Assembly (NCBI GenBank): GCA_001724265.1
Contig: MEDY01000162.1
Location: 1-59,290 of the forward strand
DNA: 59,290 nucleotides
Reading direction: 5' to 3'
From: Rhizaria sp. SCN 62-66
Lineage: Eukaryota
Shown: one piece after another, positions 1 to 59,290 of the stretch
Numbering within the stretch: position 1 is the stretch's first letter
How the letters are laid out: each line of letters opens with the position of its first letter
Translations under genes and position numbers: made by a program
Notes under the pieces: generated by a model
The model's input: only the letters and a program-made list of their open reading frames with translations
Databases searched by the model: none
What the model was told of the DNA's origin: nothing

Positions 1-157
1 GCAACTAAAATGTTGTGCACTAACTCAAACATAGTTTTACGACATATCCATCAAGATTTCGTCAATAACAGCAATCGGCCCAATTCGCGACCCCCGTGTA
101 ACTCAATTATTGTTTCCACCAACGTAGAACTTATCATCAGCTCTAAAGACTTTCCAA

Positions 158-1768
158 ATGTCGGGCGACAATGAAAATGCATCATTAAGCTTGATTGACG
201 CACTTGGTGCTTCCTTATCAATCGACGTACGTCACATTCAGTCCTCTGTCTTCGGATGCGATACTTTCCCGCGCTATTTCCAAATCCACTTTCTTGAAGT
301 ATTCACACCTCACATTCGACTCTTTCCCCCTCTCACCTTGTGGTTTACGACGTATCCCTCCTTGCAAAAGGCGACCTTAAAGCCTCCCAAGCAAACCTGT
401 GATTGCACTCCCCCGGCCCACGCCTACAGCGACGCTGACACTGAGCCCGACTCCAACTCAGGCAGTGACAGTGACTCTAGTTGCTCAAATATCACAAGTA
501 ACGTCGCTTCTGTTGCTCCTGCTGCTGCTGCGTCTGCGTCTGTGTCTGCCACCGCCATCACGCCTCGCGCCGCCGCCGCGCAGCAGTACCTCGGCCCCCG
601 CCGCCACCACTGCTCGCACTGGCGAGAAGAGTTCGATCAACACATTGCCACGGTCCTGGAGGAAAACGGCTACCCTCGTCGCTCCCTTGGTCCCCGCAAC
701 ACTCATGTGCTCTGCAGTCGCGCCCCGCGCCGCCGCCGCTCACCGCCCTGCCCGGCCGCGCTGACTCTGCTCCAGATCAAAGCCCGCTGTGCGTTGCGTC
801 TTACGACGGAGATGTGGCTGGAAGTGGACAAGCAGAAACCGCCGATGGTGGAGACGAGGTTTTTCATCGATTTCACCGCAAATGGGACGGATCCTCCTGT
901 GGACGCTGTGTCAGAACCGTACGCGGTTGAGAAGGTCTTCGCGCTTATCATCACGGTCGACTATGAAACTAACCCTAGCCATGCTGAGCTGTTTGCACTA
1001 GCTTTTCAGGCTGATTTTGGAGCTCCTCCGTATCTACACACGTGTTTTGTTCCGGGCATAACACAGTCACCCGCCACTGCTGCTGCTGTTACTGCTGCTG
1101 CGCCTACGGCTGCTTCTGCTGCTGCTTTGGCTGCTGCTGATGCAACTTCGACTGCTGATGCTGCCAGTGCTGCGGATGCTTCGACTGCTGGTGATGCTGA
1201 TGTTGACTCTACTGCAAAGCCACTGCCAGCATCGTCAGCAGAAGCAGCAGCAGATGAGGATGAGGAGGCGCGTTTTAACGCCAAGCGCGCTACTTTGCCG
1301 TATTTCACTCTCTCTGCGTCTGCTTGCGCCCATTCCCTCATCACCATGCCCCCGGGCACCGACATCGTCTACGGTGAAAACCGCGCCGCTGAACTGGGGG
1401 TAACCTACCCTGTGGGGACTGTGCTGGTTGTTCCCCGCGCCGTTGCTCCGAGTTGCGAGCTCCACAAGTACAGTCTTGGCGACATGCCGATGTTTATCGT
1501 TCACCGTGAGTGTACCGCATCTGACCTCCCGGGCGGGGCGGCCGCAGTCGGCCGGGTCACGTCGTGCGTGCCAAAGGGGCAGCGGATGCTGCGCGGGGAC
1601 GCGAGCAAGGCGCCGTTTTGCGATGACGTCCTGCGGTGGGTTAGGGAGGAGCAGAGACTGGGGAAATGTGCGCGGTCGATGTTGCGGTTCCACAGGATCG
1701 TGAGGGATATTGAGGAACATGATGCCATGTATGGACCTGACTACCATGACGATTATAACAGCGATTAA
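158..1768 (+). CDS. Hypothetical protein with degenerate cyclophilin-like fold (paralog A)
   Basis: ORF ends TAA. Ordered segments FFIDFTANG / LIITVDYETNPSHAELF / YLHTCF / DIVYGEN / VGTVLVVPR / MFIVHREC / AVGRVTSC parallel the cyclophilin pattern and match the C-terminus of the gene at 18791-21247. Possible in-frame intron 227-370 (GTACGT...AAG). Confidence 0.6.
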   Translation: MSGDNENASLSLIDALGASLSIDVRHIQSSVFGCDTFPRYFQIHFLEVFTPHIRLFPPLTLWFTTYPSLQKATLKPPKQTCDCTPPAHAYSDADTEPDSNSGSDSDSSCSNITSNVASVAPAAAASASVSATAITPRAAAAQQYLGPRRHHCSHWREEFDQHIATVLEENGYPRRSLGPRNTHVLCSRAPRRRRSPPCPAALTLLQIKARCALRLTTEMWLEVDKQKPPMVETRFFIDFTANGTDPPVDAVSEPYAVEKVFALIITVDYETNPSHAELFALAFQADFGAPPYLHTCFVPGITQSPATAAAVTAAAPTAASAAALAAADATSTADAASAADASTAGDADVDSTAKPLPASSAEAAADEDEEARFNAKRATLPYFTLSASACAHSLITMPPGTDIVYGENRAAELGVTYPVGTVLVVPRAVAPSCELHKYSLGDMPMFIVHRECTASDLPGGAAAVGRVTSCVPKGQRMLRGDASKAPFCDDVLRWVREEQRLGKCARSMLRFHRIVRDIEEHDAMYGPDYHDDYNSD

Positions 1769-2129
1769 TGATAATGTGTGTTTTGCTTTCAGTTTTCACT
1801 GGATTTACTACAGCAGATAGAACAGAGGGGACGAAGTTGCCTTTTGCAGTGGCAGTGATACCTATACACTGCTATCTTTAACAGCAACAATATGCACACT
1901 TCAACAAGTCACAAGAAACCAAAACCAACAATGAATAAACGTATTTCATATTGTATTACCGTATATAAGAATAATAACATCAGACCAACCTCGGGCCTTC
2001 GCTAAGCAAAACAAAGTCTACTTCATTCACATAAACATACGCCCAAACCGCACTCTCTTAACACCTATTACTTGAACAACAACAATTTGAACTTATTTGT
2101 TGTTATTTCGCGCATATATAGAGAGAGAT

Positions 2130-4398
2130 TTACTCGTCATCGTCGTCACTGCTGTCTCCGGCGGCCACCGGCTTATGCATCGCCATCCGCTCATAACGGC
2201 CCCCTTCCTCCTCATCACTGTCGTCGCTGTCACTGTCTGCCGCCGCACCGCCGCCGTTGCGCATCGCGTTGCGACCAGTGCCCTCCCGGCCCGGACCCAT
2301 ACCCTTGCTCTGCCCGCCCTCCTTCTGCATCTGGATGTACTCACTGGGCAGAGTCTGCGGGCCAAGACCCATCGCCTCAGCAGCCTTGCCGTACCGCTCG
2401 TTGACGCCGATATTCTCAAGCGTGTCCCAGATCGCCAGAGAGCCGCCCTCACCACCGGCGGCGAGGACGAAGGGCGAGGACGCGTCAAACGCCATGCACA
2501 TGAGGTGGCCAACTTGGAGGTTACGCTCACCGAGACACTTCGGCGCATTCGACCCGCCCACAGTCGTAGTCGTAGTCTTAGAGGTCTTAGAAGCGGCGGC
2601 GGCGGCGGTGGCGGAGGCGGAGGCGTCGGTGGAGGCGTTGCCGTTCATGTCCCAGATCTTGACGGTGCCGTCGACCGACGCCGTGGCGAAAAGCCCTGCC
2701 ACGACCGCATTTGGCGCAACCACGGTGGTGGTCTTCTTGTGGGCGTGCAGCTGCCAAACGGGCTTACTCTGGTTGCGGATGTCACGGTACACTACGAGTC
2801 CGTCCTCGGTCGCGGCGTAGAAGTTGACGGCGGAATGGGGGTCCCACTTAACAGATTCGATGTCCGCGGTCACCTTGAACGTCGCCGCCGCAGAGCCAGT
2901 TGACCCAGAGGTGGCTAAACGAACGTCCTGGACCTTAACGGTCTTATCATAGGCGCCCGAGAGGAGGATGTGGTACTCGGTCGGGTTGAACTCAATCGCC
3001 TGCACCTTGTCTTTGTGGCTGCGCAGAGTCGCCGTGCACTGCTGAGTCGTGATGTCCCACAGCTTGATGGTGGTGTCGGCTGAGCCGGACGCGAGGCGGG
3101 CGGCCTCTGCGCGGTGCCAGGCCAGGCACATCACCGCGTCGGTGTGGGAGCCCGGCTTGAGAGTCGGTTGCTTCTTCTTGCCAGCGGCACCCTTGCTCCC
3201 CTTGCCCATAGTAGAGGGGCGGGGGGCGGCGCCGGCGCCGGCGGAGAGAGGGTCTTGCTCGACATAGCCACCAAGCACGCAGACCGGCTCAACGGGGTTC
3301 AGGACGTCGCAGTTCCAGATCTCGATGCCGGGCAGGAAGGTGCCAACGGCGGCAAAGGAGCCCGTTGTCGGGTACAGCTCGCCGGGGACGGCAGAAGGCT
3401 GGCCGCCGCGCGGATGGGTGGGAAGCCACGTCAGAGCGAGAGGGAAAGATGGCACGTTGAGCTCGTGGTGGACGTAGAGATTCGAGTTCTCTTCGTCATA
3501 GACGTAGATCTCAACGACGGACTGTTCCTCAGAAGTGTTGCCGACAAGGATGCACGAGTCGGTGGACTTGATATGGTTTTCCTCCTCGTCTTCCTCCTCG
3601 TCGTCGTCGTCAGAGTTCATGTACGGGTCGTCTTCGGGGGGAATGTAGCCCTTGAGGCCGCTGCCGAGGAAACGGCCGACTGAGCCGCCAAACTGCGCCT
3701 CCTCCTCGTCCTCATCCTCGTCGTCGTCGCCCTCGTAAGCATCCTCCTCGTCGTCGTCATTGTTGTTGTTAGAGTCGAGCATTGCACTGGCGTCTGCGGT
3801 GTCGGCATCAGCGTCGTCGCCGTCGTCGTCATCGTCATAGTTGTCCATGCCCAGAGCCTTCATCAGGTCCTCGTCTTTGCCACCGGTCTCGATGTCAGAG
3901 CCCAGATCGTCGTCGTCGTTGTTATCGGCAGAGTCATCGCCTTCGCTATCGTCCATAGCCTTAGCAGCAGCCTTCTTCTTGGAGCTACCAGTCTTGTCAT
4001 CGTTGTTGTTGTTCTTGTCAGACTTAACAGCAGCACCCTTCTTGTCCTTCTTGCCGTCCTTCTTAGCGCTCGCGCCAGAGCTCGAGGAGAGCTTGTTCGA
4101 GTCCTTGGTGGGGCCGGAGATGTTGGTATTCTTCATGCCCTCATTGAGCTCGGTGAGGGCCTCGGGGGGAAGCTCGTACGGTTGAGGGTTCTTCGCGGGC
4201 GCGCCCTTGGGGATCCAGGCGATGCATGACAGCTGTGGGTGCGCAAGAAAAGCGTGTGCAGAAAGAAAGCATAGCGAGAAATGGCGGGGAGTGAGCGGGG
4301 GAGAGAGGAAGGGAAGGGGAAGTGAGTGAGTGGTGGGGAGCAATTTGCGAGGGAAGAATAGACCCGCAAGAGTGTGAATTGAAGATAAAACGTACCAT
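2130..4398 (-). CDS. PWP1: Periodic tryptophan protein 1 (WD40, ribosome biogenesis)
   Basis: Exons 4398-4396 (ATG only) and 4232-2130 give MLSCIAWIPKG..., an acidic tract, then EIYVYDEENSNLYVHHE, AVGTFLPGIEIW, HTDAVMCLAWH, LASGSADTTIKLWD, HKDKVQ. Stop TAA. Confidence 0.92.
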
Positions 4399-5029
4399 GT
4401 TGCAAATAGATTTACTCAAGTACTACCGGGATGTGACTTTGAAAAAGTAATCAGCGGAAGCCTTGTCTCGCAATAGCGCAACTCCGAAACCGCATACTCC
4501 CTCGCATCTCACTGCAGCGCACGATCGATCGAGCCGAGTCTTGCCTTCGCTGCCACCAGCCACAGCAAGCAAAGGCAAAACGGAGGGCGGCCACCACGTC
4601 GCCCTGGTTTCGAGCCCTCTGGAGCGACGTCCACCATCGAGTGAATGTATTCTAATTCGCTTTTATGATATTAAACAGCTGATTTGATGACCTAATTTGT
4701 ATTTATGTGCTCTGAAACTGACAAGAACCGCGCTAACTGGCCTGATTCTCGCCTCCACTTTGCTCTCACTGCCAACAGCTTCCTAGCCTTCAAAACCTTC
4801 TCTGTCAGACCTCAATCTTACGTCCTGGTGCTCTACAAACGCCTGCATAGGACTGTCTGTTTGAGTTTCAGTGCCCCTAGCGTGTTCAGTGGTCTACAAG
4901 GCCTGATTTCGCTCCGCTGCACTCGTCCAAAGACAGGACACCACGAATCGCATTCGTCCACGCCTTCATAGTTGCAACTTAGCGCGAAGCCACAGCAACA
5001 GAACAGCTGATTCCACTTCTCCGATCACG

Positions 5030-6169
5030 ATGTCGCTCTCGTCGCAGGCACGGCGCTCGCCCTCTCTGCTCGTGACGTTGGCCCTCGCCATCCTCGCAGC
5101 AACCGCAGCCCTAGCCTCCCCTGCTTCGGCAATGGCCCCAAGCAGCAACAGCAAACTCGCAACTGCCCTTTCTTCTCAGACTGCTGCTGCTTCTGCGACC
5201 GCTGTTCTGTCTCAGTTCAAGCTTGCCCGCAGTCTTGCAGCCGGTGACACCAACCTCTCTGACTTAATTTCCTCAGCATCAACATCAGCATCAACATCAG
5301 CTTCGACGTCAGCGGCGGCGGCAAACGGGTGTCAATTCACCCACGCCACTCCCCCCGCCTCTTTCGACGCCACTTCCCTCGGCAGCACCGACACCTTTTA
5401 CGCCGACGGTGACCAACGCTCTTTCCGCTACCTGATTAATCCCTGTCAAGCAGTTCGTACTGCCCCCACCGCCTGTACTGTCACCGATTCTACCCCAGCT
5501 GTGGGCTACCAGATCACGGACTCTGGCGAGTGCTTCCGCCTCGGCACTGCCGTTTTTGACGCCTCTCAGATGTCGCTTTTGGACGCCAACAACCCGTCCC
5601 GCGGCTTCCGGGTGAGGTACCCCGACGGAGACGACTGCGGCATCACCGGAACCCGCCGAACTTTGACATTGGAGTTTGTCTGTTCACGGTCTCCTGCGGC
5701 CGCGGAGGACCTGTACGTCACCGAGGACTCGTGTGACTACACTGTGACGATCGCCCACCCGGTCGCCTGTCCCACGCAGTGCCCGCTGGCCTGCGCCAAG
5801 CGGGGCTTCTGCGGACTCGACAGCGACGCGAAGCTGCCGCGTTGCTTCTGCGACGTCGGAGCCGACGGAGCCGGCTGTGACCTCGACGCCGCCTCGGCCA
5901 CCACAGCCGCCTACGATTCCCTCGACGGGTCTTATGCGCCGTTGTCGGGCGGGCAGGTTCTGTTGGCGCTGCTCTGCGCGGTGCTAGGGCTCCTCTGCAT
6001 CGCGGCAGCGGGCATGCTTGTCTATGCGTGGAAGATCCGGGCTGTGAAGCCGACTGACGACGTGCTGGCCGGGGGAGGGCTGGGGTCTTTGGGCCCCATC
6101 ACAGGCGCCGACTTGATCAATGATGTAGGACCAGGCAATGAGCAGATCGTCTTCTCTCGGGGACTCTGA
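5030..6169 (+). CDS. Type I membrane protein with mannose-6-phosphate-receptor-homology (MRH/ATG27-like) and EGF-like domains
   Basis: Signal peptide; YLINPC...CFRLG...YPDGDDC...LTLEFVC...EDSCDYTVTIAHPVACP; EGF-like CAKRGFC...CFCDVGADGAGC; one TM helix and a short tail. Stop TGA. Confidence 0.75.
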   Translation: MSLSSQARRSPSLLVTLALAILAATAALASPASAMAPSSNSKLATALSSQTAAASATAVLSQFKLARSLAAGDTNLSDLISSASTSASTSASTSAAAANGCQFTHATPPASFDATSLGSTDTFYADGDQRSFRYLINPCQAVRTAPTACTVTDSTPAVGYQITDSGECFRLGTAVFDASQMSLLDANNPSRGFRVRYPDGDDCGITGTRRTLTLEFVCSRSPAAAEDLYVTEDSCDYTVTIAHPVACPTQCPLACAKRGFCGLDSDAKLPRCFCDVGADGAGCDLDAASATTAAYDSLDGSYAPLSGGQVLLALLCAVLGLLCIAAAGMLVYAWKIRAVKPTDDVLAGGGLGSLGPITGADLINDVGPGNEQIVFSRGL

Positions 6170-6517
6170 GCTCTCTGTGTTTCTTTAGGAACGCGTGACG
6201 TCACATAAGGGGTTACACGTGAGTGGAGTGCGTGTAATTGCAATTTTTAGACAGACAGGTCTTGTGATGATTTATATGAGGGATGTTACATATTATTATG
6301 AGCTAGAGATATTGATAGACAAAGGTAAAGAACGAATAATAAATAAAAACACCATTTCGATAATGTAATACTGATTTGTATTCTTCTTTGCTATTATGAT
6401 GATGTTGCGAACAGAAATCGATCGCCGCATACAACACGCTTACCCAAACAACAATAAGCGTCTTAAAACCTTACTCCATCCAACACAACAAACACATTAC
6501 TGACTCATTTGTTATGT

Positions 6518-9172
6518 TTACGCCTTGACGATGACAGGGCGGACAGCAGCCTTGACCTTGGCCTGGGCAGAGACGGCGGCGGAAGGGAGCTTGACAGTCG
6601 TGCCAAAGATCTTCACAGTCTTGGCCTCAGCCTTAACCTCAGCCTTGGCCTCAGCGGCAACGGAAGCGGCCGCCTTGGTCTTGGCCGCAAGCAACGACGC
6701 CTTGATGATACCATCACGGACGTCAATCTCGAAGTCCTGCGTCGAGTTCGTGACGTTACCCCACTGCTGGTAGCGGACATAGGGCGCGTACCGGTCGCGG
6801 AACACCGGAGGCTTGGGACCAGGGAGCTTGCCGGACTGGGCCAGCATATCAAGACGGATACGCTCAGCAGGGTCGGTGACGACAGTGACGGCGCCGATCT
6901 GCCCGGGCGTGGTGAAGTTCGACAAGGGCTTGTTGGCCTCGGCGATGCGCTTCCGCTCCTCCTCTGCACCGACGGCCTTGATGGACGACAGCAGGTTGCC
7001 GTCGGCGGCCTTGGACAGGCGGTTGAGCTCGGAGTTCTGCTGCCGATCGATCGGCGAGTCGACAGTGCCGCCCTTCTGCAAGGTCTCGATGATCTGCTTC
7101 TGGTACGCGAGAGCGGAATCCGAGAGCGTGGTGGGAGTGGCAGTCCAATCCAGTGGGTTCTTCTGCACAGTGCCGTCCGTCTTGACACTGACGGCCGGCA
7201 CGCCCTCGGTCGCGGGCACGTTGACGGCGCCAGACTTGACCGCCGTGGCGAGTTCGTGGTCGGCGTTGACCTGGGGCGCGAACTTAGCCTGCTGGGCAAC
7301 GTTGGCGGGGTCTGCCGCGGCGGCCTTCTCGAGCTCCTTGGCGAGGGCCTTGGAGTGGGGCGAGTTGGGGTTGATGTCGACGAGCTCCTGCGAGGCCTGG
7401 ATCGCCTTGTGGACGTCGGTGGACATATCAACGGCGGGCGTGTTGGAGGCGTTGCTGGTCACGGCAGGAGTCATCTTGGCGATGCCGGGGAGCGGCACCA
7501 GAGTGGGGATCTGATTCGCCTCCTGCTGCGACTTGACCTGCGCTGTCTGCGTCTGCGAGTCAGCCGTGATGTTGACGTCATCGCAGCCCGTCTTGTTGAC
7601 GATGGTGCCGTTGGGCAGCGTGCGGAGCGCACGATCAACGCGCATCATGCCTTCGCCAATGAGCTTGTCAACGGCGGCACGCTGCGAGGCGGGCAGAGCC
7701 TTGAGGGCCATATACTCCTCCCAGGTCATGAAGCGGTAGTTGCGCAGCCCGGTGGGGGTCTCCGGCGGGGTTCCAGGCGCCGCGAGCTCTGCATTGAGCC
7801 GGGCGAGCACCGAGGAGAGGATCTTGATCGACAGCGACGACTGCGGGGTGAGCGGGCGGGAGTTCTCGAGCCCGACGAGGATCTTGAGAACACGGTCACG
7901 CTCCTTGGCGCGCATCTCAAGAACCTTGCGCTCGACGTCTTCAGTGCGGCGCTCGCGGGCAGACTGGGCGCGGAGCGCGTTGGCCTGCTTGGTGGCCATC
8001 TCCTGCGCCAGAACGCGGTTGCCACCAGACGCGATGAGGAGTTCCTCGACGAGCTTGTTGACCTGATCCTGCATCTGTTTGGCGCGGGACACAGTCCCGG
8101 CCTGCGCGGCAATGATGCCAGCAGACGAAATCGGCGGGAAAGCGAGCTTGGCGTCGAGGTTGCAGCCGTTGCAGCAAATCTCCTGGTTCGGCACAGTGAG
8201 GGGCGTCTTGCACATCGCCTCGGGGTTGGTAGCGGTGGCGGCGGCGCGGCCGATGTACAGCTCGAACTTGGCCGAGGTCTGCAGAGCCATACGGGACTGG
8301 AGGAAAGACGTGTACTCAGGCTCCTCCATCTCACTCTCGGAGTCGGCGTCGAGCTCGACGAAGAAAGCGGGGTACTGGTCCGGAGCAGCAGCAGCAGCAG
8401 GGGCGGCGCCAGCGGGGGCAGCAGCAGCAGCGGCGGCGGCGTTCGCCGGAAGGGCAGCACCAGCAGGGGCGGCAGCAGCAGCAGCGCCAGCGGGGGCGGT
8501 GGGTGCAGCGGCGGGAGCAGCGGCGGCGGGGGCGGCGCCAGGGGCGGCCTTGACAGCGGGAGCGTTAGGGACCGAAGCGGGCTTAGAGACGGGGGTAGGG
8601 ACGGCGTTCGTGCTCGAGTTCTTCTCGTTGGGATCAATGGAGATGTTGTAAGGGTAGGGGGCGTCGCGGGCCTTGCGGGCGCCGATCTTGTTCAGCAGCG
8701 TATCGAAGGACGGCTGGCCAGATGACTTGAGGGCGCAAGTATTGCAGCAAGGGGGCATCTTGAAGCCATAGGGCTGGTACTGGACCAGAGGCTCGTCTCC
8801 CGTCTCGAGGAAAGACGCGTAGAGAGGGTGCGGGTGGCCGATGCCGAAGCCGGGGCACACGTTGCAGCACTTGGCTGTCTCGCCCGAGCTGCGCGGGGAG
8901 AGGTGAGTGGCGGACGGAGTGCCAGCGACGACGGAAGTGGTGTCGTTGGCACTTTGCTCGGGAACTTCAGGAAGCTCGCCAAACGCGTCCTCGAGTTCGG
9001 GGAGAGGGTATTGGGGGCACATGCGGCAGCATGTTTCACACGGAGGAAGATCTTCGATGCTCCCACCCCACACCCCCATGCCAAACGCGTCGGCCGCAGG
9101 CAGGGCCAGGAGCGCTGTCAACAGCGCCGAGGCCAGGCCGAGCAGGACGACTGCTGGGGCACCACGGATCAT
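6518..9172 (-). CDS. Secreted protein of unknown function with four CCxxC motifs
   Basis: 884-aa ORF with strong GC3 bias, an N-terminal signal peptide, CCRMC/CCNVC/CCNTC/CCNGC, an Ala/Pro linker and SFLE/SFLQ-type motifs. Stop TAA. Confidence 0.8.
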   Translation of the reverse strand: MIRGAPAVVLLGLASALLTALLALPAADAFGMGVWGGSIEDLPPCETCCRMCPQYPLPELEDAFGELPEVPEQSANDTTSVVAGTPSATHLSPRSSGETAKCCNVCPGFGIGHPHPLYASFLETGDEPLVQYQPYGFKMPPCCNTCALKSSGQPSFDTLLNKIGARKARDAPYPYNISIDPNEKNSSTNAVPTPVSKPASVPNAPAVKAAPGAAPAAAAPAAAPTAPAGAAAAAAPAGAALPANAAAAAAAAPAGAAPAAAAAPDQYPAFFVELDADSESEMEEPEYTSFLQSRMALQTSAKFELYIGRAAATATNPEAMCKTPLTVPNQEICCNGCNLDAKLAFPPISSAGIIAAQAGTVSRAKQMQDQVNKLVEELLIASGGNRVLAQEMATKQANALRAQSARERRTEDVERKVLEMRAKERDRVLKILVGLENSRPLTPQSSLSIKILSSVLARLNAELAAPGTPPETPTGLRNYRFMTWEEYMALKALPASQRAAVDKLIGEGMMRVDRALRTLPNGTIVNKTGCDDVNITADSQTQTAQVKSQQEANQIPTLVPLPGIAKMTPAVTSNASNTPAVDMSTDVHKAIQASQELVDINPNSPHSKALAKELEKAAAADPANVAQQAKFAPQVNADHELATAVKSGAVNVPATEGVPAVSVKTDGTVQKNPLDWTATPTTLSDSALAYQKQIIETLQKGGTVDSPIDRQQNSELNRLSKAADGNLLSSIKAVGAEEERKRIAEANKPLSNFTTPGQIGAVTVVTDPAERIRLDMLAQSGKLPGPKPPVFRDRYAPYVRYQQWGNVTNSTQDFEIDVRDGIIKASLLAAKTKAAASVAAEAKAEVKAEAKTVKIFGTTVKLPSAAVSAQAKVKAAVRPVIVKA

Positions 9173-9804
9173 TCTGCCACTTGGGGAAATGACAGAACGG
9201 TCTACAGCAAAGAAAAAATAGTGACAAAAGCATAAAAGATACTGGTGAGGGATAGATGGGTCGGAGAGGGGCGCTGGGAAGGCTGGGAAAGAGGTGGCAG
9301 TCGAGAGAAGGCTCGTGGGGTAGCCACTTGCCGAGAGCTAATGCGAGGTTGGAACAACACTTCAGAAATAGCCAGAAGACCACGGGGTATAATTTACAAG
9401 AGATAAATCAGGCATAAATACAAAGACGCCGTCAGAGGCCTAGGAGGGCGGCTCAGGAAGGGATTTTGGTTTCCCCTCGAAGGAGCCACTTGGACCTTGG
9501 AAAAGTTAAGTCGCATGGTTGGACCGACTGGCCGATCGATCGAGGTCGGCTCGTTGACTGGCTGGGTTTTGCCTCTGCTCTGCTCTCCAAAAGGGGAGTG
9601 AAGCTCGAGTCATGAAAACAGCGCCAGCGGGTTGATTACACCGTTGGATTACTCATTGTTTCAGTTCTGGGTTATCTCGCACTTTCTTAATTATATATTT
9701 TATTCACTTCATTTCAGCTCACGTTTAAGCCCTTGTGTTCGCTCTCCTCTTTCGCTCCAGTTAGTGAAGCAGAACACCACCCATCATCAACAGCTTCTAC
9801 CGCC

Positions 9805-12800
9805 ATGGCCTCTCCCGGTCGTGCGTTGTCGTTGCTGCTGCTGTTGCTGGCGGTTCTGTGCTGTGCTGCCCTTGCGGCCTCCCCTCCGCCAGGCGCACCT
9901 GTGCGCGTCACACACGCACACGCGAGTCTACAACACCTCATCCTCACTGCATCCGCCCTCGGTGACCTCCCCTCTCTCCCCCCCGCCGCCCCCGCCGCCG
10001 CCGCCGCTTCTGATCCTGTTGGCCCAGCCGACGCGGCGGAGAGCGCCCCCGCCGCGGTGCGGCTGACCCTGGCGATGATCGAAGTCGCCCTCACAGAGCC
10101 GGTGCACGTCACGAGGGTTGATGCTGATCTCTTCCCGGCTGATTCCTTCGCTGCCGCTGACGCTGCGGATGCCGATGGAGCCGCGCTCTCAGGACTCGGT
10201 CTCGTGTCGCTGACCTGCGACCCTGCTTTTGCGCCCTCTAACTCTAATCTCAACAACAACAACAACAATAGTAGTAGTAGTGGTGGTGTTAAGCGCAAGG
10301 TTGTAGTCTTTGAGCCGTTTACTCTCTCGTCACTTCCCCCCTCCCGTGACTACATCAACAACTACAATAACAAAGATAGTAACAACAACAACAACAGCAG
10401 TAGTGTTGGCAGTAGCTCTGTTTATAGTAGTAGTCATAGGGATGCAAGGGCTCAGGCTCTGGCGAGGGCTGCTCAATGGCTCATGCCCTTGTCTGCTCCG
10501 GCTCCCTGGCTTTCAACCTACGCCACTTCTAACAACAACAACAACAACAAGGGTACTCGTGACGGTACACGTGAGGGGACTCGTGATAACGCGGCGGCGG
10601 CGGCGGCGGTTCTGCCTGCGATGTACTCACTTCTCAGCGAGCTTTTAGGCAGTGACTTGGTCACCTCCCGGCTTGTCTTCGCCCTCCCTCTCTCCGCCAC
10701 CGCTGTCGGCGGCGGCCATAGTACCGAGGCGGGGCGCGGCGGCGGCGATGAACTGCTGCCGGTGTTCCAAGGAGCCGTCTCTGCGGAGCGGGTTGCCGCG
10801 GCGTTTAACGCCCGTGCGTGCCGGCTTACCTTCCTCACTGAAAACCAGCAAACGCAAGCCCTGACGACCTCGACCTCTCGCTCAAGCTCTAGCTCTGACT
10901 CTAGCTCTGGCTCTAAGACTGAGAGTGAGAGTGAGACCATGACAGATGTGAACGTGGCTCCCGGTCGCTATGTCACAGTGCCTCATCGTCTCTCAGAGTC
11001 AACATCAGAAGACAGCTCTCGCTCGCACTCCGACTCCCACAGCATCAGCGATCGCAATGGTTATGACAGCAATGGGAATGAGGGCAGCGGATACGATGCG
11101 AAGCGTCTGACTGCGGCGGTGTCTCAGTCAACATCTCTCGCTGGGCTCACCGTCACGGTCCGCCCTGAACCTCATCAACGCAGCAACAACAACGCGAAGA
11201 ATGCTCAAAAGAATAGTGACAATAATGCTAAGACTACGACAAAGAAGAATAACAACCCCGTTGTCTCTCTGCGTCATACGGGTGCTCTCGGGGCGCGTGA
11301 CGAAAGTGAAGCCGCCTCGGGTCCTTACTTTGGCCGCCTCACGTGTCCCCGCGCCCGCGCCGCCGCGGCACCGGCACGCGCGCTACTCATGCACACCCGT
11401 GGTGCTCACGGTCCCTTTGCTGCTGCCCCCGGTCACAAGGCTCGCTCTCATGGCCACAGTCGCCGTCGCCGCCATAGCCGCAATCGCGAGAGCGAGAATG
11501 AGAGTGAGAGTGACATTGGAGCTGTATTCCTTGAAGAAGCTGCGACCGTGTCGCACTCTCGTCGCTCTGCCGCCTATGCCGCCGCCGCCGCTGCCGCCCG
11601 CGCCGCTCTTTCGTCAGACCGAAACTACAGCTATAACGGTAGTTACTACGCGGCGGGCCTCCGCGCCGCTGCCGACGCCGACGCCGCCGGTGACCGTGAA
11701 CAGTTCGCTCCTCTCGACGTGCGTACTGACCGTTCGTGGATTGGTCGTGACGACGAGGTTGCCTTCCTCTCGGTCGGGGCCATGGCCGGGGGCATTAACT
11801 ACGGTCAACTCGCCGCACCCTTAGTCAAAGGAGCGGCTAAGGGGCTGCAGGAGCCTGTGTCTGGCGCGATGTTGGCGCATGATGCGTATCAGATCAACTC
11901 GCAGGTGGCGCCGGCGCTGGATAGTGGTATGGAAGATCTCATTGTCCGTGAATTGGTGGCCGCGTCAGTGCAGCCTATTAACGTTGTGTACGTGACGATA
12001 GCATTCGCTCAATACCTCTTGCTTCGAATATTTTAAAATTACATTTATTAATGTTCGTTTGTTTAGCTATATTTCATCTCAAAGTCAGCCTGATATGAAA
12101 TCACCAGCATCACCTTCTCTCCCGAACTGTTCTTCGCTCATTTGCTATTGCTTTTTGCCTTTTGCTTTTTTGCGCCGCCCTTGCCCAGATTCCCGTACTC
12201 GATCGCGGCTGTGATGCAAGCTCGCCTGCCCCAGCTCATCGCCGACGCGACCGCCGAGGCCGTCAAGATGAAGATCGTTGACCCGATCACTCGTGAAGCG
12301 ACGCGGCGTATCCAACGCACACTCGCCCGCACTCTGCCGGAGACGGCCGAGGCGGCCGCCGCCGCCGCGATTATTGCAGGTGCCGGCTCCGACCTCCTGC
12401 ACACGCTCGTTCTCTCGATCCCGACGGCGATTGTGCCGGCGCTGGCGAATATGCTCGTGCACGATCCTCGCGTTGATTACTACTGCTACTACTGCTACAC
12501 TAAGAGTGTTTACTGCACTCTGTGTAACGACCACCGGGAGAAGACGGGGCGACAGGTACGACGTTTCTCCAACAACAGTATCGACTGGATATCTTCACTA
12601 TTCCACTCATTAGAGTAAATGTGATATATTGTTATTTATTTGTGTCTACTTATATTTTATCTTAACATGATGTTGATTTTCACTCACTAACTCCACTATA
12701 TCTTCAAAAATCTATATCTCTCTTGTTTTTGCTTCTTTTTGCGCCGATTCAACAGGTTTATTACGCCCAGTACTACACTGACTTTTACGCGCGCCACTAC

Positions 12801-13181
12801 GGCCTCTACTACAAGGACTTTTTCGTCCGTGAAGAGACCGAGCGCTTGACGGGCTCCAACTCGCGCCACCGCCGTCTCCAAGGGCTCGCCGACAACCGGT
12901 GGAACAAGCGCGACATCATGGTGATCGAAGACGTGCCTGGCCCGTACGAGCCGCCGCCGCTGCGGTTGCGCGGAGAGAAGGAGCTGGAGCCGATGCCGGT
13001 GCCCAAGTACCTCAAGACGCCGCCCAAGGTGGTGGAAGGGGAGCAAGGCGTGTTTAAGAGTGGCGCCGAAGGGGCGGCAGGCGAGAGGGTTGATAAGCCC
13101 TCGACCGGCTCCACCAGCGCATCAGGCTCTGGCTCTGGGGGCGCGGCGGGGAAGGCTGCCGCTGCGCCTAAGGGCAAGTGA
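9805..13181 (+). CDS. Secreted protein of unknown function with C-terminal Tyr/Cys-rich domain
   Basis: Exons 9805-11987, 12189-12555, 12756-13181 join in frame (991 aa). Signal peptide MASPGRALSLLLLLLAVLCCAALA; DYYCYYCYTKSVYCTLC...YYAQYYTDFYARHYGLYY. Stop TGA. Confidence 0.75.
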
Positions 13182-13491
13182 CGTAACCGTTCAAATGGCA
13201 CGGTTTAAAATCGGTATGATATGGATATGGGGGGGAAATCTAGCAAGAGTGAGTGCGCGCAATTGCGAAACTTCTTGAAAAGGGCCAGAATTGCAGGTAT
13301 TAACAAGATTGGATCTGAAATATAACTGTAAACATAATAACAATACACAAAATCAATTATATACGTCTGTTCGTGTCAAATACTATTGAATATGTATTGC
13401 TCTCTTGTTGGTTGGTTTAGTGATTGCTAGTGTAACATTGTGTGATCTTGGTGTTTTCGCTCTTAACAAAAAAAGAAACTTTGTTTCAGCT

Positions 13492-16400
13492 TTAATAGTA
13501 ACTGTTAACGCGATTGTTGTTCTTAATGCCGACGGAAGGCGCAACATGTGCAGTCGCATAATACCGGTGCAGTGCCGCTGCAGTAACAGCATCATTGTCA
13601 GCAATGGTCACATGAGCATTGCGCTTATGTTGACTTTGACTTTGACTCTGGCTCTGGCTCTGGCTCTGGCTCTTGTTTGGGACTGCAGTGTTATTGTACA
13701 AATAGGAGTTTTTCGAGCTCTGTTGCTGTTGCTGAGACTGAAACTGCGCCTGAGAGTGGGAGTGGGGATGAGATAAGCGTTGCATCTGTGCGTCGCCTGT
13801 CCTAACGTGGCCAACATTACTCACGCCGTTAATCTTAACAGCAGCACTATCTGTGGCGTATGCGTAGTCTCCGTTGGCGTTAATATGCCCGTTATTCGTC
13901 GTCGCTGCCAGCAACATACCATAGTAGACATCCATCAACGCGCTGTGCTTGTTCCGCTCTTGACTGGCGGCCGCAGCAGCAGTAGCGGCAGCGGCAGCAG
14001 CGGCAGCCGCTTCAGGGCCGCAATAGCTCTCATAGTCGCTCACAGTCATCCGCCGCTGTTTCTGCGCATAGTGGCCGTGAGCAGCATCAGCGTAAGCGGA
14101 GTGTGCATTGTTTTCCTGTCCACAGTCGTCGATACCGTTGTTGTTGTTGTTGGCAGTGGTGGCGTCAAAGTCATCATCGCCAAGCTGCGTCGGCTTCTGA
14201 GCCCGTGCAGTCATAAGCCCGCCTGCTTTCGCCAACACAGCCCCGGGCCCAGGCGCAACTAAAACGCTGTTAACAACACCGTTAGTCGCCTTGTTACTCT
14301 TCCAGCTACTGACGCTACCGTCGTTATTGTTGTTAAACCGGGCGCGGTTGGCGCTAGAAATGGTTGATGCATTCGCACGCGCGTCAGCAGCCGCGGCGGC
14401 TGTGGCTTCCGCTATCAACGCCCGCAGCCTTTGCTCAACATTGCCACCGTTCGCATCATCGTCGTCATCGAGGTCATGATCGTCGTCGTCGTTCTTGTCG
14501 CTGTTGGCGGTGGCGGCGGCGGCGCGGAGGAGCTCAGGCCCTAGAACGGCTGCAAAGTCGAGCCCCGCCGCCGAGACGGCCCGCTCGAGCGCCAAAAGCG
14601 GCTCCCACCACTTCTTGGCCGGCAACCGCAGCGCCGCTTCGAGCCCGGCCTCGAGCCGGGCGCCGGCGACGGAGGCGGACCGGACTGAGCGCAGACGGGC
14701 CAGCACACGGCCGCGTGCGCGGAGCTGGGTCAGCGCCAGGGAGAGTTGCGCTGCGATAACACTACCGCAGGCAGCAGTTGCAGTCGCAGAGTGACCGTGA
14801 ATGTGGCGGTTGCTACTGTGGCCGTCAAGACGGATAGGGCGGCCCTCCTTGGCAGCCCTATCTAGCTCGCTCAACACCCCAGGACCGGCCGCGGGTCCGC
14901 ACAGCAGCGCTGCCACGGGCGCGAGGTCGGCGACGGCGGTGGTCAGAGCGCGCGGGTAGCCTCCGCGGCCGGCGCCGGGGCCGCCGATGGCAGCGAACAG
15001 GGCGGCCAACGGTGCCTCCTATAGATGAAAACAAAAAATGAATATTATTCAGCAATATGTGTGATTATATGACTAAATTTAATGTGATATAAAATAAAAT
15101 AGCAGTTTGGGTAAAATTCGCATCGAAATCAAATCATTTAAAGTCATTTTCGTTGTTTTCCGTACCTCCTCAGAGAGAACGCCTTGGTTCTTGCTGTTAG
15201 CGCCACCTGTAGCCCGAGCGCGAGGAGCATTGGCCTCGGCCTCAGCCTCAGCGGCAGCGACAGTGGCGGCGGCCAGCGCTGACTGTAGCTGCCTCATCTC
15301 AGCCCTCGGTGACGGAGGCCTCCTTGCAGTCACAACAGTAGCCGCGCTCGCACACGCACCAGGTCTGGCACCTGCAGTCGCAGCGTCAGTCGGAGCCTTA
15401 CCACCGCTCTTGCTGCTTGTCGCTGCGGAGGTGCTGTTGCGCTTGAGCCAGTCATGATACGCCCGCTTCGCCTTCTCCTCCTTCTCCAGCGCACGCTGCT
15501 TCTGCGCCTCCGCCTCCGCCTCCATCTTCCGCTTCGCCTCCCTCTGCCGCGCCGCGTCCTTCTCGAACCACTCCTTGGCGCTCTCTGCCCGCCGCGCGCG
15601 CTCTCCCTGCCGCTCCCGCGCCGCCGCCGCCGCCGCCTCCCCCGCCTGTGCCCGCGCCACCGCCGCATTGGCCTTGCGGGCATCAGCTTCTTCCCGCCAC
15701 GCCTGCCACGCTTCTTTACTTGCAGCGGCGCGGTCAGGCGCGGCGGCGGCGGCGCGGGCGCGGAGTCGAGCAGCGCCGGCGGCGCCGTCGGCCGGGAGAC
15801 GGCAGCGGGGGCCGCAGCGGCCGGTGCCGGCGCGGGTCTGCAGGCAGCGGCATGGATCCCCCACGGTCATGTAACGCTGGGAGAGAGTCCTCGGTGAGGC
15901 AGGCTCAACAAATGCGGCGTTGCTATCCTGATGCGTGTGAAGCTGCTTGTTGTTGTTATGACAGGGAGCGCTTTCGCTGTCAAAGTCGTCGTAGTATGAA
16001 TCCACGCTGTGATCGCCACAGTTATCGTTGCCGTTACGAACAGTAGCGGCGGCGGCGGCGGCGGCGGCACGCTGAGCTTCGGCCCTGTGCGCACGCGCCA
16101 AATGCCGCAACCTTTGCATCACCCGTGCAGAGACGACCTCGAGCTCAACCAGCCGGGCGTGGCGGGCCTCGGGGGCAAGAGCCAGACAGCGAGGCAGCAG
16201 CGATGCGGGGGCGGAGGTGGCTTTGGCAACGGCCGTCGCGGCAGCCACGGCGTCCTCGTCAGCAGGCGCATAATTGCCAACATTGGTGGTGTTGTTGTTG
16301 TTGATGTTGCTATGGGTGACTGTGAGCGCGGCTATTATCGCTGACTCAGCACGCACGCGCCGCAGCAACGACGCCAACGGGGCGCGGCTCAACGGCAGCT

Positions 16401-18423
16401 CACAGTCAGCTGCATTCGTCAGCAACGCCTCCCAGTCGCGGCCTCGGTCGCGGCCGTCGCTGTCGACACCGCCGCCACTACCGGAGCAGGGGTCGAGATC
16501 CAAGTCGCCGCCGCAGTCGCTGCCGCCGCTGCCGCCGCTGCTGCAGCTGCTGTCGCCGAACTCCGTCTGAGGCCACTGCTGCGAATGCGGTGACCGCGAC
16601 CGCAGCTGAGACTGAGACTGAGACTGAGAGGAGTGGGCGTTTTGCTCACCATTAGCCCTCGACGACGCCGCCGCCGCTGCTGAAGCTGCAGCCGCAGCCA
16701 TTGTTGTGTGGGGGTCAAGTGGGGGCAGCGGAGGGGCGATACCGATGTTGCTCGTGGGCGGCTTGATTTCCTTGCGCAGCTGGCTAAGTACCCCCTTAGA
16801 TCCCGACGACGACGGTGGCAACGGTGGCGCCAACAGAGGCCGGCTGGAACTGTTGTGGCCGTTAGCAGCCGCATTAGAATGACCGTGAGCAGCGGCTGAG
16901 TGACCGTGAGCAACGTGGTGACTGTGAGCAGGCGAGAGTGCAGGTGACGCGTGCCCCGAGACAGCCGCGCTGGCAGCAGCGCTTGCCGCAGAGCTCGCTG
17001 CAGTGCTTGTCGAGGTTGACACCGGTGCGGTCTTACTCGAGAGCGGCGGCCCCGCGAGCGAGGCCGTCCCAGCAGCAGCGCCGCCGCCGCCGGGAGTCAG
17101 CGCCATGACAGTCGTCCCAGCAACACCGGGGAGGCCCAGAGGAGCAGCAGGCGCGCTAGACTGGGCGATTGACTGGGAGACTGAGGGCGCGATCGACGGC
17201 ATCGCAGACTGGGCGATCGAGGGGGCGATGGACGGCGACGGAGTGGGGGAGGGGTTGAGCCAAGGGGACTCAGTCGGGAGCAAACGAGACAGCGGGGACC
17301 GGCTCTTTGCTGAGTCAGCAAAATCACTTACCCCGGCTCCAGCAGTGTTGCTACTGAAGTCTCTGCTAACCACTTCATTGCTGATCATGCCGTTATTATC
17401 ATTGTTGTTGTTGCTGTTGTTGTTGTTGCCGACCGCGCATGCGATCAGGGACTCGCCAGCAGCAGGATCGGGAAACGTCAACGAATCAGTCCCAATGCTC
17501 GCGTGATACAGTGCGTCGGCTTCGGCGTACGCTGCATCGCTAGGCAAACCATGCGCAGCACCACCGGTTGCGACAGCAGAACGGCCGTAAGCGGCCGAGT
17601 CCTCAGCGTGTGCGTTGGTGTTGGCGCGATTGTTGGCAAGGGCGTTGTTTGTGAACGGCGAGTGGGAGGTGTAGGGACCGACGGGGAAAAGGCCAGAGCT
17701 GTCGCCTTCTAACAACATCTGCTGCTGCTGCAGTTGCTGCTGCTGCTGCGGGTGCTGCTGGTGTTGTTGGGTGCTAAACGCGTGTGAGAGCGACAGCGAT
17801 GATGTGAAAGACGTGTTTTGCGAGCTATACACGTTGCTATTGTTTTTGTTGCTATTAATGTTGTTGTTGTGGTGGTGTTGGTAATACGGATCGCCAACAG
17901 CGCCAGAGCCAGCGACAGCGGTGGAGGCTGCGACTGCGGCTGCGGCGGCTTTAACGCTGCCACGCACGGGTCCCAGCCCCAAGGGGTGGTTATTTACAGC
18001 AGTGAGAGCGGGCTTGGCGTCCGCGGTGGCGTGGGAAGGCGGCGAAGGGGAGAGTGTGAGCTCGTTAGCAAGACTGGCGTCGTACCCCTTGGCCGCTGTG
18101 TAAGGACCTCCCATGCTGACAACGGCGCCGGACGGGAGTGTGCCAAGCATGAGCAGACCGCCGTCGCCGTCGTCGCCGTGGTCGCGGTGTTGAGCCATGA
18201 TGGGGGCAGCGATGTGGACGGCTGCCGGCGCTGCGACTGCATGATGATGGGAGGGAAGAGTGGGAGCGGCCTCAGTCACTTCCGCGACTGTGGGCGGGAG
18301 GGAAACGATAGGGGGAGGTGCATCGGAAGCTGCAAAGTCGTCCGAGTACAGATTAGACGCGGCGGGGTCCTCGAAACTAAGAGACACGTCCGCGAAGAGG
18401 TGATCTGAGCTTTCGAACTGCAT
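13492..18423 (-). CDS. Large low-complexity protein with charged coiled coil (CCDC34/CCDC181-like Trp-spaced pattern)
   Basis: Exons 18423-15166 and 15018-13492 join in phase 0 (1594 aa). KEAWQAW...AKEWFEK...KRAYHDWLKR coiled coil. Stop TAA. Function call weak. Confidence 0.6.
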
Positions 18424-18619
18424 GCGAGGAGCAAAAGCCAACGGCTTGATCAGTCGGCCAAACAATAAGCGCGTGCGCTACCTAAACAAATGATTTAAGA
18501 ATGAAAATTTAAATATTAAGTACTAATGTAAGTTTTATACTGCCTAATCAGAAAATCATCTAATTTGACGATCAAGTGCATTTTATACATCTGTTTTTAT
18601 GGCAGCTCTCGGTTTGAAT

Positions 18620-18633
18620 AATATAGCCGTTGG
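18620..18633 (-). promoter_or_regulatory. MSA-like (MYB-binding, CCAACGGCTA) element with adjacent CHR-like TTTGAA
   Basis: AATATAGCCGTTGG is identical to 37841-37854; TTTGAA at 18613-18618; lies upstream of the gene starting at 18423. Confidence 0.5.
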
Positions 18634-18790
18634 TCGCAAGCTGTGACTGGGACCATGAATGATTAGCATATGTGGCCTATATTTCATTGTAGTGATCACT
18701 TACTACATAATGTACATTATTTGTATATGTATTCAAAAATTAAGTGGCCATCTGAAACGCTCAGGTACATTGCACATAAACGCGCATCGT

Positions 18791-21247
18791 TCAATCCGAT
18801 GGATGAGTGTGATGAAAGTGAGAGAAGTATAACTTTGACGGCTTATTTTGATCGTAAATGACGCATTTTTCCCCAGAGCTGAATGCCATAAGAAGTGAGA
18901 TCAACACAGTTGCGTCAAAGGGCTGCTCCCCCTCATCAGTGGCATTGCTCAAAAGATCTTCTTCACCGCACCGCACGCACGCAACCACCCGGCCGACGGG
19001 CACGGCGCCGCGCAGCAACGCTGCGGCACACGGACGGAAGACAACAAACCACGGTGTGTCCGGCTCTCCCGACGAACCTTTTAGGGTGACTTTGCGCGGG
19101 TACATCAACACTGTGCCGGGGGCAAAGGTTGCGTCAGAGTCCGGACCGGGCGCGGTGTACTCGCCGTACGCAATGTCAGTGTCGGGAAACGAAATAGGCA
19201 CAGCCACGCAGGGGTTATTGTCGCTGGTATAGTGGTGCAGCGTGATGAACGACGGTCGGTGCGCAATCCTTTCCCCAGCGGGCCCGGCGGGCGCAAAACA
19301 CGTGTGCATGACCATGCCCAGTGCGCCAACTTGAGCCGCTGCGCGGAAGTACGCTGCGTGGCTAGGAAACAGCGTGTCGTCCAGCCGAATCAGCATGCGG
19401 TACTTCTCTTTCTCGTCTCCATCAGGATTGTAGAAATCAAAGTTCATCAACACGTCTGCCTGTGCGTCCCCGCCAAGGCAATTACGTGCAAAGGCAAGAG
19501 TACGTTCGCGCGCCTTGGCCTGCAGCAGCGCCAGCGCGCCCGCAGTCAGCGGGCCAGTGGGCTATTGATCGCTCGCTGGGCTATCGTTCCACCAACCGCC
19601 CACCGAAATGTGGAACCGCGGTGGATACCCGCATTTCTCCAGCTGCAGCGCAATGTAAGCGTCAAGTGCCTCCATCTCTGTGCGTTTTCTCGGCTCCGCG
19701 AACGCGCGCGCGTCTGCCATCGCCTGTCGCCGTTGCGCGGCCTGATCCGCAGTCTCCGCGGCCGCAGGCGCGACCACCTCCATGCGCTCGAGCATCGCGG
19801 TTAGCTGCGCGCGCTCCCAAAGAACGGTGGCGTCGCTCTCCGCGCAGGCGGCGCATGGCAGCAGCGCAAGCAGCTGCGGGCCGCGCGCCGCGATGAACTC
19901 GGCGAGAACGGGGTTGCGCGGCACATCGCCTTCGGTCCGAACGCGGGGGTCGGGGGTCGTGTCGCCCGCTGCAATCATCAGCCGCAGCGCGTGCAAAACC
20001 TCCGCAATGTGCATAACATCACCTTTGCAGTCCAGCACCGCCCAGAGGAGCATTCGGTTGCAGTGCTTGACGTAACCGCGGTCGAGCAGCATGCGCGCCA
20101 TGTTTTCCGCGTTGGCAGCGGTTGACATAAGGGCGATAAAGAGAAGTGGAATGCTCTGCAGGATAACACTGGTGTTATCGCCGCGGCACTAATCGTGAAG
20201 ATACCCGTTGCGCCAAGGCAGAACAACTTCCAGCAGGCCTCCCTGTGCTACTCGTTGCGTAAAGTGCGGCACAGCCTTTCCCAGGCGCGTGATAATGTCA
20301 GCCATCAGTACAAGCCGGGCATCTGTCTGCGTTTGATTTGAAACATATTTCATTGATGCAATCACTGTGTCGCAACGCTCTGTGGTAAAAACTGAGCGCA
20401 ATCCGTCATCATCGTCGTCGGGAAACGCAAACACACAGCAGCGCAGCAGTTGCAAGTCACCGATATGGCTCATCTCTCCCGCGAGAAACGCAAACTCATC
20501 GCTGCGTGCAAACTCGCGCACGTCTGCGGCGCAGTCGCTGCCGTACGCAATAAAAACGCGCGTCAGAGCCTTCAACGCGGCGGCGTGCAGCGAGCGGTAG
20601 AGCTGGACGCCCTCTGCCGTGCGCTCCAACCCGCGCCGCATGAGGGGCACGAAGCCGGCGAGGGCGGGATAGGGCAGGCGCGGGTCTATTGTTGCTAGAT
20701 CTACCGCGATGTCAAAGCAGATGTCGCACGCCGCAATCGCGGAGTGACAATCGTTGTGCGACTTGTACTTAGCTAACAGAATGTGCTCCAAGAGCAACTC
20801 CGTAAACACGAGCAAACTCGCAAGTGCCTCAACTTTGACAGGGATAGGGAGGGGGAGACAAGCCCGCGGAGCCACATAGCGCATCACAGGAAGCATTTTA
20901 AACGCTGTTTCACAGACGCCAACAGTCATGAGCACTTTAGCGAGTCGTGCAAGCGTGTTCTCCGGGATGAGGTCGCTACTCAGGAGGAATTTCATTATCC
21001 CAAGGACGAGTTCGAATCGCTTCTCGGCGTCATCGTCAGCAGTGAGTTCCAGAAACCTCAAAAGCATCTCGATCGTATTCTGGTCGCGCAAAAGAGTCAT
21101 GCATGTCTGAATTGCTACTTCGTTGTTGTGCGCAAGGTACACCGAGAAAAAAGATTTGCTAAGCGCGTTGATGTCAGCGAGGCGTGACGACAAACCCGTC
21201 ACAGCGCCCAATGCCTCGCAGAGACGCCGGATCTAAGTCGCACTCAT
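18791..21247 (-). CDS. Helical-repeat (ARM/HEAT-like) protein with C-terminal degenerate cyclophilin-like fold (paralog B); 3 in-frame TAG
   Basis: Track ORFs 20189-21211, 19562-20128 and 18791-19453 share one frame and are separated only by TAG (21233-35, 20189-91, 19562-64). 818 aa when read through. Similarity to paralog A spans the 19562 TAG. Stop TGA. Confidence 0.75.
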
Positions 21248-22031
21248 GAGCTATTCTAGTCTTCTGCTTTGCTCACTTACCAACGTCGCTCGATGATGTA
21301 CCAGCGAGTTGGTTGTGACAGGGGATGTTTAAGGAAAGCCTGTGTTGGGAAGCGAATCTGCAATATAAAATGGAGCAGCTGATTAGGAAGGAATATACGT
21401 GTTTTGCAGGCATTTATAATTAATCACCGGTAGAAATATAAGTGGCTGTCACAATTGATTGCTTCATCTGTGCGCTGACAAAGTGTTCCTCGTGATATTG
21501 TCATTTGAAAATGTGAATTTCTCCGAGTGCTTTTCTCACCACAAACGCATTTCAAAACTGCAAAATTGATTAGTCGAGCACAGAAATGTCTTTAACTCAG
21601 GTATAAAGGCAGAAATAACACATATACAGAACAGCTTTATATAAAAATAAAGTTTATCGGGTCTCAAATTGATTTATTTGTGGCAACTCGACAAAATCTT
21701 GCTGGTGACCTTACAGTACCCGGGAGGGACAGATACACCCTGTGCGCGCAGCTCCCGTGTCAGGTCAGTCTTAGAGCTTGCAATGTACCGCTGTAGCAGG
21801 TGCAGCAGCCACATCACATTGTTACTGGGCAGCGCAGTAGCATACACTGGCGGCGTCAGTAATGACCGCATCGACACTGCCCTCAAAGCGGTAGTTGAGT
21901 TAAGATCGTCGACCGCGTCTCCACGGCTTCAAACGCCGCATCACTCATCATCCCAGCTCTCTTGCCGCCATCATTCGCACGGATGTCTCTGTCTCGAAAG
22001 TGTGTTCAAGTCCATTAAGATATGCTTACCG

Positions 22032-22552
22032 TCACAACTCCAGGTCCGGGTCTCCAGCAAGCTCTTCCGCGGGCACTGAGCCGGGGTTCACCAGCAGCGC
22101 AATCTCGTGGCGCGCTGTGGCGATGGCGTCGGGCGAACCGGTCAGCGTGATCTCGCGCAACGGAAACCCTGAAGGCATGTCGGCCTGAGAGAAAGCGAAG
22201 ATGATAATGACCAAGTCGTGTTGGGAAAGGCTTATGAGCATTTTTAAGTTTGGAGATGCAAAACTGAACCTTTATGTGAGATATTCACAAGGATCGCAAA
22301 AGAATAAAGAAATATTCCGAATCAACAATGATATGTCTTAAAACAACAAACTTGTTCGTTGCGTACCTCGCGCTGGATCTGGATGGTGCATGAGGACTTG
22401 GCCTGGAGCGCGCGGATCGTCTCGCCCTGGCGGCCGACAATAATGCCAACGAGCTAGTTCGGGACGCGGATCGCGACAACGTCGCTGCAGGGTGCAGGTG
22501 CGGGCGTGGGCGCGGGCGCGAGCGGGCCTGCGGAGGAGACCTTGGGGGGCAT
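22032..22552 (-). CDS. Small KH-domain RNA-binding protein; 1 in-frame TAG
   Basis: Exons 22552-22367 and 22184-22032: IRVPN*LVGIIVGRQGETIRALQAKSSCTIQIQRE|ADMPSGFPLREITLTGSPDAIATARHEI, a type I KH domain with GxxG loop. TAG at 22454-56. Stop TGA. Exon 1 is absent from the ORF track. Confidence 0.8.
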
Positions 22553-23137
22553 GCTGTCCGCGAAGAGTTCGGGAGAAAGAAAATGCATGGGATCATGTGT
22601 GAGACAATACAACTTATGATTCAAATGTGATTATAGAGTTCATCCATAAATATGCGTGTTCCCTGGCCTATGTCGCTGCCAAAGAAGTTATTATGGAGGA
22701 AAAGAGCTTTGAAACAACAAGGAAATTCGATCACGCATCTCGTCTGGGAAGCGCCACAATCTAATGTCTTGTTGTGGTTGTAGACATCGCACATAGACAG
22801 AGTGCAAATAATATGAGAACAGGTGCAGTGCCAATGAAATTCATTATGTCGCCCATATCTTGGCGTTATCTGTTGTCCGGTATCTGAAGGGAGGAAATCC
22901 ATAGCTGCAGTTTTTGTCACCACGAATCGGTAGAAAATACGTCTTCCTGAGCGTAGCTCATCACGGTTAGATTGAAGGAAGACCTAAACCAGAATTAGTG
23001 TAAAATGTATTTCAATATAACATATAATAGCCAAAAAACACGATCTACTATTAAAAAACTGCGATATTACCATATTTAAATGCATCTTCACCTCAACTAT
23101 GAGGCCTGCAGCATGCGGGCGTTTACAGGTCGTGTAC

Positions 23138-26100
23138 TTACTGTTGTAGCGCGTATTTAGCCTGCAGTATGCGGAGCGCAAGCACAGCAACCTGGTCCTG
23201 GCACAGCGCACTGACTCCGCGCTGCCCCGCGAACGCCTCGGGCGTCAGCAGCAGCAGCGGCGCGGTCGCCACCGCCCGCGTCTCGCACTGCAGCGCGGCC
23301 GCGGCCGGGGGGGCGCAGGGCTCGACTTCGGCCCAGTAGACGCGCTTCAGGTGGGTGCCGCGAGGGCCACCGCGCACCCCGACACCGAACGAACCACCGC
23401 CGCGAGTGTTGCTCTGACTGCAAAGAGTGTTATCTGTGCTGTTGTTGTTGTTGTTGTTGTTGTTGGCGGTGCTGCTTCTGGGGACGGAGTTGTCGTGTGT
23501 TTCGGTGATGAAGTACTCAAACAGCGCGCCCATACGCAGCTGTGTGTTCGCAGCTGTCCGTTGCGACTCAGCTTCACCGCTTTGTGACTGCGCGACATCT
23601 GTTGCTGTTGTTGGTGCTTCGTCAGTGACGACGCGCCAGCCGGGGCCGGCCTCCTCGGCGAGCTCCCGCAGCACAGCGGCCGTTTCGCCCTCACCAGGGT
23701 CCACTTTGCCGCCCGGAAACTCCCACCCTCGACGGGTGTGCGCCACAAACAGCAGCTGGGGCGGACCGGGGGGGGAGTCAAAGTTAAGCCGCCGCTCCGA
23801 GTGGGGGAGAGATCGTGTGACGGCGAGGATGAGAACAGCGTCAGCAGGCACTGCGATGTAATCACTACTGTCACTAACATTGTGCGCACTCTGTTCTGTT
23901 GCCGTTGCCGTTGCCGCTGTTGATGTTGCAGTTGCTGTTGCTGTCGGTACTGATGGGAAAGAGACGATGACGGTCTGGCCAGGCAAACCACCGGGGAAGG
24001 TGACTGTGGGCGTAGAAACAGCGCTCGACACAGGGGCGGCGAGATCATGCGCGCGCTCGAGCTGCCGTTGTTGGAGAGCGGCCCAAAGATAGTCAGTCGG
24101 GAACAAAGCAGAGCCGTCCCCCTTACCCGCCGTGGGGTACTTAGACGCGCGCCCCCTAGATTCGCCACCAAGCATGCGTGCAAAGGGCCCCCGCGGCGAG
24201 ACCACCCAGGGCGCCGGCAACACAGCATTCGCCCCCCCAGGCGCACTCTCACTCTCACTCCCAGTCCCACTCCCACTCCCAGTCGCAATCGCCGTGGCGG
24301 TGGCGGCGGCGGCGGCGGCGGCGGCGACGGCGTCTGCGAGCGTGGTGGCGTGTTGAGAGGGGGCGTTTTCCCCTCGCGGCATCACGCTAGCCGCAAGCGC
24401 ATCAGTCATATCAGACTGAGCGCCAAACTGAGAACCTGCAGCAGCAACAGCAGCAGCAGTATTGGTTATATTGGCGACCGCAGCAGCAGACTGAGTGGCG
24501 ACGGCGGCGGCCTTGGTGGCGACGGCGCGCGCGCTGTCCGCAGCCTGCGCCGGCGGCAGCAGCGTCTCGTCGTGCGGCACGAACCGCGGCCTGTCGGTGC
24601 ACAGCACTGCGCCCCACCGCGCGCCGTGGGCATTGGCGTGGCCGTGGGCCGCGAGCCCCCAGTGGCAGGTGCAGCCCGCGGTGGAGCGCGCAGCTACCGC
24701 CGACGCAGACTGTGTTGCTGCGGCCAAGACCGACTGTGTCGCTGTGTTAGACTGCGCTGAGATAGACACGGGGAGCGCTGTGAGGCCGCAGCAGCAGACG
24801 CAGGGCGACAGCGCCATCTCACTCTCGCTCATCACGCCGTGCACGTGCCAGGGAATCTGCCGCCGGGGTGCAATGCACAGGCGGTATAGCCCTGCGGGCA
24901 CGTATGTCTCCGGTGACTGCTGAAACGGCAGCGGCGACGACTGCTGCTGCCGCGGCTCAAAGTCAGTAGGGGGATGGGTTTGGGGATGCGGCTTGACTTC
25001 GGTGTCCTCCTGCTCGAAGATGATGTCGACACCGCCCCAGCCGTTGCGTTCGCGGTGTAAGGGGCCCTTGGGACTCAGGGTAACAGTCGCAATTGCAGTC
25101 GCGGGCGCAGGCGCAGTGTTGTTATGGTTGATGTTAACAAGCGAGAGAGTAACCGAGACTTCCACACCGTCGGCACCACTTAACCCGTCTGAGTGCCCAC
25201 TTACCCCGTCTAAGGGGCTCGCGTTGGCGTGCAACAGCGCCGCGAGCGCGTTCGCGGCCTCAGTCAGCCCGCCCCGCCAGCGCTGGGGCGCGGCCAAGGC
25301 GAACCACGCCTGGTCCAGCAGACTGGCGAGCGAGAGGTGCGCTGATAACAAGGGGGGGGACACGGTGGACGCCGGAGACGGTGTCGGCGCTGTGGACGCA
25401 GAGAGCGGCTGAGGCTGCAACTCTAGCTGTGGCTGCGGCGCGGAGAGGGAAGCGGGCTTGGGGGTCACAGTGTTGTTTGAGTTGGCGACAGTGCTTGCCG
25501 TGGTGTCATCGGTGTCGTCATTGATGTGGGTGTGGGTGACTGTGAGCATGCGAAGCAGTGAAAGCGAGTCTTCGGCGCTACTATGCGCATCTGACGTAGC
25601 TTTGCCACTGGCCGCTGTCGGATTGACGCTGCTGACGTTATCAGCGCTATCCATGCCCAGAGTGGCCATAGCGCTGGCATGCGCTGCAGCCGCGTGAGTG
25701 TAAGTGCCGTCAATGTAAGTACCCACGGGCCCTGTGTAAGTCGGTCCTTTGTAGAGATACGTATCCGCCGCCACGGCCGCGGTGTAGTTGTCGCTGTCCG
25801 CCTGAACAACAACACCGCCAGCCCAAGTGTTTGCGACTGTGGGCAGCGAGAGCGGCGTGCTCTGCAGCGGCGTGAGAGCGGGGAAAGATAGCGTGAACGA
25901 CAGCGAAAGCGTGGGCGTCGTAGCGGCGTTGGTGGCGCTTGCGAGGTGCAGCAGAGAACGTGGCAGCGGAAACGGGACGTTGTTGACTGCGAACGCCACC
26001 TTGGAGGGCTTTGCTGTAGCCGCGGTAGCAGCGGCAGCGAGAGATGCCGCAGCTGCAGACGTTGAGAGGGCGCTCATTGCAGTGCGGTGGAGAGTGCAGA

Positions 26101-26221
26101 TCGCGTTGCGTAAGGCGCGGGGCGTGCGGTGATGCGTGTGCGGGGCCGAGAGCAGAGCTCTGGGGCGGCGGAGAGAAGGGCGGACGGCGAGTGAGGAGGC
26201 AGCCAGTCGATGCAGGAGCAT
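23138..26221 (-). CDS. Nudix hydrolase (YtkD-like) with long low-complexity N-terminal region
   Basis: Nudix box GWEFPGGKVDPGEGETAAVLRELAEEAG; HTRRGWEFPGGK and KRVYWAEV. Arg/Ser/Leu-rich N-terminus resembles a mitochondrial presequence. Stop TAA. Confidence 0.8.
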   Translation of the reverse strand: MLLHRLAASSLAVRPSLRRPRALLSAPHTHHRTPRALRNAICTLHRTAMSALSTSAAAASLAAAATAATAKPSKVAFAVNNVPFPLPRSLLHLASATNAATTPTLSLSFTLSFPALTPLQSTPLSLPTVANTWAGGVVVQADSDNYTAAVAADTYLYKGPTYTGPVGTYIDGTYTHAAAAHASAMATLGMDSADNVSSVNPTAASGKATSDAHSSAEDSLSLLRMLTVTHTHINDDTDDTTASTVANSNNTVTPKPASLSAPQPQLELQPQPLSASTAPTPSPASTVSPPLLSAHLSLASLLDQAWFALAAPQRWRGGLTEAANALAALLHANASPLDGVSGHSDGLSGADGVEVSVTLSLVNINHNNTAPAPATAIATVTLSPKGPLHRERNGWGGVDIIFEQEDTEVKPHPQTHPPTDFEPRQQQSSPLPFQQSPETYVPAGLYRLCIAPRRQIPWHVHGVMSESEMALSPCVCCCGLTALPVSISAQSNTATQSVLAAATQSASAVAARSTAGCTCHWGLAAHGHANAHGARWGAVLCTDRPRFVPHDETLLPPAQAADSARAVATKAAAVATQSAAAVANITNTAAAVAAAGSQFGAQSDMTDALAASVMPRGENAPSQHATTLADAVAAAAAAAATATAIATGSGSGTGSESESAPGGANAVLPAPWVVSPRGPFARMLGGESRGRASKYPTAGKGDGSALFPTDYLWAALQQRQLERAHDLAAPVSSAVSTPTVTFPGGLPGQTVIVSFPSVPTATATATSTAATATATEQSAHNVSDSSDYIAVPADAVLILAVTRSLPHSERRLNFDSPPGPPQLLFVAHTRRGWEFPGGKVDPGEGETAAVLRELAEEAGPGWRVVTDEAPTTATDVAQSQSGEAESQRTAANTQLRMGALFEYFITETHDNSVPRSSTANNNNNNNNSTDNTLCSQSNTRGGGSFGVGVRGGPRGTHLKRVYWAEVEPCAPPAAAALQCETRAVATAPLLLLTPEAFAGQRGVSALCQDQVAVLALRILQAKYALQQ

Positions 26222-26691
26222 AGACAAACCCTCACCGGGGGGGATATAAGAGCTACGAAGAGAAATGAATAAACAAACGAAAAATAATAATGTCTTTTGA
26301 GTTGGCAGGTGTGTCGTAGCCTCCTATACAGTTTGTATACCAGAAGATTGCGACGGATATTGGTGAAGACGTGGTCGGATCCTCGTCGGTCGAAGCAGAG
26401 GCCACAGTGCGTAGGACGAAAATAGTAAACCAAGACCAAGATAAACCTTGGAGAAGACATAATTTTGTATCTTAGCTTATCCTGTAACATTGACTATTTA
26501 TTCAAAATTTATTCACTGTTGACAGAGGATTTGTCGTGATAAACTCGCTCAAAGTCACGCTGTTAGCGAAACTCGTTTGTGGTAACATCGAGATATCTTC
26601 TGACAAACCACCGTTTTCTCTCTATACCCCTCTTCTCTCCGGCTCAGCGTCCACTTTAACGTCTGTGCCCGTGCGTACTCCCACCGGAACC

Positions 26692-29600
26692 ATGGCCAGC
26701 ACCCCGTCGCAGCGCGACCCCATCGTGCTTCTATCGGCTTTATCTTCCCCGCGCGCCGCCACCCGCGACGCCGCCCTCGCCTCCCTCGAGCGCCTGCTGG
26801 CCGACTGCGCCGCCGCGCCCGCGCTGCCCGCCGTTGTTGCCGGCTCCGCGCTGCTATCCCCCGCCCTGGCGGCCGCGCTGCGCCCTCTCTGCTTTTCGCC
26901 CTCACTCCCCACCGCGCTCGCCGCGGCCCGCTGCCTCGCGCTGCTGGCCCGCACCGCCCTCCGCCACGGCTGCTCCCCCAAGCCCCGCTCCCACTCCAGC
27001 GCTAGTGCCAATACGGGTGTGCGGGCGAGTCCTGCTGAGGAGACTGCGAAGGCCGTGCGCAAGCGTCTGCGCGCGCTGGCGCTGGTCCTGCTCCCGTCTC
27101 TGGCCATCCTGGCATGCGACCCAGCGCTGGGCCCCCGCTGTGCCGCTCCTGCCACAACCGCGGCCACCGCAGCAGCCGCCGCTGCAGCCGCTGGCAGCGA
27201 CGCTACAGACGCGACGACTGAGAGCGCTGTTGCTACTGATACGACTGCGCCAGCGAACGGCAAGGGCGCTGACAGCAGCGAAGCGAAGTCCCCCGAGGGC
27301 GACGACTCTTCTCACGACGACGCCGACAACAACAACAACAACACTGAGGCTAACGCTGACGGTAACGCTGCTGCTGCTGCTGTTGTTGTTGTTGCGCCTG
27401 TCGACGACGGCGCTGCCCCGTCATCGCTGGGCACCGCTGTCGTGTCTGAGCCTTTGCTTGAGCTCCTCGTCGCCGCCGCCGCGGGCGACGCCGCCGGCTT
27501 CGCCGTGCGCTGTGACGCCACGGCGCTCGGGTTTGGGCTCTACTGTCTGCGGGAGCCGACTCAGGCCGCCGCGGAGGCCGCAGCGGCGAGGACCAAGGCT
27601 CAGGCGCGGGCAGCCAAGACCGCTGAAGCGGCGGCGGCCGCTGCGAGCGCGAGTGTCAGTCTGATCGCCGCCGGAGGCAACAACGACAATGAGGAGGAGG
27701 ATGAGAGTAATACTAACAACAATAATAATGATGATGAGGCTGCAAGCGGTGGCTACCGCAAGAAAACCGGCCTCGATGCCATCACCGACAACAGCAAGGC
27801 AAAGAGCGGCGCTCAGAGCGCCACCGGTGCGGGTCTCGGTCAAAGCACCCCCTTAGACCTCGACGAGGCCCCCTGGATTGCCCTCCCGCCGCTCGTGTCA
27901 CTGGAGGCGGCGCTGACGCACGTGCGCGCTCTGTTGCGCGGCGGCGTTTACCCTCTGAAGCACCACAACAACGCGCCCTACAGGGACTGGACCTTCACCG
28001 CGACGACTGCGACTCCGGCGACTGGGGAGGAGGCTGTGGTGGCCGCGCCCGGTGTGCTGCCGCTGCTGTCTTCGGTCCTGCCTCTGGCGGCCGCCGTGCC
28101 GGGCGCCCGCCGCTGCGCCGGGCTGGCCACGGCCTTGACGGCCTATGCGGCGGCCGAGCTGTGGCCGCTTTGCGACGGCAGCGACCCGCGGGCGCGCGCC
28201 GCGGCGCTTTCGCTCCTCGCACCGCCTAACGACTACAACGATAAGCAGATGCAGCAACAGGGGACGGCGTTTGCGGCGGCGGTGAGGGGCTGGCTCAGCT
28301 CTCCCGGCGGCACAATCACGAGCAGTGCAGTCACTGACGCGGTCGACACTGATACTGCTGCTGACACAGCCGATCCTGCTGCGGATGCTGCGGTTGTCAT
28401 GATGAGTCCGCTGCAGACGCTGATGCAGATGGCTAAGGACGACATCATTGCGAACTCTATCGACGCCAACGCCGACAAAGCCGCTGCCACCGCCGGCGCC
28501 AATGTGACGGTGGGCGGCAAGGCGGGGCGCGGCTTAACTTTCGCGACCGCTGCGCTGAACCTGGTGGCGTGTGTTATGCCCCATGCGGCCGAGGCCGTCC
28601 AGGCTGCTGCATGGGACTCCCTCCTGCCGCCGCTCACGGTCACTCAGTCCTCTGCTCTCGCCGCCCACGCCGCCGCTAACCCTAATACCAGCTCTAATAC
28701 CAGTTTGAGTGCGAGTGGGGGTTCTAAGACTGGGACTGTGAGTCGCAGTGACGTGAGGGCGCGTGTCCGTGCCGCTCTCCGCAATAGCAACAACAGCAGC
28801 AGTCACGATAACGACGACAAGAACACTCGCGTGGTGAACGCGCAACAGCAGTCGCTGCAGGACGCCGCCGCTCTGCAGTCGTCGGCCGCCGCGGCCCGCA
28901 CCCTGGTCTCCGATGCGCATGCCAACGATGCCAGCGCCGCCGCCGCCGCCGCCGAGGCCGCCGCGGACGCCGCTTTGCTCGCGGATGCGGCGTCGCTCGT
29001 GCCCGTGCCCTTTGGCTCCGCTCCCGCTCCCGCTGTCTCGAACAACAACAACAGTAGCAACAACAATAGCGTGAAGATTAACGCTGCCAACGCGTCGTTG
29101 CCCGCTCTCTTGCTCTCTCTTGTTGAGGCCGCTGCGAACGCTGAGCTTGACTTCGAGCCCTCCGCATTCGGCTCTATGGGCCGGCGCAATACTGATAGCA
29201 GCAGCCATGGCAGTAGTGGCGCAGTGTTGACGGCCGCTGTTCGCGCCTTGTCCCGCGCCACGGTCTCCGCGCGCTGGGCCACCTGTCTCGCCCGCGGCCG
29301 CCTGTCCGCCGCTCTCCTGGAGGCGGGCTTCGGCGGCGCGCTGACCGCGGGCGCGGCGACCGCAGCGGCGGCGGTCGCGGGGCTGGGGTGGGCGGACGCG
29401 GAGCCGACTGCGGCGTTCGCGGAGGGGCTGGTGCTGGGAGGTGTGATGGAGGCGTGCGCGCGCGAGGTGGAGGCCGTGGCGCCCGCTAAGGGGGTACTTA
29501 CACCGGTTGTGCTCCGCAATAACAACGACGACGATGATAACGAGGACGAGGACGAGGACGAGGACAGTGAGGACGATGATCACCAAGACGATGAGGATGA

Positions 29601-30642
29601 GGGTGAGTATGAGATCGAGAGTGATATCGATGTCACTGAAGTCCTCAAGCTCTCCTCATCACCTGCACCATCTGGTGTGGCGAATGTAAGTACCCGCGCT
29701 GCCGCCCGTGTAAGTACCCCGTCGTTCTTCCCGGTCACCCATGTGCCGACTGTCACCCTCACCGCGACCGGCGCCACCGCGACCGCCGCCACTATCAACG
29801 CCCCCAACACCATCGCCACAAGTGTAAGTACCAGTGTAAGTGCCGGTGTAAGCGCGAGCGCGGGTAAGGGTGCGAAGGGGAAGGGCGTGAAGCTGCCGGT
29901 GCCGCCGCCGTCCCTGGCCCACGCGCTCCACGCGCTGGTTGCGGTGGCGGACGTGTTGCACCACTGCGCCGCGACGGGGATCTACGTCAATGCGAGCTAC
30001 ACCAGCAGCAGCGTCAACAACAACGGCGACCTCCTCGACGGCGCCGACGTTACCGGCACCGGCGGCGAGGACGCCACTGCTGCTGCTGCTGTTGCTGCTG
30101 ATGCCGCGCCCAGCCTTGCTGGCGACGGCGACAGTGCAGGCGCAGGCGCAGACGCGGTGGCAGTGCGCTACCGCGCCTCGCTCCACTCCCAGCGCCACGC
30201 TGCGAGTGCGAGCGTGAGGCGGCTGCCTGCCGCAGCGCGCGCGCTGCGGGCCGTGCTTGCGGTCGCCCCGCGCCTGCGCCGGCAGCCCAGCTTCGAGGCC
30301 CTGCTCGTGGCCGCGGTGTGTGGGCTCTGCGCGCTGCTTGCGGACGCGCCCTCCGCCGCCGCGCACGCTCTCTTCCACTCGACCACCACCACCGCTGCCT
30401 CTGTTTCTGCGTCTATGAGTGACTCCAAGGCTGCGTCGGCGGCGAAGGCCGCTGCGCCGCCGGTGAAGACCGTGCCTGCGGAGGGATGGGCGCTTTCGCT
30501 GGCGGACGCGAGCGCGGGCGCAAGGGCTGAGATGGCGCGAGCGCTGCTCACGGTCATGCGGCGGGGCCGCGCCGGGGAGGCCGAGACGGCGGCCGTGGAG
30601 GCGCTGCTGGAGGAAGCGCAGGAGGAGCTCGCCGACGAGTGA
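26692..30642 (+). CDS. Large Ala-rich hypothetical protein, possibly HEAT/ARM-like helical
   Basis: Single open frame of about 1316 aa from MASTPSQRDP; amphipathic Leu/Ala helices interleaved with poly-N/D/A tracts. Stop TGA. Confidence 0.65.
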   Translation: MASTPSQRDPIVLLSALSSPRAATRDAALASLERLLADCAAAPALPAVVAGSALLSPALAAALRPLCFSPSLPTALAAARCLALLARTALRHGCSPKPRSHSSASANTGVRASPAEETAKAVRKRLRALALVLLPSLAILACDPALGPRCAAPATTAATAAAAAAAAGSDATDATTESAVATDTTAPANGKGADSSEAKSPEGDDSSHDDADNNNNNTEANADGNAAAAAVVVVAPVDDGAAPSSLGTAVVSEPLLELLVAAAAGDAAGFAVRCDATALGFGLYCLREPTQAAAEAAAARTKAQARAAKTAEAAAAAASASVSLIAAGGNNDNEEEDESNTNNNNNDDEAASGGYRKKTGLDAITDNSKAKSGAQSATGAGLGQSTPLDLDEAPWIALPPLVSLEAALTHVRALLRGGVYPLKHHNNAPYRDWTFTATTATPATGEEAVVAAPGVLPLLSSVLPLAAAVPGARRCAGLATALTAYAAAELWPLCDGSDPRARAAALSLLAPPNDYNDKQMQQQGTAFAAAVRGWLSSPGGTITSSAVTDAVDTDTAADTADPAADAAVVMMSPLQTLMQMAKDDIIANSIDANADKAAATAGANVTVGGKAGRGLTFATAALNLVACVMPHAAEAVQAAAWDSLLPPLTVTQSSALAAHAAANPNTSSNTSLSASGGSKTGTVSRSDVRARVRAALRNSNNSSSHDNDDKNTRVVNAQQQSLQDAAALQSSAAAARTLVSDAHANDASAAAAAAEAAADAALLADAASLVPVPFGSAPAPAVSNNNNSSNNNSVKINAANASLPALLLSLVEAAANAELDFEPSAFGSMGRRNTDSSSHGSSGAVLTAAVRALSRATVSARWATCLARGRLSAALLEAGFGGALTAGAATAAAAVAGLGWADAEPTAAFAEGLVLGGVMEACAREVEAVAPAKGVLTPVVLRNNNDDDDNEDEDEDEDSEDDDHQDDEDEGEYEIESDIDVTEVLKLSSSPAPSGVANVSTRAAARVSTPSFFPVTHVPTVTLTATGATATAATINAPNTIATSVSTSVSAGVSASAGKGAKGKGVKLPVPPPSLAHALHALVAVADVLHHCAATGIYVNASYTSSSVNNNGDLLDGADVTGTGGEDATAAAAVAADAAPSLAGDGDSAGAGADAVAVRYRASLHSQRHAASASVRRLPAAARALRAVLAVAPRLRRQPSFEALLVAAVCGLCALLADAPSAAAHALFHSTTTTAASVSASMSDSKAASAAKAAAPPVKTVPAEGWALSLADASAGARAEMARALLTVMRRGRAGEAETAAVEALLEEAQEELADE

Positions 30643-30935
30643 GGGGCGATGAGGCGAGAGAACAACTTGCAAAACAAATTGGCTAGTGAACAACTTGAAC
30701 GGTTTGAAAACAGCATACATTAACCGACCATGGTTAGCGCGTTTATCTTGGTGATATAACGAATATTAGTAACTTAGGATAATCCGAATAGTAATAAACA
30801 GTGTTTATTTTAGTCTTTTGTCATACGTTACACATTCAAGTGTTTTAACCTGTTGCAGTTCGGTTCGCGCTGCTTTGTTGTGGTGATTTCTTTAGTGGCA
30901 CACGTGCTTGGTCCACCCGAGCACTCTTGTCACCA

Positions 30936-30960
30936 ACACACACACACACACAAACACACA
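30936..30960. repeat. (CA)n microsatellite, interrupted
   Basis: acacacacacacacacaaacacaca between convergent genes. Confidence 0.8.
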
Positions 30961-31287
30961 TCTTTTATATCTCTCTACTTCATCATCTTTCTTCTTTCAT
31001 TCATTCACGTTGTCTTCATCATGTTCAGACTCAAACCCGGTCAGCAGTACCATTGCAACTAGCACTGCGTTCAGAGAGTGAGAACTGCAACATCGACTAC
31101 ATCTTACCATGGAAAATACTAGGCCTGACATACATATTGCGTGCATTATTGCACAATCGTAAATACACTTCACTACTTCACAGACCTCATCTCTCTAAAT
31201 TACTCCACTCGCACAACACTCTCCGCTCTCTTACGCCGGGATTGCTGCTCAATGACTTCACCAGGCGGCTAAACTTCCGCTTGTACT

Positions 31288-32993
31288 TCAGTCATCGAGC
31301 GAGATCATAGCCGCGCGCGGAGCCCGCAGCCGCGACATCGGCTGCGGCTTGACGGCTCCGCCCGCAGTCGCAGTGGCAGCGGCGCTGGCGTTGCGGGGCG
31401 CATTGTTCTCATCGCTCGCTGTGACAGTAGCAGAAACAGCGGCCGTGGAAACAGTAGCAGCAGCAGCGGTGGCGGTGGCGGCACTGCGCGCATTGCGCTC
31501 GGCGGCGGCCGCGGCGGCCGCAGCGGCGGTGCCTGCGGGGCGGGCCGGCATGAAGCGCGGGGCAACGACCCAAGTGCCGGCGCCGACGACGGCGGCCGAG
31601 CTGCCTGAGCTCGCACTCGCGGCGCTGGCGCTGGCGCTAGCGCTGGGCTTGGAGGGCGTCTTCGGCATAGCGGCCTTTGTACTCGCGTTGTTGCTGTTGC
31701 TGTTGCTGTTGTTGTTGCTGTTGTTGTTCGCGTCGTGAGTGTAAGACGGCTTGGGAAGAGCACTGGGTTTGGCGGCGCGCGCGGGAGTGCCCTTACTGGG
31801 GGTAGCGAGGCCCTTAGACGGCGCGGAGCCACCCTTAGACTTCGCAGCGTCATCGCCCTGCTTATCCCTATGGTTGTTGCTGGCGGCGACAGCGGCGGCG
31901 GCGGCGGAGGCGGCGGCGGCGGCGATGGCGGCGGCCTTCGCCTTGGCAGCGACGGCGCGCGCGCGAGCCTTGGCGCGTGCCTCCGCAGTCGCTGCGGCAG
32001 CCGCGTTCGCGTGAACAGCGGTAGCAGGCGCAGCAGCAGCAGCAGTTGCAGCGGTTGCAGCAGCGGCGGCGGGGCGCGGAACGCGGGGACGCGACTGCTT
32101 GACGGCAACTGTGGGAGCAGGAGTGGTAGCAGCAGCGGCGGCGGCGGCAGCGGCAGCGGCAGGACGGGGGATGGGTGCGGTACGGGCCATCGGCTTAAAC
32201 ACCTTCGCCTTCACAGCATCGGCACCCTTAGACGCGTCCTCGGAGCCCTTGGACTTGGCCGCCCCCTTAGACATCGCCGCAGCGACCCACTTAGACTTGG
32301 TAACCGTGGAGCGCACAGGTGTCGCTGCCCGAGCAGCACCAGCAGCGGCAGTCGCAGGCATGGCATTAGCGCTGGACGTTGCGGCCGCGGTGACAGGACG
32401 AGAGCGGAATCGCGACGGCGTGCCAACCACGTTCGTGGCAGCGGTTGTTGCTGCGGCCTTAGCGGGAGCAGTCGCGGTCGTCGTCGCCTTCGTCTTTGCC
32501 GGGGCGGCGGTCTTAGACCGTGCGCTCTTCACGGGCGCAGTCTGACCCTTGCTTCCCTCAGTCGCAGCCGCCGTGTGGGAGTCAGCGCCCCTCTTCGGCG
32601 CAGCGGCAGCAGCGGCGGCGGCGCCACTGCGGGCGGCGGCGCGGGCGCCCCACTTGGTGCGCACTGCGCTGCTGCCGACGCCGTTGCCGTTGCAGCCGCC
32701 CGCGGCCAGAGGCGACGGAACCGCCGTCGCCGTAGCCACAGTAGTTGTCGTAGTAGTAGCGGCGGTGGTGTTGCTGGAGACGGGGCGGGCGACGCGCGAG
32801 CGCGAGCGTGCCCGCGAGGGCGATGCAGGCGCAGCGGCGGGCTCGGCGGCGGCGGCAGCGGCGGCGGCAGCGGCGGCCTCCGCGGCGGCGGCATCGGCGG
32901 CCTTGGCGGCGAGACGCTGCTGGTGGCGCTCACGCATCTGCTGCTGGTGGATCTTGCGGCGTTGCTCCTTCACAGCCGCGGCCGCGGCCGCGG

Positions 32994-33024
<31 letters not shown>

Positions 33025-36000
33025 CTCCGCGACGGCCGCGGCGGCCGCGGCAGTGACGGCGGTGGAGACAGGAGCGGGGCGCGGGCGCGGGCGCGATGCC
33101 GACCGCTTCCGCTGCTGCTGTTGTTCATCACTCACGCTCTCAGCGGTGTTGCTGCTGCCTGCGTTGGCGGTGGCGGCGGCGACGTCTGCGAGAGTGCGCG
33201 GCCGACGCGGCGTTGCGTGCGAGGCTGCTGCGGCGGCGGCGGCGGCATATGACGGCCGCTGCGGCGCCGCGAACGTCGCCGCGCGCGCCGGGGACGTCGA
33301 GCGTGAGCGCGCACCCGTTGCGGTACACGTGGCGGTGCTCATGGGGGTAGATACGCTCTCGCGCGCGCGGGAGGAAGTGCTGTAGCCTGCGGCGGTCGAG
33401 GGGCGCGACGGCGCGGGGGCGGGGGCGCGGGGGGGCCGCACCGGCGCCTGCGACACTGCAACAGCAGCAGCACCAGCAGCAGCAGTGCAATACGCCGCGC
33501 TACCACTGCTACCGTTGCTGGCGAGGTGAGAGCTCGAGCTGGAAGCGGACAGGGGGGTGCCGGTGACCGCGGACAGGCCCTGCAGCAGCGCTGCGATCGA
33601 GCTCGTGAGCGCGGTCGCGGGCTTCGCAGCCACGGCGGACGGCGCGGCGGCTGGCTTCACGGACTTTCCACTCGCAGACGCGCTCGCACTTGCGCTGGCG
33701 TGGCCGCTGGTGTTCCGCGGCGCGCGAGGGGCCGCGGCGGGCTTGTTGCTGACGCCGTTGTTGTTACTGGTGTTTTCACTTAAGCGAGAGCTGGCAGCGT
33801 GAGCACCGGTGTAGCCCGCGGTGGCGGTCTGCGCACCGCGCGGGGCGGGGCCGGGCCTGTGCGCGTACGCCGCCCCCGTGCCCGCCGCGCGCGCCCCCAA
33901 GACAAGCCCCCGCAGCGAGGGGAAGGCTGCGACCTCGAGCGACGCCATCGCCTGCGCGCGCGCTGCCAGACCCAGGCCGGCGGTGTGGCCGAGGGTGGCG
34001 GCGGCGGCAGCGGACGCGGCCGGATCGACAGGGGCAGCAGGAGCGACGGGCGCAGTGGAGCCAGAGCTTGTGCGGTTGAGGCCAGAGGTGCGCTTATTGT
34101 TGACGACGACGGGCGCTGCGGCGGCTGCGGCGAACGCGGCCGTGGTCACGGTGGCGTCTGGCGCGGCGGCGGCGGCGGCAAAGGTCAGCGGAACCGACGC
34201 GCGCTTACCAGCGGTGCTGCCGCTGCCGCTGCCGCTACTGACACGGGAGCGGGAGCAAGAGCGAGACCGCGCCCCGTTGCCGTTGCCGCTGCCGATGCTG
34301 TTGCGCGCGCTGTGCGAGCTCTGGTGCTGCTCGCTGGACACGCGGCGGCTGCCTGCACCGTTAGCGGCAGCGGCGGCGGCGGAGGCGGCTGTGGAGGCGG
34401 CGGTGGCCGGGGGCGCGGCGGCCAGGAAGCAGCCGAAGGGGTTATTGGCTGCGATCAAGATGGGCTCGGGCTTGGCAGCCGCGCTGCCGCTGTTGCAGTG
34501 GCGGCCGTTGCGCGGCGTGGGAGCGGGGGCGCCGAAGGTGGCGGTGGTCGTCTGGTTGCCGCGGCCACCGACCGCGGTCGTCGTCGATGAGGAGGTACTT
34601 AGACCGAGCGCGGGGGTACTTACATGCAGGAACGATCCCGCCAGCCCGCCGCCAGAGCCATTAGAGCGGTGTCCGGGCGCGGAAATGAGCGCGGCGGTGC
34701 CGACAGTGGGCAGCGAGGGTACGAGCAGGGGGTTGCCGCCCGCCAGGGCCGTCGCGGCGGCCGCGGCGGCCATGCGGCCCATCGACTTGCGCGCAGAGCT
34801 AAAAAAAGAATGAATAGAAAACAAGATTTTTTGATGTTATATCAATGAAATTAACAAAATTAAATACGTAATTGACATTTTCCATAGAATTCTTTGTTAA
34901 ACCCCCATTTAATATAAACATCATCGTGAAATATCGCATGAACGTTTTCGTCTCACGTACCGAGACATGCGCCTGTTACCACCGTTCTGAGCCGGAGTCG
35001 CAGCCACCGCGGGCGTGGCCGCACCGGCAGCTGCAGCAGTCGCGGCGCCGGCCCCAAGCGCGCGCGTGCGCGGCGGCGGCGAGGCCAGCAGTGCCGCAGA
35101 CCGGGGCGACAACGCAACACCGCCAAACTGCACCACAGCCTCGGCCGCAGCAGCAGTGGACTCCCTTCCGCGGCCGTTGCTGCCGGTGAAGCCGTCGCCG
35201 TCACCGAAGCCGAAGTGGCCGCCAGCGCCCGCCGCGGGGGAGAGCGGCGGGAAGGCCGCGCTGGCGCGACTCTTGCGCCCGCTGCGGGAGCGGCGGCTGC
35301 GGCGGCCGGTGCCGCTACCGCTTGCGTTGTGGGCGGCCTCGGCGCCAGAGCCACTATGGCGGGGGGCGGGGGAGGCGAAAGGGGACAGGCCGGCCTCGGA
35401 CTCGAAGCTAAGCCGCGTGACAGCACTTGCACTCGCACCAACAGCATCAGCAGCAGCAGTAGCAGCAGCAGCATGTTTAGCAGTGGTAGCGGGCGTCGCG
35501 GCGACGGAGTGCGCCGCTTTCTTGCTCGTGCCGCTCGCGGCGCCGTGAGTATTCGCTGCGCTGGCGGCGAGCGCGGGCTTGGGGGGAGACAACATCGCCA
35601 GGAGAGCAGCTTCCTCTGGGTCCAGGGGGTTCAGCCCGGCCACAGTCGGCACCGCAGTCGCAGCGCCCATATTCAAAGTCACATTCGTATTCGTGTGGGC
35701 GTGGTTGCTGCTGTGGGTACCCGTGGGATTACTCGTGAGGGACTCGCGGCGCTTGCGGTGCTTATCAAGCTGCGCAGACACGTCAAGCGCGTCTACCGCA
35801 GCCTCATCCTCCTCATCGTCCCCGTTTTCCTCAGCAACTGAGCCTACAACAACAACAGCAGCAGCAGCAGCAGCGGCGGCGGCGCGGCCTGTCGGCTGAG
35901 ACTGCGACTGCGGGCCGCGTGACCGTGAGCCGGCGGCAATCGCGTCGATGGCGTCGAGCGTGGGCACGCCGTTTGCATCAACAGCCGCGCTTGCGCCGCG

Positions 36001-37644
36001 CTCCAGCGCCGGCCGCTGCTGCTGCTGCTGCTGCTGCTGTAGACCGCTCATAGCACCCACGGAGCCCACGGCAGCGCGGACAACGCCAGCGGCAGCGCCA
36101 GCCTCAGACTGGTTGGCAGCGCTGGTCGCAATGGCGGCGGCGGCGGCTGTGGGCGCGTTGTAGCGAGGGTGGGCTGGGTTGGCGATCGCGTCAATAGCGT
36201 CCAAGTCAGGCAAGTCGTCGCCGTAGCTCCGCTTGGGAATCTGCGCAACAGCAGCAGCTGCATCATTCGCTGCAGACGAAGCAGCAGCAAGGCCACTGTT
36301 CATGGCGTGACTGTTGGTCCTGGGGGGCGCAATGGGGGATGCAAACAGGTTCACTCCCGAGAGACGCGGCTTAACTTCACCGTTGAGCGGCTTAACTTCG
36401 AGCGACAGCGGCGACATATCACTATTCACGTGCGCACCAATGTCCTCATCGCTGTGACCGTGGGCCTGACCGTGAGCATGACTGTGAGCATGCCTGTGGG
36501 CCACAGGCAGCACGTGTGGCGACTCGCTCTCTTCCTCCTCGACTCTCCCCACGTTGCCACCGCAGTGGTAGAGCGCGCCCGCGGGGCACAGACTGCCGCG
36601 CTGCGCAGGGCCGACGGTGCTGAAGCGATCGTGGGCGGCCCGGCCGAGCGGGTTATGGATAGGACTCATATGCTCTGCGCCTGAGCCCAGGCCAATGGCG
36701 CTCATGCGGATGCCCAGAGTGCCGCGGCGGGCGGCCAGCGCGGCGGCCGCAGCGGCGGCGGCGGAGCCTGCGGCGACGGTCGCAGCGGCGGGGGCGGCAG
36801 CGCCGGCGGCGGCAGCGGGGAAAGGGCGTGTACGGGGGGCGAAGGCGGGTGAGAGTGCGAGCGCGGACAGTGACGACGCGGCAGTGGCGTTGCCTCTAAT
36901 ACTATTGCTGTTGTTGCTGTTGTTGTGGTGGTGCATGGTGGCGGTGAGGCGGGACGGCGTGGCGCGAGGAGAGAACGACGTCGCAGCGGCGGCGGCGGCG
37001 GCCATCGCAGTGTTGGCGGCGCGGGCAGACGCCGCCGTGGTCGTGCCGGGCTGCTGCTGCTGGTTCTGGTGAGGTTGGTATTGGTTGGCGGGAACAACTG
37101 TGATGCCGAGGTCGAGACTGAAGTCCAGCCCTCCCTCGCCGTCACCATCGCCGCCCTCGTCGCTGGCGCCGGCGCTGTCGTCCACATTGACCTCCATAGA
37201 GGGCGGCGCGTGGCCAGCGCCCATGCTGCCGCTGCTGCCGTTGCCGCTGCTGTTGCCGCTGCCGTTGCTGGAGCTGCTAGAAGCGTGTGCAAGCGCGGCT
37301 GCATTTGCGGCCGCGGCGGCAGGGTTGTCTTGCGAGAAGTTGCTGCCAACATCGCTCATGAACGCAACAGCGGCGTCAATGCCGATGCTGGAAGTGATGG
37401 AGCTCATCGAGTCGTCGCCGTTCCGCGCGGCGGCGTCGTCGTCGCCGTCGTTGGAAAGCCCGCGGCAGAGGGATGACTCGGTGCTGAGGCGGGAGAAGGC
37501 GGCCGCGGGGGGAGGGCCCGCGCGCACGCTGGTGTTGCCCGCTCCGCCCGGGATAGTCGGGGATGGAAGCGCGCAGAGGATGTCGTCGGCGTCGTCGGCG
37601 CCGCTGCCACCGAGGTATGCCTGGGTGGGCGGCGGGGAAGACAT
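31288..37644 (-). CDS. Very large intrinsically disordered Ala/Ser/Pro/Arg-rich protein
   Basis: Exons 37644-34961 and 34798-31288 join in frame (2064 aa). Many SP/TP sites, a repeated P(D/T)LDAIDAIA motif and a basic C-terminal half. Stop TGA. Confidence 0.7.
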
Positions 37645-37840
37645 CTGGGGACGGGACGAAACAACGCAACCGTTGTAGACGCATGCCAAATCGCAGTGAG
37701 AATATCAAGGTAAGAAACGGGCTTTTGAAAGATATAACAATATGTAATACTAAATTCCTTCATATAAAATTTGACATTCTTACTTGCAAAGCAAATGACG
37801 ATGAGTTAATAGCGCTGCAACTGTTTTAATTATGGCAAGG

Positions 37841-37854
37841 AATATAGCCGTTGG
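37841..37854 (-). promoter_or_regulatory. MSA-like (MYB-binding, CCAACGGCTA) element
   Basis: Identical 14-mer to 18620-18633; upstream of the gene starting at 37644; CCAAT (gattgg) near 37953. Confidence 0.5.
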
Positions 37855-38125
37855 CTCTAAGTTGAGGCCTGCTGCCGCTTGCCGTCGCGAGTGGCGGGTT
37901 GGGCAGCACTACAAATCAAGCTCGCCGACTGACTGAAGCACCCTTTGAACATGATTGGCCTATTCCACTTTCATCGTCAAATAGTATTTACTGGGATGAA
38001 ATTGAAACAAATGTGGCTTAACTATTCCTTAACGTAATTTTAACTCCACAGCTTAAGTTTAACCCCGCCATTTCTTGACTTGTATTTGCGCTGAATCTTG
38101 TCCCCTGCCGCGTCAGCAGCAGAGC

Positions 38126-39501
38126 ATGCAGGAGCTGTTGCTGCACCTCTTCATCGTCGCGCCCGTGGTCCAGTGGATCTTCCGCCAGCCCATGTGGCCC
38201 AAGGTACAGAAGATCGCCGCTGCGGTGGGTTTCCTGGCGCTTTTGGCGGCCTTCTCGGTGGGCAGCGAGTACATGGGCTCGAAGCCGAACCTATACCAGA
38301 TCACCGGGATCCGCGTCGACACCCCGCAGGCGGACCTGCGCCGCCACTTCCGCACCGTCGCCGCCAAGCTGCACCCGGACAAGAACCCGTCCCCGACGGC
38401 GGAGCAGGAGTTCATCGTGTTCCGCGAGGCCAGCGAGTTCCTCGCAAACGCGGCCTACCGCGGCAACTACGACCGCTTTGGCGCCGCGGCCATCAAGCTC
38501 TCCGAGAAGCCCGACAGTGGCGCAAACGACCTCATCGTCGGCGCGGCCGTGTCGGCGCTCATGTTCTACTCGATCTGGGCTTTTCTGACGTTTCTTATGC
38601 TCTCCGGCAAAGACACAGCGCGCGGACGCACCTGGGTGTACGTCTTTTTCGCTCTTATCTTCTTAAATATAACAGCGTATATTTTACAATTGGGAAAATA
38701 ACACGCAGTTTAATTATATAATGTTGTTTTAAACTTTTTATTTAATCGTTTTATGTTCCTAACCTTTCACACTATCAAGATATCCACACTTTTTTTTCCC
38801 TCACATTGCTCCTATATGACTTTCGCCCTGCTTCGCTTGCCCCTCCCTCTCTCCCTTTCGATGATTGCGCCGCACTTAGACTGACTGCGCTACTGGGCAT
38901 GCTCTTGCTCGAGATCCAGATGACGCTGAACACCGACTTCGACATCCTCACCGGGCTCCTTCCCTCCTGGACCCCTCACGAGAAGATGTCTCTCCTCCAC
39001 AAACTCTTCGCCTCTGTGTTTTCGGCGTGCCGCATTCTGTCACAGGCGACGTACGAGGACGAGGAGGCCGCCGAGCGCCAGCGTCTCGCGCTCATCCACG
39101 AAAACACCAAGGCCGCCGTCGCGCTGCTTTTATCGGTCCACAACCAGCTCGCCGCAATGAAGCTCTCCAAGGCCGCAGCGACCGCCCTCAACAATGCTAA
39201 CAACGCTAACTCTAGCGCGAGCGCGACTGTGGGCGACGCGGCGGACGACGACGAGCCCGTAGTGTCGACCTCGGCCCCCGCGCCGCTGCCGGCCGCGCCC
39301 GACGTCCTGGAGCGGCTGCAGCGCGCGCAGGAGCTGCTGGGCGCTCAGGGCGGGCTGCGGGACGGCGCGCCGATGCGGGGCAACGCGCCCGGGCGGGGGC
39401 ACGCGCACGGTGGCGCGGCCGTAAAGGAGCGGAACCCGCTGTGGTCGCTTGTGAGCTACGCGGTTGTGCCGATTGTGCTCAATTACCTGCTCAACCGGTG
39501 A
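38126..39501 (+). CDS. Multi-pass membrane DnaJ (J-domain) protein
   Basis: Exons 38126-38637 and 38880-39501 (377 aa). NLYQITGI...LRRHFRTVAAKLHPDKNPSPTAEQEF...YRGNYDRFG, flanked by TM helices. Start uncertain. Stop TGA. Confidence 0.85.
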
Positions 39502-39996
39502 ATCGGTAAAGGGAAGTTGTCTCATTCAGCTAAAGCTTGAGAATAGTCAGTTTATGTCGGGATATTCGTGGGATCAGAGTATGGTATTGTTTCATAGTAA
39601 TAATAAAGGCCAGACGTATCTAAATTTATTTGTTATGCACGACGATCATCTAAGACAGAGCGCATATCTTGGGTAATGTGTTCTAAGAAAAGCGTTTGTG
39701 GTTAGATTTGCTATCGGATGTCGCGCCACCATCCGCGAGACTTCACGAGAGTATTATGCTTCATCACATGCGTGTAAAGAAATTATAATTTGTGCGTATT
39801 GCTTGAAATGTAGTAGTTATTTATGTCATATTTGGACACTTTTGTTGACTGTCTGTACCACGAGTTCTAACTCAAATCTTGTTGACTTTGCATCTTTCGC
39901 GCCCGCACAGAGTCTTAACCTTTAACTTCACTCCCGCGCCTTACCGCTTGACGGCTCCGCGCTGCTGCGTCCGCTAGCTGGCCTCCACTGGGTGTG

Positions 39997-42900
39997 ATGT
40001 CCGATTTCCGGCCGCTGCATGCCAGCGCGCCTGAGCTCCGTGTCATCATGCACATCGACATGGTCCGTTCTCTCAACCATCGTTCGATTAACTCCGTTAA
40101 CTCACTGCGTCGCATCATAAGCGCTGAATCACCGACTGAAAAGACCTTGTTTTTGTATGACGTCTCACAAACTGTATCTGTTACAATGATATTTTTGCTA
40201 CTTGACCCTCACAGGACTGCTTCTATGCGCAGGTGTAGCGCGAGCGCTTCCCCTCGTGGGTCGACGAGCCCGTCGCCGTGGTGCAGAACGGCCGCCTCTG
40301 CGTGACCTCAAACTACCACGTGCGGCTCTGCGGGCTTAAGAAGCTCAACCGCATTGCGCAGCTGGCCGCGTTGCTGCCGCACACGCGCTTCGCGGCCTCC
40401 CACATGCCGCGCTACCGCGCCGCCTCGCGCGCCTGGCGAGACATCGCGCAGGCGTTTCCCTCGCTCGTCGTGCAGAAGAAGAGCATCGACGAGGCGCTCA
40501 TCGACCTCACGCCGCTCGTGCGCGCGCGCCTGCTGGAGGTTGTGGTGCCGCTGCCGCCGCCCGCGAGCGGTGCGCTCGCCGCCCTCGTGGCAGCCCGCCG
40601 CGCCGCCGCCGCCGCCCTCGTCGCCGCGAGCGCGTCCGCGACCGCGGCGAACGGAAGCGGGCGGGCGCAGGGCGGGGGGTTGGGCGCAGCGGCCTCGGCG
40701 GCGGCCGCGGCGGGGCGCGCGGGCGTGACGCTGCAGCAGGAGGAGATCGGGCTACTGTCACTGGCGCAAAAAATCAGCATGGCTACGAACCCGGCCGACG
40801 CCAAGGACCTCATCAGCAACGAAATGAGCGCCGCGCGCGGCAAGGGCGCGGCAGCAGCCCCGGCGGTGGCTGGTGTAGGGGGCGCGGGGGCGGTGACCGC
40901 TGGCGGCTACTCTAATCCGAGTGATAATTCTCACGCTTTCCCGAATGCGAAGATGGCTATGACTGCGAATGTGAATGTCATTGGGAGCAACAGTGCAGGC
41001 GCAACGGGCGACGCTAGCGTGCGTAAGAGCATTTACAGCAAGCGCCCGGTGCAGCCTCAACAGCAGCAACCGCAACAGCAGCAACAACCGCAGCAAGCAG
41101 CTAATGGCACTAATGGCAACGATGACGCTACCTCTAATCACGATCGCACTGTCTCGGCTGCGACTGGAACTGCTCCGAGAACAAGCGACCCCAACTCAAC
41201 TAACGCCGCAGCGAACGAGAATAGAAGCAACAGCAGTGGTGCAAACGCCGAGTTTCCTCTCAAGCCCACCGCGTGGCAAGTCAAAGAGCTCGGCGAGCGC
41301 GACGCCGCGGCTTACCTTAAAATGACCGCGTTGTCACGTGCCGACCGCGTGCGGTACGTGCACAGCATGCACCCCGTCGACTACTGCAGGGACATGCCCG
41401 CGATGCCGCCTGTGAACGCTGCCTCGGCAAGCGCTGGCTCAGTGGCCGGGGGCGTGGAGGTTGGCAAGGGCAGTGTGGGGACAGTACCGTTGCTCACGGT
41501 CGTTTCCAGGGCTCTGCTTGCTCAGCAACGCGCGCGCTGTGCTGGCAATGACTGTGGCAGCAATGCCGACAGTGCTCGTGCCAGCGTCAGTGTGGGTGTC
41601 AGTGTCAGTGCGAGTGCGCGTGCGAGTGTGGGTGAGTGTGAGCGGGGACACCGTGAGTGTGAGCGTCAGCGCGGATGCGTCTATGGCGACGAAGAGTCCA
41701 AGTGTTCGAAACTCGAAGAGTCTAAATACTGCTCGTCGCAGTACTTAGACGATGATCCCACGGCAGCAACAACCACGACAGCGACGGTGTTGCTGCCGCC
41801 GCCTCGCCACTGGGCCCCGCTCCTCTCAACGCCGCTCTCCACTGCAACCGCCGGCAGCAACTGCGCAATTGCAGCAGCGGACGCGCCGCCGGTGGTCGTG
41901 GCGGTTGGCACCGTTGTGTGCGCTGCTGCAATTGTGGGCGGCGGGCTTGCACCGAGTGACCGCGAGCTGCGCCACAGCAACCGCGAACAACAACAGCAAC
42001 AGCATCAGCAGCAGCAACGGATGACTGACTGTCAGTCCGAGAACGAAGGTGTGTTTCCGTGGGCTGGCGCAGCGTGGCGCGCGTGGGGCGGCAGTGCTCC
42101 ATCCGGCCCCCATCTCGTCACTATGGACAACAGCGGTCCCCGCATGCCAACTATGGGACAAATGCTCTCTGCAGCGACGTGCGCGCAGTGTGGCGGCTTT
42201 AACTATCTTACGCGCGCCAACAACAACAGTACCGGTGACAAAAACGCCAGTCATAGCACGGTCGATGACGCTAGCACTGCTGCAGCGCAAGGCACCGCTC
42301 CCGTTGCAGAAGCTGTCGTATCTGCCGCGGCAGCGATGCCCGGGCCGTTGAGCTTTGGTGTTGCGTCCGTCACGCTGCAAGCGTGCTCTGACGGCTGTGA
42401 CACCGCGCAGACTGACGCCGCTTCGATTAAGAGCGTGAACAAGACGCCGGCGACGGAGACAGGCGGTGTGACTGACAGCGAGACCGAGACAGACAACGCC
42501 AGCGTCGGCGGTAAAATCACCGACAACTCTAAAGGCGGCGACACTGACATCGACTTCACGCGGACAGCCGCGCTGCTGGCGGCGTCCGGAGTGCCTGCGC
42601 AAGCGCCTCTCCACACACTGCCTGCCAACTGTGTCTGTCACTGCCGCGCCGCAACAGCTGCGGCAGCAGCGTCGATGACATCGGTGGAGCAACAGCAGCA
42701 GCAGGCGCTGCACACGTTCCTGCTCTGCATCGGCTCTCAGCTCGCATATCGGCTGCGCTTCAATATCTTTTACTCTCTGGGCTGCACCACGAGCGTCGGT
42801 GTCGCCGCGAATCCTATGCTCGCCAAGATGGTATCGGCCACGATGAAGCCCAACCAGCAGAGCGTGCTGCTGCCCGCGGCCGAGCAGGCGTTTCTGGCCA

Positions 42901-45450
42901 CGCGCGCGCTCGCTGACGTGCCGATGTTTGGCCCCAAGCGCCAGGAGAGGGCCGCCGCCGCTGGGTTCGAGATGGTACGCATTATCCGCGAACATAGTCG
43001 AAATATTCATCACTCTGTTACAATGTGCACTCTCGTGAACTAGTTGTATTATGTTGATTATTTTTTTAATCATGATTGTCTCTTTATGCTTCGCTGATTC
43101 ACCTGATAACTTTTGTTTGTAACGCTGTTGATGTGTGTAGATTTCCGACTTGCAAGGCATGAGTTTTGCCCAAATCACAGCTCGACTCACTGCGCCTTCG
43201 GTCACAGCTGCACCGCGCTATGGCAACGATGTGGCGGATGGCGACGACTGGGACAACGACGACGACACCAGCGTCGGGCCTGCGAGCAAGAGGGCAGCGC
43301 TTCCTGGCAACGACGGTACGTTGACAAGCATGAATGAAAACAACGCAAACGCGATGTACTCTATTTCTTTCTTGCTTTGGTACAATCTTTGAATATCTGC
43401 GCTACATGTATACTGGTTTTCATTTATTTTTATATCTAACGAGTCTGTATCATTCTGTCGTTTCTCAACACTCTCGCCTTAGGCCTGTCCGCGGACTCCG
43501 CGGCGCCGCTGGCGTCGCTGCTGCTCTCGATCGCGCAGGGCCAGGACGCGACCGTGGTCACCCCGCACATCGTCTCGGGCGACATCGGCGTGATGAAGAC
43601 GACGCCGACGACCTCGCACGCCGCGCGCGTGCCTCTGCTGCAGTTCCTGTGCGAGACAATGGCGCAGCGCCTCGATGAAGAAGCTATCGACAACGCGCGC
43701 CGGCCCACCGCATTCGGTGTGTCTTGGTACTCGCGGGTCAAGCGCGCCGCGGCCACGCGCGTCGTGCCGCTGCCCAGCTTCCGCATCGGCTCGAACGGCG
43801 TCGAGAATCCCCAGGCCGCGGCCTCCGCAATGGCGGCAAACGCGGTACGCACAACAATGAAAACGTTTGGATATATGATGCAACAGCCTGTTAATTGTGT
43901 GTAAACTCATGTTGGTGTCTATGTCACACTATTTTCTAACATTATTTATTGTTTTTTTAAACATTTTACCCTGTCTTTGCTAGTTTCGCGTCCTGAGTGA
44001 GAACGTCGGCCCGACAGAGTCGCTGGCGACGCTGGGTGTCTCGGCCCGTAAGTTCGTTCCGCTCGCCGGCACCACGGGTATCTTTGCTGCGGGCGCGCTG
44101 CGTGGCGCTGGCGGCTTGACTTCCGTTGTCAATCCCTTCGCCTCAATGACCGGCACCCCACCAGACGCTGACGGAACAGCCACGACAACTCCTGGCAAAG
44201 CTGGTGGCAAGGGCGTGCGTGGCGCGAGAAAAGGCGCTGGTCCTGACGTGGCGCTGGGGGGATTCTTTAAGCGCGTGACGCGGCAGCACAGCGGCGTTGA
44301 CCTCGGTGCTGGTGCGGACTCTGACTCGGGGTCAGACTTGGATGTCCGTGTTCAGACGCAAAGCAACGGCGCTGGTGCGGTCAAAAGTAAGGGCGGCGGA
44401 GCCAGCGCTAGCGATGACGAGAGAGGCGGATTCACGTACCTCGACTCCAGCGGCGAAGGCGACGACGATGCTGACGCTGAGTGCTTTGAGTTCGACTGTG
44501 ACTGGGACGGGGACGTTGACGGCGAGGATAACGGCGATGAGGAGCAGGAGAACGGGGATGATGGAGAGTGCAGCAAAGATAAGAACACCGACGGTCATAA
44601 CAAAGACGTTGCTGACTGCGACAATAGCAAGCAGGCTAGTCACCGTGATCACGGCGATGACAACAACGCGGGCAATGCACCTGCTCAGACTGTGACAGAG
44701 ACTGAAGAAAAGGCCGCGTCATCAACGGCTGTGAAGGTCAAGGTCGAAGGCTCAGCTACCGCTGCGGCTAATCCCAACTCGTGCAGTGTCATTACGTCTA
44801 CGGCGGCAGCTCTGCGTAGCAACAGTGGCAGTGGTCTTGCCCCTAGCAGTGTCTCCGCTGCTGCGGGCAACATTGCGCCAAGTCTTTTGCCTACCTCCAC
44901 ATCCGCTGCCGTTGTCCCCGCCACTCCCGCTAAGCGCGCTCAGAGTGGCCGCGTGCCCGTTGCCCACCGTGACAGTGACGGAGATCTTACCGGTGCCGGC
45001 GAGCTCGATGCTGACCTCGCCTGGCAGCCGCCCTGCTTTAGGCCCCCCACTGCGGCCTGGGCCGACGATCGCGCCGTCTCTGCGTCCTACTTCTACACCG
45101 CCGCGCTGCCGACTGCGGCCGCGCCAGTCGCGCCAGTATCACTGCCACAGCTACAGCAGCAGCAGCATGGTTTGCAGGCGCAGGCGCAAGCGCAGACGCA
45201 CCCCACGCACGCGAACGCGCAGCTTGTCCCACGATCTCCAGCCGCTCCAGCGCGAACGGTTGCCGGCGGTTCCCCCCAGCAGCGCAACACCGCGCAGGGC
45301 GCGCCTCTGCTGCTGACGCCGGGACTGACGCAGGGCCAGCCGGGCCATAGGGGACCGGCGCAGACGCAGGCGTCGCACCGGGAAGATGGCTCGACGCCGG
45401 CGAAGGCGGGATCGATTTACGCGCGGCACAAGCGGAATATCGATCAATGA
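39997..45450 (+). CDS. Y-family translesion DNA polymerase (eta/iota-like); 1 in-frame TAG
   Basis: Exons 39997-40062, 40215-42974, 43141-43315, 43483-43844, 43984-45450 (1609 aa). RVIMHIDM|DCFYAQV*R, PVAVVQ, TSNY, YRAAS, SIDEALIDLT, SVGVAANPMLAKM, KPNQQ, VPMFGPK, AQGQD, LGVSARKF. Stop TGA. Confidence 0.9.
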
Positions 45451-45845
45451 CCATGAAAACATTGTTTAAAATGCGAATTTGAATTGGAATTCAAATGTTC
45501 CACGACAAAAATATGTTATCTAGACCAATATACATAGATACTTGGTTTTCCTTGAATCATGGTGACTGGCCGTGGTCATGGCGCTCGCGTGGGCCCGGGT
45601 TCCGCGTGGGAAGTGACCGTGGCTGACCGAGAGACAGCTCGACGTCGTCGCCCCTTCGAGGAGATTCTTTGAAAGTCCGTCGTAAACTCCAATGAACGTG
45701 ATTTGCTCTGCTAATGAATATCCTTAAAATATACATACTCTTAAATTCAAATTAAATAACATCTCTTCAACTGCTTCTTTTTAACCCTGTGATATCTGCT
45801 GTCTTAATCACCACTCGCTCTCCTCTGATCGTAGCTCACTACGCC

Positions 45846-47732
45846 ATGTTCGTCAACAAGGCCAAGGCGGGCCGCAACCAGTCGGAGACTGATCCGGAGC
45901 GTATCTTTAAGCTCAAAGAATGCAGTGACGTACTGCTAGCCGGTGGCTACTTTCGCGCGCGTATTCCGACGCTGTCCCCGTTCGACAAAGTGATCGGCGG
46001 CATGGTGTGGTCGATCACCGCGAGCAACGTCGACCTCGACGTCGACCTTCTGTTCGAGGAGAACAGCACCATCGGTCAGCGCATTCGTCTGTCCGAAAAC
46101 ATCGTCAAGGCGCTGATCAAGATGCAGGGCCCCGTGATCCAGTCGCACCAGATCCAGGGTCTGGACTACGACCACATCTACCCCGTGCTCAAGTGGCTCG
46201 TGCGCAAGGTGATCGAGACGCGCGCGCTCACGGGCGACGAAGTCCGCGCGCTGTCCATCTCGCAGTACCAAAAGAACTACACGCCAATGCCCGCGGACGT
46301 GAAGCCCGACGCCGGGCTGGCCTTCGTTGCCTCCGTCATGGGCGAGTACAAGGCGCAGCGCAAGTACCGCAAGCGGGAGGCTGCGACGTTCGAGTCCGAG
46401 GTCGGCGAGGTCGAGGCCACGCTGCTCGAGTATGACGAACGCGTCCACAACCTCGCCGCGGCTGTTGACCTGGAGCAGGAGGACCGCCGCCGCGAGCGCG
46501 AGGCCCGCATGCGCGGCACGGACCCCACTGCGGCCGCGGGCGACGACGAGGCCTCCCGCGAGGCCGAGGCCGCGGCGCGCGCCGAGGCCGAGCAGCGGCT
46601 GTCCGCACTGCAGCAGCAGCTTGACGCGCACGGCGGCGGCGACAAGGTCTCGGGCTCCGCGCTGGGCACGCTGGTCTCGATGCGCGCTGGCGACATCCGC
46701 GACGCCTCGGCCGCCTACGAGGCGCAGCTGCGCGCCGCCGCGGTCGCCGCGGGCGCGGACGGGGACGCCGCGGCGGCGACGATGTTCGTCTCGGCCAAGG
46801 ACGTCAAGAAACAGGAGGAGATGCGGCACAAGCGGCAGGTCGACGGGCTGAAGCGGCGCGTGGCCGAGGCCGAGAAGGCTTCGCAGGCGCGCCTGTCCCC
46901 GCTCGAGGACGTCACGGCGCGGCTCAACGCCGTGCGCGCGCTGCTGGGCGACAAGGAGGGCGAGGTCGCGCGGCTGCGCGGGGCGATTGCGGAGATGGAG
47001 CTGGTGGAGCAGGCCGCCGACAACAAGGAGATCATCGCGAAGCTGCGCAGCCTCGTCGTACTCAACGAGGCGCTCAAGAAGCAGGAGGCCGAGTTCAAGG
47101 CCTCGTGCCGTGCCGAACGGGAGCGGCTGCTGGCGCTTATTGCCGCCGTCGACGCCGCGGGGCAGGACGAGGAGGCCGCGCGCGCCGCAGAGGTCGAGCG
47201 CATTTTCGGCGCCGACGCGGGCAAGCTCGCCAAGCTGCGCCAGCTGCTGGCCGGCAAGAACCAGGAGATCGCCAAGACGAACCGACTGATCGACGAAGTA
47301 CCCACGCGCGCAGAGCTGCTGCAGTTCGAGCGGCGCTTTGTGGAGCTGTACGACATGCTCGCCGAGCAGTTCGTGGAGATGCGCAAGTACTACGACATGT
47401 ACAATACCCTCAACACAACGTACGGGTACTTGCAGACGGAGCTCACGATCCTCGAGTCGATCAACGGCAACTTCAACAAGGGCATGGCGACGGCGGCGAC
47501 GCAGACGACGATGCTGGGCCAGTTCGCGCAGATGCTCACCTCGGTCGACGCGTGCAAGGAGCAGGCGCAGAGCGCGCTCGACGAGGTCAAGGCCAAGGAG
47601 GAGGTGCTGGAGGAGAAGTTAGGCCGCATGGTCGATCGCCAGCGTGCGTACTTCAAGGCCGTCAAGGAGTTCCAGGAGGAGTGCACGCTCAACGAGAAGC
47701 TCGCCGCCGCGCTCGAGGGCAAGGCCGCGTGA
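45846..47732 (+). CDS. CCDC93: Coiled-coil domain-containing protein 93 (CCC/Commander complex)
   Basis: LLAGGYFRARIPTLSPFDKVIGGMVWSI, DLLFEENSTIGQRIRLSE, HQIQGLD, IDEVPTRAELLQFERRFVELY, RAYFKAVKEFQEEC. Intronless. Stop TGA. Confidence 0.93.
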   Translation: MFVNKAKAGRNQSETDPERIFKLKECSDVLLAGGYFRARIPTLSPFDKVIGGMVWSITASNVDLDVDLLFEENSTIGQRIRLSENIVKALIKMQGPVIQSHQIQGLDYDHIYPVLKWLVRKVIETRALTGDEVRALSISQYQKNYTPMPADVKPDAGLAFVASVMGEYKAQRKYRKREAATFESEVGEVEATLLEYDERVHNLAAAVDLEQEDRRREREARMRGTDPTAAAGDDEASREAEAAARAEAEQRLSALQQQLDAHGGGDKVSGSALGTLVSMRAGDIRDASAAYEAQLRAAAVAAGADGDAAAATMFVSAKDVKKQEEMRHKRQVDGLKRRVAEAEKASQARLSPLEDVTARLNAVRALLGDKEGEVARLRGAIAEMELVEQAADNKEIIAKLRSLVVLNEALKKQEAEFKASCRAERERLLALIAAVDAAGQDEEAARAAEVERIFGADAGKLAKLRQLLAGKNQEIAKTNRLIDEVPTRAELLQFERRFVELYDMLAEQFVEMRKYYDMYNTLNTTYGYLQTELTILESINGNFNKGMATAATQTTMLGQFAQMLTSVDACKEQAQSALDEVKAKEEVLEEKLGRMVDRQRAYFKAVKEFQEECTLNEKLAAALEGKAA

Positions 47733-48201
47733 GTGACTGAATGACTATGATTATGTTGTAGCGTGTTACACTGTTTGATATCGTTGCAGTTTACTCGTTA
47801 TTGTGTCCGTTTATCTTGAAAGTTCGGGCCATGAATTGTAGCTTGACTTCACATGCTTAGACAATAAAAATATACGTTCTGAATCATTACAGTTAGCATA
47901 GAGTTAAATTTTGGAGAATATTAACACATGTATTCGAAAATGACTTCGTTTGACTGACAACGAGGCGAGTCGAGATAGTGCGAATAAATCGGCTGGCCCA
48001 GTCGGGTCAGTGAACACGTATTAATATCGCTGTCTCTTGTTCATGAATGAACATAGCTTGCGCGAAGCTAAGGAGAATGCAAAGAAGTTCGAGAGGAACT
48101 GCGTTGTTCGGCGAAGAAGCCGTCTGCATTCACATCATGTGACAACAAGATAGTGACAGGGGGGGTGATTTTGCGTTTGTTTGTTCGTGAAATGAGAAGT
48201 G

Positions 48202-48418
48202 GACTCTGCGTGACTCATAGCGTAACCAGAGCGCATGTGCTGCACACGTCACATCAGGTGACGGGTGCAACACATAAGCCGCGGCTACCGCTAGGGCACG
48301 GGGTCGAAAGAGGATCTTTGTGTGATTCAGAGTGTAAAGAGAGCGCATGTGCTGTACACGTCACGGAAGATGACGGGTACAATACATGAGCACGCGTTAC
48401 AGCTATGTCACATTCAAA
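48202..48418. ncRNA. Two tandem ~100-nt imperfect hairpins (pre-miRNA-like), period 112 bp
   Basis: Copies at 48202-48305 and 48317-48418 each fold into one long stem. A 25-nt arm segment is 24/25 identical between copies and its one change is compensated in the opposite arm. ncRNA status is inference. Confidence 0.5.
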
Positions 48419-48665
48419 TGAGTGCCTGTTGAAATTGCTCACAATTATGCGGCATGCGTTAGTTCTAATGCAATGAGAAAAAGCTTGATAGAATGAGAAA
48501 AATGATGACATTAACATTGTCGGAATTGACAATAAAGGCGAAATACGAAATGATTTCGAGACACACCCGGAAAAGTCCGTGTGCAAGAATCAGCAACAAT
48601 TAAGTGTTGAGAGAAGCATTGTAAGAGTTAACAAGATGTTTACAAACATACTGCAACAGTTGAGC

Positions 48666-51600
48666 TTACAGATGCATGAATGACTGGAGATCGGCCGCGG
48701 GAACCACGAGATTGTTCGCCCTCATGTAGGCGATGAACGACGCCCACTCGCCGGTTTTGCTGGCGCTGCCGCTGCCGCGCGCCTGCTGCGGGGCGAACGT
48801 CGAGCAGTCGCAGATGATGATGAGCCCGCGGCGCGCGCGCGTGAGCGAAACCTACACGAATACAACACGAAAAACAAATCCGTAATAGAAGTTAGAAATC
48901 ATCTCAATGAATGAAATAGGAAACAAAACAATGATATTACGAGTGATATTACGAGTGATACAAGCTTCGAATGAAACGTACGTTCATTCGCCGGCGGTCC
49001 TTGACGAAGCCGATTGAGAACTGCTTGGAGCGCACCATGGACATGATCATCAGGTCCTTCTCGTGGCCCTGGTACGCGTCGACCGAGTTTACCTCGACGG
49101 CCTGGTCGAACAAGCAGGCCGTCTCGGCCGTGCCCGCGAGCGCGCGCGCCACGTCCTGCCGCACGCCGCGGTCGCGGTCGAGCGCGCGCAGCAGCCCGCG
49201 GATCTCGCCGCACTGGCCCGCGTACGGCGTCACGATGCCCACGCTTAGCGGCGTCGCGTCGCCCGGCGTGGTTGTGCCTCCCGAGGCAGCGCGCCGCGGC
49301 AGGGCGCTCTTCTGCGCGAGCACGGCGTGCGCGGCGACGCACGCCGCGAGCGCGGCCTCGGCGTGGTTGACCCAGCTGCAATGAGCGCCGACGGCCGCGC
49401 TCACGCAGAGGCCGTTCTACACCGTCCTCTTGCCGCCGCCCAGGGCCGCAAGCAGCGCCTGCGTGGCGCGCGACGCGGCGGCGGGCAGCGCAAACGGGGC
49501 GCTGGTGTCAATCAACACCATGGGCGAGTGCGTGAAGGGCGGCACCGGGGGCTGTCGCGTAGTCGGCCGGCTGGAAAACCAGGTGAAGCCACGCACGGGC
49601 GGGCGGTCCTGGTCGATAAAGCCGGGAGTCGTGAGCGCGCCGCTGTAGAACGTGCGCGAGGACCACACTGCGAGCGCCGAGTGCATGCGGTGCTGCCGCA
49701 GCAGCATGCAGCCCGTCGGCACGAACAGCCGCGCGACAGACGCTGTTGCTGCCGCGGCACGAGTCCCAGGCGCCGCCGCCGCGCGGGCCGCGGCGATTTT
49801 ACGCAGTAGCGTGGGCGTGCATGCGAGGCGCGCAAACATAGGCGAGTCCGCGCCCAGCAGCATGCCGGCCTCGTCGCTGCCCGCGCCCGCGATCGGCGGC
49901 AACTGGCAGTGGTCGCCCACGAACGCCACGCGCGCGACGGCACCGACGCCCGCCGCGCCCCACGCGCAGAGCTGCGCCCGCGTCGCGTACGTGCGAGACG
50001 TCGTCAGGTCGACGGCGGCTGCCATCAAGGTACACTTGGAGGCGATGCGTTCGCCGTTCCGGGTGAGCTTCTGCGCAAGGTTCTCGAGCTCCCAGCCGGC
50101 CGCGGTGGGCTCGGTGCGCGCGAGCAAGGATAAAGGCAGCAGTGCCGCGCGCTCGGGCGCCTGCGAGGCTTCGTCGACAATGACGAGAGAGAAGCCGGAC
50201 TCGCTCTTCTTGCTGTTGTTGAGCGACAGCGCCGCGCGGCGACGCTCCTGCTGCGCGTAGGCCGCGGGGCTCGAGTGGCTGTACTCGCGCTGCGCAAGGA
50301 CGGCCAGCGGCACCTTGCTGTGCTTCTTGGCGAGCGCGCAGGCGAGAGGCGTCCCGTAGTTGTCCGGACGGCGCTGAGTGCAGCCGACGCAGGTGCCGGC
50401 GATCACGTCCGCGGTCATGACGAGCTTGTTTTGGAGCTCGCGTACGTTGACGGTGCTGCCCTCGCGCAGGGCGCGGCCGAGCGACTCGCTGAGCTCGAGC
50501 AGCGTGGCGGCCCACACCAGGCAGCTGGAGCGCGCCAACGCGGGCACCGCCGTCCACACGGGGCCCGGGACGCGCGGCAGCTCCACAGCGGACACGACGG
50601 GCGGGTCGGCGGGCGCGTGGGCCGTGAGCGGAAACTTGCTCCGGAGCAGTTCGAGCACAGTCGTCAGCACGGGCAGCGGCAGCCAGTCGGCCGGCCTGAA
50701 GACGGCCTTCACCGGCGCCGGCGGCAGAGCGAGCGCCTCCGGCTTTGCCGTTGGTGTTGACAGTGACAGGGACGCGAACCGGGTAGCAAGCTATGATTTT
50801 GCTGGCTGCGCAGGGATCAGGATCTGATGCTGCTCATCATCCTTTTTGTCGTCCTGCTTACCGTCCTGCTTATCGCCCTGCTTCTTTGCGGCCTTGGGGC
50901 GCGCTGCAACCTTCTTATCACGCTTCGCAATGAAGCCCGACGCATAGCCGTGAAGTTGGAGCCGCACCAGCAGGGCCTTGCTGCCTTTCTCGAAGCGGAG
51001 CTGCTCGACGGCGTCCTGCACGTCCGGCGTGGCGAAGCTCTCCTCGTTGGCTACAGCGGCCGCGAGCGCCCGCTCGGCGGCGTCGCGCGCGCAGTGAAGC
51101 ACCAGCAGCGCGGCGCGCAGCGGGGCGCCCACGTCGAAGCTGTTGAGGACCTGCAGTTCGAGCGAGTTTGCCTGCAGCCCCGGCAGCAGCCCCGTGGCCT
51201 TGGCGCGCTTCGCGGATTCGCGCAGGTGCGCCTCGACACGGGCGGGTTCAAAGCACACCTCCTCGGGGCGCGGCGCGCTGACGTCACCGCTGACGCCGCG
51301 GGGGCAGAAGTGTTCGAGTGCGGTGTCGAGATAGGACGTGGACGCGGGGCACAGACTCGAGGACGCGCGGTCGCCGCTCTCCCACAGCACGTGCCTGCCC
51401 CTCGTGCGCTTCGGAGCCACTGCGCCGGGCAGCAGGTACGTCTGCGCGATCTCGCCCAGGAACCCCCACGGCACAAGCCCCGGCGAGTTCACCCCTGGAA
51501 CGCCCCCGTAGAGCGCGCCGGCGCCCGGGAGCGCGGCCGTCTCTGCGAGCCAGAAGGGCCGCGGGTAGGCCGCGGTCGCGCACATGACGTTCTTGCCGAT

Positions 51601-54600
51601 GCGCACCACGCGCAGCGGCGCCAGCTCCAGCGCCGTCGTCGGGTACACCAGCGACAGGACCGTGCCGGCGCCGCGAGTGTGCCGCGCCTCGGCCTCCACC
51701 GCAGCCCGCCTTGTCACCGCGGTGGCAGCGATGTTGGCAGCGGCGGCGGCGGCCGCGTCGGCGGCGGTCAGACTGCGCACCACCGCGGCATCGGCCTGAG
51801 CGGCCAGGACGCGCACGCGGTCGGTCAGCAGGTCCAGCGCGGCGTTGGAGTAAGCAGACAGCAGCACGCGCGTGGGCGCGACGTTCGCCTCCGGTCCGGC
51901 GGGCGCGCGCAGCAGGGCGCCGCGGACCCAGAGCCAGACCGCGGCCGAGATGGTCTGCGTCTTGCCTGTGCCGGGCGGGCCCTGGATCACGTTGAGCGAC
52001 GGCGCGCTCAACAGAGCCGCGGCCTCGCTGGCGGCGCCGTTAACGGCGGCGGCGAGCGCGGCGCTCGACTCACGCGGCTCGAAGAGGACGTTGCTAACGG
52101 CCGTGCGCTGCGACGCGTTGAGATCCAGCGCCGCAAAAAACGGATACCACATCTGCTCCGTCGCAGGCGCGGCCGCCGGAGTTGCGGGGACGCCGCGGGG
52201 GGGCGCGGCTGGCGGCGCGAGCGCGGGCGGCGGCGGGACGGAGAGGGAGATCTCGCGGAGCATGTCGACGGTGGTCTGGCGCAGGTGCAGCGCCATCGCG
52301 CTCAGCGGCTGCTGCGCGCCGGGGCAGAAGCCGTCGAACGAGTGCAGCTGCGTGTACACGGCGGGCCAGGCCGTCGCGACGCCGTCGGGCGTGAGCTGCA
52401 TCAGCGGCGGACACAGCAGCCGCAGCAGCGCAAGCAGCACGGCCATGTCGTCCGCCTCCAGGTCAGTACTATTGGGCTGGCAGAGCTTGGTCGCGGCGCG
52501 CCCCATCCCGGCCAGCCCCGACAGAGTGAAGGAGAAGCGTAAAAGCGGGGCGTCGTCCGCGGCGATCGCGGCGGCGTTGCCGTCAGAGAAGCTGAGCGGC
52601 ACGGTGACGACGACAGTCTTGACATTGGTGCCGTGGACGCATCGTCGCACCGCGGCCGCGACCGCCTGCAGCACCGCCGCGCCTGCGGCCTCGCCCACCG
52701 CGACCGAGACGCCCCGCGGGAACGACAGCGGGCCGGACGTGCGCTGCAGCCGCTGCAGGCGCGTGGCCACTGCGCGCAGCAGCCAGGGCAGGACGCGGCG
52801 CAGCGCGGGCTCCACGATCAGCGCGAAGGCGGCGCGGCGCGCTGCAGGCCACATGCACAGCCACGGCTGCTGCAGCAGCTCCACCACCTCGGTCACGCTG
52901 TCGCCCCCGCTGAGGGCGTTGCCGGCGCCGACTGCGGGCGTGAAGCCGGCGAGCGCGGCCACCGCGGCAGTCTGTGCCGAGGACGCCTCAAGGCCACGGC
53001 CGAAGTTACGGACACGACCACGGTCGCCCCCGTTGCTGCTGCCGTTGCGGTGATGCTTGATAAAGGCGGAAAACGGGGTGGGGTCGCCGCGGCGCACGGG
53101 GGCGCCGACGCTGAGGCTCGAAGCCGTGAGTGCAACGTCAAGGGGACTTTGCGTGCGGCCCTCAGAGTGATCTTCCTCGCGAGCATCATCGCCCTCGCCG
53201 TCGTCATCACTGTCAGACGAGTCGCCGGCGCCGGGGAGGCCGAGGCGGCGCTCGAGGCCGCCGCGCGGCGCGAGCACGCGGATGGCCCGGCGGATGCGCC
53301 GCGAGACGTCGAGGCTGGCGCCGAACTCGAGCGTGAGCCCCGCGCCCAGCCGCCACGGGAGCGAGGCGGGGGCCGCGGCGCTGAGCCCGGACCGCGCGAC
53401 GGCGTCGCCGGGCCGCAGCGGCGCCGCCATCGATGTGCCCAGCGCGGCCGTCCAGATCGTCTCCAGGTGCGCGCAGTGGCCGCAATGCGCTGCGCAGGGC
53501 GGCCGGGCCGCGCTCGCGCGCGCGCGCACGCCATCGTCGTCGCCGTCGAACAGAGCGCGGCCGCCCGCGAGCAGCGCCGCGCTGCGGACGTCCACGCGCG
53601 CCTGCATCGCGCTAGGCAGTGGGGGCAACTGGGGCAACGGGGGCGGCGCCGCCGTTCGCCCGGCGACCAGGAGGCCCGGTGCAGGGCGGCCCTCTGGCGC
53701 GGAGGCCGCGCGGCAGAGCGCGCGGAGGTACGCGTGCGGGGCCGTGACCTTGACGTCGATCTTGACCGTGCCCGTCGCAGTCGCGTCGTAGGTCCGGATG
53801 ACGACGCCCTCGATCGGCGCCCAGGGCAGCGGCGGCGGACACACGGCCTGCGGCGGCAGCGCCAGCGGCGCGCAGATGCCCGCGGCAGAGGAGGACGCGC
53901 GCCGCTGCGATGTAGTCGTGGCCTTGGTCGTGGCCGCGGCCGCCGCCGGAAGTGTGAATGGGTTCCACGAGCAGCGCGCCGACGCACATCCGCACTGTGC
54001 GTTGCTGGCGCTGCTGCTATTGCTGCTGCTGTTGGTGGGACCGCCACTAAGAGCGGCGGCAGCGCCCCCGCGAGCCCAGTTGTCTTCGTCCACCGAGATC
54101 ACCGGCGACGGTGGCACCGCCGCCGCCGTCGCCGCCGCAGAGCCCGCGCCTCCCGCCGCGCCCGAGTCCGCGTGCTGTGCGCGGCTCCAGAAGGCGTTGA
54201 CTGTGGGCCGCGCGCCCGTGAGCGCGGCGTAGCGAGGCGGCATTGCGGGCGCGGCCAGCGCGCCGGCGGCGTCGATGGAGCGCGCGAACGCGATCGCGAC
54301 CTCGCTTTGCTCGTGCACTGCGGCAAATAAAAAGGGCTTGGCCAGCGCACTCTCCCAGGTCCCGGCCGCAAGGGGCAGTGATAGCCAGACGACGGCTCCG
54401 TTAAGCGGCGCTGCGCCGACGCCCGGCAACGCGATGGACCCCGGAAAGCACTCGACGGGCGGGCGTGGGGCGCGGACGCGCGCGCGGAGCTGCTGTTGCT
54501 GGCGCTGCTGCTGCTGGCGCTGACTCAGCTGCTGGTGCAGCTGCCGCTGCTGCTGCCGCGCGTCGGGCGGGTCGAGCACGAACTCGCGCGTGCCGTTGAC

Positions 54601-55734
54601 GTGCAGCGCGGGCGCGGCGGCCTCCGCGCGCGGCCGGCGCACGCGCACGCCGGTGAGTGCGGCGCCCGCCGTGGCCGCGGGCACGATCAGCGTGAGGACG
54701 CTCTCGCAGGGCAGCCACGCGCACGCGCAGTCTTCGCCGCTGCAGCGCGCGCTGCGGGCCTCGCCAGACCAGCGGGAGAGCGGGCACGCGCCGGGGAGCT
54801 TGTTTCCTGTCTTCTTGTTGTCCGGTCCCGGCTTCTTGTCGTCGCGGCCGCGTTTTCCTGTCCCTTTGGCGGCCTTGCCACCGTCCCTGTCCGACATTGA
54901 GACCGAGGCCGCGCTGCGCAGGGGCGCGTAAGCGCAGGGGAAGTCGAGCCGGCCACGCGCGTCACCGCTGAGGCTCGACGCGCCCGAGGCGCGCACCTCC
55001 AGCGCGGGCTCACCGAAGTACTCTGCCCGCTCCGCGCGCTCTGCCGCTTTCGAGTCACCAGTGTCACCGGTTCCTGCGCCTGGGCCGGAGCCGGCTCCGG
55101 AGCGGCCGAGCCGCACCTGGAGGGACTCGAGCAGCGGCAGCGGGAGTGTGGCACCCGATGCGGCCTCGGCGGCCACGCGCGCGGTGCGCAGCGCCGTCTG
55201 CACTTCGAGCTCATCGCAGGTCAACATATGCACGAGATACATGCGAGTGCGCTCAGCGAACGACGGCAGCGCGAGTCCGCCTCCACCAGCCGCGAGGCTG
55301 GGGCACTGGTGCTCGCGGAGAGTCTGGCGCAGCGCGGCGGCAAACAGATCGGCGCTGGGAAGCGCGAAGTCGACTTCGGGCAGGGCGATCGTGGTCGCTG
55401 CGGAAAAAAAAAGGAGGGTGATGCGTAGATGCGATTGTGGTGAGATTAATTTTTTATAATTTCTTGGTTGGAACTGCCGGTTTAAACGTAATATTTCAAC
55501 TGCTTATAATATATACGTTTCAATACTCCGGGAGAAAAAAAGCCTATATTCAAATTGTTGACATTTGTGGGGTGATTTTGGCTCAGCAGGCTCGGCGCGC
55601 TACGTACCTCGAGCAGCGGTTGGAGGGATAATGGCTTTCGGAGGCTCTACATTCTCTTGAGGTACGCCAACGGCGTTTGCGTTGGGAACTTGTGCCCGGT
55701 TGGGACGCTATCCTCGTATGGATCGATTCAACAT
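48666..55734 (-). CDS. Superfamily 1 UPF1/SEN1/DNA2-like helicase; 3 in-frame TAG
   Basis: Exons 55734-55608, 55397-48982, 48851-48666 (2242 aa). LNASQRTAV, QGPPGTGKT, SAYSNAALD, IVDEASQA, VGDHCQLPP, RQHRMH, IVTPYAGQ, SVDAYQGHEKD, RRMN|VSLTRAR in order. TAG at 55708-10, 50791-93, 49417-19. Stop TAA. Confidence 0.88.
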
Positions 55735-56426
55735 GAGGTTGAAAACGTGGGTTTAGTTCAAAAATGCTTACGCACGAACCAACACACTGACGCAATTGGA
55801 GGTCGTGATGAAGAAGAGAGAATTGTGAGATGAAATCAAGAGAAAGCATATTTAAAATATTTGTGAACAACTGTAAACAAATATTTGTGCTTGCTTTTGA
55901 CAGATTTGATGCACTAACATGGACATATCATGGCCTAGAACCTGCTGAATATCGTTTGGTTACTCCCTGGGCCAGTTTGTGGTTGCGCAAAAAAAGGGGA
56001 CGCAGTGCTGACCACAAAAGCACAATACTTACTGTACTAATAGAGTATGAACTTGGAATGCAGCAAATGATAGAAACAAATAGCAAACTAAACTAAAGTT
56101 GTAATAAAGTAACTTTAATGAACGGAAAAACGACTTTGGTCAACAGGAAGTGAGAAAACGACTGTAGCAAGAAGATTGCCGTGTTGCACTTGCTTACTGT
56201 TCGAGCCGTTCGTGGTCCAGAGTGAGCCTTAAACATTATGGTCATGAATATAATATAGCGTTACATATGTATTTCGAATAATTACCCTCACATCACCAAT
56301 AAGAACAACAAACAATCACAACAAGCGAGAAAGAGAGAGAGCTCAAATAACGCGCTAACTAATTCTCACCATGGTCATCTTGGTCACACCTCGAAAGCAG
56401 CCAGTGCTGCAGCAGCGGCGGCAGGC

Positions 56427-58587
56427 TTAGAGGTGCGTGGCGTACTTGATGGCCTGCTTCATGCCCAGGTCGAGCATGATCTCGCTGGAGCCGGCGGGAA
56501 CCTTGTAGGCGACGAACTCGCGGTTGAGGCGCTCGACCTTGGAGCCGGAGCCGGTACGCGTGTAGCCCGCGCCGCCGAAGATCTGCACCGCCTCGCTCGC
56601 GCAAAACTGGAACATCGTCGTCGCCTGCGCCTTAAGCAGCGCGATGGGCCCGCCCAGGCGCACGACCTGCTCCGAGTACGGCAGCGTCTTCATCTGGTAG
56701 GTCACCAGCTCCAGCTGCGCCTGCGTCGCCTCGACCTAATGAACAGAACAAACAAAATGACAAAAAGCAACAAAATAGGCATATAAATGAGTGAAATAAC
56801 ACATGAACGTAAGAGAGTATGTAAATAGTCCAAATACATCAAGATTACGTGAAAAAATCATTCATGAGTCCATATTGTAAACATTAAAGCGTAAAAGAAA
56901 GCGGTGTTCTTTGTGTGAAAAGAAGCCGTACCTGACGGGCCATGTCGGCGAGCTTGGCGCGGATGACAGGGTGGTCGATGAGGCGCTTGCCGAAGGTCTT
57001 GCGCTTGAAGGCGTGCTTCATGGCCTCCTCGACGCAGACGCGGGCGAAGCGCACGCATTGGACGACGACGCCCCAGCGCTCGTGGTTGAAGTTGTACATG
57101 ATGCACTTAAAGCCCTCGTTCTCGACGCCGATAACGTTCTCCACGGGAACCTTGACGTCCTCAAACGTCACGTAGGTTGTGCCGCTGGCCCACACACCGC
57201 CGCACTTCATCTGCTGGCACTGGACGCCCGCGGACGCGCGGTCCACGAGCAGGAGCGAGATGCCGCCCATGCCGGGGCCGCCGGTGCGAACGGCCACTGT
57301 AAAGTAGTCGGCGAAGATGCCGTTGGTGATCCACTTCTTCTCGCCGTTGACGGTGTAGAACTTGCCGCAGGGCGTCTTGACGGCCGTGGTGCGGATGCCC
57401 GCCACGTCGGAGCCAGCGTAGGGCTCTGTGATGGCGAGGCAGATGACCTTCTCGCCGCGCAGGCATTCGCCAGCGACGCGGTCGCGCAGCGCCTTGCCCG
57501 CGAAGTGGAAGAGCGGCGGCATGCCGATCTGGAGGCCCTCCATGATGCCCCAGACGACGCCGCCGGAGCCGGTGCGCGAGAGCTCGTCGAGCAGGATGAG
57601 CTCGTGGAAGACGTCGAACTCGGCCGGGGTCACGCCGCCGATGATCTTGTCGCCGACGTACTCGGCGGGCCAGGGGGGGCCGATAACGCCCGCGAGCCAG
57701 CCCGCCTCGGCGCATTTCTTGTGGATGCCCTTGGGCAGCTGGCGGTTCTCGTCCCACTGGTGCACGTAGGGCATCAGCTCCGCGTCCACGAACGCGCGCA
57801 TAGCCGCGCGGAAGCGGCGGTGCGAGTCATTGTAGTAGGGCGAGTTCCAGCCCTGGTACCAGGCCGGGTCGCCGTAGGGCACGAGGTCGCCGAAGGTGCC
57901 CGCCTTGGCGTTCTTAGCGGCGATGGCGGCACGCGCCGTCTCGCGCTGGGAGACGGCGCCAGCGATAGAGCCGATGACCAGGCCCGTGTACTTGGGCAGC
58001 ACGTGCTCGCCGTGCAGACTGAAGAACGTCTCTGTGACATCCTGGCCCGCCAGGCGCGTGATCACACCCGCGCCACCGGGGCTGCGAGGCCGCGCGAAAA
58101 AGAACAGAAACGAAACGGAAGCAAAGTTGAAATGAGTTAACATCGGCGGAGCACTTCAGGGGGGTTGGGGAATGAGAAATCAAGTTGTACGAAGATGAAT
58201 GCAAAAATTTCGTGTTAACGTACTGGATGGCGGAGAACTTAGTGAGGTCGAAAACCTGAACGGTAAAGCAGGGCACGAAGTTGAAGAAAGTGCGGAACGA
58301 GTTGAAGCGAAGGGAAGTAGGGTGAGCGCTCAAGAAGGCCAAAACAAAGTACAAAGAGACATGATAGTCGCAACCAAGCGTGCTAAAGTGTGTCTGATAT
58401 TTAGGACTACATGGACATAAAGATGATATGCATGGAGATAAACATGGACAGAGGCAAGCATGAAGATAAGAAAGGAGCTGAAGAAGCGGTTCCGTACCTT
58501 GCCATCAATGATGACCCAGCAGTCGGCGGCGGTATTGTGCTTCGCAACTTCCTCGACGGTAAAAGTCTTAAGAACCTTTTGAGCCAT
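56427..58587 (-). CDS. Acyl-CoA dehydrogenase with N-terminal cytochrome b5 domain
   Basis: Exons 58587-58498, 58255-58224, 58081-56932, 56735-56427 (526 aa). b5: EEVAKHN...CWVIIDGK|VFDLTKF...HPGG. ACAD: CLAITEPYAGSDVA, NGEKKWITNG, FNHERW, QIFGGAGY. Stop TAA. Confidence 0.93.
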
Positions 58588-59071
58588 TGCAAACAAGTTT
58601 TGTCGCAAAAGACGAACAGTAGGTGTGTCTTCAAGACACTCAAAGTCGGCAGGTCGATCTGATGTGTGGGCCCAGTCGCCACTCACTGCCGCCGCTGCCG
58701 CATCCGGAAGCTGGACCGAAAAAAGCGTCCGCACCGCGACCGTGGAGGCTCGCAGCTTTCTTGAGTTGGCTTTCCGAAGGAAATACGATGTCATCTGGAC
58801 GTGTATGCGCGATGTAGATACTTTGAATAATTGTCAGGACTTCTGTTCTGTGGGAATGTATTATTGCGCATGGTGATTGGCCGCACCGTTGGCATAAGAA
58901 ACGCGACTTTGTGAAGCCAAGCGTCTTCATGCGCAACTCACATCGGGTTTGCTGCTTTCGTCCACGCTGTCTGGGCCTCCTCTACGTTTTTTACGTCTGT
59001 CTCTCTTTTGCCTTGACTCTTATATGTTTCTTGCATGTCCTTTTCTTTTGCCTTCTTTACCCGCTCTGCAG

Positions 59072-59290
59072 ATGGCGTCCAACAAGGTTGTCAAGGCTAA
59101 CGGCAAGGCCGTCTCCTCGTTCGAGGAGTCCGTCGCGAAGGCGATGGTTGAGCTCCAGGAGACCCCTGAGCTCGCGGGCCTCAAGGCCCTCCACTTCTGC
59201 GCGGCCAAGGAGGTCGAGGTCGCTGGCGGCAAGAAGGCTGCTATCGTCTTCACCCCCTACCGCCTCCACAAGAAGTTCCAGGCCCTCCAG
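59072..59290 (+). CDS. RPS7: 40S ribosomal protein S7 (eS7), partial: runs off the window
   Basis: MASNKVVKANGKAVSSFEESVAKAMVELQETPELAGLKALHFCAAKEVEVAGGKKAAIVFTPYRLHKKFQ. ATG is preceded by a pyrimidine tract and TGCAG acceptor. Confidence 0.92.
   Translation, partial: MASNKVVKANGKAVSSFEESVAKAMVELQETPELAGLKALHFCAAKEVEVAGGKKAAIVFTPYRLHKKFQALQ

Follow-up and report, generated by a model that had tools for sequence, protein, structure and literature searches.

UAG is already known to be read as glutamate: in peritrichs (NCBI table 30), where UAA has the same meaning; in an oligohymenophorean ciliate, PL0344, where UAA encodes lysine and UGA is a stop (McGowan et al. 2023, as related in PMC11687900); and in Blastocrithidia nonstop (table 31), where UAA is both glutamate and terminator and UGA encodes tryptophan (PMC11687900, PMC12153298). 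The changes confined to UAG that are listed in PMC11687900 lead to leucine, glutamine or serine, with glutamine in Iotanema, Hartmannula, Trochilia and Protocruzia, leucine in phyllopharyngean MAGs and serine in Scotinosphaera. The only non-canonical nuclear code that we found reported for Rhizaria is that of the insect-dwelling sainouroid exLh, in which UAG is leucine and UAA and UGA are stops; there, UAG occurs 384 times in 71 genes and stands at conserved leucine in 82 of 86 hyperconserved positions (Panek et al. 2017, PMC5304391).

Here we consider a stretch of 59,290 nucleotides (in its entirety, the window), in which a TAG occupies the place of a conserved glutamate in a polymerase gene. 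Its code would resemble that of exLh in having a rhizarian-affiliated host, in the reassignment of UAG alone, in retaining UAA and UGA as genuine terminators, and in the absence of UAG from gene ends. It differs in that the TAGs of the window are rare, that none of them aligns to leucine, and that the one site with information on the residue is an invariant glutamate, all within a very small sample. With PL0344 it would share a UAG that alone encodes glutamate, decoupled from UAA. However, UAA is lysine in PL0344, whereas in the window it ends the genes for the helicase, an acyl-CoA dehydrogenase and a WD40 protein. The hosts also differ, that of PL0344 being a ciliate and that of the window rhizarian-like and GC-rich, with GT-AG introns of ordinary length. 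Peritrichs and Blastocrithidia likewise read UAG as glutamate, and UAA terminates in Blastocrithidia as it does here; both, however, also use UAA for glutamate, and Blastocrithidia gives UGA to tryptophan, whereas in the window UAA and UGA terminate and neither is found in frame in homology-supported frames. Because in-frame TAA and TGA are absent there, and TAA and TGA end genes, the code of the window is a member of none of these three. It has in common with the listed UAG-only codes a sense UAG beside a stop UAA, and some of those also come from uncultured metagenome organisms; it differs from them in lineage and, if glutamate is right, in amino acid.

The original prediction presented UAG as glutamate beside a terminating UAA as a combination not known from any described nuclear code. 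This needs narrowing, as UAG is glutamate elsewhere (PMC11687900, PMC12153298). The pairing with UAA and UGA as plain stops is, however, absent from the listed UAG-only codes and was not found in the literature searched, to which the supplements of PMC5304391 and PMC11687900 may add relevant taxa or codon tables.

A Y-family polymerase gene with TAG in motif I

The polymerase gene lies on the forward strand. Exon 1 (39997-40062; MSDFRPLHASAPELRVIMHIDM, ATG...ATG, 22 codons) has the HIDM of motif I at its end and is followed by an intron of 152 nt (40063-40214; GTCCGT...CACAG, with its GT donor at 40063) that is AT-richer than the exons. Joining exons 1 and 2 restores HIDM-DCFYAQV, the motif I of the Y family. 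Exon 2 (40215-42974), bounded by a GTACGC donor at 42975, encodes a first part of the IMS domain that reaches to about 40530, then about 720 codons of low-complexity insert, and after these the second part of the IMS domain and a weak HhH match. The gene continues on the same strand over 43141-45447 with further exons and long ORFs (ISDLQGMSFAQITARL...), including 43440-43901 and 43984-45447, with intron ends mapped in part.

Exon 2 opens gac tgc ttc tat gcg cag gtg TAG cgc gag cgc ttc ccc, and the frame after the intron is that originally described, DCFYAQV-TAG-RERFP. The seven codons before the TAG spell the motif exactly, and the TAG itself (40236-40238, forward strand) is codon 8 of the exon. 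Termination at this point would leave 29 residues (22 + 7), as had been calculated. In a phmmer comparison with the PDB, the best match is human Pol iota (E 1e-23), in which the TAG position aligns to the E of DCFYAQVE. Bacterial IMS domains gave 76 matches in 61 genomes, and the 30 best of these, taken as a sample, all have E at this column (30 of 30). The placing of the TAG at the conserved motif I glutamate is confirmed by both comparisons.

The acidic set of motif I (D-x-D ... E, the glutamate nine residues after the first D) runs across the splice junction in HIDMDCFYAQV, and its glutamate position is the TAG, so the set is complete only if TAG is glutamate. From the yeast sequence and the D-to-E spacing of nine, we take the TAG column to be probably that of E39 in yeast Pol eta. 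The exchanges D30A, E39A and D155A in that enzyme are described as abolishing polymerase activity (PMC3542068).

Pfam IMS (PF00817) scores 93.1 bits on exon 2 against a cut-off of 23.2, and its halves separately score 70.3 and 28.4 bits. The second half (profile positions 114-147) is intact and in frame downstream of the TAG, and the S-x-D-E catalytic pair of motif III is present, SIDEALIDLT aligning to fDEnfvDLT of Pol iota. To this extent the earlier assertion that all downstream polymerase motifs are intact holds. It is less secure further on: the IMS_HHH match of 17.4 bits falls below its cut-off of 24.4, although Pol iota residues 142-240 do align, and the later polymerase exons gave no Pfam match of any kind, a little-finger (PAD) domain included. 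Compared with human Pol iota and the Y family, the gene is alike in motif I DCFYAQV(E), the S-I-D-E motif and the second palm segment; it differs in carrying its low-complexity insert, in frame, inside the catalytic core, in a very long C-terminal extension, and in the TAG at the motif I glutamate. It is probably a working Y-family (Pol iota-like) gene.

An alternative splice acceptor at the AG of this TAG, which would be in frame, was considered and rejected: DCFYAQV would then be lost as part of the intron, yet it is perfectly conserved, as intron sequence would not be.

In-frame TAG elsewhere and the use of stop codons

Six in-frame TAGs occur in the window, spread over four genes and roughly 15,000 codons: one in the polymerase gene, two in an Upf1-like SF1 helicase gene, one in a KH-domain exon and two in an orphan gene. 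Three of these four have Pfam domains flanking or around the TAG. Antisense frames of the GC3-rich genes stay open for hundreds of codons (581 and 595, for example, flank a TAA opposite the helicase), and for this reason bulk ORF statistics and codon-usage or GC3 scoring do not discriminate; only homology-anchored frames were used as evidence on in-frame stops. In the frames that hold the TAGs, which reach 2,184 codons, neither TAA nor TGA nor any frameshift occurs.

The helicase gene (48669-55503, reverse strand) comprises a main ORF at 48952-55503 and a last exon at 48669-48983, and its terminator is TAA. It matches Pfam AAA_11 (71.4 bits) and AAA_12 (92.7 bits), as well as UPF1 in the PDB. 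The two TAGs, both read on the reverse strand, sit between or inside these domains with essential motifs downstream. That at codon 1571 (50791-50793) lies after Walker A (GPPGTGKT) and before VIVDEASQ, and that at codon 2029 (49417-49419) is within the AAA_12 match and has TPYAGQ and QGHEKD downstream of it. Public gene calls break at both: P0123 ends at the codon 1571 TAG, while at codon 2029 fragment P0121 ends with the residue directly ahead of the TAG, and a few residues beyond it P0124 takes up the sequence again (query 198-628 and 634-784). Relatives of the helicase reach 56% identity in a representative search, 36-45% in a word search and 39-44% in a metagenome scan, with no closer ortholog among them, and their residues at site 2029 are S and A. 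This site was also considered as a second conserved glutamate and rejected, being an insertion that is a gap in 107 of 132 homolog segments; the glutamate of the family's G-x-E aligns six residues further on.

In the KH-domain exon the TAG (22454-22456, reverse strand; RVPN-TAG-LVGIIVGRQGETI) is residue 59, inside a KH_1 match of 37.8 bits that covers residues 53-89. Its column is variable, with Y, S, F, G, G, H, G, Q and S in nine PDB KH alignments. The orphan gene (18794-21232, reverse strand, terminator TGA) is a paralog of a gene at about 160-1765 on the forward strand, and a search of proteins 447-1,423 residues long found no homolog of it. Its two in-frame TAGs are flanked on each side by open frames of 208-347 codons; they lie at 20189-20191 (...YLHD-TAG-CRGDN..., with 347 and 208 codons on its two sides) and at 19562-19564 (...SDQ-TAG-PTGPL...), both on the reverse strand; the latter aligns to an R of the paralog in a stretch of 28% identity that is uninformative on the residue.

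Outside the polymerase, TAG contexts are polar or loop-like (HD_CRGDN, SDQ_PTG, AKS_LAT, VPN_LVG), and the residues aligned to these TAGs are S, A, R and the nine of the KH column, with no leucine and no glutamate. All five are variable or lineage-specific positions, among which no second residue-informative site was found. UAG is at a conserved glutamate column in one of one informative site, the five others being uninformative. GTGTAG, which precedes two of the six, was considered as a mini-intron and rejected, because it is too short and its excision would remove conserved residues.

The ends of 18 long ORFs comprise nine TAA, nine TGA and no TAG, a small sample in which some ends may be intron run-ons. 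Four ends are supported by homology, namely TGA for CCDC93 and TAA for the helicase, the acyl-CoA dehydrogenase and the WD40 protein.

Source organism, relatives and supporting assemblies

The nearest named relatives of the window are Rhizaria, as its CCDC93 groups with Mataza and Paulinella sequences, and its GT-AG introns measure about 150-165 nt where mapped. The source is probably an uncultured, GC-rich, intron-bearing eukaryote of rhizarian affiliation that is present in bioreactor and wastewater metagenomes. The helicase with 56% identity to that of the window (L002) belongs to another organism of the same collection and has an in-frame TAG of its own, at a different site; because of this second TAG the trait looks common to a clade. 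A scan of genome contigs for relatives returned one eukaryotic contig of 1.8 kb (L004). The rest of the assembly that contains it is bacterial, and the 31 tRNA matches there are on large contigs (C1-C16) and appear bacterial. Two scans of viral contigs for relatives found nothing. In the 59,290 nt of the window itself, ARAGORN and Rfam detect no tRNA gene of any kind, and it is without an eRF1 gene.

Contigs of two further assemblies (X2 and X3) cover positions 38000-41732, and with them the motif I TAG, with 0 differences to the window. This agreement is not independent confirmation, because X2 and X3 have one and the same contig set and X2 comes from the possible source study. Two others (X4 and X7) represent a strain with scattered single-base differences, and no piece among the contigs listed for them crosses any TAG site. 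The X4 contig, from this divergent strain, stops at 40237, inside the TAG codon. The X7 contigs are RNA, from a study of sludge metatranscriptomes; none of those listed covers a TAG site, and one spans the intron at 42975-43140 unspliced.

The meaning of UAG

Taken together, these observations make it highly probable that UAG is a sense codon in the source organism. Given a sense reading, glutamate is its most likely meaning, because the TAG of the polymerase stands at the conserved motif I glutamate, and we consider that meaning probable. The joint proposition, a sense UAG meaning glutamate with UAA and UGA still stops, we hold to be somewhat favoured. Of the original assignment of UAG to glutamate, the part that has gained ground is translation of the TAG, through five more in-frame TAGs, the TAG of the L002 helicase and the lack of genes ending in TAG; glutamate itself is still argued from one site, which is a strong one.

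Were UAG still a stop, the six sites would have to be pseudogene lesions, artefacts of assembly or population, or leaky stops with near-cognate read-through. We regard this as very improbable, despite some points in its favour. Random single-base nonsense changes in these GC-rich genes would yield TAG in 58-62% of cases, and under a pseudogene model six TAGs at six nonsense sites have P 0.04-0.05, which is only mildly improbable. The base following the TAG is C at four of the six sites, and C after a stop is the leakiest context for termination. The RNA contigs listed are silent on all TAG sites, and the supporting assemblies lack independence. Against this, four genes within 59 kb would have been broken by nonsense only, with neither frameshift nor TAA or TGA and with catalytic motifs conserved downstream; a relative has an in-frame TAG of its own; and TAG ends none of 18 ORFs. 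Nor would it help to use the TAG's own AG as splice acceptor, since this keeps the frame yet deletes DCFYAQV.

If UAG is sense, the priors run against glutamate, as glutamine is what reassigned UAG or UAR most often encodes (PMC11687900) and leucine is the only precedent found reported in Rhizaria (PMC5304391). A change from CAG to TAG is a transition and CAG is abundant (415, against 511 GAG, in 14,824 codons), while the polar surroundings of the remaining TAGs suit glutamine as well as glutamate and one of the nine KH alignments has Q at the TAG column. A polymerase with glutamine at motif I is nonetheless unlikely in our judgement: the only conserved column with a TAG is E in every bacterial homolog sampled and in Pol iota, loss of the carboxylate at E39 kills yeast Pol eta, if the equivalence proposed above is right, and a glutamine codon is not readily fixed at motif I of an otherwise intact polymerase gene. 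LeuRS does not read the anticodon, and because of this a change of UAG to leucine, whether inherited with exLh or convergent, should be easy; the grouping of CCDC93 with Mataza and Paulinella also counts in favour of leucine. Leucine is nevertheless very doubtful, as no residue aligned to any TAG site is leucine, the informative site is an invariant glutamate and TAG contexts are hydrophilic. TAG is moreover rare, at six sites in roughly 15,000 codons beside 1,193 leucine codons in the tally above, where exLh has its hundreds of UAGs mostly at conserved leucine (PMC5304391). Assignment to another residue (lysine, serine, tyrosine or the like), or ambiguous decoding by more than one tRNA, has parallels in UAG as serine in Scotinosphaera, UAR as tyrosine in Mesodinium and UAA as lysine (PMC11687900), and S, A, G, R and Y are among the homolog residues at the uninformative sites. 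We consider it improbable, since the argument from the polymerase glutamate column applies as it does for glutamine and no particular residue has positive evidence.

With UAG as glutamate, the codon would be no terminator but a rare sense codon, and UAA and UGA would keep ending genes. To decode it, the cell would have to possess a glutamate-charged tRNA whose anticodon is CUA, most simply derived from a tRNA-Glu(CUC) by a change of the last anticodon base, and an eRF1 by which UAG is no longer efficiently recognised. That a clade of uncultured, rhizarian-affiliated protists of wastewater reactors uses such an undescribed nuclear code, with UAG as glutamate and UAA and UGA as dedicated terminators, is to our mind evenly balanced.

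Nuclear codes in which UAG and UAA differ in meaning are rare, and they bear on how eRF1 discriminates by the third base. If true, the present case would be the first stop-to-glutamate change to affect UAG alone, glutamate being otherwise known only where UAA has changed, and the second independent UAG reassignment in Rhizaria, with an amino acid different from that of the first. Since gene callers split the genes of the source organism at TAG, as the public protein fragments attest, the proteome of this organism would be mis-annotated, and so would the proteomes of related organisms in wastewater metagenomes. The organism would also offer a natural amber suppressor system of the tRNA-Glu type in a GC-rich genome, in which a codon that is still rare may mark an early stage of codon capture.

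The polymerase gene and its in-frame TAG

The Y-family polymerase gene, on the forward strand, comprises exon 1 (39997-40062, encoding MSDFRPLHASAPELRVIMHIDM), a first intron (40063-40214), exon 2 (40215-42974, followed by a GTACGC donor) and exon 3, which starts at 43141 and reads on as ISDLQGMSFAQITARL. Exon 2 begins GAC TGC TTC TAT GCG CAG GTG TAG CGC GAG, and its TAG (40236-40238), if read as a stop, leaves a 29-residue peptide with 934 further open codons behind it in the exon. In phmmer alignments against the PDB, where human Pol iota is the top match (1e-23), this TAG lies opposite the E of DCFYAQVE, the catalytic D-E motif is aligned to SIDEALIDLT, and a second block pairs with Pol iota 142-240. 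The Pfam IMS family matches at 93.1 bits (cut-off 23.2) in two halves split by a low-complexity in-frame insert of some 720 residues, while exon 3 corresponds to the Pol iota region past the HhH. Frame, truncation and alignment confirm the original prediction of a TAG at the motif I Glu column. Its further claim, that all downstream motifs are intact, is borne out only in part: it holds for SIDEALIDLT and the second block, while the later exons gave no Pfam match to a little-finger domain.

The insert itself (40540-42700, forward strand) is stop-free, rich in Ala, Ser, Gln and Asn, and situated between the S-I-D-E motif and the remaining palm; inserts of a similar type occur in the window's helicase. 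A splice acceptor at the AG of the TAG would preserve the frame but delete DCFYAQV, and was rejected because this segment matches the motif of Pol iota residue for residue, a match that an intron would not keep. The intron at 42975-43140 is crossed without gaps by one contig of poly(A) metatranscriptome data (X7), so that library contains unspliced RNA or DNA of the organism. In a metagenome run representing a slightly divergent strain (X4), one contig stops at 40237, within the TAG codon. Variant sites are frequent contig break points, and the codon or its surroundings may therefore be polymorphic in that population.

We searched the IMS family in 61 bacterial genomes, of which 52 gave a match; in all of the best 30 loci, an E stands nine residues past the first Asp of motif I. 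From the same D-to-E spacing of nine and the yeast sequence, E39 of Pol eta probably occupies this column. The yeast Pol eta substitutions D30A, E39A and D155A are described as abolishing polymerase activity in vitro and causing UV sensitivity in vivo (PMC3542068).

Other coding TAGs and the codons that end genes

Reading the long frames of the window with TAG translated through, we found six in-frame TAGs within real coding sequence; the remainder were 5' leader positions or the AG of intron acceptors. Besides the polymerase, the Upf1-like helicase gene (48952-55503, reverse strand) contains two, at codon 1571 (50791-50793) between GPPGTGKT and VIVDEASQ, and at codon 2029 (49417-49419) within the Pfam AAA_12 match, ahead of TPYAGQ and QGHEKD. 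A KH-domain exon, also on the reverse strand, has one (22454-22456; KH_1, 37.8 bits), and an orphan gene (18794-21232, reverse strand) has two, at 20189 and 19562, flanked by open frames of 347, 208 and 256 codons. The polymerase TAG is not an isolated lesion. In a public protein collection the organism's helicase is split into three fragments (P0123, P0121, P0124), two of whose ends coincide exactly with TAGs, the next fragments starting 5 and 27 residues further on. A helicase 56% identical, from a different organism of the same collection (L002), has its own in-frame TAG at a position unlike those of the window.

Among 18 long ORFs the following codon was TAA in nine, TGA in nine and TAG in none. 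Four gene ends are anchored by homology: CCDC93 closes with TGA seven residues past its Pfam match, and the acyl-CoA dehydrogenase, the WD40 protein and the last helicase exon close with TAA, as does the helicase of a 39% identical relative (L003). A ribosomal protein S7e gene (58898-59290, forward strand; Pfam, 53.7 bits), truncated by the window's right end, has no TAG in the portion present.

Several side observations accompany these genes. GTG precedes TAG at two of the six sites (40233-40238, 49417-49422). A helicase intron past RRMNV (48984-48990 region) shares its position with both relatives. The orphan gene and a paralog at 160-1765 (forward strand) have a C-terminal domain in common, with 39% identity across 121 residues; homologs of the pair were absent among 5.8 billion proteins within the length range searched, and the two may thus form a lineage-specific family.

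Bulk ORF statistics were discarded as evidence, antisense frames being long as well. The window has a GC content of 0.51-0.75 (2-kb bins), with AT-richer spacers and short GT-AG introns, and third positions reach 70-95% G+C, leaving antisense frames open over hundreds of codons (158-595 at 52540 +, 28534 - and 33781 +); an uncritical ORF caller would report many spurious genes here. Were the TAGs lesions of random decay, 58-62% of single-base nonsense changes in the four genes would give TAG, so that finding TAG at all six sites has a probability of only 0.04-0.05. The case against pseudogenes is consequently built not on this statistic, but on thousands of codons free of frameshifts, TAA and TGA, on conserved motifs persisting 3' of the TAGs, and on stop usage (no TAG at 18 ORF ends). 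With C directly following four of the six, the TAGs could on context alone be leaky stops; the sample is too small to judge context selection. Contigs of two metagenome runs (X2, X3) are identical to the window and provide no independent check of its sequence, and the TAG sites are uncovered by RNA contigs among those listed. Overall, there is good support for TAG being read as sense, both in this organism and in its relatives.

The amino acid, the organism and known codes

A second site informative on the amino acid was sought at the other TAGs of the window and of L002, and none was found. Helicase codon 2029 faces S and A in the 56% and approximately 40% identical relatives; across 132 homologous segments it is an insertion (107 gaps), the family's conserved Glu aligning six residues downstream. 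The KH column holds Y, S, F, G, G, H, G, Q and S in nine PDB alignments, one orphan-gene TAG lies opposite R of a 28% identical paralog, and the L002 TAG opposite A in the window (manual comparison of translations). Leu appears at none of these positions and the contexts are hydrophilic, which speaks weakly against Leu; such residues do not separate Glu from Gln. With the other sites uninformative, the Glu assignment comes from the polymerase, where any other residue should leave an otherwise undamaged enzyme inactive. Given a sense reading, UAG probably encodes Glu; the proposed meaning is the best supported, through an invariant column, while a single site leaves it unproven.

The organism's DNA is present in bioreactor and wastewater metagenome runs of several studies. 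Environmental sequences match its CCDC93 at 80, 71, 60 and 57% identity, and the closest named sequences (Mataza sp., Paulinella spp., Lapot gusevi) are all rhizarian. In a quick single-gene tree of the best database matches only, it falls within a clade of environmental sequences nested in a group with Paulinella and Mataza, holozoans being separate. These sequences point to a broad rhizarian affiliation rather than a definite placement. A 1.8-kb contig (L004) in an otherwise bacterial assembly (G001) carries part of a eukaryotic CCDC93, with 51% identity to that of the window, which points either to contamination or to a bacterium that may live with a related protist.

Reassignments of UAG alone are described to Leu in the rhizarian exLh and phyllopharyngean MAGs (PMC5304391, PMC11687900), to Gln in Iotanema, Hartmannula, Trochilia and Protocruzia, and to Ser in Scotinosphaera (both PMC11687900). 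In the sources consulted, UAG=Glu is on record only in peritrichs, with UAA=Glu, in the ciliate PL0344, with UAA=Lys (both PMC11687900), and in Blastocrithidia, with UAA=Glu/stop and UGA=Trp (PMC12153298). UAA is thus a sense codon in the first two, whereas here it ends genes, and unlike in Blastocrithidia both UAA and UGA terminate. Neither UAG=Glu with UAA and UGA as plain stops nor a second rhizarian code change was reported in the literature searched. The original prediction called UAG=Glu with UAA still a stop unfamiliar from described nuclear codes; this calls for qualification, as UAG=Glu is itself known alongside an altered UAA. If confirmed, UAG=Glu in this organism would be a fresh variation on a known type of codon change.
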